From a virus (lineage: Duplodnaviria > Caudoviricetes), in the IMG/VR virus record IMGVR_UViG_3300017766_002609, positions 1-42,589 of that record: a DNA stretch of 42,589 nt, one strand, 5' to 3'. Both the position numbers and the translations under genes were made by a program. The notes below the pieces were generated by a model. That model ran no database searches. It was given only the letters and a program-made list of their open reading frames with translations, and was not told the origin of the DNA. Positions 1-42,589 of the stretch are shown piece by piece. The first letter of the stretch is position 1. Each line of letters begins with the position of its first letter.

Positions 1-123
1 ACGCTGCTGCTCGGTCGGGTACAGGATCGGCCAGATGCGGATGTCGTAGCCGCGGGTGCCGAGGGTGAGGTACAGGGACTGCTCGGTCTGCGGGGTGCCG
101 AGGTAGATGATGCGGCCACCCGG
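1..123. repeat. Terminal overlap identical to 42467-42589 (circular assembly overlap)
   Basis: The first 123 nt (acgctgctgc...gccacccgg) match the last 123 nt exactly. The repeat lies inside terL and the reading frame continues across the join. Confidence 0.97.
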
Positions 124-666
124 GTTCAGGATGGCGTCGAACTCCTTGACCAGCTCGGCCAGCTTGTCGCGCTGGGCCTGCGTGTAGCTGTTCGACGGGA
201 CCTCGATGTCGTCCGCGAGGATGATGTCGGCGCGGGAGCCGGTCAGCTGGCCGGTGATGCCCACCGACTTCATCGAGGGGTCCTTCGAGGTCTTCGCGGG
301 GCCCACGTCGAAGATGATGCGGCTGTCCCGCTGGTCCCCTGCAGGGGCCAGATGGTTCAGCAGCGGAATCTCCTTGATGAGCCGGAGGCAGAAGTTCGAC
401 AGGTCGTCGGCGCGCACCTTCGAGGCCGACACGGCCATGATCTTCACGTCCGGGTCCCGGTACCAGCACCACAGTAGGAACGCCGCCGTGATCCACGACT
501 TGCCGACGCCGCGGAAGGCCTCGATGATGAGGCGCCGCGGGCCGGTCTGCAGGTAGTTGGCGATGTCGTACTGGACAGGGGTGGGCGCCGGGAGCCCGAG
601 GTGCTGCCAGATGAGCCACAGGAAGGACCGGAAGTCGTCCTTCAGCAGCTGTTCGGGGGTCTTCAC
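1..666 (-). CDS. terL: Terminase large subunit, N-terminal part (continues from 42466 downward; ~565 aa in total)
   Basis: Hand translation from GTG at 666 (overlapping the lysozyme TGA) gives MKTPEQLLKDDFRSFLWLIWQHLGLPAPTPVQYDIANYLQTGPRRLIIEAFRGVGKSWIT, the T7 gp19-type ATPase start with the AFRGxGKS Walker A motif. Missing from the ORF track because it runs off the edge. Confidence 0.95.
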   Translation of the reverse strand, partial: MKTPEQLLKDDFRSFLWLIWQHLGLPAPTPVQYDIANYLQTGPRRLIIEAFRGVGKSWITAAFLLWCWYRDPDVKIMAVSASKVRADDLSNFCLRLIKEIPLLNHLAPAGDQRDSRIIFDVGPAKTSKDPSMKSVGITGQLTGSRADIILADDIEVPSNSYTQAQRDKLAELVKEFDAILNPGGRIIYLGTPQTEQSLYLTLGTRGYDIRIWPILYPTEQQR

Positions 667-1151
667 GGGGTGGGCACCCACTGGCCGAGGAGGAACAGGC
701 GGGCCTCGGCGCGGCGGCGGCGGGTCAGGCCCGGGAGGACCACCTTCTTGCCGTTGACCGTGGCCTTGTCCCAGAGCAGGAGGGCAGCCGCGGCACCCGT
801 GGTGTCCCCGGCAATCGCCTTGCGGACCGCGGTGGAGCCCGCAGCGGCCCCTACGCCGACGTTGAAGGCGAGGCTGACCAGTGCCCCCAGCTGGTGCGCC
901 GGGAGCTTGCTGAGGGCCGGCTGGGCGCTCAGGAGGCGGTCGCGGTGGGCGACGTAGTCGCGGACCAGCTGGTCCTCGGCTTCGGAGCGGGTGATGGTGC
1001 GGCCGTTGGTCACGTCCTTGGCGGTGACGCCCTTGGTCGAGCCGTAGCCGATGGTCGGGATGCCGGCAGGGCACAGGTAGGCCTTGAGGTGGCAGCCCTC
1101 GAAGTGGGCGATCAGGTCGATGCCCGGGTACTTGGAGAGGTTCAGGGACAT
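663..1151 (-). CDS. Endolysin, GH24 phage lysozyme
   Basis: HFEGCHLKAYLCPAGIPTIGYGST catalytic region and C-terminal LPGLTRRRRAE. No N-terminal SAR helix. Confidence 0.93.
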   Translation of the reverse strand: MSLNLSKYPGIDLIAHFEGCHLKAYLCPAGIPTIGYGSTKGVTAKDVTNGRTITRSEAEDQLVRDYVAHRDRLLSAQPALSKLPAHQLGALVSLAFNVGVGAAAGSTAVRKAIAGDTTGAAAALLLWDKATVNGKKVVLPGLTRRRRAEARLFLLGQWVPTP

Positions 1152-1242
1152 GGTGTCCTCCGGTGGTGGGTGCAGGGCCCGCCAGAGCCCCGCTGGGAGC
1201 CTGTGGGGCGCTCAGGGGGTCTGGGGGTGGGGTAGTGCCGGG

Positions 1243-1632
1243 TTACTTCTTGGCGGCCTTCAGGGCCTCCGTGACACCCGGGATGACCTTCTCGACGGTC
1301 CTGCCGACCACGTAGCCGCCGATGCCGACCTCGACGATGTCCCAGAGCTTCAGGACCTCGACCTCGGACAGGCCCGGGGCGGCGAAGCCCAGCCAGCGGG
1401 CGACGATGAGGGCGCCGAAGGTGAGCATCAGGACAGGTCGCCAGCAGGCGGCCAGCCAGTGCTCGGACTTGGCCTCGGCGCCGACGATGGACGCCCGCAC
1501 GTCGAGGTCGTGGAACTGGCCGCGCTGCTCCAGCTCCAGCAGCTTGAGCTTGGCTTCGGCCGCCGCGGTCTTGTCGGGGATGACTCGGTCGAGGACCTGA
1601 CCGAGAAGGGGGAGTGCAGCGAGGATGCCCAT
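1243..1632 (-). CDS. Holin (3TM/GTA-holin-like)
   Basis: EAKSEHWLAACWRP motif, hydrophobic helices, GIGGYVVGRTVEK C-terminal motif; directly upstream of the lysozyme gene. Confidence 0.8.
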   Translation of the reverse strand: MGILAALPLLGQVLDRVIPDKTAAAEAKLKLLELEQRGQFHDLDVRASIVGAEAKSEHWLAACWRPVLMLTFGALIVARWLGFAAPGLSEVEVLKLWDIVEVGIGGYVVGRTVEKVIPGVTEALKAAKK

Positions 1633-1641
1633 GGGAACTCC

Positions 1642-3255
1642 TTAGACGAAGTAGGTGCCGCTGATCTGGAGGGTGCCGGCGGCTTGGATCGGCAGGGACG
1701 CCGGGGTGCCGCCGGACTGCTGGTTGAACGGGGCCAGCTCGGTGGTGCCCGGGGCCGGGTTGCAGCCAATCTCGCCGACGTAGGTGAAGCCGCTGTGGCG
1801 GACCACCAGCTGGTCGAGGAGACTGCCCGTCAGGGCGGCAAACGGCAGCCCGGTGACCCGGAGGTTGCCGGTGCCAGTGTGCCCGGTCCACGTCACGCCG
1901 ACCGTGAAGTGCACCGTGTTGCCGATGCGGGTGTATCGGGCGGACTGCACAGTGTACGACGCGGTGCCCGCGGTGGCCGTGCCGATGACGGTCGGGACCC
2001 ACGTGCCTTCGCTGTAGTAGTCCAGCAGGGTCGCGTCGGCGCTCGGGGTGTTGTTGAAGCGGATGCCGGAGGTGACCTTGGCGGCACCGGTCACCTGCAG
2101 CATATTGACGCCGTCGTCCGTCAGGGAGCCCATCAGGGTCCGGCCGGCGTAGTAGTTTCGGTCCTGCGTGCCCAGCTGATAGACGCCCCACGACGAGGTG
2201 GCCCACGAGGCGTTGTAGTGCGACTCGATGCGCAGCCCGAAGCAGTTGGTGAAGCCCGACAGCGGGGTCGCGTGGAACGGGGCGTTGGCCCAGATGCTGA
2301 TCGCCGACGACACGGTCGCCGCAGCGTTGACCGTCTGGTTGATGAGCTGGCCGCGGACGCCCACGAAGGTGGTGATCGGGGCGGCGCCCTGATGGTAGCC
2401 CTCGAAGTAGCAGCCGCCGACCACGTTGAAGCCGGTCGGAAGCGCGCCGCTGCGCCCGGTGAAGTAGCCACCGTAGACACCGCCCGTGTGGGCGGCGCCG
2501 GACACGTTGGCGATCATCTGGGCTCGACTGCCGACCGTCAGGCCGGAGGTGGCCACCGAGTCCGACACGTTGGCGAAGATGAACGACGCGCCGGTCGTAT
2601 TGATGGTCGTGGCGCCCGTGATCGAGCCGCCCGTGATGGCGACCGCGTTGGCGTTCTGGGTGGCGATGGTGCCGAGGCCCAGCGTGGTACGGGACGCCGC
2701 GGCGTCAACGTCGTCCAGCAGGGTCCGGGCGAACCCGGTGAAGGTGTACGTCGCCGCGGTGCCCGCCCCGGTGAAGTAGATGCCGCGGTCGGCGGCGCTG
2801 GTCAGGCCGGCGATGGCCGACAGCTCGGTGTCGAGCGGCTGGTACGCCGCAGCGGCGGCCACCTCGGTCAGGTACTGGGTGTGCGGGTCGGCCAGCGCGA
2901 CGTGGGCCGCCACGGCCGCCGAGGAGGCCCCCAGCGCGTCGTAGCGGGCGTCCCCCTCAGGCTGGGTCAGGTACTGCGGGTGCGGGTCACCAGCGGCCTC
3001 GTGGGCGCCCACAGCGGCCGTCGCGGCGCCGAGGGCGTCGTACAGCGCGTCCGCTTCGGTCTCGGTCAGGTACTGCGGGTGCGGGTCCAGCAGGGCCTCG
3101 TGGGCCGCCACGGCAGCCGCGGAGGCCCCCAGCGGCTCGTAGACGCCCCCGAGGGTGGCGATCTGCGAGTCGGTGTAGGCGTTGGCCTGCGCGACCGCCG
3201 TCGAGGTACCACGGAAGAAGGGGATTTCGTTGGGGTCGCGCAGGGTGTTCGACAT
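1642..3255 (-). CDS. Tail fibre / receptor-binding protein (537 aa)
   Basis: DPHPQYLT repeats, ARTLLDD...SRTTLGLGTIATQNA fibre motif, and a C-terminal EGTWVPT...YTRIGNTV...GLPF domain typical of fibre tips. Confidence 0.85.
   Translation of the reverse strand: MSNTLRDPNEIPFFRGTSTAVAQANAYTDSQIATLGGVYEPLGASAAAVAAHEALLDPHPQYLTETEADALYDALGAATAAVGAHEAAGDPHPQYLTQPEGDARYDALGASSAAVAAHVALADPHTQYLTEVAAAAAYQPLDTELSAIAGLTSAADRGIYFTGAGTAATYTFTGFARTLLDDVDAAASRTTLGLGTIATQNANAVAITGGSITGATTINTTGASFIFANVSDSVATSGLTVGSRAQMIANVSGAAHTGGVYGGYFTGRSGALPTGFNVVGGCYFEGYHQGAAPITTFVGVRGQLINQTVNAAATVSSAISIWANAPFHATPLSGFTNCFGLRIESHYNASWATSSWGVYQLGTQDRNYYAGRTLMGSLTDDGVNMLQVTGAAKVTSGIRFNNTPSADATLLDYYSEGTWVPTVIGTATAGTASYTVQSARYTRIGNTVHFTVGVTWTGHTGTGNLRVTGLPFAALTGSLLDQLVVRHSGFTYVGEIGCNPAPGTTELAPFNQQSGGTPASLPIQAAGTLQISGTYFV
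2830..3140. repeat. Three in-frame 99-nt (33-aa) tandem repeats in the tail fibre gene
   Basis: The core ggtcaggtactgcgggtgcgggtc occurs at 2965 and 3064 (identical) and as a variant at 2866; period 99 nt. Outer boundaries are approximate. Confidence 0.9.
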
Positions 3256-3258
3256 TGG

Positions 3259-3438
3259 CTATTTCCGGTTGATGCGCAGGCGCGACAGCACGCCCTGCCC
3301 GAACGACTGGGGGCCCATGGGGGCCTGCGGGGTGCTGCCGGCCGGCGGCAGGAGCGGACCCTCGGCCATGGGGCGGCGCGTGAGGGACCGCGGGTTGCTG
3401 GAGTGGCGGTTGGGCATCTTGCCCCGAATCATCGCCAT
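3259..3438 (-). CDS. Small basic hypothetical protein (59 aa)
   Basis: ATG at 3438 follows a GGAGGAAG RBS and lies 2 nt after the upstream stop; fills the gap exactly. Confidence 0.6.
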   Translation of the reverse strand: MAMIRGKMPNRHSSNPRSLTRRPMAEGPLLPPAGSTPQAPMGPQSFGQGVLSRLRINRK

Positions 3439-3440
3439 GG

Positions 3441-3623
3441 TCACTTCCTCCGAATGGCACCCGGCATGGGCGCGTTGGGGTCGTAGGGCTCGGGGCGCTT
3501 CCACGCCTTCGGCTTCAGGGCCTCGGCGCGGGCCTTGTCAGCGCGCTCCTTCTCGGCCTTGGAGGCGTCCTCGCGCTCCTTGAGCTTCTTGTTCAGGGCG
3601 CTCAGGCCCGGGAGGAGGTCCAT
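3441..3623 (-). CDS. Small charged hypothetical protein (60 aa, MDLLPGLSALNKKLKE...)
   Basis: TGATG coupling with the upstream gene at 3623; fills the gap. Confidence 0.65.
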   Translation of the reverse strand: MDLLPGLSALNKKLKEREDASKAEKERADKARAEALKPKAWKRPEPYDPNAPMPGAIRRK

Positions 3624-3904
3624 CAGACGGCCCACGCGGTGGCGTTGCCGGCCGAGATGGTGGCCTGCACGCGGACCCAGAGGGCGCTGGGGACGGCGAC
3701 GACGGTCGTGGTGTTCGCCACGGTCGCGCCGAGGTTGTACCACGTCACGTTGTCCGGGGAGACCTGCGTCTGCAGCACGGCGCCCGCGTTGTTCGAGGAC
3801 TTGAGAATCTGCCGGTTGGCGCGGTATCCGTCCACGTTCGGCAGCGGAGCGAGGGCCTGCGAGGTGGTCGTGACGCCCACGTTGTTGAGGAGCTGGATCG
3901 ACAT
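3623..3904 (-). CDS. Hypothetical beta-rich, probably virion-associated protein (93 aa)
   Basis: Thr/Val/Asn-rich; LQTQVSPDNVTWY...WVRV pattern; tightly packed after terS. Confidence 0.7.
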   Translation of the reverse strand: MSIQLLNNVGVTTTSQALAPLPNVDGYRANRQILKSSNNAGAVLQTQVSPDNVTWYNLGATVANTTTVVAVPSALWVRVQATISAGNATAWAV

Positions 3905-3913
3905 GGTCTGGTC

Positions 3914-4138
3914 TCAGTTGAAGGTGATGCGGTCGGTGTCGAACGTCGGGATCGAGCTGGCGAGGTTGCCGAGGGGGCTACCCTCGACCGGCTTCGCCTG
4001 AATCCCGTTATCCTTCAGGATGTTACGTGCGACGGAGAGGTCGGCCGCCGTCGCCGTGCCGTCCTTGATGCGGGCGAGCAGGAGCTTGGCGGTCTCGACT
4101 TGGATGTCCTTGAGGACTTGCGTAAACTGGTCGGTCAT
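3914..4138 (-). CDS. terS: Terminase small subunit (T7 gp18-like)
   Basis: LLARIKDGTATAADLSVARNILKDNGI matches the gp18-like motif. Confidence 0.85.
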   Translation of the reverse strand: MTDQFTQVLKDIQVETAKLLLARIKDGTATAADLSVARNILKDNGIQAKPVEGSPLGNLASSIPTFDTDRITFN

Positions 4139-4139
4139 G

Positions 4140-4364
4140 TTAGAAGGCCGGCTTGGGGAGGTACTGGGCGATGTACGCGAGGGCCGCGGCGGCGCCGAGG
4201 ACCTTGTAGCGCCACTGTTCGAGGACTTGGATTCGCGCCTCCAGCCGACCGTGGTCCGACCCGAGCTGCTGCTTCAGGTCGGCCACGGCCGTGACGAGGG
4301 TTGACACCAGCGCCTTCAGTTCGCCCAGCCGCTCCGCGACTTCGAGGTCTCGGTTGTCGGTCAT
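4140..4364 (-). CDS. Coiled-coil protein with C-terminal hydrophobic segment (XhlA/holin-like)
   Basis: RLEARIQVLEQWRYKVLGAAAALAYIA; occupies the T7 gp17.5 holin position just upstream of terS. Confidence 0.6.
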   Translation of the reverse strand: MTDNRDLEVAERLGELKALVSTLVTAVADLKQQLGSDHGRLEARIQVLEQWRYKVLGAAAALAYIAQYLPKPAF

Positions 4365-4366
4365 GG

Positions 4367-5854
4367 TCAATCTACTAGGGGGTCCGTTGAGTCAAAGTTG
4401 GTGGAAGGGGAGTCGAGCTTCTCCAGCCAGAACTCCGGCATGGTGACCTCGGTGGCGATCCCCATGGGGAAGTCGCTGGCCGCCTCGGGCTGCCACCGGA
4501 AGGAGTCGAGCCGCACGCCGTTGGGCGGGTAGACTCGGGCCTTGAAGAAGGTGCCCTGCAGCGTTGCGCGACCCTTGGAGATGCTGGGCCAGATGCGGAT
4601 GGTCTTGAGCCGACGGTACCGGTTCGGGATGTCGACGAAGGACGTGATGCCACCCTCGGTGTGATCCAGCAGGTACCGCCCGTCGTCGAACACGTCGAGC
4701 TGCGCCACCGCGTCCCAGCCCCCGCCGAGGCCGCCGTCGAGGAACGTAGCCCAGCCGGAGTAGTACAGCGGTCCGTCGCCGCGTGCCACGAGGTCGCTGG
4801 CGTAGTCCAGATTGAACCCACGCACGTCGACCTCGGTGCCCTTGACGAAGTACGGGATGCGCTGTAGCTCCCGGATGAACTCCTCGATGCCGTTGTAGAC
4901 CCGGCCCTCGAACTCCTTGAGCCGTGCGCTGGTCTTCCCGGGGAACGGGTAGAGGCGCGGGAAGGCGTCGTAGTTCGCATAGCCGGGGTTCCAGCGGACC
5001 ACGCGGTACAGGCCGCGGCCCGGGCGAATGACCACCGGGAGGCAGGGCGGCAGCACGACAGGCGTGATGTCGGTCTCGCCGGCCCGGATGAAGCCCCACT
5101 GGTTCCGGCGGGTCGTCTGCTGCTGCACGATGGCGAGCGTGTCCAGCCGACGACGGACCTCGATCAGCTTGCGCTCAAGGCGCCAGCCGCGGAGGGTCAT
5201 CGGGAAGCCGTCAGGCGGCGGGTCGACCCACGTAGCGAACACCGGGTCGAAGTTGATGGGGTCCGGTGCGTTGGCGCCCGTCGTGAAGTCGACGGCGTTC
5301 GAGATGGTCAGCGACTCGACGATGTTCGTGAAGTCCAGCCCCCGCGGCGTGGTGCCGATGACGGTCCCGTTGTTGAACGTGTTGCCCGGGGGGTGGTAGG
5401 TGTAGGTGTACCGGCGGCCGGTCGCGCCGGAGCCGGTGTCCACCTGCGCCATGACGCCCCCATCCGGGAACAGGCGGGCGAACTGCTCGTGCAGCAGGAC
5501 CGGGTCGGCGTTGGCCGAGTAACCCACCGGGAACGGGGTGGACCCGAGGAACCCACTGAGGACCCCAGAGCCGTCCCGGGTGGAGCCGTTGTAGGTGTCT
5601 CCGTAGGCCTCGTAGGCCGTCCAGCCCTGAATCGCCGTGGCGACCGCGACGAACCCATGGACGCTATTCTCGCCCGTGGCGGGGTCCACCGGGGCCGGCG
5701 AGTAGACCACGTTGGCCACCACGGAACCCTTCTTGCTGGTCGCGCCGGTCGCGCTGCGCAGCACCTGAGTGCGCAGGGCGGTAACGTCGATGCCCTCCGG
5801 GGGCGGAACCTCCCGGAGGACCTGCGTGCGGATTGCCGTGATGCGCTGCGTCAT
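4367..5854 (-). CDS. Putative tail/receptor-binding accessory protein (~495 aa)
   Basis: ATG at 5854 overlaps the upstream TGA (ATGA); duplicated N-terminal TAxRTQVLR motif; sits in the tail-fibre module. Confidence 0.65.
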   Translation of the reverse strand: MTQRITAIRTQVLREVPPPEGIDVTALRTQVLRSATGATSKKGSVVANVVYSPAPVDPATGENSVHGFVAVATAIQGWTAYEAYGDTYNGSTRDGSGVLSGFLGSTPFPVGYSANADPVLLHEQFARLFPDGGVMAQVDTGSGATGRRYTYTYHPPGNTFNNGTVIGTTPRGLDFTNIVESLTISNAVDFTTGANAPDPINFDPVFATWVDPPPDGFPMTLRGWRLERKLIEVRRRLDTLAIVQQQTTRRNQWGFIRAGETDITPVVLPPCLPVVIRPGRGLYRVVRWNPGYANYDAFPRLYPFPGKTSARLKEFEGRVYNGIEEFIRELQRIPYFVKGTEVDVRGFNLDYASDLVARGDGPLYYSGWATFLDGGLGGGWDAVAQLDVFDDGRYLLDHTEGGITSFVDIPNRYRRLKTIRIWPSISKGRATLQGTFFKARVYPPNGVRLDSFRWQPEAASDFPMGIATEVTMPEFWLEKLDSPSTNFDSTDPLVD

Positions 5855-6894
5855 GCCGTGACCTCCCAGCCGATGCGGAGTGAGTTGACCCCGCCCGCGG
5901 TCCACGCGGTGCCGTCAGGCGCCCGGGTCCGAACGAACGGGCCGAGGTAGGCGAACTGGGTCTGGGAGGGGGTGAGGTTGCCGCTGAACTCGGTGTTGGT
6001 GCCGTCCGACTGCAGGACGCGCAGGGTGCGCGCCGCGGCGTCAGACTTCGACGCCACGATGTCCACCTGCACGGCCGTGACGTTGATGGCGCCCGCACTG
6101 AGGGCCGTCAGGCCTCCCACGGTGGCGCCTGCGCCGATGGTGGCGGTCGACACGTAGTCCGTGAGCTGGTTCTGCGTCGCGTCGTCCACAGCCTCGTGGA
6201 CGGTCGCAGCGCCGGTCAGCGTGGTGCCGCTCGACGCGATGGTCGAGGATGGCAGCTGCAGCTCGACGATCTGGTCGCCGAGGAAGCCCACGGCGTCCGG
6301 GCCGGTGTCGTCGGTGATCCACAGGTTGTCGAAGGTGAGCCCCGGGGCGCAGGCCGCGTTGGCGCCCGAGGTGCCGAGGGACAGCCGGTCGACCACCGTG
6401 AGGGCCCCGAGGGACCCCGTGTAGACGAAGGCGTCGATCCCGTTGACCTTGACGGTGCAGGTGGGGTTGCCGGCGCCCGGGTACTCGAAGCCGATCTGGC
6501 AGCTGTACCACGTGTCCGGGGACATGATGATCGACGAGGTGGCGAGGATCGTGTTCGACGCGCCGCCCTTGAGGATCAGCTGGCCGGCGGCGTTGCGGCG
6601 CACCGAGGGGCCCGTGGTGATCCCCGAGAGGAACCCGAACAGGTTGACCTCGGCGGCCACCGTGGTGAACTTCATCGAGAAGCCGGCGTACCGCTTGGCG
6701 CCCGAGGTGAATAGGTAACGCAGGAAGTCGCTGGTCAGGCCCGTACCGACCTGCACCGCCCCGGCGTTCAGGGTGGCGTCGCGGCCGGCCACGATGGCCC
6801 GGGAGCCGCTCGTCGCGGTCCGGGACAGGTTGAAGGCGGAGGTCAGGTCGGCGGCGGTGACGCCGTCCCAGCCTTCCATCAGCAGAACGGACAT
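5851..6894 (-). CDS. Putative tail protein, lectin/LamG-like beta-sandwich (~347 aa)
   Basis: Start MSVLLMEGWD after a GGAGA RBS; PDTWY...VKVNG...FDNLWI pattern; follows the fibre adaptor gene. Confidence 0.65.
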   Translation of the reverse strand: MSVLLMEGWDGVTAADLTSAFNLSRTATSGSRAIVAGRDATLNAGAVQVGTGLTSDFLRYLFTSGAKRYAGFSMKFTTVAAEVNLFGFLSGITTGPSVRRNAAGQLILKGGASNTILATSSIIMSPDTWYSCQIGFEYPGAGNPTCTVKVNGIDAFVYTGSLGALTVVDRLSLGTSGANAACAPGLTFDNLWITDDTGPDAVGFLGDQIVELQLPSSTIASSGTTLTGAATVHEAVDDATQNQLTDYVSTATIGAGATVGGLTALSAGAINVTAVQVDIVASKSDAAARTLRVLQSDGTNTEFSGNLTPSQTQFAYLGPFVRTRAPDGTAWTAGGVNSLRIGWEVTA

Positions 6895-6896
6895 GG

Positions 6897-7763
6897 TCAG
6901 GTCTCCAGAATGGTGCGGATGGCGACGGAGTGTCGCGCCGCGGTGTTGGGGTCGCCGGAGTCCCACCGGAGGGACAGCACGTCACCGTAGCCGAAGTCCA
7001 CCTGCGAGGCCACAGTGACCGTGCCGGCCGTGCTGTTGCCCACGATGGTCCCAGAGCCGACCACGAGGCCGTTCTTGAGGATCGAGAAGTTGCCGGTGGT
7101 GGTGCCCTGCGAGTCGGTGGCCGCGCCGGAGCCCGGGGCTCCCGCGGGGATGTAGGCGTCCCGCACGAAGGTGAAGGTGCCGTAGACCTCGCCGTTCGAG
7201 GGGCGGAACGGGGTCGAGAAGACCACGTCGTAGTTCGCCTGCAGGTCCAGCAGCAGCGCCTCGGTGGCGGCCTGCGCGGCCTCGGCGTTGGTCTCGGCCT
7301 GCTCGGCGGCGAGCTGGGCCGCGATGGCGGCGTCGAGAGCCGTCTGGGCGTCCTCGGCCGCCTGCAGGGCCTGCGCGAGCGCCGTGGCGATGTCGTCCAG
7401 CACCGGGAGGTCGCCCAGCGTCAGGTCGGCCTGCTCCTGCGCGATGTACAGCAGCTGGAGCGAGGTGGTGTTGAGGTTCGCGGCCTTGAGCGTCGACGGG
7501 TTCTCGTAGACGACGATGGGCGTCGCGGCCGGGGTCTGCCGGCGGATGACCACCTCGACGCCGTTGGCGGGCGCCACGACGAACTCGATGGACGAGGGGG
7601 TGTTGAAGCTGAAGCCGGCCGACTGCACGACGCCGTCGAGGTAGACCTTGACGTGCAGGTCGGACAGGCGCGGGAAGTCGACCGAGAAGATGCGGTTGGT
7701 GCCATTGCCGGTGTACTGGCGGAGGGCGAAGGGGAAGCCCTCGCTGAGGGGGATTGAAGCCAT
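6897..7763 (-). CDS. Short tail fibre/adaptor with T7 gp17 N-terminal anchor domain
   Basis: YTGNG...FSVDFPRL...VKVYLDGV...APANGVEVVIRRQTP...LNTTSLQLLYIAQE, then an Ala-rich coiled coil; strong AGGAGGAG RBS. Confidence 0.88.
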   Translation of the reverse strand: MASIPLSEGFPFALRQYTGNGTNRIFSVDFPRLSDLHVKVYLDGVVQSAGFSFNTPSSIEFVVAPANGVEVVIRRQTPAATPIVVYENPSTLKAANLNTTSLQLLYIAQEQADLTLGDLPVLDDIATALAQALQAAEDAQTALDAAIAAQLAAEQAETNAEAAQAATEALLLDLQANYDVVFSTPFRPSNGEVYGTFTFVRDAYIPAGAPGSGAATDSQGTTTGNFSILKNGLVVGSGTIVGNSTAGTVTVASQVDFGYGDVLSLRWDSGDPNTAARHSVAIRTILET

Positions 7764-7784
7764 GGGCTCCTCCTGAGAATTGTG

Positions 7785-7798
7785 GGGTGAACGAGGGG
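7785..7798 (-). promoter_or_regulatory. Putative phage RNAP promoter (phi17-equivalent)
   Basis: Exact CCCCTCGTTCACCC in the intergenic gap upstream of the gp17-like gene. Confidence 0.7.
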
Positions 7799-7829
7799 GC
7801 CCCGAGTGTTACCCCGGGGCCCCACGGTG

Positions 7830-10800
7830 TCACTGGAACAGCTGGTCAACCACGCTCGACGGCGCACCCTTGCGGGTCGCCTTCTCGCGGATGATGTCCT
7901 GCGTCAGGGCCTCGAAGCCCTTGGTCGAGAGCACCTTCTTCCGGGCGACCTCGCGGAAGTCCTGCATCGTGCGGCTGATGAGGTTCGCTTGGGCGTCCGG
8001 GGTCAGGTTGTCGTAGCCCGGGGAGGTCACGAGGGTCTTGAGGGTCTGCCGGAGCGGCAGGTTCCCCAGCTCCTCCTGCACGGCGTCGTAGGCGGTGATC
8101 GGGCGCTTGGTGCGCTCGTCCACCCGCGTGTACGCCGTCCAGTCCACACCGTCGACGGTCTTCGGGATGCCGGTGAACTGCCGGCCGGCCTGCTCGTAAG
8201 CAGCCACGACCTTCTCCAGCACCTCGTCGTCCTTGTCGGTGCGGACCGCCAGCGGGACCGCCTTGCCCAGCTCGGAGGCCAGCATCGGCTCCCCGAGGAA
8301 GTTGCGGCGGACCGGCAAAGTCTCCGAGTAGCCCGGGATGCGGGCCTTGATGGCGTCGGTCAGCGAGCGCACCTCGCGCAGGTACTCGTCGTCCGAGAAG
8401 GCACCGACCAGCGACGGCACGACAGCACCCACCACGGACTGCGCCGTCCGCTCGATACCGCCGGACGACTCGGGGTCCATGATGCCCTCCAGCAGCTCGC
8501 CGAGGTTCTTCAGGTAGGTCTTGTTGGTGAACTGGCGAGCGAACATCGTCGCCAGCGCCTTCTCAAGGTCCGCCCGGTCGCTTTCCGACGCGAGGTCCAT
8601 CAGCGCCATGGCGTCCGCCGCGACGCTGAGGTGGGCCGCGCCCGGGTCGAGTCGACCGAAGCTGACCCACTTGTCGCCCACCTTGACCGCGTTCGGCTGG
8701 TGGTCGGCCAGCCACGCCTTGCGCAGGTTCGGGTCCGCCGGTCCGTTGCCGGTGATGAGCCCGTTCTGGTGCAGGGTGATGGCCAGACCGGTGAGGCCGG
8801 CGCCGGTCGTGAAGCGGGCGATGGCGTCCGCCTTGACCTTCGGGTTGCCGCTGGTCATCTCGCGGTACAGGTTCAGGTTCAGCGGCGACCGCTGCCAGAA
8901 GTCCTCGATGATGTTCGTCGGGGTCTTCACGAAGGGGATCACCAGCTGCATCATCTTCGCCATGGGGCTATCGGAGCCCAGCGCGTTCTGCGCCGCACGA
9001 CCGATGCCGGAGATGACCGTGTCCTTCCGCAGCTCCTGCGTGAAGGTGACCTCGCGGGCGTACTCCAGCGCCTTGGGGTCGAGGGCGCGGCCCGTAACCG
9101 GGTCGACCGACTCCGCCATCTTGCGGTTGACGAAGGCGTCGAGCTGGTCGCCACGCAGGTTCATCGCGTAGTAGCCCTCGTCGTAGGCCCGGGCGGCCAC
9201 CGAGGAGCGGTACCCGATCTGCTTGAAGGTCTCGTCCATGGTGCCCAGCAGGCGCAGCGCACCGTCACCCAGCAGGGCCTTGGTGGCGGCGATGTGGGCC
9301 TGCCACGGGTTGCCCGAGCCGATGGCGGTCTCGATGTCCTTGAGGTTGACCAGCGACCGGCTCATCTCGTCCGTTCCCTTGGCTGCGTCGAGCACTCCAG
9401 AGCCCCGGGAGAAGGCCACCTTGGCCGCCGCGAGGGCCTGCCGGTAGCCCTGCAGCGAGTACACCAGCCCAGCGCCGCTGCGGGCCACGGAGCGCCGCAC
9501 ACCGTCACCCCGGGCGATGCCCGAGACAGCGTCCTCGAAGGTGCGCGTCGCCAGCTTGGCGGCGTTCGAGGCGGCGTTCACGGCGTGCGTCGCCGGTCCC
9601 GTCAGGATGCTGTTCTTGAACAGCTGGATGGCGTAGTCCATCCCCTTGGCCGACTTGCCCATGGCCGTGAGGGCCCGCAGGGTCTGCATGGGGTCCCCGC
9701 CGGCCCGCTTGGCCTGATCGGCGAGGGCGATGAAGACCTGCCGCTCCTCCGGCTTGAGGCCGGCGAGGCGCTTGACGAGGGCGTCCGGGGCGGTCCGCTG
9801 GGACTGCAGCGAGCGCAGCGCACGGCCGGTCTCGGCCCGGGCGAACTGTGCCGCCTCCAGCCCCGCCTCCGCACGGCTGATGGCCGCCGCTGCCTCGTCC
9901 AGTAGGAGACCATCCCCGCTGTCGAAGTAGCGCAGGAGGGCGTCCGCAGCGTCCCGGGAGAGGGCGTCCGCCACGTACTGGCGGGCCTGCACGAACGCAG
10001 CGAGGCCGCCGTCGCCGACCGTCTGGCCGATGCGGTTGACGTACTCGTCCGGACGCATCCCGAGGGCCGCCGCCTGATCCTTGGCGGCCTTCTCGATGTC
10101 CTTGATCGGCACCACCGGCTGCTCGCGCAGGCGCTGCTCCAGCCCGATCATCAGCTGGCGCGGGCCCCACTCGGTGTCCCACAGCTTGTCGGCCCGCATC
10201 TTCTCGAAGGCGTCCGCCGTGTGGAACATGGGGATGCCATTCTCGTACCGCAGGTGCTTGTCGATCAGGTCGTTGACCTTGGCCTCGTCGGCCAGCTCCA
10301 CCGGGTTCTCGGTGGCGGCCTTCTCGCGGGTCATGCCCGGGCCGAGGGTCTCCGGCCGGCCGCCCGGGGCTTCCTTCGGGTACTTGCCCGGGGTGCCCGG
10401 GATGTACTTCTTGCCGTCCATGGGCACCTCAGCGACGCCCGGGGACTCCACCACGGCGCCCGGGGGCAGCTCCATGGTCGCGTCCGGGGGCAGCTGGATG
10501 CCGCCCGACTCGCGCTCGATGGCCGCCTCCAGCTCGGACCGGCGGGCGGCCTCGGTGCCGGCCCGCTTGGCGCGGGACACGGCGATGAGCTTGAGGCCGG
10601 CAGCCAGCGAGTCGACGACGCCGCCGAGCACGAGGCCTTCCGCGGCCTTCTTGGCACGGGCCACGAACTCCGGGTCGGACTTGTTGGTCGACAGGGCGGT
10701 GTACCATGCGTCCTTGGTCGCCTGCGAGGCGCCGTCCTCGACCCAGTCCGTCACGCCCGCGAGGTACGGGTCGAACAGGGCGAAGTCCACGGCAGCGCCC

Positions 10801-11381
10801 GCGGCGCCGGCCTTGGCCGCCCCGGCCACGCCCTTGAGGTTCGCCAGCTTGAGGCCGGCGAAGCGCAGCGCCCCGGCGAACCCGGTGGCGAACTGGGACA
10901 CGCCCGCGGCGACGTTGCCCACGGTGGTCTCCGGGCGCTTGATGCCCAGCGCCTCGACGTAGCTGATCGGCTCGAACCAGTTGTCCGTGCCGCCGACCTT
11001 GGCGGCCACGAAGTTCAGGCCGCTGGAGACCGTCTGGGCCCCTTCGGACACCATGTCGAGGAAGCCCACGGCCGCGCCGCGGGCCGCGTCGGCCGCGTAG
11101 TCGACCACGTCGCGCTCCTGCTCGGGCACCAGAGGTTCCTTCTGGGCCTCAGCGGCGACCTGCGCCTTCTGCTCCTCGGCCTTGAGGTACTGGGCGGCCG
11201 AGCCGGCGCCGAAGCGGGCCTCGAACTCGGCGGCGCGGGCCGGATTGCGCTTCAGCCACGCCAGCTGGTTGGGCGTGGGGGTGCCGGCGGCGGCCGGCGA
11301 GGCCTGCGTGGTGGTCGCAGGGGCTGCAGCGGGTGCTGCGGGGGTCTGCGTGGGGGTTGCAACAGGCTGTTCGCCGGCCAT
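7830..11381 (-). CDS. Large internal virion/ejection protein (gp16-like, 1183 aa)
   Basis: Size and position between the gp15-like gene and the fibre gene; Ala-rich helical; PFVKTPTNI and SFGRLDP motifs typical of the family. Confidence 0.8.
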   Translation of the reverse strand: MAGEQPVATPTQTPAAPAAAPATTTQASPAAAGTPTPNQLAWLKRNPARAAEFEARFGAGSAAQYLKAEEQKAQVAAEAQKEPLVPEQERDVVDYAADAARGAAVGFLDMVSEGAQTVSSGLNFVAAKVGGTDNWFEPISYVEALGIKRPETTVGNVAAGVSQFATGFAGALRFAGLKLANLKGVAGAAKAGAAGAAVDFALFDPYLAGVTDWVEDGASQATKDAWYTALSTNKSDPEFVARAKKAAEGLVLGGVVDSLAAGLKLIAVSRAKRAGTEAARRSELEAAIERESGGIQLPPDATMELPPGAVVESPGVAEVPMDGKKYIPGTPGKYPKEAPGGRPETLGPGMTREKAATENPVELADEAKVNDLIDKHLRYENGIPMFHTADAFEKMRADKLWDTEWGPRQLMIGLEQRLREQPVVPIKDIEKAAKDQAAALGMRPDEYVNRIGQTVGDGGLAAFVQARQYVADALSRDAADALLRYFDSGDGLLLDEAAAAISRAEAGLEAAQFARAETGRALRSLQSQRTAPDALVKRLAGLKPEERQVFIALADQAKRAGGDPMQTLRALTAMGKSAKGMDYAIQLFKNSILTGPATHAVNAASNAAKLATRTFEDAVSGIARGDGVRRSVARSGAGLVYSLQGYRQALAAAKVAFSRGSGVLDAAKGTDEMSRSLVNLKDIETAIGSGNPWQAHIAATKALLGDGALRLLGTMDETFKQIGYRSSVAARAYDEGYYAMNLRGDQLDAFVNRKMAESVDPVTGRALDPKALEYAREVTFTQELRKDTVISGIGRAAQNALGSDSPMAKMMQLVIPFVKTPTNIIEDFWQRSPLNLNLYREMTSGNPKVKADAIARFTTGAGLTGLAITLHQNGLITGNGPADPNLRKAWLADHQPNAVKVGDKWVSFGRLDPGAAHLSVAADAMALMDLASESDRADLEKALATMFARQFTNKTYLKNLGELLEGIMDPESSGGIERTAQSVVGAVVPSLVGAFSDDEYLREVRSLTDAIKARIPGYSETLPVRRNFLGEPMLASELGKAVPLAVRTDKDDEVLEKVVAAYEQAGRQFTGIPKTVDGVDWTAYTRVDERTKRPITAYDAVQEELGNLPLRQTLKTLVTSPGYDNLTPDAQANLISRTMQDFREVARKKVLSTKGFEALTQDIIREKATRKGAPSSVVDQLFQ

Positions 11382-11407
11382 GGTGGGCTCCTAAGGTGTG
11401 GTTGGGG

Positions 11408-13078
11408 TCAGTCTTCGGGGAAGTCGTCCCCCTTGATGACCGTCCGGGTGATGTCTTCAGCAACCGGGACGGGTGCAGCGGTCGATGCGGTGGCGCCGGC
11501 CTGAATCTGGGCCTGCACCGAGCTTGCCAGCTGGCGCTGGATTTTCTCCATCTGGGACGACAGCTCGCCCGAGGCCGCGAAGCGGACCTTGGGGTCTGGC
11601 GAGTCGAGCTGTGCGGCCAGACCGTCGCTGACGATCTGGAACGAGCGCAGGTACTCGGCCTGTGCGCGGGCGATGACAGGGCCCGGGGCCTCCGCGAAGC
11701 CGCCGAGGAAGCCGCCGAACTCCTTGATCGGCGCGGCGCCCTGCTTCTGCCAGAACGTGTAGCCCGGAACCTGCACGTCGCGGGCCTGCGACTGCGTGCG
11801 GATGGCCTCGCCATTCCGGCCGGACCGGAAGTCGTCGAACGCGATCTGCACCATCCGCGGGTCCGCCGCGAGGCGGGGCAGGTGGTAGCTGATGAACCGC
11901 TGCGGGGTCATGTCGCCGTTGGACCGCTCCTTGTAGAACTCGGCGATGAACGCCGGGTCCACGTCGCGGGTCACGTTGCGGTAGCCGCTCAGGGCCGACA
12001 CGGCCTTGTTCGCCGCCTCGGGGCCGAACGCCGACGACAGGTCAGCCAGCAGCTTCGGGCTGACGCGGCCGGTGGTGTAGATTTCGGCGCCCACCTGCGA
12101 CAGCACGGTGCCCTCCAGCTTCTCCTTGTCGCGCTTCTCCTTGGTCCATTCGCGCTCCTCCATGGTGTACCGGGCGGACCGGATGTCACCCAGCGCCTTC
12201 TCGTAGGCGGCGCGGCCCTCGGCGCCCGTGAAGGGCCCCGGGATCGGCTTCTTGGTGACCGGGTCGGTCCACTCCTTGTCCCGGAAGGCGGCCAGCAGGT
12301 CCTCGTCGGCCCGGTTCAGGGCCACGGCGGTGATCTGGTCGCGCACGGTCTTGGCGATCTTCGACTTGTCGAACTGCTGGAAGGCCATGCGGTCCTTGCC
12401 GGCGTTGATGCGGGCCCACGCGGCGTCGAGGTCGGGGTTCGTCTTGGCCGCCGCGGCTGCAGCGAACGAGGCCTCGATTTCGGCGCCGACCGTGTTGCCG
12501 AAGCTGTCCAGCTCGGCCTGCAGCAGGGCCTCGTGGCGGTCCTTGCGGTGCTGCTGGCGGAGCGAGTTGTAGACTCCGGTGACCCGGTCCACGAACTGAA
12601 TCTGGAATTCCGGGTTCTTCTGCTCGATGAGGCCCACCATCGCCTTCTGGTCTTCGGCGAGCCACTTGTCGAACGCGGCGTCATCAGCCGGGTCGAAGTT
12701 GGCGGAGCTTTCCCGGTACCGCGTCAGGATGTCGGTCTCGGCCAGTACCGCGGCCTCCTCGCCCTTGGTGGCGGAGTAGAACTTACGGAACAGGGGCGAC
12801 TCGCCGGCCGGAATCTCCAGCTTCTGCACGTCCGCCAGCTCCTTGAGCGGGTTCTGGGCGGCGAGGAGCTTGGCCCGGGCCTCGACGGCGGTCTGGTCGT
12901 CCTTGGCGGACCCGGACAGGTACCGGTTCAGGCTCGGCTGGAGGCTCTTGAGGGCTTCCGCGAGCGCCGACGCGGTACCGCCGCGCTGCCGCTGGGCCGG
13001 GGTGATGTAGGTGTCAACCGCCCGGGCGTTGACTTCGAGCCCGACGCGGCGCTGCTGCTGCTGATCTGGCATTGCCAT
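11408..13078 (-). CDS. Internal virion protein (gp15-like, 556 aa)
   Basis: Synteny; N-terminal ARAVDTY...LAEALKSLQPSL pattern; helical. Confidence 0.72.
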   Translation of the reverse strand: MAMPDQQQQRRVGLEVNARAVDTYITPAQRQRGGTASALAEALKSLQPSLNRYLSGSAKDDQTAVEARAKLLAAQNPLKELADVQKLEIPAGESPLFRKFYSATKGEEAAVLAETDILTRYRESSANFDPADDAAFDKWLAEDQKAMVGLIEQKNPEFQIQFVDRVTGVYNSLRQQHRKDRHEALLQAELDSFGNTVGAEIEASFAAAAAAKTNPDLDAAWARINAGKDRMAFQQFDKSKIAKTVRDQITAVALNRADEDLLAAFRDKEWTDPVTKKPIPGPFTGAEGRAAYEKALGDIRSARYTMEEREWTKEKRDKEKLEGTVLSQVGAEIYTTGRVSPKLLADLSSAFGPEAANKAVSALSGYRNVTRDVDPAFIAEFYKERSNGDMTPQRFISYHLPRLAADPRMVQIAFDDFRSGRNGEAIRTQSQARDVQVPGYTFWQKQGAAPIKEFGGFLGGFAEAPGPVIARAQAEYLRSFQIVSDGLAAQLDSPDPKVRFAASGELSSQMEKIQRQLASSVQAQIQAGATASTAAPVPVAEDITRTVIKGDDFPED

Positions 13079-13081
13079 GGC

Positions 13082-13657
13082 TTAGGTCTTCGAGAAGGGG
13101 CTGCGGTTGATGCCGGCACCGCCCATGGCGGCCGACACGTCACCGCCGAACACGCCCGCGGTGGCGCCGGCCTGAGCCGTCGACAGGCCGATCTGCAGGG
13201 CCGCGACGATGGGGCTGACGCCAGCGCGCTGGACGCTGTTGATGCGGGAGATGGTCTGGGTGCGGGCACCCTCGGCCTCGATGGCCCGCTGGTTCTCCCG
13301 CGAGGTCAGGTTGGCGGCCGTGTTGACGATGTTCTCGCCGGACTGGAAGCCGACCTCGTTGATGAGCTGGTCGACCGAGATGCCGGCGATGTTGGCGGAG
13401 GCGCCGGCCGCTTCGGAGCGGGCCTTGGCCTGCGCCGCGGCGCGGGTCTGCGCGAGGATGTCGTCGGCCGTCGCCTGCCGGTCCTCATTGGACTGGGCGG
13501 CACGCTGGGCCTGATCGTCCCGCATGGCCTGCAGGGCGTTCTCTTGGTTCTGCTTGAAGACGGCGTTCTGGGCCTTGGCCGCCTGCACCTGCGAGAATAC
13601 CTGCAGGCCAGACGACACGGCGGCAATCGCCATCGGTACGAGGACGGCTGGTCCCAT
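13082..13657 (-). CDS. Internal virion protein (gp14-like)
   Basis: Hydrophobic N-terminus, Gln/Ala-rich body, AGISVD motif; synteny. Confidence 0.78.
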   Translation of the reverse strand: MGPAVLVPMAIAAVSSGLQVFSQVQAAKAQNAVFKQNQENALQAMRDDQAQRAAQSNEDRQATADDILAQTRAAAQAKARSEAAGASANIAGISVDQLINEVGFQSGENIVNTAANLTSRENQRAIEAEGARTQTISRINSVQRAGVSPIVAALQIGLSTAQAGATAGVFGGDVSAAMGGAGINRSPFSKT

Positions 13658-13660
13658 GGG

Positions 13661-14092
13661 TCACTCCGGTGTGCGCTGAAAGATGATGAGCGGGTGCTCG
13701 TAGGCGTGCCCAGCCGCCGCCATGGCGACAGGCTGGAAGCCGAGGAAAGTGAGGAAGCGGTGCTGGGTCGGCGCGTTGGCGTCAACCACGGTCTTGAGGG
13801 GTCGCCGGAGGTCCCGAAGGAGCCGTCCGGCAGCCCAGACCAGCGCACCGCCCAGCTGATCCAGCCGGTCGCTGCCGGCCATCCACAGGTGGGTCTCCTC
13901 CTCGATCCCGGCGAACCCGATGGGCTCGTCGTCGGCGAGGAGTGTCCACACTGGCAGGCCTGCCTCGATGGCGACCCGGACATACTCCTCCGGGTGGATC
14001 AGGGCCAGATTGCTGAACTCCTCGATGTCCCGGGTGCGGAACGTCAGGGGCTCAAGATCGGCCAGTACAGCTGGGCGGTGCGTGATTTTCAT
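13661..14092 (-). CDS. gp13-like virion assembly protein (GNAT-like fold)
   Basis: R..DIEE...VDANAPTQHRFLTFLGF; directly after tail tube B. Confidence 0.75.
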   Translation of the reverse strand: MKITHRPAVLADLEPLTFRTRDIEEFSNLALIHPEEYVRVAIEAGLPVWTLLADDEPIGFAGIEEETHLWMAGSDRLDQLGGALVWAAGRLLRDLRRPLKTVVDANAPTQHRFLTFLGFQPVAMAAAGHAYEHPLIIFQRTPE

Positions 14093-16491
14093 CCAGATGC
14101 TCGCTGGTGGTAGAAGGCCTCGAACTCGTAGGACGGGAACGTGGCCGGGAGGTGGGTCTCATCCCGGATGGTGATGAGCGTTTCGGTGTTGCGCCCGAGG
14201 ACCGGGAACCGGAACGAGCCAGAGACCGACACGGGGACCTCGTCGGACACCGCCTCGCCCAGCGAGCGCCCGGTGGACACCGCGGAGTACGTCAGGGACG
14301 CGGTGGTCCGCGCCCGGTTCGTCACGTCGACCGTGAACGACCCCGTGCTGGAGTAGTTCAGGGTGATGTACCGCAGCTGGAGTCGGCCCGTCACCACCGG
14401 GGCCGTGCCACCGCCGCCGAGGGCTCGCCGGAAGTAGATCGGCGACAGGGTGAACTCCATGGGGAACAGGTCGCCCACCCAGAAGTCCCGGGCGGACCAG
14501 TCGCCGACCACGTCGATGTAGAAGCCATCGGTCGGGTCGTCGCCGAACGAGTCCACCACCGCCACCTCCGATGGCTCCGCATCGGGCGCCCGGGAGACCA
14601 CGCGGGTCTTCTCGGTGGGCAGGTAGGGCAGCAGGATGCGGGTGACATCCGGGGAGTACGAGGGGGCCGCGAGGTCGTCCGAGGACACCCGGCGGTCGAG
14701 GTGGGTCAGGTAGCTGGTGCCCGGATCGCTGTACCCTTCGGCCAGTTCGAGCTGTCCCATGTACGCCCCGTCCGCCTCGTCCCACACGATGATGAACCGC
14801 TCGCCCTCGAACGCGGCGTGCAGCATCCGCATCGTCGCCGGGAAGGTCCACCGGTAGATCGCCGACTGAATCTTCTGACCGGCCTCCCAGTAGCTCTTGT
14901 AGACCCACAGGGTGTTCGGCGCCGAGGGCGCGATGGCGACCGTGGTGTTCACCAGCGGGGACGCCGCGAGCACCCGGATGTCCCCCGGGAAGTACTTGGG
15001 GGCCTGCACGGTGGCGTCGTCGGCCTCGTAGTTCAGGCCGTCCGGGCGGACCGTGTAGGCCTGCAGGCGGCTGAACTCGCCGACCGTCTTCGGGAAGAAG
15101 ACCTCCTGCCCGAGGACCACCGGGCGCACCAGCGGAGAGCAGGCGTACTGGGTGAGCGGGCGCAGGGACACCGAGCGCGGCGTGAGGACCGCGTCCGACA
15201 GCAGCGCGATCTGCTTCCGGGTGCCCCACAGGATCAGCGAGTCCTGAAAGGGCGTCGCCGCGTGGATGTCGGACGCCGAGTCGGCCGCCGACACGTCGAT
15301 GGGCGCCGTGTCGAGCACGCCGGTCACCGTCAGCCCGAAGAAGTTGAACAGGTCGTTCGACGAGGACAGGACGATGGAGTCCCGGGCGACGAAGCCCAGC
15401 CGGTTGCGGAACACGAACACGTCGTTGAGCTTGCGCCCGAGGAACGACGGGGGCGGCAGGGTGACCTCGGTGCCCGCCTTGCGGGTCGTCCACTCGACCG
15501 GCCCGAACTCGAAGGTGCCGTCGTCCAGCGCCTCCAGCGAGAAGGGCATGGTCGAGGCGTCGATGGTGTCCTTCACCCCGGGGCCGGCGGTCTCGCGCCA
15601 GATGCCGATCAGGTCGTCCTCCTGAATCTTCTCGAACCGGACGTAGTAGTTGTCGACGCCCGTCGCGGAGTCGCCGATGACCTCCAGCTGGAAGCCCTCA
15701 GGGGCCACCGCGGGCAGCGCGCTGAACCGCTGGATGCGGCCCTTGAACGCCACGGCGCCGTTGTTGTTGAAGTCGTCGAACACCCGGATGGCGAAGTCGT
15801 CGGTCACGTTCTTGAAGTAGATGACCGACCCCTCCAGCACGATGTCGAAGCCGTCCGCCGCGAGGTCGTTCAGGTCGAAGTCGTTGAAGACCTGCTCGGC
15901 GATGTACTCGGTGCCGACCATCTGGGCGTGCGACGGGGTGTCGCCGTTGGGCACGAGGTAGGTCCCGGTGTGGACCGTGGTGGCGCCGTTGCGCTGCACC
16001 TCGATGGTGTACCGCTTGCCGTAGGCGCCCTGCTGGAACACCACGATGGCCTCCGGGTCCCGCACAGGGGTCAGGTTGGCCGCGAGGTTCGAGACCACGC
16101 CCTTGTTCAGGAGGAACGTGGTGTCCGCCAGCGTGATGGCCCGGAACTTGTCCCGGGGCTCCATGGGCGTGTCCTCGGCGCTGAGGTACCCGGCGTCGAC
16201 GACGTTGACCGTCTGCTCGACGCCGTCGAGGTCGTACACCCGCACGCTCGTCGAGTCGAAGACGGCCAGATAGGCCGCGCCCCGGGAGTCGGTGAACGTG
16301 TGGATGAACGGGGTCTCGGTGTACTGGTCCGCGATGCGCCCGGTGAACTCCAGCGGGGGCCGCTTGCGGAGCCCGTCGACCTCCGACGAGTGCCCGTTGA
16401 TCTGCTCCTCCAGCTGCGAAGGCAGGCGCAGCACGGGCGGCTGCTGGGAGACTCCCGAGATGAGGGAGGGGATGTTGTCGCGGATCAGCAT
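14089..16491 (-). CDS. Tail tubular protein B / nozzle (gp12-like, 800 aa)
   Basis: IPSLISGVSQQP...GLRKRPP start, PSFLGRKLNDVFVFRNRLGF, GRLQLR. Confidence 0.95.
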   Translation of the reverse strand: MLIRDNIPSLISGVSQQPPVLRLPSQLEEQINGHSSEVDGLRKRPPLEFTGRIADQYTETPFIHTFTDSRGAAYLAVFDSTSVRVYDLDGVEQTVNVVDAGYLSAEDTPMEPRDKFRAITLADTTFLLNKGVVSNLAANLTPVRDPEAIVVFQQGAYGKRYTIEVQRNGATTVHTGTYLVPNGDTPSHAQMVGTEYIAEQVFNDFDLNDLAADGFDIVLEGSVIYFKNVTDDFAIRVFDDFNNNGAVAFKGRIQRFSALPAVAPEGFQLEVIGDSATGVDNYYVRFEKIQEDDLIGIWRETAGPGVKDTIDASTMPFSLEALDDGTFEFGPVEWTTRKAGTEVTLPPPSFLGRKLNDVFVFRNRLGFVARDSIVLSSSNDLFNFFGLTVTGVLDTAPIDVSAADSASDIHAATPFQDSLILWGTRKQIALLSDAVLTPRSVSLRPLTQYACSPLVRPVVLGQEVFFPKTVGEFSRLQAYTVRPDGLNYEADDATVQAPKYFPGDIRVLAASPLVNTTVAIAPSAPNTLWVYKSYWEAGQKIQSAIYRWTFPATMRMLHAAFEGERFIIVWDEADGAYMGQLELAEGYSDPGTSYLTHLDRRVSSDDLAAPSYSPDVTRILLPYLPTEKTRVVSRAPDAEPSEVAVVDSFGDDPTDGFYIDVVGDWSARDFWVGDLFPMEFTLSPIYFRRALGGGGTAPVVTGRLQLRYITLNYSSTGSFTVDVTNRARTTASLTYSAVSTGRSLGEAVSDEVPVSVSGSFRFPVLGRNTETLITIRDETHLPATFPSYEFEAFYHQRASG

Positions 16492-16500
16492 GGTGTGTCC

Positions 16501-17112
16501 TCAGATGGGCGGGGCGCCGCCACCGCGGTAGATGAAGGCGAGGAACGAGTCCACGTCGCCGGCAAGCACGTTGCCGTCGTAGGCCTCGGCCTCCTCATGC
16601 TGGATGACGGCCAGCGCCTGCAGCTCGTCGGTCTCGGTGAAGGCGTTGAGAATCTGCGAGCCCAGCGCGCCAGCTTGGAACCGCCGTCCGGCCCGGATGG
16701 TGATGTAGTCCCGGGCGGCCTGCGGCAGCTGCTCGAACGGCAGCAGGAGCTTCACGGTGGCCGTGATGTCCTTGTCCCAGACGAAGGTGTGGTTGACCCG
16801 GTCGTACAGCCGGGTGCCCCGGAGGACCCCGTCGCGGCCCCGGAAGTCGCCATCCGGGTCAGCGTGCAGGGTCCCCGCGGGGACGTTCAGGAACCCGTTG
16901 ATGTCCCGGGCGAGCGGGTACCGGTTCTCGGTGTTGAAGGTCCAGCCGAGGGCCTGCACTTCGCGGTTGACGTGCCGGAGCACCCGCACGGCCTGTGCAA
17001 CGTCCTGCGGCAGCGGGTCCGGGCCGTCGATGTCGGTGACCGGGGGTTCGCCGATGGTGAACAGGATGGCGTTGACCGCCTCCAGTTCAGTGCTCGGGGT
17101 ATCGTAGGCCAT
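16501..17112 (-). CDS. Tail tubular protein A / adaptor (gp11-like)
   Basis: TELEAVNAILFTIGEPPV...GWTFNTE...YITIRAGRRFQ. Confidence 0.95.
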   Translation of the reverse strand: MAYDTPSTELEAVNAILFTIGEPPVTDIDGPDPLPQDVAQAVRVLRHVNREVQALGWTFNTENRYPLARDINGFLNVPAGTLHADPDGDFRGRDGVLRGTRLYDRVNHTFVWDKDITATVKLLLPFEQLPQAARDYITIRAGRRFQAGALGSQILNAFTETDELQALAVIQHEEAEAYDGNVLAGDVDSFLAFIYRGGGAPPI

Positions 17113-17128
17113 GGGGTGCTCCTATGGG

Positions 17129-17554
17129 TTAGCTGACGGTCACGCCCTCGACCGAGGTCAGGCGGCCGAGGTAGGTGGCGGTGATGTTGACCGCGCCCGC
17201 GCCCACGCCCGTGACCAGACCGGTGCCGGACACGGTGGCCCGGGCGGCGTTGTCGGTGGCGAAGGTGCAGAGCGAGGTGACGTTGCGGGTCGCGCCGCCC
17301 GTGTAGGTGGCCGTGACGGTGATCTGGGACGACTGGGCGACCGTCAGGGTGTCGTCGGCGATGACCGCGGAGATGCTGGCGACGCCGAACTGGCCCTTGA
17401 GGACCCGGAACAGGTCGTTCAGGGTCTCGTCGGCGCGCAGGCGCTTCGTGAGGTCGCCCGGGTCGGCGGACTTGAACTCGACCGAGCCATCGGCGAGGCG
17501 GAAGATCGACTCGGTGCCGACGCGGACTTCGTCGATGGCGAGGGAGGTGGACAT
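17129..17554 (-). CDS. Ig-like (Big_2) domain protein, probable capsid decoration
   Basis: QITVTATYTGG..RNVT..CTFATDNAARATVSGTGLVTGVGAGAVNITATY is a bacterial Ig-like group 2 pattern; own AGGAGA RBS. Confidence 0.8.
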   Translation of the reverse strand: MSTSLAIDEVRVGTESIFRLADGSVEFKSADPGDLTKRLRADETLNDLFRVLKGQFGVASISAVIADDTLTVAQSSQITVTATYTGGATRNVTSLCTFATDNAARATVSGTGLVTGVGAGAVNITATYLGRLTSVEGVTVS

Positions 17555-17584
17555 GGGGTGTCTCCTGTGGGTTGATGGGTGACG

Positions 17585-17627
17585 AAAAAAAGCCCCGCCG
17601 AGTCCGGTTAGGGTACTCGACGGGGCT
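17585..17627 (-). terminator. Intrinsic terminator after the capsid gene (T-phi equivalent)
   Basis: Minus strand AGCCCCGTCGAGT-loop-ACTCGGCGGGGCT followed by a T run. Confidence 0.9.
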
Positions 17628-17685
17628 AAGGGGCTGCGAGGTTTCCCCTCTTATCGCGGGGGTTGCCTGTTGAGCGCAGCGGGTA

Positions 17686-18615
17686 TTACGCGGTCTTCAG
17701 CTCGATGGCCGACTCGGTACGCAGGATGCCGTGGCCCACCGCGTACTTACCGACCATCAGGGTGCCCTGACGACGGATGTCGTACTCCGACTCCATGCTC
17801 AGGTCCATCAGCTTCACGGTACCGGCCGCGTCCTTGCGGAAGCAGATGCCGACCGTGGTGCTGAAGTCGCCCTGATACTTGGTCGGGCCGGTCACGACGT
17901 TGGTGCTCGGCACGTAGTTCGACTTGACGATGGTCACGTCGGCGACCTTGTACACCTTGCCGTCGCTGTACGCACCCGAGCCGCCCCAGTCCTTGTTCAG
18001 GACCTTGGTGGTCTGGGCGAGCAGGTTGTACTGGGCCGGACGCAGGGCGCAGTAACGCTCGTCGCTCGGCACTTCCAGCTCGTCGAACTTCTGCGCAGCC
18101 GCGAAGATCGAGGCCGCCAGCACTTCGCCGTCCGTCGCCAGCGCGGCGTTGGTGATGGCGCCGCCCGAGGTCAGGCCGGTGACGGCGTGAGCGGTGCGGG
18201 ACGCGAGCACCAGCGTGCGGGCGATGTTGATGTCCATCGTGTTGGCCAGACGACGACCGATTTCCGTCGAGTAAATCGAACGGACTTCGTAGTGGTTCTT
18301 GGCTTCCTCGATGTTCGAGATGAAGGCGTGCGAGATGAGCAGGTCGTCGATGGTGATGACGCGCTCGGCGTGGTTGAGCAGCTGGCCGGTGATTTCGTTG
18401 CCCGGGGTGTGGTACTCGGCGGCAGCGATGCGGCCGGTCACCGGGAACTGGGCCGACTTGCCCGAGCTGATCGTGCGGCTCATCGTGAGCGGCAGGAAGA
18501 TGTTGTTCTGCTCGAACGCGGTCAGAACTTCGCCAGCGAAGACCTTGAGCCACAGCGCGTCACGGTCAGCCGCGCTGTTGATCTGGCCAATACCGGCAAC
18601 GGTTGCATTTGCCAT
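17686..18615 (-). CDS. Major capsid protein (gp10-like)
   Basis: ALWLKVFAGEVLTAF...RTISSGKSAQFPVTGR...ITIDDLLIS...GHGILR. Confidence 0.97.
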   Translation of the reverse strand: MANATVAGIGQINSAADRDALWLKVFAGEVLTAFEQNNIFLPLTMSRTISSGKSAQFPVTGRIAAAEYHTPGNEITGQLLNHAERVITIDDLLISHAFISNIEEAKNHYEVRSIYSTEIGRRLANTMDINIARTLVLASRTAHAVTGLTSGGAITNAALATDGEVLAASIFAAAQKFDELEVPSDERYCALRPAQYNLLAQTTKVLNKDWGGSGAYSDGKVYKVADVTIVKSNYVPSTNVVTGPTKYQGDFSTTVGICFRKDAAGTVKLMDLSMESEYDIRRQGTLMVGKYAVGHGILRTESAIELKTA

Positions 18616-18917
18616 GGTGTTGATTTCCTTGAGGATTGAGGATGGGAAGTGGTGTTCCGGGGTCCCCTTCTCACGGTTCGTTCTTGGTTGTCCGCCTCGG
18701 CGGGCCGCGTTCTACTGGGTGGTCGGTCGACTGGTGTCACCTAACGCCGCTGAGGAGCGGTCGCTAAAGGGCCCCTTACGAGGGCGAGGCGGACATTCAC
18801 GAGGGTCAGCGGTTGTTCCCGGGTTACGGCCGGGTCACGGGCCACGTTGCGGGGGGCCAGTACGGGCAGTTGCAGCTGCCGGGTCGGTGGGTCGCCACCA
18901 CGCGCCCACCTTGCATC

Positions 18918-19697
18918 TCAGAACACGTTGCTCCGGGCCAGCTTGGCCTGAACGCGAGCCCGGAACGCCGGGTCGCTGGTGTAGAGCGGGTTCTTCATGT
19001 CGGCCGTCACCTGCTGGCGGGACTCGTAGGAGTCGCCATCGGGCGCCGGGGCGTTGCCGCGGCCGGTGACGGTGACGCTGGGGGCCTTGCCGTTCGCCGC
19101 GGTGTACGCCGACTTGAGGTAGTCGAGCGCCGCGGTGTACTTGCCGGACTCCAGCAGGGCGTTGTAGGTCTCGACCTGCGCCTCGCTGGCACCTTCAGCC
19201 GCCCAGTCCGCGATGGCGCGGAAGGACTGCTCGCCGCCGACGTGGTCGTAGGCCTCGCGCAGCTGGAGCTGGGTCTGGGCCTTGATGCCGTCGACGTAGG
19301 AGTCGATGACCTCGCCCGGGATGCCCTTGGCTTCCAGCGCCTTGCGGGCCTCGCCCGAGATGGTGCCATCGGTGGCGATCTGGTTGCCCAGCTCGTTGAA
19401 GTCCAGACCAGCGGCCTCGACGGCGCTCTTGGCGGCGTCCTCGGTGACCGGCTGGGTCTCCTTCGGGGTCTCCTTCGGGGGCTCCTCGGCCTTCTCGGTC
19501 GGGGCCTTGCCGAGCTTGGCTTCCAGCTCCGCGTAGGCCTTGGCGAGGTCCGCCGGGGACTGGAACTTCTCGGGCAGCCACTCCGGGCGCTCCGGGGTGC
19601 CGTTCTTGGCGTCGACCTTCGCGGCGAGCGCGTCGTCGTTCGGGCCCTTCGACTGGTCGCCAGTGGCGGGCGGTGGGATATTGACTACGTCAACCAT
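18918..19697 (-). CDS. Capsid scaffolding protein (gp9-like)
   Basis: ERPEWLPEKF...LAKAYAELEAKLG; C-terminal DMKNPLYTSDPAFRARVQAKLARS. Confidence 0.93.
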   Translation of the reverse strand: MVDVVNIPPPATGDQSKGPNDDALAAKVDAKNGTPERPEWLPEKFQSPADLAKAYAELEAKLGKAPTEKAEEPPKETPKETQPVTEDAAKSAVEAAGLDFNELGNQIATDGTISGEARKALEAKGIPGEVIDSYVDGIKAQTQLQLREAYDHVGGEQSFRAIADWAAEGASEAQVETYNALLESGKYTAALDYLKSAYTAANGKAPSVTVTGRGNAPAPDGDSYESRQQVTADMKNPLYTSDPAFRARVQAKLARSNVF

Positions 19698-19722
19698 GGG
19701 GAATTCTCATTGTGGTGGTGGC

Positions 19723-19763
19723 CCCGACAGGGTGCCCACCTGTGCCGGGTGGGTCCTGTCGGG
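19723..19763. other. Long imperfect hairpin between portal and scaffold genes (RNase III-type site candidate)
   Basis: cccgacagg..cccacc-loop-ggtggg..cctgtcggg inverted repeat in the intergenic gap. Confidence 0.55.
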
Positions 19764-19774
19764 TGTACGAGGGG
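19761..19774 (-). promoter_or_regulatory. Putative phage RNAP promoter (phi9-equivalent)
   Basis: CCCCTCGTACACCC, 13/14 match, just after the portal stop. Confidence 0.65.
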
Positions 19775-19776
19775 GT

Positions 19777-21360
19777 CTACTGCGGGGCCGGCGCGGCGCC
19801 TTCGGGGGCGCCCTGCAGGCCAGCTTCGACCAGCGGTCCAGCGACCTTGTCGACCAGCGAGGCGCCCATCTGGGCCTCCTGCGCCGCGGCCATCTCCTGC
19901 TGCACCTCGTCCTGCGTCTTGACCAGACCCTTGCGCTCCAGCCCGAGGGCGGTGGCGCGGCGGGTGAGGTAGTCGCCGACGTTGAGGAACTGCATCGCCT
20001 GCGGGGCGATGGTGGCCGGGATGCCGTTGATGAACTCGTCGAGGCGGGCGAGGTCCTGTCCGCGGCCCAGTGCTTCGAGGCCGGTGACGATGACCGGGCG
20101 CACCGAGCCCTTCGGCAGGCGCGGGATGCGCTTGGCCCGGGTCAGGGTGTCCATGACGAGCGCGATCAGCGGGCGCTGGAACTCCTGAGCCAGCAGCGAG
20201 TAGATTCCGCCGAGGGCGTCCTCCAGCTCGCGGGCCATGAAGCGAATCTCCTCGGCCGTCACGCGCTCGCCGTTGCGCTGGATGGCGCTGTTCAGCAGGA
20301 ACGCGAACGCGAGGCGGTTCGACAGGGTCTCGGACTGGGCCTTCGCCACGGACAGGTCGGTCGACTTCTGGGTCTGGACCACGGTGATGTCGGCCGCGTT
20401 TCCGGCCCGCACGTCACCCGACTCCGACTCGACGATGTCCTTCAGGCGGGTCGTGCCGCCCGGGTTGACGAGGTACAGCACCTTGGCCGAGGCCGCAGAG
20501 CCGCGCAGGATCGCCTTCTCCAGCCCTTCGAGGGACCGCAGGTCTCCGTAGTACTCCTCGACGTAGCTGCGGCCGTAGTCCTCGCCGTCGACGCGGATGA
20601 ACCGCAGCGGCAGGAACGGGACCTTCTCGGCCGGGTAGGTCGCGTCGGACCCCGGGATCAGAACGTCGTTGATCCACTGGTCCCGGCGGTAGCTGTTCGA
20701 CGGCTTGTCGAGGACCACGCGGGTGTACAGGAAGGTCGTCTGGCTGTTCTTGTTGCCCAGCGGCTTCGGCTGCACGGCGGTGTCCACCATGCCCGGGACG
20801 GTCTCCATCAGGGCCCGGATTTCCGGGTCGAGGGCCGCCGGGTCCACCGGCTCGCGCACGATGATTTCCAGCGGGGTCCCCTCGGGGGCGCGGCGGACCA
20901 CGTACTTGTCCATGCGGTAGGACCGCGGGTTGGCCGGGTCCTCCAGCACCAGCAGGCAGTTGCCGGCCACGATGAGGTGCTTGAAGGCCTCGAAGCCCAC
21001 CGTGCGGATCGGCGAGGCGTCCATGGACGCAAGGGCGATGCGCTCGATGCGGCCCAGCGCCTCCTCCATCTCGGCCCGCTGGCCCTCGGAACCGGCCAGC
21101 TCCTCCAGCGCCTGCTCGTCGATCTGCAGGCGGAAGAACGAGGACTGCTGCGGCAGCAGGGCCAGCAGCATCTTGGAGGCGAGGTTGTTGACGCCCCGGG
21201 CGCCGAGGGACTGGTGCGGGGAGTAGAAGCGGGTGCTCGACGTGGTGCCCTCCTCGGGCAGCAGCGCCGGGATGGTCAGCTTGGAGCAGTCGCGCCCGCG
21301 CCGCAGGTACGGGTCGCGCTCGCTCATCAGCTCGGTGTAACGCGACGCGGGGGTCTTCAT
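19777..21360 (-). CDS. Portal / head-tail connector (gp8-like)
   Basis: QSLGARGVNNLASKMLLALLP; GEDYGRS; RNGERVTAEEIR; TGLEALGRGQD. Confidence 0.97.
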   Translation of the reverse strand: MKTPASRYTELMSERDPYLRRGRDCSKLTIPALLPEEGTTSSTRFYSPHQSLGARGVNNLASKMLLALLPQQSSFFRLQIDEQALEELAGSEGQRAEMEEALGRIERIALASMDASPIRTVGFEAFKHLIVAGNCLLVLEDPANPRSYRMDKYVVRRAPEGTPLEIIVREPVDPAALDPEIRALMETVPGMVDTAVQPKPLGNKNSQTTFLYTRVVLDKPSNSYRRDQWINDVLIPGSDATYPAEKVPFLPLRFIRVDGEDYGRSYVEEYYGDLRSLEGLEKAILRGSAASAKVLYLVNPGGTTRLKDIVESESGDVRAGNAADITVVQTQKSTDLSVAKAQSETLSNRLAFAFLLNSAIQRNGERVTAEEIRFMARELEDALGGIYSLLAQEFQRPLIALVMDTLTRAKRIPRLPKGSVRPVIVTGLEALGRGQDLARLDEFINGIPATIAPQAMQFLNVGDYLTRRATALGLERKGLVKTQDEVQQEMAAAQEAQMGASLVDKVAGPLVEAGLQGAPEGAAPAPQ

Positions 21361-21524
21361 GCCTTGTTGCTCCGGCGGATCATCAGGGCGCGGACGCCCG
21401 AGTACATGGAACCGCGGTCAGCGTTCACGCTGTTGGCGAGCGCGAACCGCGGGCCGGCGGCCATGGTCGGGTCCGGCGGCGGCGGCGCGGCGGCCGGGGT
21501 CTTGACTTTCGGCTTCTTAGCCAT
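21357..21524 (-). CDS. Small virion protein (gp7.3-like position, 55 aa)
   Basis: Hand translation MAKKPKVKTPAAAPPPPDP...SGVRALMIRRSNKA; ATGA overlap with the portal start; absent from the ORF track. Confidence 0.75.
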   Translation of the reverse strand: MAKKPKVKTPAAAPPPPDPTMAAGPRFALANSVNADRGSMYSGVRALMIRRSNKA

Positions 21525-21729
21525 CGGGGTGTTCCTCGTGGGGTGCGGGCTCGACGCCCCGGGTGGTCCGGTCGTAGATGCCGCGCAGGTGACGGATGAC
21601 CTCCTGCTGACCGACCAGACGGGCGTAGTCCTCGGGGGCGAGGAGGCGCGTCGGGATGGTGTCAGGGAAGGTGCGAGACAGATGGTCGAGGACAGCCTTC
21701 TCGACCGGCGGGTCCGGGTAGTATTGCAT
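21517..21729 (-). CDS. gp6.5-like conserved protein (70 aa)
   Basis: LDHLSRTFPD...GQQEVIRHL pattern; TGATG coupling to the upstream gene. Confidence 0.7.
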   Translation of the reverse strand: MQYYPDPPVEKAVLDHLSRTFPDTIPTRLLAPEDYARLVGQQEVIRHLRGIYDRTTRGVEPAPHEEHPDG

Positions 21730-22313
21730 CAGATGCTCCGGGGTGAACGAGGGGCACGAGACTGGGCGTCCGTGAGGACCAGCGAGACCTTCTCGGCGAG
21801 GTCTTCGAGGCTGGTGCGGCGGGTGTTCGAGATGGCGTAGTCGAAGTCGCGGTCGTCCAGCTGACCCTCGCCGCCGATCCCATCGAGACCCCGGTCGCCC
21901 ACAACGTGGACCAGATGGGCCCGGTGGGAACGCAGGGTGTCGAACTCGTTGGGGAAGCGCAGGTCGTCGATGACCACGTCCCGGCCGTCGAGGTCCAGCC
22001 CACGGACGTGGTTCATAGCGCACTCGACCCACCAGTCCGGGTTGATGCTGCGGTAGGCCTGTCCGACCGCGATCAGCACGTCGCGTCCCGTCTTGCCCCC
22101 AAGGGCCTTCTGGGGAACGTCCTTCTCGACCGACAGGATCAGGGCGGCCTTGCCGCTCGGGCAGCCGGCCTCGATCAGCGAGCGGGTGCAGATGGACCGC
22201 AGCGCGTCCGCGAAGGACACGATGGTGAACCCATGGCGGTCCCGGAGGAAGCGGGCGATGGTGGTCTTGCCTACCTGCGGGCGGGAGGCGTACAGCGCGA
22301 TGATGGTGGACAT
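21729..22313 (-). CDS. Deoxynucleoside monophosphate kinase (~194 aa)
   Basis: P-loop-like QVGKTT, SFADALR, R..LIAVG, VVIDDLRFPNE motifs; start MSTIIALY at 22313. Confidence 0.88.
   Translation of the reverse strand: MSTIIALYASRPQVGKTTIARFLRDRHGFTIVSFADALRSICTRSLIEAGCPSGKAALILSVEKDVPQKALGGKTGRDVLIAVGQAYRSINPDWWVECAMNHVRGLDLDGRDVVIDDLRFPNEFDTLRSHRAHLVHVVGDRGLDGIGGEGQLDDRDFDYAISNTRRTSLEDLAEKVSLVLTDAQSRAPRSPRSI
21741..21754 (-). promoter_or_regulatory. Putative phage RNAP promoter (phi6.5-equivalent)
   Basis: Exact CCCCTCGTTCACCC at the boundary between the replication and morphogenesis blocks. Confidence 0.7.
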
Positions 22314-22331
22314 GGCGTGGTGGGTTGAATG

Positions 22332-22345
22332 GGGTGAATGAGGGG
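22332..22345 (-). promoter_or_regulatory. Putative phage RNAP promoter upstream of the dNMP kinase gene
   Basis: CCCCTCATTCACCC, 13/14 match, overlapping a 10-bp perfect hairpin at 22341-22366. Confidence 0.55.
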
Positions 22346-22372
22346 GTCCCGACGAGGGGACCCCCTGTTGCT

Positions 22373-23122
22373 TCACTTCGCCGGGGACCAGAGGATCGGC
22401 TTCTTGGCCTTGAAGTCGAAGTCCGTGGCGCGGAGGATGCGCGCGCAGCGGGCCTGCACCAGTGCGTCCTCCTCGGTCAGACCGGCCTTGACGTAGGCGT
22501 TGAGGACGGTGTCCCACGTTGCCCCCTTGGCCTCCAGCAGGCGCTCGGCGGTCTTCGGGCCGATGCCCGGGCAGCCCGGGTAGCCGTCCGTGGCGTCACC
22601 GATCAGCGTCTGGTACAGGTGGTACCGGTCCGCGTCGGCTTCCGTGGTCTCGTGCATCTGCTTCTTGTGGAAGTCCCAGTACCGGCACGGGATCGTCTTG
22701 AAGTCCTTGTCGATGGACGCGATGATCTTCGGGCCCGGGATGATCGTCGGCGAGGTGGCGAGGATGCCGATGCAGTCGTCGCCCTCCAGCGTCGGGCGCA
22801 GGTAGGTGCGGTACTTGTCGAGCAGGTGCTCGCGCAGGAAGGGCAGCGTCAGCGGCTTCCGGGTCTCCTTGCGGTTCGACTTGTACAGGGGGTACACGTC
22901 GGTGCGGAAGTTCCGGCCGTCCGTCAGGCAGAAGACCATCTCCGCCCCCGGGAACTGCTCGGCGAGCGAGGCGATCTGCTCCTCCAGCACCCGGACGGCG
23001 TCCTCCTCGTAGCCATGGACGGTCCAGATGCCCTCGCCCCAGTTGATCGACTTCTCGGTCGAGGCAGCGGCGCGGTAGGCGAGGATGTCACCGTCGACCA
23101 GCAGCGTGGTCGGGGCGCTCAC
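22373..23122 (-). CDS. 5'-3' exonuclease (gp6-like)
   Basis: LLVDGDILAY, YKSNRK, LEGDDCIGI, SIDKD, GDATDGYPGCPGIGPKTA. Confidence 0.95.
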   Translation of the reverse strand: MSAPTTLLVDGDILAYRAAASTEKSINWGEGIWTVHGYEEDAVRVLEEQIASLAEQFPGAEMVFCLTDGRNFRTDVYPLYKSNRKETRKPLTLPFLREHLLDKYRTYLRPTLEGDDCIGILATSPTIIPGPKIIASIDKDFKTIPCRYWDFHKKQMHETTEADADRYHLYQTLIGDATDGYPGCPGIGPKTAERLLEAKGATWDTVLNAYVKAGLTEEDALVQARCARILRATDFDFKAKKPILWSPAK

Positions 23123-23412
23123 CGCTTGATCCCGTACTGCTTCTCGAAGGTGGCCACGATGCGCTCCCGGTACTGGACCCAGTAGCCGTCGTGCAGCTCC
23201 TCCAGCTCGTCAGCCAGCCCGCCGAAGGTGTCCGGGATGCCGACCGCGAAGATCGACAGGACCAGCTGGACCAGCAGGAACGGGAGCACCGGGATCAGGG
23301 CAGCGTAGCGGAGGGCGCGGACCGGGTGGGCCATGGCGACGACGCGCAGGGCGTCGATGCCGAAGCACGGGTGGAGGGCGCCGAGGCGCTGCTTCAGGGT
23401 CGGGTTGGTCAC
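23119..23412 (-). CDS. Hypothetical membrane protein (97 aa)
   Basis: GTGA coupling at both ends; hydrophobic stretch LIPVLPFLLVQLVLSIFAVGI. Confidence 0.6.
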   Translation of the reverse strand: MTNPTLKQRLGALHPCFGIDALRVVAMAHPVRALRYAALIPVLPFLLVQLVLSIFAVGIPDTFGGLADELEELHDGYWVQYRERIVATFEKQYGIKR

Positions 23413-23636
23413 TTGGAGGCCTCGATGCGTGGGGTGGGGTAGGTCAGGGTCAGCTGGGTGGTGCCCGGTTCGGCGCCGTTGATGGCTTCGCACAGGGCGT
23501 CTTGGTAGGCCCTGTAGAAGGCCTCCGGCGGCTGCCGGTAGCGGTAGGTCATGATGTCGATGGCCTTGTCGCCGCTGAGGTTCAGCACGACGGTGATGGC
23601 CGCAGCGCGGGCGGCCTTCTTGGTCTTCTCGGTCAC
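23409..23636 (-). CDS. Hypothetical protein (75 aa)
   Basis: Overlapping start/stop with both neighbours. Confidence 0.6.
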   Translation of the reverse strand: MTEKTKKAARAAAITVVLNLSGDKAIDIMTYRYRQPPEAFYRAYQDALCEAINGAEPGTTQLTLTYPTPRIEASK

Positions 23637-23884
23637 TGTTCAAGTCCTTCGAGGAGCCAGAGGTGGGCCAGCCCGCTCGGCGTCAGCCGCCAGAGGCGGT
23701 CGAACGAGGCGGGCCCAGTCTGGGTGGTGAGGTAGCCGAGCGACGCGGCAGCTGCTACGCTGTCCGCGTGGGCCCGGGCGAAGTCGGCGCGGGTGTGAAA
23801 GGGGCGCTCCCAGCAGCGCCGAAGCACCGCTGGGATGTCGAGCCCGGGCCGCTCGTCAGTGGGTGTCTGCCCAGTTGAGTCCAT
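23633..23884 (-). CDS. T7 gp5.7-like protein (putative host RNAP modulator)
   Basis: DFARAHADSVAAAASLGYLTT...WRLTPSG resembles gp5.7 (NYVRNNASLVAEAASRGHIS...WEITASG); same position after the DNA polymerase. Confidence 0.78.
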   Translation of the reverse strand: MDSTGQTPTDERPGLDIPAVLRRCWERPFHTRADFARAHADSVAAAASLGYLTTQTGPASFDRLWRLTPSGLAHLWLLEGLEQ

Positions 23885-25886
23885 GTTTCCATTCCCCGGT
23901 GATCGGGCAGTTGAGGTTGAGGCGCACGCCGGCAGCCGCGATGGCTTCCACGGTGGCGTCGCCGAGGGCGTCCCGGACTTCCCGGGTCACGCTGATCTGC
24001 AGCTCGTCGTGAATCCAAGCGCGGATGACGTAGTCCTTGCCCCAGACCCAGCCGCGGGCGTCGTAGGCCTTGATGGCCTCGTCGATCCAGACCTTCGCCA
24101 CGATGGCGCCGGCCGACTGCAGCAGGGTGTTCAGGGCGGAGTGCGCCGAGCGGACGTAGAGCTTGCCCCCATCGAGCCCGGTCAGGGACTGCGTGGCCCC
24201 GGCCTTCTCCTTGACGGCCTTGATGAGGGCGCCGAGGGCAGGCAGGGACTTCAGGAAGCGCGCCTTGATCGTCTTGGCTTGGTCAGCGTCGACCCCGAGG
24301 ATGACGGCCAGCTTCTCCGCGCCGGCCCCGTAGAGGAAGGCGTAGATGAAGGTCTTGGCGATGTCGCGGCCCTTGACTGCGCGGCCGTTGACCGTGTAGA
24401 CCTTCTTGGGCTCGAAGCCCAGCGCCTTGCAGTTCAGGGAGTGGACATCGGTCTCGTCCTCGGACTTGCCCTCGACCACGGCCCGGGCGTAGGCGCCACC
24501 GTCCCAGCGTGCCATGTAGTGGGCGAGCATCCGCAGCTCGATGCCGGACAGGTCGGCACCGATCAGGCAGAAGCCATGGCCCGCATGGAACAGGGCGCGG
24601 CACTCGGCGCCGAAGTAGGAGCCGACCTTGGGGACCTGCGCGATGTTCGGGCGGGAGTGGGTGGCCCGTCGCGTCACCGCGCCGAGCGTGTTGTACCCGC
24701 CATGGACCGCACCATCTGCGCCCACGACCTTGAGCCAGCCCTCGTTGCCCTCGGACAGCTGGCCGGCGCGCTTCTGCAGGAGCATGAAGCGGGCGAGCGG
24801 CTTGGCCTCGGGGAACGGCAGGAACGCCAGCACCGTGTCGTCGATGGCCGGCGAGCCGTCATCGGTGAACTCGGTGGGCGCCCAGCCGTACTTGGCCCGG
24901 AAGCGGTCGGCGATATGGAAGCGGCTGGACGGGTTGAACTCGGTCAGCGCCACCTTGGTGTAGGTCGCGCCCTCCGGGTACAGCACGCCGCCGGTCTTGA
25001 CCGACACCGTCTTGGCCTTGCCGTTGACGATCTGCTTCTCCTTGACGACGACCGCGCCCTCGTGCCGGGTGCGCTTCACGGTGACCCGGGAGGGAACCTT
25101 GATCTTCCGCTTGGTGCCGTCCGCGAGGGTCTCGGTCTGCGCCGAGGACTCCGGCTGGTACCACGGCGGGAACAGGGTGCGCAGCTCGCGGTGCAGCCGG
25201 TCGCGCTCCTCGACGATCTGGCAGTACAGCTTGGCCGCGCTGCGCTCGTCGAACGGGAAGCCCGCGTCGGTGACCCGCAGCATCAGCTCCTGCACAACGT
25301 GCTCGACGCGGCTGGCCGCCTCGGAGTACGGGGTCTTGAGGATGCGGCTGAACAGCTCGCCGGTCACCTCGATGTCCTGCACGCAGTAGTCGATCATCTC
25401 GGGGCGGCACTTCGCCCATGGGTCGTCGATGCCGTTGGCCTTGCACCAGTCGGTGTAGTCGCCCTTCATCTTGCCCATGCGCCAGCCGAAGGCTTCCAGC
25501 GAGTGGTTGCCGTACAGCTTGGACGGCATCCCCAGCGCCTTGCCCTTGGCCCAGTCGATGGCCATCAGGCGGTCGCGGGGCCAGCGCAGCTTGGCCTCGA
25601 TCAGCGTGTCGATCACGCGGTCGAGGGGGAGGTCGAAGCCGTAGAGCTTCTTCAGGACCCGGAGGTCATACGCCAGACCGTTGTGCATGACGACTCGGTC
25701 GGCTTGCGCCATACGCTCAAGAGCGCCAGCGATGGTGAGCCGGGTGGTCCCCGGCGGGGTGTACGGGTGATCGGTCGCCACGTAGGTGGTGCCCATCTCC
25801 ACGGCGCGGAGCACGATGACGTGTGTCGTCGTGACCGCGTCGAGGAACCCGTCCGTTTCGATGTCAGCGAGGACGGTGTCGGTCAT
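23856..25886 (-). CDS. DNA polymerase, family A (gp5-like, ~676 aa)
   Basis: Exo I ADIETDG, HNGLAYD, YCVQD; motif A GADLSGIELR; motif B KTFIYAFLYG (Tyr at the 762-equivalent position); motif C WIHDELQ. Confidence 0.97.
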   Translation of the reverse strand: MTDTVLADIETDGFLDAVTTTHVIVLRAVEMGTTYVATDHPYTPPGTTRLTIAGALERMAQADRVVMHNGLAYDLRVLKKLYGFDLPLDRVIDTLIEAKLRWPRDRLMAIDWAKGKALGMPSKLYGNHSLEAFGWRMGKMKGDYTDWCKANGIDDPWAKCRPEMIDYCVQDIEVTGELFSRILKTPYSEAASRVEHVVQELMLRVTDAGFPFDERSAAKLYCQIVEERDRLHRELRTLFPPWYQPESSAQTETLADGTKRKIKVPSRVTVKRTRHEGAVVVKEKQIVNGKAKTVSVKTGGVLYPEGATYTKVALTEFNPSSRFHIADRFRAKYGWAPTEFTDDGSPAIDDTVLAFLPFPEAKPLARFMLLQKRAGQLSEGNEGWLKVVGADGAVHGGYNTLGAVTRRATHSRPNIAQVPKVGSYFGAECRALFHAGHGFCLIGADLSGIELRMLAHYMARWDGGAYARAVVEGKSEDETDVHSLNCKALGFEPKKVYTVNGRAVKGRDIAKTFIYAFLYGAGAEKLAVILGVDADQAKTIKARFLKSLPALGALIKAVKEKAGATQSLTGLDGGKLYVRSAHSALNTLLQSAGAIVAKVWIDEAIKAYDARGWVWGKDYVIRAWIHDELQISVTREVRDALGDATVEAIAAAGVRLNLNCPITGEWKHGLNWADTH

Positions 25887-25888
25887 GT

Positions 25889-26479
25889 CTACTCCAGCGG
25901 GATGATGAAGGGGTCCTCGAAGGTCCACCCCGGGTACCGGGGCAGGAGCGAGTCGCGGACCCGGCGGCAGGTGCGCTGGTCGACCCGGGGGGTGCAGCGG
26001 AAGACCTTGTCGGCGTGGTCCCGCAGCGCCTCGCGGCTGGCGTAGACCCGGCCGTCCGGCAGGATGTAGGCCTGCGAGGTGTACAGGTCGAACTCCTTGA
26101 CCATGTCGACGTGGTTCAGCTCCCGCGGGATGATGAGGTTCAGCGGCGCTTCGAGGCCCGGGACGATCACGTCGCCGATGGCGAGGACGCGGAGGTTGCC
26201 CCCGTAGACATCGCCCTCGGCGACCCGCCAGTCCACCGAGGTGACCCCCGGGAGCCCGAAGAAGATCGCGTCGGTGACCTCGTTCGAGGTCCAGCCCGGG
26301 AACCAGATGTCGATGTCCTTCGGCTTGACGCCGGCCATCATGTCCCGGACGTAGCCCCCGGCGATGACCGGGAGCTGGGCGTCAACGGACGGCAGGCAGC
26401 CGAACAGCTTGTCGAGGATGGCCACGACCTTCGGGTCCGGGCGGTACTTGTCGTCCAGCAGTATGTGCATCTCGGTCAT
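25889..26479 (-). CDS. Nucleotidyltransferase (CCA-adding/poly(A) polymerase head-like, ~196 aa)
   Basis: IAGGYVRD...PKDIDIW signature and downstream FD motif; start MTEMHILL at 26479. Confidence 0.85.
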   Translation of the reverse strand: MTEMHILLDDKYRPDPKVVAILDKLFGCLPSVDAQLPVIAGGYVRDMMAGVKPKDIDIWFPGWTSNEVTDAIFFGLPGVTSVDWRVAEGDVYGGNLRVLAIGDVIVPGLEAPLNLIIPRELNHVDMVKEFDLYTSQAYILPDGRVYASREALRDHADKVFRCTPRVDQRTCRRVRDSLLPRYPGWTFEDPFIIPLE

Positions 26480-26480
26480 G

Positions 26481-28145
26481 TCAGAAGTCTCCTTCGTCCC
26501 GGAAGCCGTGGTTCTTGGCCTGCTTCTCGGGGGCGGGTGGTGGTGGGCACGCCTTGAGGGTCGCGCTTTCCGGGGTGTAGGACATCCACGTCGTCTTGCC
26601 GGTGGACGAGCCACGCGGGCGGCACTTCAGGACGCGGGCGCAGGTGGCCAGTCGGGTCACGTCATCCTTGGCTTGGGAGTTGCGCTCCAGCCCGATGACG
26701 ATCCACGACCAGTAGCCCACGGCACGCGAGCCGCGGAAGTGGCGCAGCATGACGCGCCCGCCTTCCTCGTGGGGCGTGCCCTCGGGGGTCGACAGGTGGG
26801 ACACCATGATGATGTTGATGCCCAGCTCGGTGACGAGGTTGGCCGCCTCGCTGACGATCTGCTCGACCGCCTCCTTCTCGTCCTTGTCCGACGCGGCGGC
26901 CATGGTGGTCAGGTTGTCCACGTAGTGGATGCGGACCCCGTTGGCGTGCGTCAGGTGGCGGATGCGGTCCCGGATGGACTCCCAGTCGTTCGAGCCCTGC
27001 GAGTCCAGCAGGTACACCGGGGGTGCGCCGGGGCCTTGGAAGGCCGCGATGTCGGCGGCGAGCTGGCGCTCGTCGGTCGACTCGGTCACCTCGGTGTAGT
27101 TGCGGCCGGCGCGGATGCCTGCCAGCGTGCGGACCGATGACTCGGGGTCGCACTCCATCAGGTGCAGGCCCACGGCGTGGCCGTTCCGGTTGTCCAGCTC
27201 GGCCTGATGCAGGGCGAAGTGGGTCTTGCCGGTGCCGCTGCCGCCGCCGATCAGGACCAGCTCGCCGAAGCGGAGGCCGAGGGTGAACTCGTCCAGCTCA
27301 GGCAGGAACCATGGGCGGCCCCGCGGTGGCGTCTTGCCGGCACTGGCCGCGACCTCGTCCAGCGTCACGATGTTGTCCGGGCGGTACTCGCGGGCGGACC
27401 AGATGGCGTCCACGACAGCGGCGCCCTTGCCATCGCACAGGGCCGCGTTGGCGTCCTTGAAGCCCTCGATGCGGGCGATCTTGCACTTCCCCGGGGGGAA
27501 CAGCTGGGCGCACTCCAGCGTGGCGGCGCGGCCCGGGTCGTCATCGTCGAACATCAGGATGACGGTCTCGAAGCCGAGCAGCCATTCGAGCTGGCCGGCG
27601 ATGTCCTTCTTGGCGCCGCCGGCCCCGTTGCGGACCGAGACCACCGGCCACTTATGGTCCTGCAGCTGGGACACCGACATGGCGTCAATCTCGCCCTCGG
27701 TGATGACCACCATGCGGCCCTTGTCGCGCCACAGGTGCTGACCGAACAGCGGGGCTTCCTTAGGGTTGCCCGTCCAGCGGAAGTCCTTGGACGCCGTGCG
27801 CAGCTTCTGGGCCACCAAGGCGCCCGTCAGGGGCTCGCGGTAGTTGGCGATCTGCACCGGGGTGCCATCGTCGTTGCCGACTTCGTATCGCCACTTCTCG
27901 CAGGTGGCTGCGGTGAGGCCGCGCTTGGGCAGCGCCTTGACCTCGCCAGTGATGGTGGGGATGGACATGGGTTTCCGGGGGGTGTGATGGGCAGACGAGG
28001 GGGTCTCGCCGTCGCCCTTCTCGTAGTGGCCGCAGCCCTGCCCGAAGCAGAACTTGTGGCCGTCCGAATAGACCCCGAGGTTGTCACGGGAGCCGCACTT
28101 CGGGCACGGCTCCTTGCGCAGCAGGAAGGATTCGGTCTGTTCCAT
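26481..28145 (-). CDS. Primase-helicase (gp4-like)
   Basis: CPKC..D..H.FC..C zinc-binding domain, TOPRIM EGEIDAMS/FDDDDPG, Walker A GGGSGTGKT, VSHL, FRGS. Confidence 0.97.
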   Translation of the reverse strand: MEQTESFLLRKEPCPKCGSRDNLGVYSDGHKFCFGQGCGHYEKGDGETPSSAHHTPRKPMSIPTITGEVKALPKRGLTAATCEKWRYEVGNDDGTPVQIANYREPLTGALVAQKLRTASKDFRWTGNPKEAPLFGQHLWRDKGRMVVITEGEIDAMSVSQLQDHKWPVVSVRNGAGGAKKDIAGQLEWLLGFETVILMFDDDDPGRAATLECAQLFPPGKCKIARIEGFKDANAALCDGKGAAVVDAIWSAREYRPDNIVTLDEVAASAGKTPPRGRPWFLPELDEFTLGLRFGELVLIGGGSGTGKTHFALHQAELDNRNGHAVGLHLMECDPESSVRTLAGIRAGRNYTEVTESTDERQLAADIAAFQGPGAPPVYLLDSQGSNDWESIRDRIRHLTHANGVRIHYVDNLTTMAAASDKDEKEAVEQIVSEAANLVTELGINIIMVSHLSTPEGTPHEEGGRVMLRHFRGSRAVGYWSWIVIGLERNSQAKDDVTRLATCARVLKCRPRGSSTGKTTWMSYTPESATLKACPPPPAPEKQAKNHGFRDEGDF

Positions 28146-28151
28146 GGGACC

Positions 28152-28403
28152 TCAGCGGCAGTTGAAGCAGGGGCCGGTGGCGCTGCAGGTGCAGGCCTTG
28201 GTGCTGACCACCCGCACCGGGTAGCCGAACAGCGTGGTGTGCTCGCCGGCCGTGGTCACTCGGTGGTAGCCCAGCTCCCGGCGAACCTGCTCGGCTTCCG
28301 GCAGGGTCAGCTCGATGGCCTCGACTTCCTCCTCGTCCCGCTTGGCGGCGCGGATGGCGGCCTCGATCCGGTTCAGCAGCGGCTTCTTGAGAATCAGGCG
28401 CAT
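28152..28403 (-). CDS. Hypothetical protein with C-terminal Cys4 cluster
   Basis: GAGG RBS; ends CTCSATGPCFNCR. Confidence 0.65.
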   Translation of the reverse strand: MRLILKKPLLNRIEAAIRAAKRDEEEVEAIELTLPEAEQVRRELGYHRVTTAGEHTTLFGYPVRVVSTKACTCSATGPCFNCR

Positions 28404-28410
28404 GGGGACC

Positions 28411-28659
28411 TCAGTTCAGGACGTAGCGGACGTACCGCTGGCCGGTGGTGTCGATCTTGCGGACCGACGAGATGTCGACGCCGGCCTCGCGCAGGTCGAG
28501 GATGCGACGCGGCAGGTAGCGGCACTTGAACATGGCCGAGGCCTCGATGCCCGAGATGTTGCCGGTCTCCAGCAGGTGGGTGGCGATGGCGTGGGTCTGC
28601 GGGGACAGGACCTTGGCTTCGACGAGGCGGGACAGGTGCTGGCGGTTGATCTTGCTCAT
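28411..28659 (-). CDS. Winged helix-turn-helix DNA-binding protein (82 aa)
   Basis: Q...I..HL...G.ISGIEA...F.C..LPRRILDLR..G..I pattern; GAGGA RBS before ATG 28659. Confidence 0.78.
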   Translation of the reverse strand: MSKINRQHLSRLVEAKVLSPQTHAIATHLLETGNISGIEASAMFKCRYLPRRILDLREAGVDISSVRKIDTTGQRYVRYVLN

Positions 28660-28692
28660 TGATGTATCCTCAGAAGGATCGCCCGAAAGGGC

Positions 28693-28723
28693 AAAAGGGG
28701 GAGCCCCGGGCGGGGCCCCCTCC
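28693..28723 (-). terminator. Terminator-like hairpin after the endonuclease gene
   Basis: Minus strand GGAGGGGGCCCC-GCCC-GGGGCTCCCCC-TTTT; short U tract, followed by a second small hairpin at 28681-28692. Confidence 0.5.
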
Positions 28724-28726
28724 TGT

Positions 28727-29173
28727 TCAGACAGCGTAGCCCAGCTCGCGGAGCCACGACAGCGGAAGTTCCTTGTGGGCGTACTTCCAGCCGTTGCGCT
28801 CGCAGTAGAGGGCGTAGGTGGTGGTGGACTGCTTGGAGATGCGGGTCTGGGCGTTGCTGAACAGCAGCCGGATGTCGAAGTCCGGGTGCTGCTCATGCAC
28901 CAGCTTCTGCTTCTGCCGATCCTCGGTCAGCCACCGACCCTTGGTCTCGACGAAGATGCCGAGACCCGGGGCCGGGGCCTTGCCGACGTGCTGGGCGTGG
29001 GGCAGCCAGAAGTCCGGGGTGTACGTCCGGGGCTTCGACGGCTGCTGGTAGGCCAGCTTGTGGGCCTCGAACTCGAAGGGGACACCGCGGCCCCGAAGGA
29101 CCGCGGCGATCTTCTCCTCCAGACCAGACCGGAAGCCGTGCTTCAGCCCGACTTCCTGCTGGGACAGGGCCAT
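28727..29173 (-). CDS. Endonuclease I / Holliday junction resolvase (gp3-like)
   Basis: FRSGLEEK, YTPDF, ETKG, DRQK, QHP..DIR. Confidence 0.96.
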   Translation of the reverse strand: MALSQQEVGLKHGFRSGLEEKIAAVLRGRGVPFEFEAHKLAYQQPSKPRTYTPDFWLPHAQHVGKAPAPGLGIFVETKGRWLTEDRQKQKLVHEQHPDFDIRLLFSNAQTRISKQSTTTYALYCERNGWKYAHKELPLSWLRELGYAV

Positions 29174-29853
29174 CAGAAGTCTTCCGCCGCCGCGTCCGGG
29201 GCGCCGGTCGAGCCCTCGTCGGTGAAGCCGTGCTCGCTGCCCTCGTCCTCGCCGCCCTCGTCGCCGAAGCCGAAGGCCCCGGCCGAGCGGTCACCGAACG
29301 ACTTGACCTCCAGCACCTGCACCGCTTCCAGCGCCAGCGACACGCCGACGCCCAGCGCCGCGGTGTAGAACGGGCGCAGCTCGCCCGACACCTTGATGAC
29401 CGAGCCGCCGCCGACCTTGGCCAGCGCCTCGCCGAGCAGCGGGCGGGTGCGGGAGTCGAAGACCGCCGGCTTGCGGGTCCACGGCTTGCCCGTCTTCTTG
29501 GACACGCCGCTCGCCTTCATCTTGAAGTTGAACTCCCACTCGCCGGTCGGCTGGTCGTTCTCGTACAGCTCCTTGTACGGAGGGTCGGCGCGCTCCGGGA
29601 TGGCCTCGCGCTTCTTCGGGTTCTTCTCCTTGAGCTTCGCCTCCTTGAGGTCGTCGGCGAAGTGCTCGCTCGCCTCGTCGTGGTAGGCGTCGATCTTGGC
29701 CACGAGGGCCGCGGCGTCCGCGCCACGCAGGCGCAGCTTCACGCTGTACTCGCCTTCCGCCTTGAACTTGGTGTCCGGTTCAGCCAGACGGGGCCACGAC
29801 GCGATGCCCTTCGGGGTGGTGACCTTGACGGCCTTCAGTTCGCCAGTTGCCAT
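29173..29853 (-). CDS. ssb: Single-stranded DNA-binding protein (gp2.5-like)
   Basis: TPKG...PDTKF..EGEY; GGGS; GVSLALEAVQV; acidic tail ending in Phe. Confidence 0.95.
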   Translation of the reverse strand: MATGELKAVKVTTPKGIASWPRLAEPDTKFKAEGEYSVKLRLRGADAAALVAKIDAYHDEASEHFADDLKEAKLKEKNPKKREAIPERADPPYKELYENDQPTGEWEFNFKMKASGVSKKTGKPWTRKPAVFDSRTRPLLGEALAKVGGGSVIKVSGELRPFYTAALGVGVSLALEAVQVLEVKSFGDRSAGAFGFGDEGGEDEGSEHGFTDEGSTGAPDAAAEDF

Positions 29854-29882
29854 GCTGCGTTCTCCTTGGGTGGTGGACCGGC

Positions 29883-30032
29883 TCAGTAGCCGTATCCGGT
29901 GGGGTGATCGAGGGGGTCCAGTTCGTTGACGCCGAACAGCTCCAGCTCCAGCTGGTGGAAAGCATCGAGCGCGGCGCGCTGAGGTGCGTCGGTGTCGGTC
30001 AGGTCGGGTGCATCGTAGTCGTCAGGTCGCAT
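29883..30032 (-). CDS. Small acidic protein (49 aa), not in ORF track
   Basis: MRPDDYDAPDLTDTDAPQRAALDAFHQLELELFGVNELDPLDHPTGYGY; fills the gap before ssb with genome-typical codon usage. Confidence 0.55.
   Translation of the reverse strand: MRPDDYDAPDLTDTDAPQRAALDAFHQLELELFGVNELDPLDHPTGYGY
29902..29915 (-). promoter_or_regulatory. Putative phage RNAP promoter (phi2.5-equivalent)
   Basis: CCCCTCGATCACCC, 13/14 match, ~50 nt upstream of ssb. Confidence 0.6.
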
Positions 30033-30252
30033 TGCGGCACTCGTAGTGGGTCACGCGGGCGTCGAAGGGGATGGCCCCCTGCACGCGCAGGATGTGGAGG
30101 GTCTTCTGGGCCCACTGGTCACAGAAGGTGGAGCCGGTCATCGGTGGGGCGCCATCGGGGATGTAGCCGGGGACGGTGTAGCTGTAGGCCTCCACCCGGG
30201 AGACCTCAGGCGGGACCGCATCGAACATCAGGAGGAACAGAAGGGTCTTCAT
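30022..30252 (-). CDS. Hypothetical protein (76 aa)
   Basis: First ORF after the RNAP gene and promoter; short hydrophobic N-terminus. Confidence 0.55.
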   Translation of the reverse strand: MKTLLFLLMFDAVPPEVSRVEAYSYTVPGYIPDGAPPMTGSTFCDQWAQKTLHILRVQGAIPFDARVTHYECRNAT

Positions 30253-30370
30253 GGGTCACCCATGGTGGAGTGGAGTGGAGGGGTCCTGTGTCAGGTACTC
30301 CAATGGTGGAGCCAATAGAGTCTAACAAGGACCCCATAAGGTACTATGGTGGTCCCTCATTCCCCCAGCC

Positions 30371-30384
30371 GGGTGAACGAGTGG
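30371..30384 (-). promoter_or_regulatory. Putative phage RNAP promoter / primary-origin region (phi1.1-equivalent)
   Basis: CCACTCGTTCACCC, 13/14 match, right after the RNAP stop and followed by an AT-richer tract. Confidence 0.68.
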
Positions 30385-30397
30385 GTCCAATTCTCGG

Positions 30398-32896
30398 TCA
30401 GGCGAAGGCGTACAGGCTGTCCCGCACCTTGCCGAGGTCCAGCGTGCCCCGCGGCGGGGGCATCGGGAGGTCTTCCAGCGCCTCCGGCGGGAGCGCAGCG
30501 CGCACCGAGTCGGTGTACGTGGCGACCGGGTCGGCCTCCTCGTACAGGCGCGCGAAGCTGTCCCGCAGGGCCCATGCTGCGACCGCTGCGTTCCCCGCGG
30601 GGACCCCGAAGGAGTCGTGGATCAGCGCGAACTGGTCGAGCCCAGCCGCCGCGGCGGTGCGGACGAACAGGCGCAGGGCCGTGCCGTCCATGGAGTGGAC
30701 CCAGTTGGGCGCCACGCCGTTGCGCTGGCGGTGGCGGTCCAGCTCCTCGGTCTCCTCGTCGAGCCGCGGCTTGATGACCTTGCCGTGGAACTTGGTCTCG
30801 ACCTGCCGGCTGATGATCTTGCGGTAGGCCTGCCGGACAGGGAAGCCGTCCGGGGTCTCCCACTCGACCACGCCGCCGTGCTTCGCCAGCTGGCCGGCGA
30901 GGGTCTGGAGGTAGTCCATGCCGCCGCGGGCCGCCACGACCGTGTCACCGATGCAGCGCCAGACGTGCGAGGCGAGCCACTTCGAGGCGTCGAAGATGCC
31001 GTCCGGCCGCATGGTCCCCTCGACCACGCCCTCGAACTCGTTGACGGCACCGCCCGCGAGCTTCTCGCGGATGGCGTCGTCGCTGAACTCGCGCACCGAG
31101 AAGTTGGTGCAGCCGTAGGGCAGCGTCATGACCGACCGCTTGGTGATCTTGCGGTCGATGCCGAAGCGCAGCCACGCCCGGGCCAGCGCCCCGTCGTTGC
31201 CCGACACGTCCTTGAGGGGCGTGATGGCAGCGATGGTGCGGCGGGCGACCTCGGCGTAGATGTCAGCCGGCCGGTCGGACGGGATCAGGTTGACCTGCTT
31301 GCCGCCGACCGGGTCGCGCAGCGCGGCGCTGTAGTGCTGGATGCCGTTGCAGCTGCCGTCCATGGCGACCGGGACGTAGGACACCGTGCCCCAGCCGCCG
31401 TCGATCACCCGGATGAAGTCGCAGGCCCACGCGAAGAAGCACAGCGGGCTGTCCGCCTTGATCCAGAAGTCGTAGGCGGGGCCCTCCGGGTCCTCGGCCG
31501 TGGCGCGGATGGCGTCGAGGTTGTCGACCACCCAGTTCCAGCGGTCGACGAACGGCACCTTGTCGACTCCGTAGCTGTTCGCGCCATGGATCGCCAGCCA
31601 CTCCAGCGCGGCCTCGTCGTTGATCGGCGTGCCGATGCTGAAGCGCAGCAGGGACTTCTGCAGGTCGTTGCCCTGCGGGTTGACGCCGGCCGGGACCGAG
31701 TACATCCGGCCCCGGAAGTCGAGCTGCTGGGGGAACCAGATGGCGTCGAAGGCGCCGAAGCGGCGGGCCTGCGAAAGCATCCGGTCGAACTCCAGCCGGC
31801 GAGCGCGGCGCTTGCGGTTGGCGACGTGGGCTGCGGAGGCGACCTTGCGCCACGACTTGCGGGCGGAGTCGTCCTCGTCAGCCTCCGGCGGGCGCTCCGG
31901 GATCGGCTGCTCGCTGTCGTAGCCGAGGTTGTCGAGCGCGTCCCGGGCGGCCAGCTTCTCCAGCAGGGCCAGCACGTCCGGGTTGATGCGCCACGCGGTG
32001 GACTGGGCGAGGTTGACCGCCTCGATCACGCCGGTCAGGTCGGCCGCCTTGAGGGCGTCGAAGTGGGCGCGACCGTCCGGGCCGCCACGGGACTTGACCA
32101 GCGGCAGGGTGGGGATGACCTTGGTCAGGTAGCCGCCGCCCCATGGGCGGGTCCACGGCTGCGGCTCGCAGACCATGGGCCAGTAGTCGGCGACGTGCAT
32201 CTCGGCCCGGGCCGCGGCCTCGCGCAGCCACTCCTCGGTCTCGGGCTTCGGCTGCAGGAAGTGGGCGACCTTGCCGCCGCCCTCGACCGCGCCGCTGATG
32301 GTCTCGAACAGACCGGTCGCCCGGTTGAACTGGTCGATCAGCCACAGCCCCACGAACAGGCGCTTGCGGGCGCCCCACGGGGTGTACGGCACGCCCTTCA
32401 GGCGCATCAGGCGCCAGACGATCCCGAGCTGGGCAGCACGGCCGCCCGCGCTGTCCCGGGTGGCGCGCTGCAGGGTCCAGTCGAAGGCGTGCGGGTTGAC
32501 CGCATGGAAGCGGGCCATGCGCTCCTCGGACTCGATCATCTCGCCGAGGGCCACGGCCACGGCGGTCAGCGGGCGTACCCGGGTGGCCCCGTCGACCAGC
32601 GCCTTGGCGGTCAGCAGGGCGAGCACGTCTGCGTCCATCTCGCGGATGACCTCGACGGCCTGCGCTCGCCGCTGCGGGTGCCCCTGCAGGGCCTCGTCCC
32701 GGGCGGTGGCGATGGCGAGCGCGCCCTGCCGGAGGGTGCCGGCGACAAGGCGCTTGCCGGCGTGGGTGTTGGACTGGTGTTCCGCGTTGCGGAGGTTGAA
32801 GGCCCGCTCGCGGGCGACAGCACCGCTCCGGGCTTCCAGTTCGAGGTCGCACTGGATCAGCCGGCGGAGAGCGTTGATGGTGTCGAGGTCGGTCAT
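30398..32896 (-). CDS. Single-subunit DNA-dependent RNA polymerase (T7 gp1-like)
   Basis: DFRGRMY, DGSCNGIQHY, RKITKRSVMTLPYG, PNWVHSMD, IHDSFG, C-terminal YAFA. Confidence 0.98.
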   Translation of the reverse strand: MTDLDTINALRRLIQCDLELEARSGAVARERAFNLRNAEHQSNTHAGKRLVAGTLRQGALAIATARDEALQGHPQRRAQAVEVIREMDADVLALLTAKALVDGATRVRPLTAVAVALGEMIESEERMARFHAVNPHAFDWTLQRATRDSAGGRAAQLGIVWRLMRLKGVPYTPWGARKRLFVGLWLIDQFNRATGLFETISGAVEGGGKVAHFLQPKPETEEWLREAAARAEMHVADYWPMVCEPQPWTRPWGGGYLTKVIPTLPLVKSRGGPDGRAHFDALKAADLTGVIEAVNLAQSTAWRINPDVLALLEKLAARDALDNLGYDSEQPIPERPPEADEDDSARKSWRKVASAAHVANRKRRARRLEFDRMLSQARRFGAFDAIWFPQQLDFRGRMYSVPAGVNPQGNDLQKSLLRFSIGTPINDEAALEWLAIHGANSYGVDKVPFVDRWNWVVDNLDAIRATAEDPEGPAYDFWIKADSPLCFFAWACDFIRVIDGGWGTVSYVPVAMDGSCNGIQHYSAALRDPVGGKQVNLIPSDRPADIYAEVARRTIAAITPLKDVSGNDGALARAWLRFGIDRKITKRSVMTLPYGCTNFSVREFSDDAIREKLAGGAVNEFEGVVEGTMRPDGIFDASKWLASHVWRCIGDTVVAARGGMDYLQTLAGQLAKHGGVVEWETPDGFPVRQAYRKIISRQVETKFHGKVIKPRLDEETEELDRHRQRNGVAPNWVHSMDGTALRLFVRTAAAAGLDQFALIHDSFGVPAGNAAVAAWALRDSFARLYEEADPVATYTDSVRAALPPEALEDLPMPPPRGTLDLGKVRDSLYAFA

Positions 32897-32897
32897 G

Positions 32898-33098
32898 TTA
32901 CTCGGGTTCTCGGATGGCGAAGACGATCAGGGCCAGCACCAGCAGGACGGCCAGCAGCGCGCCGGACGCCAGCGGGAGGGTGAGGATCAGGACCAGCGCG
33001 TACAGCGCGAGGCCCACGATGGCGACCATCCCGAGCACGCGCAGCGCGAGCCAGACGAGAAAGTCGAGAAGGAAGCCGGGGATGCGGTGGGGGTTCAT
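32898..33098 (-). CDS. Small membrane protein, about two TM helices (66 aa)
   Basis: Almost entirely hydrophobic from MNPHRIPG; stop lies 1 nt before the RNAP ATG. Confidence 0.65.
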   Translation of the reverse strand: MNPHRIPGFLLDFLVWLALRVLGMVAIVGLALYALVLILTLPLASGALLAVLLVLALIVFAIREPE

Positions 33099-33099
33099 G

Positions 33100-33219
33100 T
33101 CAGAAGCCGGGGTCGGTGGTGTCGGGTGGCGGCGGGTTGGGGCGCTGCCCCTTGGGGCCCAGCTGGACCTGATCGGGACCGACCGGGACCAGCGGGGCAT
33201 CCCATGGGATGAAGATCAC
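33100..33219 (-). CDS. Tiny Pro-rich hypothetical protein (39 aa)
   Basis: GTGA overlap with the upstream stop; fills the gap. Confidence 0.4.
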   Translation of the reverse strand: MIFIPWDAPLVPVGPDQVQLGPKGQRPNPPPPDTTDPGF

Positions 33220-33461
33220 ACCGGGTGGCCGGCGTTGCAGAACTTCTTGGCCCGCTGGTACAGCCAGCGCAGGCAGCCCGGGGACAGCGTGCGGGTCACC
33301 GAGGGGACCGTTCGGAACTCCGGCAGCCCGTTCAGGCCGATGGTCCCGGTGGGCACCAGCCGGTGCTTCACGACGGTGTCGCGGTACTCGACCCGCGGGT
33401 TCGCCGGGTCGCCCCAGCCGTTGATGGTGCGGCGCAGCTTCTTGGCCTTTTTCGCGTTCAT
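33216..33461 (-). CDS. Basic early hypothetical protein (81 aa)
   Basis: MNAKKAKKLRR start; GGAGGA RBS. Confidence 0.75.
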   Translation of the reverse strand: MNAKKAKKLRRTINGWGDPANPRVEYRDTVVKHRLVPTGTIGLNGLPEFRTVPSVTRTLSPGCLRWLYQRAKKFCNAGHPV

Positions 33462-33463
33462 GT

Positions 33464-33604
33464 TCAGAATCCTCCGGTGAAGGTGACGGTGACAACGGTG
33501 TCGTGGAAGTCGTTGGTGGCCTTGAAGGACACACCAGTGGCGACCAGCGCCGCGAGAATGGCGGCGAGGTCGGCGAGGGTATCGTAACGGTAGGTCAGGG
33601 TCAT
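33464..33604 (-). CDS. Small early hypothetical protein (46 aa), not in ORF track
   Basis: MTLTYRYDTLADLAAILAALVATGVSFKATNDFHDTVVTVTFTGGF; 2-nt gaps to both neighbours. Confidence 0.65.
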   Translation of the reverse strand: MTLTYRYDTLADLAAILAALVATGVSFKATNDFHDTVVTVTFTGGF

Positions 33605-33606
33605 GG

Positions 33607-33810
33607 TCAGATGCTCGCGCCCTTGCGGGCGTCAGGGTGGATGCGGAAGCGGTAGGGGTCGGGCTCGCCGGCCTTGAAGGGCGGGATGGCGGACAGCTTC
33701 CAGCGCCGCCACGGCCCGGTCATGGTGCTGAAGCCGGTGTCGACCGCGAGACAGAAGTCGATGGCCTTGCCCTCCTTGAGGAGGCGGGCCGCCTCGTCGC
33801 GGCCGATCAC
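33607..33810 (-). CDS. Early hypothetical protein (67 aa)
   Basis: GTGA coupling; MIGRDEAARLLKEG. Confidence 0.6.
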   Translation of the reverse strand: MIGRDEAARLLKEGKAIDFCLAVDTGFSTMTGPWRRWKLSAIPPFKAGEPDPYRFRIHPDARKGASI

Positions 33811-34100
33811 AGGTAGTACCGGGCGTAGTACACCGCCGAGGCCTGCTCGACCAGCTTCTCCAGCGGCGTGTCGAGGTTGGCCGCGGCCAGCCGGACACCG
33901 GCCCGGTCCCGGATGGCGTGGATGTAGCCGCCGGTCCACTGGGAGGTGGTGACGGTGTACTCGCACAGGAAGCGCGACTCGCCGACCGGCAGGCTGAAGT
34001 ACAGGGTGCGCGGCAGGTGCTGGGTGGCACCGAACAGGGTCCGCAGGCCGTAGGCGAAGGCCTCGTCCGGGGACTGCGTGGGGGTCTGGTTGGGTTCCAT
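33807..34100 (-). CDS. Early hypothetical protein (97 aa)
   Basis: GGAG RBS; tight packing. Confidence 0.65.
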   Translation of the reverse strand: MEPNQTPTQSPDEAFAYGLRTLFGATQHLPRTLYFSLPVGESRFLCEYTVTTSQWTGGYIHAIRDRAGVRLAAANLDTPLEKLVEQASAVYYARYYL

Positions 34101-34187
34101 GGGGGACTCCGGTGGGGTGATGAGGGGGTCGCAGCAATGCGCCCGTGGGTGCCCCCGCAGGACCTCGCAGGGGCACCGGCTGGCGTA

Positions 34188-34667
34188 CTACTTCACGCGC
34201 TCGATTTCATCCTGCGACACCGAGCCGAACAGGCGCGGCAGCTCGTCGTAGGTGAACTTGACGGTCATCGGCGACTTCGGCCACTCGACCGGCTCGGCCC
34301 AGCGGTTGCCCGGGCTGCCCCCGTCGATGGCGATCAGGACCAGCTTGATCTTGAAGGGCTTGGCCGCGTGGTCGCCGAACTGGGCGATGATGTAGGTCGA
34401 GCCGTGGATGCGGACCTTGTCGCCGAGGCGGAAGGTGATCTGCTCCGCGGCCAGCTGCGCCTCGGCGGCGGACAGGTCAGCCCGGGCCTCGCGGACCAGC
34501 TTGGCGAGGCGGTAGCGGTCCTCGGCCGCAGCCTTGGACTCGCGGATCGCAACCGCGACGCGCGCCTTGGCGGCGGTGTGTCGCTGCACGGCCTCCTCCA
34601 AGCGGGCCTCGGTGCTGCCGAGGAGGGCCTTGATGTTGTTCACGTCCAGCTGGGTGATGGTCGACAT
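34188..34667 (-). CDS. Early protein: coiled coil plus SH3/KOW-like C-terminal domain
   Basis: Ala/Glu/Arg heptads followed by FRLGDKVRI. Confidence 0.7.
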   Translation of the reverse strand: MSTITQLDVNNIKALLGSTEARLEEAVQRHTAAKARVAVAIRESKAAAEDRYRLAKLVREARADLSAAEAQLAAEQITFRLGDKVRIHGSTYIIAQFGDHAAKPFKIKLVLIAIDGGSPGNRWAEPVEWPKSPMTVKFTYDELPRLFGSVSQDEIERVK

Positions 34668-34671
34668 GGGT

Positions 34672-35112
34672 TCAGCTCCGGCCCGTCAGGGCGTTGATGG
34701 TGGTGGTGGTGCGTTCGACTCGGCGGGCGTGGCGGCAGGCCGCGTCCGCGTCGGCGGTGTTGGTGTAGGTGGTGGTCAGTTCCTGGCCCGTGAGGGCGTT
34801 CCAGACGTACCACTCGATGCTGCCGGCGTCCGTACCGCGGGCCGAGTAGGTCCACGGGTAGGTCTCGCGGTCCAGCGAGTGGCCGCGCAGGCCGCCCGCG
34901 TCGTCGACGTGACCGAGGGAGCCGCCCTCGTTGATGCCGCCGCCGACCGAGGTCGGGGCGTGCGGCGGGGGCAGCTGGGAGCCGTCGACGTGCCCCTCGG
35001 AGACCTTGCGGCCGTACTCGGGGGCGGTGTAGCCCTCGGCGAGGAGGGCAGCGGCGGCTGCAGCCCGGATGGCCGGGTCGTTGATGCGGCGGATGGTGTT
35101 TGCGCAGTACAT
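34672..35112 (-). CDS. Early hypothetical protein (146 aa)
   Basis: GAGGA RBS; packed between neighbours. Confidence 0.65.
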   Translation of the reverse strand: MYCANTIRRINDPAIRAAAAAALLAEGYTAPEYGRKVSEGHVDGSQLPPPHAPTSVGGGINEGGSLGHVDDAGGLRGHSLDRETYPWTYSARGTDAGSIEWYVWNALTGQELTTTYTNTADADAACRHARRVERTTTTINALTGRS

Positions 35113-35123
35113 GATGGGGTTCC

Positions 35124-35339
35124 TCAGGGTGTGGGGCGGAAGATGTAGCTGACGGCCTCGAAGTCGCCGTCCTCGTTGATTCGCTCGGTGGTGCAGACGG
35201 GCGCTCGCCGGCAGCCGTTGCCGTCGTTCTCGAAGGCGCAGCCGCGGCAGCCTTGGTAGTTTGCCTGCTTGCGGACGTATCGCTCGCCGTCCAGCTCGAA
35301 GGTCACGGGGACTTCCTGAAGCGTGCGGGGCAGGGTCAT
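35124..35339 (-). CDS. Cys4 early protein (paralogue of 36574-36831)
   Basis: TFELDGERYV...CRGCAF...C...P.C...IF. Confidence 0.7.
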   Translation of the reverse strand: MTLPRTLQEVPVTFELDGERYVRKQANYQGCRGCAFENDGNGCRRAPVCTTERINEDGDFEAVSYIFRPTP

Positions 35340-35557
35340 GGCTTCACCCGGTACTGGATCGACCGGCAGATGTCCCGGTACAGGGCGCGGAAGGCCCCGA
35401 CCGGGTTGCCGTTCGCCTGCTGGACGAAGTCGCGGCCAAAGTCGACCACGGCCACGAACACGCTGCAGGGCCAGTAGATCAGGATACCGATGGCCCCGAG
35501 CACGAAGGCCAGCAGCTCAAGGGCCACGCCGGCCGCCACCTCGACGAGGCGGCTCAC
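35336..35557 (-). CDS. Early membrane protein (73 aa)
   Basis: Hydrophobic N-terminal half; overlapping stops and starts. Confidence 0.6.
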   Translation of the reverse strand: MSRLVEVAAGVALELLAFVLGAIGILIYWPCSVFVAVVDFGRDFVQQANGNPVGAFRALYRDICRSIQYRVKP

Positions 35558-35775
35558 TGGACCACCGCCTGCGGGATGATGCCTGCGGCGACGTAGCGGT
35601 TCACGTCGCGCTCGGTGACGAACTGGACCTGCCGCTCGGTGCGCCCGCCCTTGGGGGCCGGGACATCGAGGGTCAGCTCGACGGTGCCGTTCTGGCGGGC
35701 GAAGGCGTCGTAGCCGAGCGCCGCGAAGGTGGCGAGGGTGTCGCGTTGGAACTTGGTGATCTTCTGGGTCTTCAT
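35554..35775 (-). CDS. Early hypothetical protein (73 aa)
   Basis: ATG 35775 lies 1 nt after the upstream stop (MKTQKITKF...). Confidence 0.65.
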   Translation of the reverse strand: MKTQKITKFQRDTLATFAALGYDAFARQNGTVELTLDVPAPKGGRTERQVQFVTERDVNRYVAAGIIPQAVVQ

Positions 35776-35776
35776 G

Positions 35777-36052
35777 TCAGGTGGGCTCGGTTGCGGTGTC
35801 GTTGGAGATGGTGATGGTGGAGCCGGTCGGGAGCGGGTCCCAGCTTTCGGCATTGATGCTGCGGCAATACTCGCCGACCGCCCAGCAGGGGTCGCCGTCG
35901 TCAGCCTGCAGACAGACGCAGCTGTGATCGCTGAGGATCAGCACGACGGTGCCGGGGCTGGCGAAGCGGGCGCTCCCGCCCCTGCCCCGGGCGAGGTACG
36001 GGAAGGCCGGCCGGGTCGGCTTGGGCTCGACCACCTTGGTGATGATGGCCAT
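35777..36052 (-). CDS. Early hypothetical protein (91 aa)
   Basis: GAGGAGG RBS; tight packing. Confidence 0.7.
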   Translation of the reverse strand: MAIITKVVEPKPTRPAFPYLARGRGGSARFASPGTVVLILSDHSCVCLQADDGDPCWAVGEYCRSINAESWDPLPTGSTITISNDTATEPT

Positions 36053-36053
36053 G

Positions 36054-36347
36054 TCAGTTGCCCTCCTCGGTGGCGCGGTAGATGGCCGCAGCGTGGGCGC
36101 GCAGCTGCCGGTACAGGTTGGTGGTGGTGACCGACAGGTGGGCCTTGCGGCTCCCGTCTTCGCCCGGGAGGAAGACCCGGCCGGCGGCCTTGTTCGCGTC
36201 CGGGGCGTCCGGGATGGCCGACCTGTTCTTGGACAGCGAGTCCCGCAGGTAGGTCAGCGGCTGGTGCGGCAGGGTGTGGGCCGTCAGGGTGTACAGGGCG
36301 AGAAGCTCGGTCTCGGTCAGGGTGATGGTGTAGGTCTTTTCGATCAC
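36054..36347 (-). CDS. Early hypothetical protein (97 aa)
   Basis: GGAGA RBS; GTGA overlap. Confidence 0.65.
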   Translation of the reverse strand: MIEKTYTITLTETELLALYTLTAHTLPHQPLTYLRDSLSKNRSAIPDAPDANKAAGRVFLPGEDGSRKAHLSVTTTNLYRQLRAHAAAIYRATEEGN

Positions 36348-36577
36348 GAGTGGGTCTCCAGCAGGCCCGGGGCAGCCTCGGGCGGGATCAGGGTGAAGTC
36401 GTTGGGGGCGGCCAGATACTCGAACTCCTTGTCCGAGCGCAGGGTGGACGGGACAGCCACCACGTAGGGGCTCACGTAGCCCGGGCGGTGGCCGATGATG
36501 GTGCCCGCCTTGGGCGGACCGACACGCGGCCGGAGCAGCACGCGGGTCCCGACGGGGTGCAGGGTGTGGAAGTTCAC
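36344..36577 (-). CDS. Early hypothetical protein, SH3-like pattern (77 aa)
   Basis: GTG 36577 overlaps the upstream stop; PVGTRV...GTIIG...YVV. Confidence 0.6.
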   Translation of the reverse strand: MNFHTLHPVGTRVLLRPRVGPPKAGTIIGHRPGYVSPYVVAVPSTLRSDKEFEYLAAPNDFTLIPPEAAPGLLETHS

Positions 36578-36831
36578 GGGGTCACCTTCTTGGCCAGCTT
36601 GAGGAAGATCAGCCGCTCGTAGATGGACGAGCCGTCCGATGTGGAGCAGCTGGGGGAGGCGAGGCAGGGGCGCAGCGTGCCCCGGCCATCGAACGCGCAG
36701 CCGACGCACGGCCGCTGGGTGCTACCCTTCACGGCCACGTAGTGCCCCCCGGGGAGCGAGAAGGTGTCCCCGGGCTTCAGGCGGACGTGGCCGGAGTGGT
36801 CTTTGGTCCCCAGCCGGTATTCGTAGTGCAT
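36574..36831 (-). CDS. Cys4 early protein (paralogue of 35124-35339)
   Basis: TFSLPGGHYV...CVGCAF...C...P.C...IF; GGAGA RBS. Confidence 0.7.
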   Translation of the reverse strand: MHYEYRLGTKDHSGHVRLKPGDTFSLPGGHYVAVKGSTQRPCVGCAFDGRGTLRPCLASPSCSTSDGSSIYERLIFLKLAKKVTP

Positions 36832-36833
36832 GG

Positions 36834-37130
36834 TCAGGTCTCCAGTGTGAGGTGCAGCCGGATGAAGTCAGCCTCGCGGTCCTGATCTTCCCAGCGGTCG
36901 GGCTCGACGTTGACCCGGCAGCGCAGCGACTTCAGGCGCTGGCGCAGATGGTCGACCGTGGGGATGGTCAGGTTCCACAGCGGGATGCGCTCGGGCCGGA
37001 CATGGGGCCGGCGGGTGATGACGACGACCGCGCAGCTGTCCACGAAGTCGACCATGGACCCGATGGAGCCCCCGTAGATGCCGTAGGGGACGATGACGGG
37101 GCCGATGTAGTCCACCGAGGGCCGGCTCAC
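36834..37130 (-). CDS. Early hypothetical protein (98 aa)
   Basis: GTG 37130 overlaps the upstream TGA. Confidence 0.55.
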   Translation of the reverse strand: MSRPSVDYIGPVIVPYGIYGGSIGSMVDFVDSCAVVVITRRPHVRPERIPLWNLTIPTVDHLRQRLKSLRCRVNVEPDRWEDQDREADFIRLHLTLET

Positions 37131-37510
37131 GGCACGGCCCCCAGCTTGTCGTTCAGCAGGTCGATCAGGCGGACCAGCAGGGCGCGGCGAAAGGCCCCAT
37201 GGGCGTTGCCCGGGTCCCACGTGGTGGCCGCGTCGCTGTGGGCATCGTAGGCCTCGGCCGCGGCGGCGTTGGTCGTCGCGCCGCAGGCGAACTCGACCGG
37301 GTAGGTCGCGTCCAGCCCCAGCTCGATGAAGCAGTAGGTCAGCAGGGACAGGTTGTAGGAGCGGCCCTCGGCAGCCGCCGACACGTTCCGGCAGATGCCC
37401 GCATAGTCCCGGTGGGGGCGGTCCGGGTCGATCAGCCGGAGGAAGCGGAGAAGGCGCTGCACGTCCCCGCGGAACCACGACGTGCCGCTGATTTCGATGT
37501 ACTGGTTCAC
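37127..37510 (-). CDS. Early hypothetical protein (127 aa)
   Basis: GTG 37510 overlaps the upstream TGA; GIC...YPV...W...G..RR.LL pattern. Confidence 0.65.
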   Translation of the reverse strand: MNQYIEISGTSWFRGDVQRLLRFLRLIDPDRPHRDYAGICRNVSAAAEGRSYNLSLLTYCFIELGLDATYPVEFACGATTNAAAAEAYDAHSDAATTWDPGNAHGAFRRALLVRLIDLLNDKLGAVP

Positions 37511-37743
37511 GGGTAGGTCCCCCACTTGTCGAAGGTGATGCCGCCGAGGAGGTTCAGCTGCACGACACGGTACCGGCAGCCGGACAGCGGGCGGTTCAGG
37601 TCGACCCACTCGGAGACCTCGCGGCGGTCAGCAGCGGACCGGATGGCGATGATGCGGCCCTTGCGGTCATAGATGGCGACCCGGTACGGGGCCAGCAGGC
37701 GGGACAGCTCGGCCGCAGCGCGGCGCAGGAAGGTGGCGATCAC
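37507..37743 (-). CDS. Early hypothetical protein (78 aa)
   Basis: GAGGA RBS; GTGA coupling. Confidence 0.6.
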   Translation of the reverse strand: MIATFLRRAAAELSRLLAPYRVAIYDRKGRIIAIRSAADRREVSEWVDLNRPLSGCRYRVVQLNLLGGITFDKWGTYP

Positions 37744-37943
37744 GGGATGTAGTCCTCGACGAAGTGGGCGCAGCCCCGAAGGGCGGTCAGGTGTTCGGCC
37801 AGCCGCTGGGCGGTGGCGCGGTCCCCCAGAATCACTGGGGTGCCGTCAGCGTACAGCACGGTCCGCTGGCTTGCAAGGCGGACCCGGCCGGTGGTGTAGC
37901 GGCGCACCGTGAGGCGCACCGGGTGGTCGTGAAGGGGGCTCAC
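37740..37943 (-). CDS. Early hypothetical protein (67 aa)
   Basis: GTGA coupling on both sides. Confidence 0.55.
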   Translation of the reverse strand: MSPLHDHPVRLTVRRYTTGRVRLASQRTVLYADGTPVILGDRATAQRLAEHLTALRGCAHFVEDYIP

Positions 37944-38164
37944 AGTACGGTCACCCCGCGGATGGCCCAGTAGGTCAGCGAGACCTTGAACAGGGGCTCG
38001 GGGAACTTCCCCCGGATGATGTCGTAGACCCGGCGGGCTCGCTGTTCCGTGCCGGCGACTTCGGTGGCGAACAGGTGGGAGTAGGCCGGTCCGCCGTCGA
38101 AGCGGAATCCGTCCTGCTGGGCGACGTTGATGATCCAGTGCGATTCGTGGCGACCAGCGGCCAT
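37940..38164 (-). CDS. Early hypothetical protein (74 aa)
   Basis: GAGGA RBS; INV...HLFAT...KFP...V pattern. Confidence 0.65.
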   Translation of the reverse strand: MAAGRHESHWIINVAQQDGFRFDGGPAYSHLFATEVAGTEQRARRVYDIIRGKFPEPLFKVSLTYWAIRGVTVL

Positions 38165-38167
38165 GGG

Positions 38168-38380
38168 TCAGTCCTCGATGAAGTCCAGTTCACTCGGGTG
38201 AACGGACATGGTCTGGTAGGCCTTGCCCAGCAGCGGCAGGGTCTTGAATTGGATGGTGAGCGGCCACAGCGGCTGCCGGCGGCCAATGTCGGCCGTCACC
38301 GTGGCGACGTGACCCTCGCGGGCCCCGAAGCCGGTGACACCGGGCCGCAGCTTGCAGCGCCTGCCGATGTAGTCGGACAT
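38168..38380 (-). CDS. Early hypothetical protein, SH3-like pattern (70 aa)
   Basis: ATG 38380 after GAGG; IGRRCKL...ATV...P.TIQF...HPSELDFI. Confidence 0.6.
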   Translation of the reverse strand: MSDYIGRRCKLRPGVTGFGAREGHVATVTADIGRRQPLWPLTIQFKTLPLLGKAYQTMSVHPSELDFIED

Positions 38381-38388
38381 GGGGCGCC

Positions 38389-38991
38389 TCAGAAGTCGAA
38401 CGAGACCTGAGCGGTCGACAGGACCGCGTTCTCCAGCGTGCCGGGGCGGACCCCGGACTTGATGCAGATGCCGCACCAGATGGCCGCTTGGGTCTGGGCC
38501 ATGGTCCAGCCGCGCGCCTTGGCGATGGCCCCGCACAGCTTGTAGGCGGCGGCCATGTTGTCCTTGCGGGTCACCACGGCCTGAGGCACGCCCAGCGCCT
38601 TGGCCATCCACACGTCCAGCACCAGCGCCGATTCATCGCCCAGCAGGCACCGGGCGAAGGCGCTGGTCTTGGGGCCGCGGATTTCACCGGTCTCCAGCAG
38701 GTGGTTCAGCGAGGCCACAAGGCCCCGCATGGTGCCCTGCAGGACCATACCGTACCGCATGAAGGCTACGGTGTTGTCCCAGTTGCGCTTCACGCTGCAG
38801 CGAGGGGACAGGACGGCCATCACAGCCACGAAGCGGTCGCGGTCCCAGCCGTTCAGCTCACAGTGGCGGGCGATGGTCTGCCGCGCCCCAGCGTACCAGT
38901 CACGGTGCGGGGCACCGATGGTGGCGAGGTTGTCGAGATGCGCCATCATGCGCTTGCCAGCCACGATGCGATGCTTCAGTTCACGGGCCAT
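38389..38991 (-). CDS. Early protein with putative HhH/DNA-glycosylase-like fold (200 aa)
   Basis: WY...AVLSPR...N...GPKTSAF...G....VLDVW...QAAIW; the GPKT hairpin and downstream Asp resemble HhH-GPD enzymes. Confidence 0.65.
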   Translation of the reverse strand: MARELKHRIVAGKRMMAHLDNLATIGAPHRDWYAGARQTIARHCELNGWDRDRFVAVMAVLSPRCSVKRNWDNTVAFMRYGMVLQGTMRGLVASLNHLLETGEIRGPKTSAFARCLLGDESALVLDVWMAKALGVPQAVVTRKDNMAAAYKLCGAIAKARGWTMAQTQAAIWCGICIKSGVRPGTLENAVLSTAQVSFDF

Positions 38992-39084
38992 GGTAGGTCT
39001 CCAGTAGGCTTTACGATGGACCCCGCGGGGCCCATGGGAAAGCCAGACAGGGCCCCGTAGGGCCCCGCTGGATGGTGGTGGTGA

Positions 39085-39453
39085 TTACACGTCCGGCTGC
39101 TGGTCAGCCGTGACCAGCGTGTCGGTACCGGTCTCGCTGACGATCAGGCCGATGGCGTCCTGCCGGTACAGCGCCGCGAGGGCCGACAGCAGGGTCCGCA
39201 GTCGCGGCAGGTTGTCGCGGTCGATGACAGCCATCACAGTGGCCGCCGATTCGCAGGCCACGTTGGCCCAGACGCCCACCTGAGTGTCTTCGTGGGGCTC
39301 GCTGGGGACCAGCAGGGGCCGCTGCAGCACAGTCTCGGCGAGGCCGTCGACAGTGTAGAACAGCTGGGTCTTGAACGCGCACCAGTCGGCCGGCGACATG
39401 GGCTCGGAGCCGACGCAGCGGCCGATGGACGCGACGATGATGGTCTTGGACAT
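39085..39453 (-). CDS. Putative S-adenosylmethionine lyase (SAMase-like), first early gene (122 aa)
   Basis: G.W....E.....V...L..LA..Y.QDAI resembles the T3 SAMase/phage SAM lyase pattern; GGAG RBS; gene-0.3 position. Confidence 0.6.
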   Translation of the reverse strand: MSKTIIVASIGRCVGSEPMSPADWCAFKTQLFYTVDGLAETVLQRPLLVPSEPHEDTQVGVWANVACESAATVMAVIDRDNLPRLRTLLSALAALYRQDAIGLIVSETGTDTLVTADQQPDV

Positions 39454-39962
39454 GGTGATGCTCCAGTGGGGGAGGGTACAGCCTATGGGCAAAAGGCGCT
39501 GAAGTCCAGCGCCCTTTCCGATAGACCGGGCGGGCCTGCTGAGAAGCAGTACCCGCCGGGTTTGCTCGGTGTGTCCTCGATGCCAAGTCCGACCGACGCG
39601 CTGGGGTGACACCATGGTGACCCATGGGGGACGGTCCCCGGTCGGTCTACAGCCCCGCACCGTTCGCCGCCATGCCCTTCCCGCCGTCCTACCTTGTGCA
39701 TCGTCAATGGGCGGTCTAGCTGTCTGCTAGTGGTGGCTCGTTGGCTCACCCCGCTGCCTTGGACCCGGCAGTTCCCTGCCGTGTCCCATGGGGCCATACC
39801 GTATAGGCGGTACCCCATGCCCGGATTGCTGGTGCTCCCCGGTCCCCCAGTCCGATCACGAGTCTGGGTCCTCGACTGATAGCGTCAGTTCGCGCCCCGT
39901 TATCGGAAGGGACCAGCCGGGTCGATTGCCTGTACAAGGTACCGACGCACTCCGTACCACTT
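39454..39962 (-). ncRNA. Structured early leader RNA (candidate)
   Basis: No convincing ORF; many nested inverted repeats (see findings); downstream of three host promoters. Confidence 0.45.
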
Positions 39963-39969
39963 GGACCGC

Positions 39970-39998
39970 ACTATACTCCGCTTGCCTGCCCTTGTCAA
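39970..39998 (-). promoter_or_regulatory. Host sigma70 early promoter (A3-like)
   Basis: TTGACA-17 nt-TATAGT. Confidence 0.9.
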
Positions 39999-40048
39999 CC
40001 CCCCTTGGGGCTGACCCGGTACCGCTTACCGCTTACCACTTGCCGCCC

Positions 40049-40077
40049 ATCCTATGCTAGTTCGGCTCGCTTGTCAA
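40049..40077 (-). promoter_or_regulatory. Host sigma70 early promoter (A2-like)
   Basis: TTGACA-17 nt-TAGGAT. Confidence 0.85.
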
Positions 40078-40167
40078 CCCCCCGCCCTAAGGCCTAAAGG
40101 TCGACCATCCGTTCAGGGTCCGCCACGATTCGGCGTCCGGAAGACCCTGTCCCGATGCTGCGATGCC

Positions 40168-40196
40168 ATCTTGCCACACTCGCCGACCCTTGTCAA
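40168..40196 (-). promoter_or_regulatory. Host sigma70 early promoter (A1-like)
   Basis: TTGACA-17 nt-CAAGAT with extended -10 TG. Confidence 0.75.
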
Positions 40197-40584
40197 CCCC
40201 CCTTGGGGAGTGCCGCGGGTCGACTTGTGTAAAGGGCGATGCCCCGAGGGGCCCGGGTGGCGGTGGCCGCCTCCCGATGGACACCACTATCCCCCCTTTC
40301 GATCCGACTTGCAAGCGGCTGTGGATGAACGGTATGGATCGGCCGATGAACGGCAAAAATGGGTCGTTGGGCGGCCCGGATAGATCGCGCGATGCGCGCG
40401 GGTGATGCGCGATGCGTGCGTGCGCGATCCATCTGGGGGCCTGAGGCGTGCCTGCGGGGTGCGCGTGGGGTGCGCGTGGGCGCCACCCGGGTGCGCGTGC
40501 GTTGCGCGTGATATGGAAAATTCACCCCAGCGAACGAGAATGTTACCGATCGGTCACATCCTGCCCCCTCGGCCCCCTTTCGAC

Positions 40585-40708
40585 CCCCTGAGGGCCCCGG
40601 ATGGATCGTGCGGGGGCGCGTGCGCGTGCCTGCGTGGGCGCCATGCGGGCCCATGCGAGCCCCCCGAGGTCCCCTGAGGGCCCCGGATGGATCGTGCGGG
40701 GGCGCGTG
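40585..40708. repeat. Perfect 38-bp direct repeat (40585-40622, 40671-40708) within a GCGCGTG-rich non-coding tract
   Basis: cccctgagggccccggatggatcgtgcgggggcgcgtg occurs twice, 86 nt apart start to start. Confidence 0.9.
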
Positions 40709-40860
40709 GGGGCGCCCACGGCCGTCCGCGTGATGCCCGAGGGGGTGCGCGGGGGCGGCCGTGGGCGCGCGTGAGGCTGGGGGGGGGGTACCGGGGGGAA
40801 GCCGCCGCCAGTCGCTACGATTATGCCACTTCGGATTTTTCCGGGATTTTGCCGGGGACC

Positions 40861-41205
40861 TCACTGGCCCCCAGCGTACCCCTCGCAGACCCACTGGAAC
40901 GCCTTGGTCTTCGCCAGCTTCGGCAGGATGTCCACCTCGACGCGCCTGCGAATCTGCGTGTGGGGGATGAACATGATGCCCGACACGTTCCGGTCGGCCT
41001 CCTGCAGGCCCTCATTGAGGTCCGACAGGGCCGCTGAGGCGCACAGGGCGACGTACTGGGCGGTCTCCTTGAAGACGAAGCCGACCGATACGATGGGCAG
41101 GGGCTCGTCTGAGCCGGCCGAGCACTCCTCGGTGGACACCCACGGGCCGTTGGTGGGGCTGTAGGAGTCGGTCCACTCGATCACTGTCAGGACATCATGG
41201 GACAT
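40861..41205 (-). CDS. Last late gene, hypothetical (114 aa)
   Basis: VIEWTDS...W...SVGFV.KET...V.L...G.MFIP pattern; downstream of terL and the right-end promoter. Confidence 0.7.
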   Translation of the reverse strand: MSHDVLTVIEWTDSYSPTNGPWVSTEECSAGSDEPLPIVSVGFVFKETAQYVALCASAALSDLNEGLQEADRNVSGIMFIPHTQIRRRVEVDILPKLAKTKAFQWVCEGYAGGQ

Positions 41206-41398
41206 AGCTGGGTCTCTTGGGGGTCTGGTCTACCCCCGAAGGGGCTATGGTGGGGCTACGGGTACCCCATGGATGGGGGGTAGGGAGGGGTCTGGGTCAG
41301 TTACTCTCACGGTGGAGGCTAGGCTACCCCCTCTAAGGTCCTACAGGTACCCTACTAAGTACCTATAGTACCTTAAAGGGAGAATGTTTCCCCATCCC

Positions 41399-41412
41399 GG
41401 GTGAACGAGGGG
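41399..41412 (-). promoter_or_regulatory. Putative phage RNAP promoter (phiOR-equivalent)
   Basis: Exact CCCCTCGTTCACCC just after the terL stop, followed by an AT-richer GGTAC-repeat tract. Confidence 0.72.
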
Positions 41413-41434
41413 GTCGAAAGTCCCCTTGATTTCC

Positions 41435-42589
41435 CTAGGGATTCATCATCCAGTCGTCGGCGTTCGGCGTCCGGCGGGACACCCCGATGGCGTGGTCGAT
41501 GTGCCGCTGCAGCTCGGCCTTCAGCGCCTCCTCCTTGACCTCCGCGACCCGGGCCTTCTGGTCGAGGCTCATGTGGTCGACCCAGTAGCCGACCGCGCCG
41601 GCCAGTGCATCGAGCCGGTCGTCATGCTTCAGGGCGCCACGCTCCTTGGTCACGCGGGTGAGCTGGTAGAACAGGCTGTACTGGCGCTGCTCGTCGGCCG
41701 GGATGTGCGGGTAGGAGCCCCGCTCGTCCTCCCGGATGACCCGCTTGTCGATGACGAGGCGGTGCTGCATCATGACGGGTTCCAGCGTGTCGATGATGCG
41801 GCGCTCCTTCTGCCCAGCGGCCCGCTCGGCGTCCTCACAGGTGACCGGGTAGACATCCCGGAGCTTCGTGCGGAGCAGGTTGGTGAACATACCGTCACCG
41901 AAGTTCGGCTCGCAGAGCACCTTGTTCACCTTGTGGCGCTGGCAGTCCCGGGCGATGCGGGTGAGGGTGGCCTCGTCGTAGCCCGACAGGCTGCCGCCGA
42001 CGCAGACCACGTACAGCCAGCCATGGAGGCACTTGACGATGACCCATGCGGTCTCGTCCTTGCCGCGGCCGGAGGGGTCGACGTAGCAGATCGAGCCCTC
42101 GAAGTCCGCGAACTCGCGGTCGACGAACATCGGGGTGTTCCACCGGTCCCCGTTGAGCCCCACCTGCTGCAGGTCGTTGACCCGGGTCTCCGCGGTCTCG
42201 CCCCACGCGAGGCTCATGGGGGCCTTCTGGGTGTCCACGTCGAGCACCAGCAGGTCCCGCAGCTTCAGCGGGTACAGGTCGGCGTCCGACAGGGACGTGT
42301 CGAGCATGAACTGCAGGGCGAAGCCTGCGCGCCCGTAGCTCGACCGGCGCTCCTCGATGTCCGTCAGGGGGAACCGCTGGGGCTCCACGGAGTCCCCGGG
42401 CTGGACCCTGCCCGACACCAGCGGGTCGGTGATGAACGACGCCAGACGCTCTCCGTAGACGCCCTGACGCTGCTGCTCGGTCGGGTACAGGATCGGCCAG
42501 ATGCGGATGTCGTAGCCGCGGGTGCCGAGGGTGAGGTACAGGGACTGCTCGGTCTGCGGGGTGCCGAGGTAGATGATGCGGCCACCCGG
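41435..42589 (-). CDS. terL: Terminase large subunit, C-terminal nuclease part (continuation of 1-666)
   Basis: FALQFMLDTSLSDA..YPLKL; VDPSGRGKDET; EPNFGDGMF; QKERRIIDTLEPV; HDDRLDALA; in frame across the circular join. Confidence 0.96.
   Translation of the reverse strand, partial: PGGRIIYLGTPQTEQSLYLTLGTRGYDIRIWPILYPTEQQRQGVYGERLASFITDPLVSGRVQPGDSVEPQRFPLTDIEERRSSYGRAGFALQFMLDTSLSDADLYPLKLRDLLVLDVDTQKAPMSLAWGETAETRVNDLQQVGLNGDRWNTPMFVDREFADFEGSICYVDPSGRGKDETAWVIVKCLHGWLYVVCVGGSLSGYDEATLTRIARDCQRHKVNKVLCEPNFGDGMFTNLLRTKLRDVYPVTCEDAERAAGQKERRIIDTLEPVMMQHRLVIDKRVIREDERGSYPHIPADEQRQYSLFYQLTRVTKERGALKHDDRLDALAGAVGYWVDHMSLDQKARVAEVKEEALKAELQRHIDHAIGVSRRTPNADDWMMNP

Follow-up and report, generated by a model that had tools for sequence, protein, structure and literature searches.

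The window, the whole 42,589-base stretch of DNA analysed here, is a complete virus genome with terminal repeats, and its minus-strand genes make up a T7-like set: single-subunit RNA polymerase, primase/helicase, DNA polymerase, head-tail adaptor, capsid and terminase. Because the nearest annotated polymerases are only ~40% identical to the window's, we take the phage to be uncultured. Two sigma70-type early promoters (Table 1), the upstream one with a -35 repeat that recurs as a third copy at 40189-40202, are directed into a structured stretch (39454-39962, here the leader) ahead of the first gene, and from the promoter sequences we infer that host RNA polymerase starts transcription near 39963. 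No further sigma70 consensus promoter occurs between 28000 and 39960, that is, before the phage polymerase gene, so that all early genes rely on read-through. Upstream of the promoters lies an ORF-poor segment (40361-40860) with G+C-rich direct repeats (a 46-nt pair at 86-nt spacing), which probably holds the genome end.

The first early gene is likely to encode an anti-restriction SAM lyase. Its structure model (pLDDT 77) has a ferredoxin-type fold whose best Foldseek match is the phage SAM lyase 6zm9 (E 0.002, TM 0.52), and VIA-align placed 6zm9 at rank 17, with 107 aligned positions, an rmsd of 4.1 and a Z of 6.6 that is tied with other ferredoxin-like folds. The 6zm9 alignment is the longest among the 50 rows of the wide structure search, and atlas look-alikes point weakly in the same direction; Pfam and PHROG searches with the gene gave no match. 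The SAM lyase of phage T3 is reportedly the product of its gene 0.3, the position that we take the window's first gene to occupy.

The leader itself is non-coding, as the first-pass annotation had supposed in finding no credible ORF there. Although ORFs of 31-111 aa overlap it, G+C is flat at 0.64-0.66 at all three codon positions, compared with ~0.9 at third positions in the genes, an absence of codon bias that rules out a coding reading; the one ORF tested (39483-39818) had no PHROG match, and ARAGORN called no tRNA or tmRNA in the region.

The sole full-length homologue that we found, L001, lies in a colinear phage (record G001) whose proteins are 60-83% identical to the window's in the nine comparisons made. 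Within a core of ~370 nt the two copies agree at 298 of 368 positions (81%), whereas the four-fold sites of nine gene pairs agree at 939 of 1668 (56%); unpaired core positions are kept as well (123 of 154). Identity falls to 59/95 over 39577-39483 and to 5/29 over 39482-39454, placing the 3' border of the core at about 39578. Sixteen public runs were listed and eight compared, among which X1 is possibly the source itself; all seven others contain core pieces. None of the runs is listed as an RNA sample (X11 is marked as probably DNA), which has no bearing on expression, and because they were retrieved with the core stretch, their coverage of core and genes is not a neutral comparison. The most informative is X10, where a single contig spans 39585-39970 with 56 differing letters and 6 gaps and its loose end runs into a -35 box of its own, in the same register as the window promoter; L001 retains the -35 box with a linker 2 nt shorter. 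Contigs of X2, X10 and X15 cease to match at 39580-39585, marking a sharp module border, and X3, X5, X9 and X15, which carry an identical small set of listed changes, may represent one lineage. Just 3' of the core, X2, X10, X15 and L001 have a short purine-rich motif that the window lacks, and in X15 this could be the ribosome-binding site of a different next gene.

Table 1. Features of the early region, in window coordinates (L001, full-length homologue; X2 and X10, public runs)
Feature	Position	Strand	Evidence
Upstream early promoter, sigma70-type	40049..40077	-	10/12 consensus matches
RNA-proximal early promoter, sigma70-type	39970..39998	-	11/12 consensus matches
Predicted discrete transcript, ~470 nt	39490..39963	-	Inferred from promoter and terminator-like hairpin
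Conserved structured core, 368 nt, 17 modelled helices, 107 pairs	39578..39945	-	Conservation and covariation
5' strand: local hairpin or 5' arm of long-range helix with 39709-39690	39922..39945	-	Alternative pairings
Multiway junction	39846..39921	-	Hairpins 39913-39894, 39889-39875 and 39874-39859
Hairpin, purine-rich 2x2 internal loop, covarying top pair (L001, X2, X10)	39821..39842	-	Covariation
Hairpin, covarying base and invariant top	39787..39819	-	3 compensatory pairs in L001
GNRA (GGAA)-capped hairpin	39761..39786	-	Compensatory in L001 and X10, G-U in X2
Three-way junction including CTAGC/GCTAG hairpin	39711..39754	-	Two compensatory pairs in X2
3' domain: closing helix, long interrupted stem, three-way junction	39578..39702	-	Covariation
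Hairpin, shape but not sequence kept in L001	39526..39559	-	Folding of both copies
Terminator-like hairpin 39513-39495 and U4 39494-39491; longer imperfect stem on read-through	39483..39524	-	U run, folding
First early gene, 122 aa	39085..39453	-	Predicted structure

It is covariation among the sequences compared, and not folding energy, that marks the element as real. Against a model of the core set from the consensus of window and L001, 84 of the 107 pairs are unchanged in L001, 16 have changed in a compensatory manner, 6 show one-sided changes that keep the pair and 1 is broken; permuting the changes 5000 times gave means of 2.0 compensatory and 22 broken pairs (extremes 8 and 15), counts that are to be read with the model's own origin in mind, since it was drawn partly from these two sequences and is favoured by them. 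The changes in X2 and X10 supply an independent test, albeit with few changes, some of which repeat those of L001. Among the variants listed, and with 8 and 13 other rows scored as unchanged, X2 shows 3 compensatory, 2 one-sided kept and 1 broken among 41 scored pairs, while X10, scored over 55 pairs that leave out one indel-bearing helix and the pairs near the contig end, shows 5 compensatory, 1 one-sided kept and 2 broken. Two of the five compensatory pairs in X10 are new, and two of the three in X2 fall in the CTAGC/GCTAG hairpin (39730-39716), which is invariant between window and L001 and which the first-pass annotation had proposed. We regard it as highly probable that selection acts on the element as a folded RNA. 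On the minus strand the one-sided changes keep six pairs and break one, against three kept and four broken on the plus strand, which favours the minus strand as the RNA.

Folding energy is a poorer guide. Compared with shuffled controls, the whole leader gives a z of -3.06 on the minus strand (-3.68 on the plus strand) and L001 gives -2.71, but the conserved core reaches just -1.85, and among 30 control windows of the same length taken elsewhere on the minus strand, five lie at -2.35 or lower, with a minimum of -4.08. Folding energy alone therefore cannot single out the element, and we dropped it as proof of structure; single-sequence minimum-energy folds lie ~20 kcal/mol away from the covariation model.

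The sequence strings from which the first-pass annotation built its helices all occur at their positions on the minus strand, and the helices are borne out in part. The hairpin at 39787-39819 gains support from its compensatory pairs, as does the GGAA-capped hairpin, even though the latter has one broken pair in L001 and one in X10; the CCCGG/CCGGG pairing is invariant across the compared sequences. The adjoining CTGGT/ACCAG helix is refuted, two of its five pairs being broken in L001, X2 and X10, and the segment folds instead as the local hairpin 39821-39842. In the multiway junction, hairpins 39889-39875 and 39874-39859 carry three and two compensatory pairs, respectively. Two conserved loops of this junction are complementary to the invariant strand 39856-39846 (6/6 and 5/5 in both sequences), making a candidate double pseudoknot; the complementarity, noticed post hoc and without compensatory changes, was equalled by 12 of 5000 column shuffles. 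The 3' domain shows two compensatory and four one-sided kept changes in L001. Between core and gene, the hairpins at 39559-39526 and 39524-39483, also proposed at first pass, keep their shape in L001 but stand outside the core, in the diverged stretch where 59 of 95 letters agree.

The last of these hairpins had been read as an RNase III site, and a long imperfect stem is indeed predicted in both copies; it also resembles an intrinsic terminator. Runs of four or more T occur only five times on the whole 42.6-kb minus strand, and one of them directly follows hairpin 39513-39495, whose 7-bp stem (39513-39491 with its U4, -12.5 kcal/mol) went uncalled by the terminator scan because it falls below the scan's 5-T rule. 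At the orthologous place in G001 the scan did call a terminator, a U5 behind a 5-bp stem, so the hairpin has been retained despite divergence of the spacer. Since the U run is rare on the strand and is kept in the homologue, a terminator reading of the hairpin is as good as an RNase III reading. By folding, the stem extends beyond the U run in both copies, in L001 covering the ribosome-binding site, and after read-through it may be cut by RNase III; either termination or cutting at 39491 would release a discrete RNA of ~470 nt. Two further U runs in the window trail hairpins behind the endonuclease and capsid genes, places where T7-like phages have terminators. Such hairpin and U-run sites, near minus-strand 28696 and 17591 in the window and at 23085, 30007 and 34720 in G001, are likely early/middle and post-capsid terminators.

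The range of the element is, on the databases searched, narrow, with two complete copies known besides a few contigs that hold only part of it. Five DNA-pattern scans and three protein scans of viral contigs returned a single true homologue, the record behind L001 (the terminase scan reached 15 of 64 parts of the collection), the remaining pattern loci being chance matches by nhmmer or blastn. Among 60 loci from a metagenome scan only one, identical to the window, held the element; a locus from the genome scan was a chance match whose flanks have no similarity. Nothing beyond chance came from blastn of 50,697 annotated phage records and of 72,556 plasmid records, and covariance models of three core parts, run on 50 records, matched only the L001 control and none of 49 more distant records, which were chosen mainly by length from the protein-scan loci (19 of the 49 are at least 90% complete). 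The first-gene family comprises six clusters, so the clade is small, and it is in a small group of uncultured freshwater T7-like phages that the element is kept.

T7 and T3 have an early leader with the RNase III site R0.3 ahead of gene 0.3, and the element resembles it in its tandem sigma70 promoters, several hundred non-coding bases, long hairpin and likely SAM lyase as the first gene; it differs in that its core is conserved in sequence and covaries, and in that its hairpin retains a U run. The Rfam comparison suggested at first pass matched no family: against Rfam 15, whose families include ROOL, GOLLD, OLE, SRP, RNase P, tmRNA, riboswitches and ribozymes, the window had no hit at the gathering threshold, with rows at chance level only (E up to 10), and L001 had no rows at all. 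In kind there is a likeness to ROOL and GOLLD, large, ornate phage and prophage non-coding RNAs of unknown function, which are likewise multi-junction and phage-encoded, with structure seen by covariation and pseudoknots predicted (PMC12286853); the element, with its 368-nt core, is shorter (many GOLLD RNAs exceed 800 nt; PMC12286853), has no Rfam match, is not beside a tRNA island and heads a T7-like early transcript. Like putL and putR of the lambdoid phage HK022, it lies downstream of early host-polymerase promoters and upstream of an intrinsic terminator-like site (PMC9378689), but the earlier label put-like fails on size and shape, put being ~70 nt with two stem-loops (PMC9378689) where the element has a core five times that size and 17 modelled helices. 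We found no description of the element in the literature; in the virus structured-RNA catalogue of PMC10690425, core motifs are absent from six supplementary files, a scope outside which files 1, 2 and 4 may hold it. The proposal of an undescribed multi-branched phage non-coding RNA at the head of the early transcript is thus upheld by covariation together with the lack of an Rfam match, and the element is, so far as these sequences indicate, a new large structured RNA family of narrow range. Large multi-junction structured RNAs are rare, and many of those known catalyse reactions, act as sensors or assemble themselves into particles. The borders of this one are clean, and since it has a promoter and a likely 3' end it could be made and probed in vitro without culturing the phage.

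As to function, we tentatively favour, at somewhat short of an even chance, a stand-alone and probably pseudoknotted early RNA that acts in trans on the host. Host RNA polymerase would start near 39963; some transcripts would halt at 39491, or be cut after read-through, freeing the ~470-nt RNA, while others would continue into the likely SAM lyase gene and on through the early operon. Within minutes of the start of infection the freed RNA would adopt a compact fold, with two or three pseudoknots predicted, and act on a host protein as its decoy or scaffold. Since the RNA directly precedes a likely anti-restriction gene, our guess is that this target is a defence protein. We prefer action in trans because a promoter of its own, sharp borders and a retained 3' signal come together with far more conserved structure than put-type control needs; as a free RNA needs its own 3' end, the kept terminator-like hairpin counts in favour of this reading, though its U runs, of 4 and 5 letters, are short. 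Such action would amount to an RNA counter-defence ahead of any phage protein. Antisense targets elsewhere in the genome did not emerge, there being no shared complement of at least 12 nt, and shorter ones lie at non-orthologous places.

The element may instead act in cis, a possibility to which we give a smaller but appreciable weight: the nascent RNA would modify host polymerase in a put-like manner or switch folds, gating read-through of the terminator and with it entry to the likely SAM lyase gene and early operon; early transcription in a T7-like phage would then be under the control of RNA alone. Position (the core follows the promoter closely and at a conserved distance), the dependence of the early genes on read-through and two competing folds keep cis control close behind action in trans. 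The long-range helix 39941-39931/39700-39690, proposed at first pass to close a ~250-nt domain, is present in sequence at 10/11 pairs, nine of the positions being invariant, and in X10 all 11 pairs would form from the listed changes, provided that the 5' strand is unchanged; its two variable pairs, however, lack two-sided change, and its 3' strand is shared with a competitor, the 3' closing helix 39702-39693/39587-39579. That helix covaries too: its pairing survives two one-sided changes in L001, and in X10 its altered 5' strand pairs 6/6, by hand, with the contig's loose 3' end. Next to it, 39709-39705 differs among four variants and yet remains complementary to the invariant 5' strand, most weakly in X11; that strand can alternatively form a local hairpin (39922-39945), which has one compensatory pair in L001 and a 6-nt palindrome in its loop. 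The long-range and 3' closing folds are mutually exclusive, with matching energies for the window sequence (-204.7 and -204.8), and in L001 the long-range fold is better by 9 kcal/mol. That the variants are compatible with two exclusive folds suits a cis switch as well. A candidate antiterminator, 39604-39598, pairs with the terminator arm at 7/7 positions in the window and 6/7 in L001, but 179 of 2000 column-shuffled arms equal its score and the antiterminated fold of L001 is worse by 3-12 kcal/mol, so the pairing does not exceed chance; no pairing joins the fold switch to the terminator, and put does its work with only ~70 nt (PMC9378689).

A related and improbable variant casts the element as a two-state pseudoknotted RNA sensor of host state, in which the flip between long-range and 3' closing folds would gate host polymerase into the early operon. 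As in riboswitches and attenuators, a structured domain lies upstream of a terminator-like hairpin and a gene, and with a likely SAM lyase directly behind the RNA, SAM is the natural ligand candidate; were this so, a T7-like phage would make a riboswitch-like go/no-go decision.

Just as improbable is an ordinary T7-type leader whose hairpins stabilise early mRNA and feed an RNase III site, the freed piece being functionless. The slot is that of the T7 leader ahead of gene 0.3, the long imperfect stem of the last hairpin is common to both copies and covers the ribosome-binding site in L001, and the folding z of the core is unremarkable. Stabilising hairpins, however, need only shape, yet the unpaired positions of the core are kept, and the core is kept far better than the gene-adjacent hairpins; covariation likewise supports the first-pass view that the architecture is richer than a processing site needs.

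Slightly less probable again is a new class of ribozyme, one that would cleave or ligate the early transcript. Large ribozymes are marked by size, many junctions, invariant unpaired stretches, GNRA loops and pseudoknots, and the element has all of these, the pseudoknots as candidates, together with one internal strand able to pair with both the 5' and 3' ends of the core. Against this, no Rfam family scores meaningfully (the single ribozyme row is a 23-nt chance match, E 9), and the features typical of group I, group II and RNase P cores cannot be placed in order. Nor did resemblances to group I J4/5, group II domain V, the P4 region of RNase P or the Alu hairpin of SRP stand, since order and key bases do not fit and Rfam gives no support.

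A DNA-level element, whether origin, entry or packaging signal, is very unlikely: the locus is near the genome end that enters first, judging from gene order, and folding is no weaker on the plus strand, but G-U pairs preserve the pairing after one-sided changes when the minus strand is read (6 kept, 1 broken) and not when the plus strand is read (3 kept, 4 broken), and the GNRA loop, promoters and U run are all minus-strand features.

Several minor features of the two genomes deserve mention. Paired hairpins lie between early genes at 39007-39068 (minus strand), and two similar intergenic hairpin repeats occur in L001 at ~4530-4560 and 4945-4975; these are possible processing sites. A minus-strand gene (38389-38991) encodes a DUF7178/phrog_3842 protein whose mycobacteriophage relatives are annotated as glycosylases and which also follows a small gene in locus L002. 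An ARAGORN tRNA-Lys call at 24335-24431 (plus strand), antisense within the DNA polymerase gene and without Rfam support, is probably false. Finally, a ~300-nt non-coding gap between the scaffold and capsid genes (18616-18917, minus strand; 33399-33694 in G001) has no Rfam match in the window and contains several letter-identical blocks, including a hairpin-like 26-mer; a phage promoter combined with a processing site would fit, as would a further RNA.
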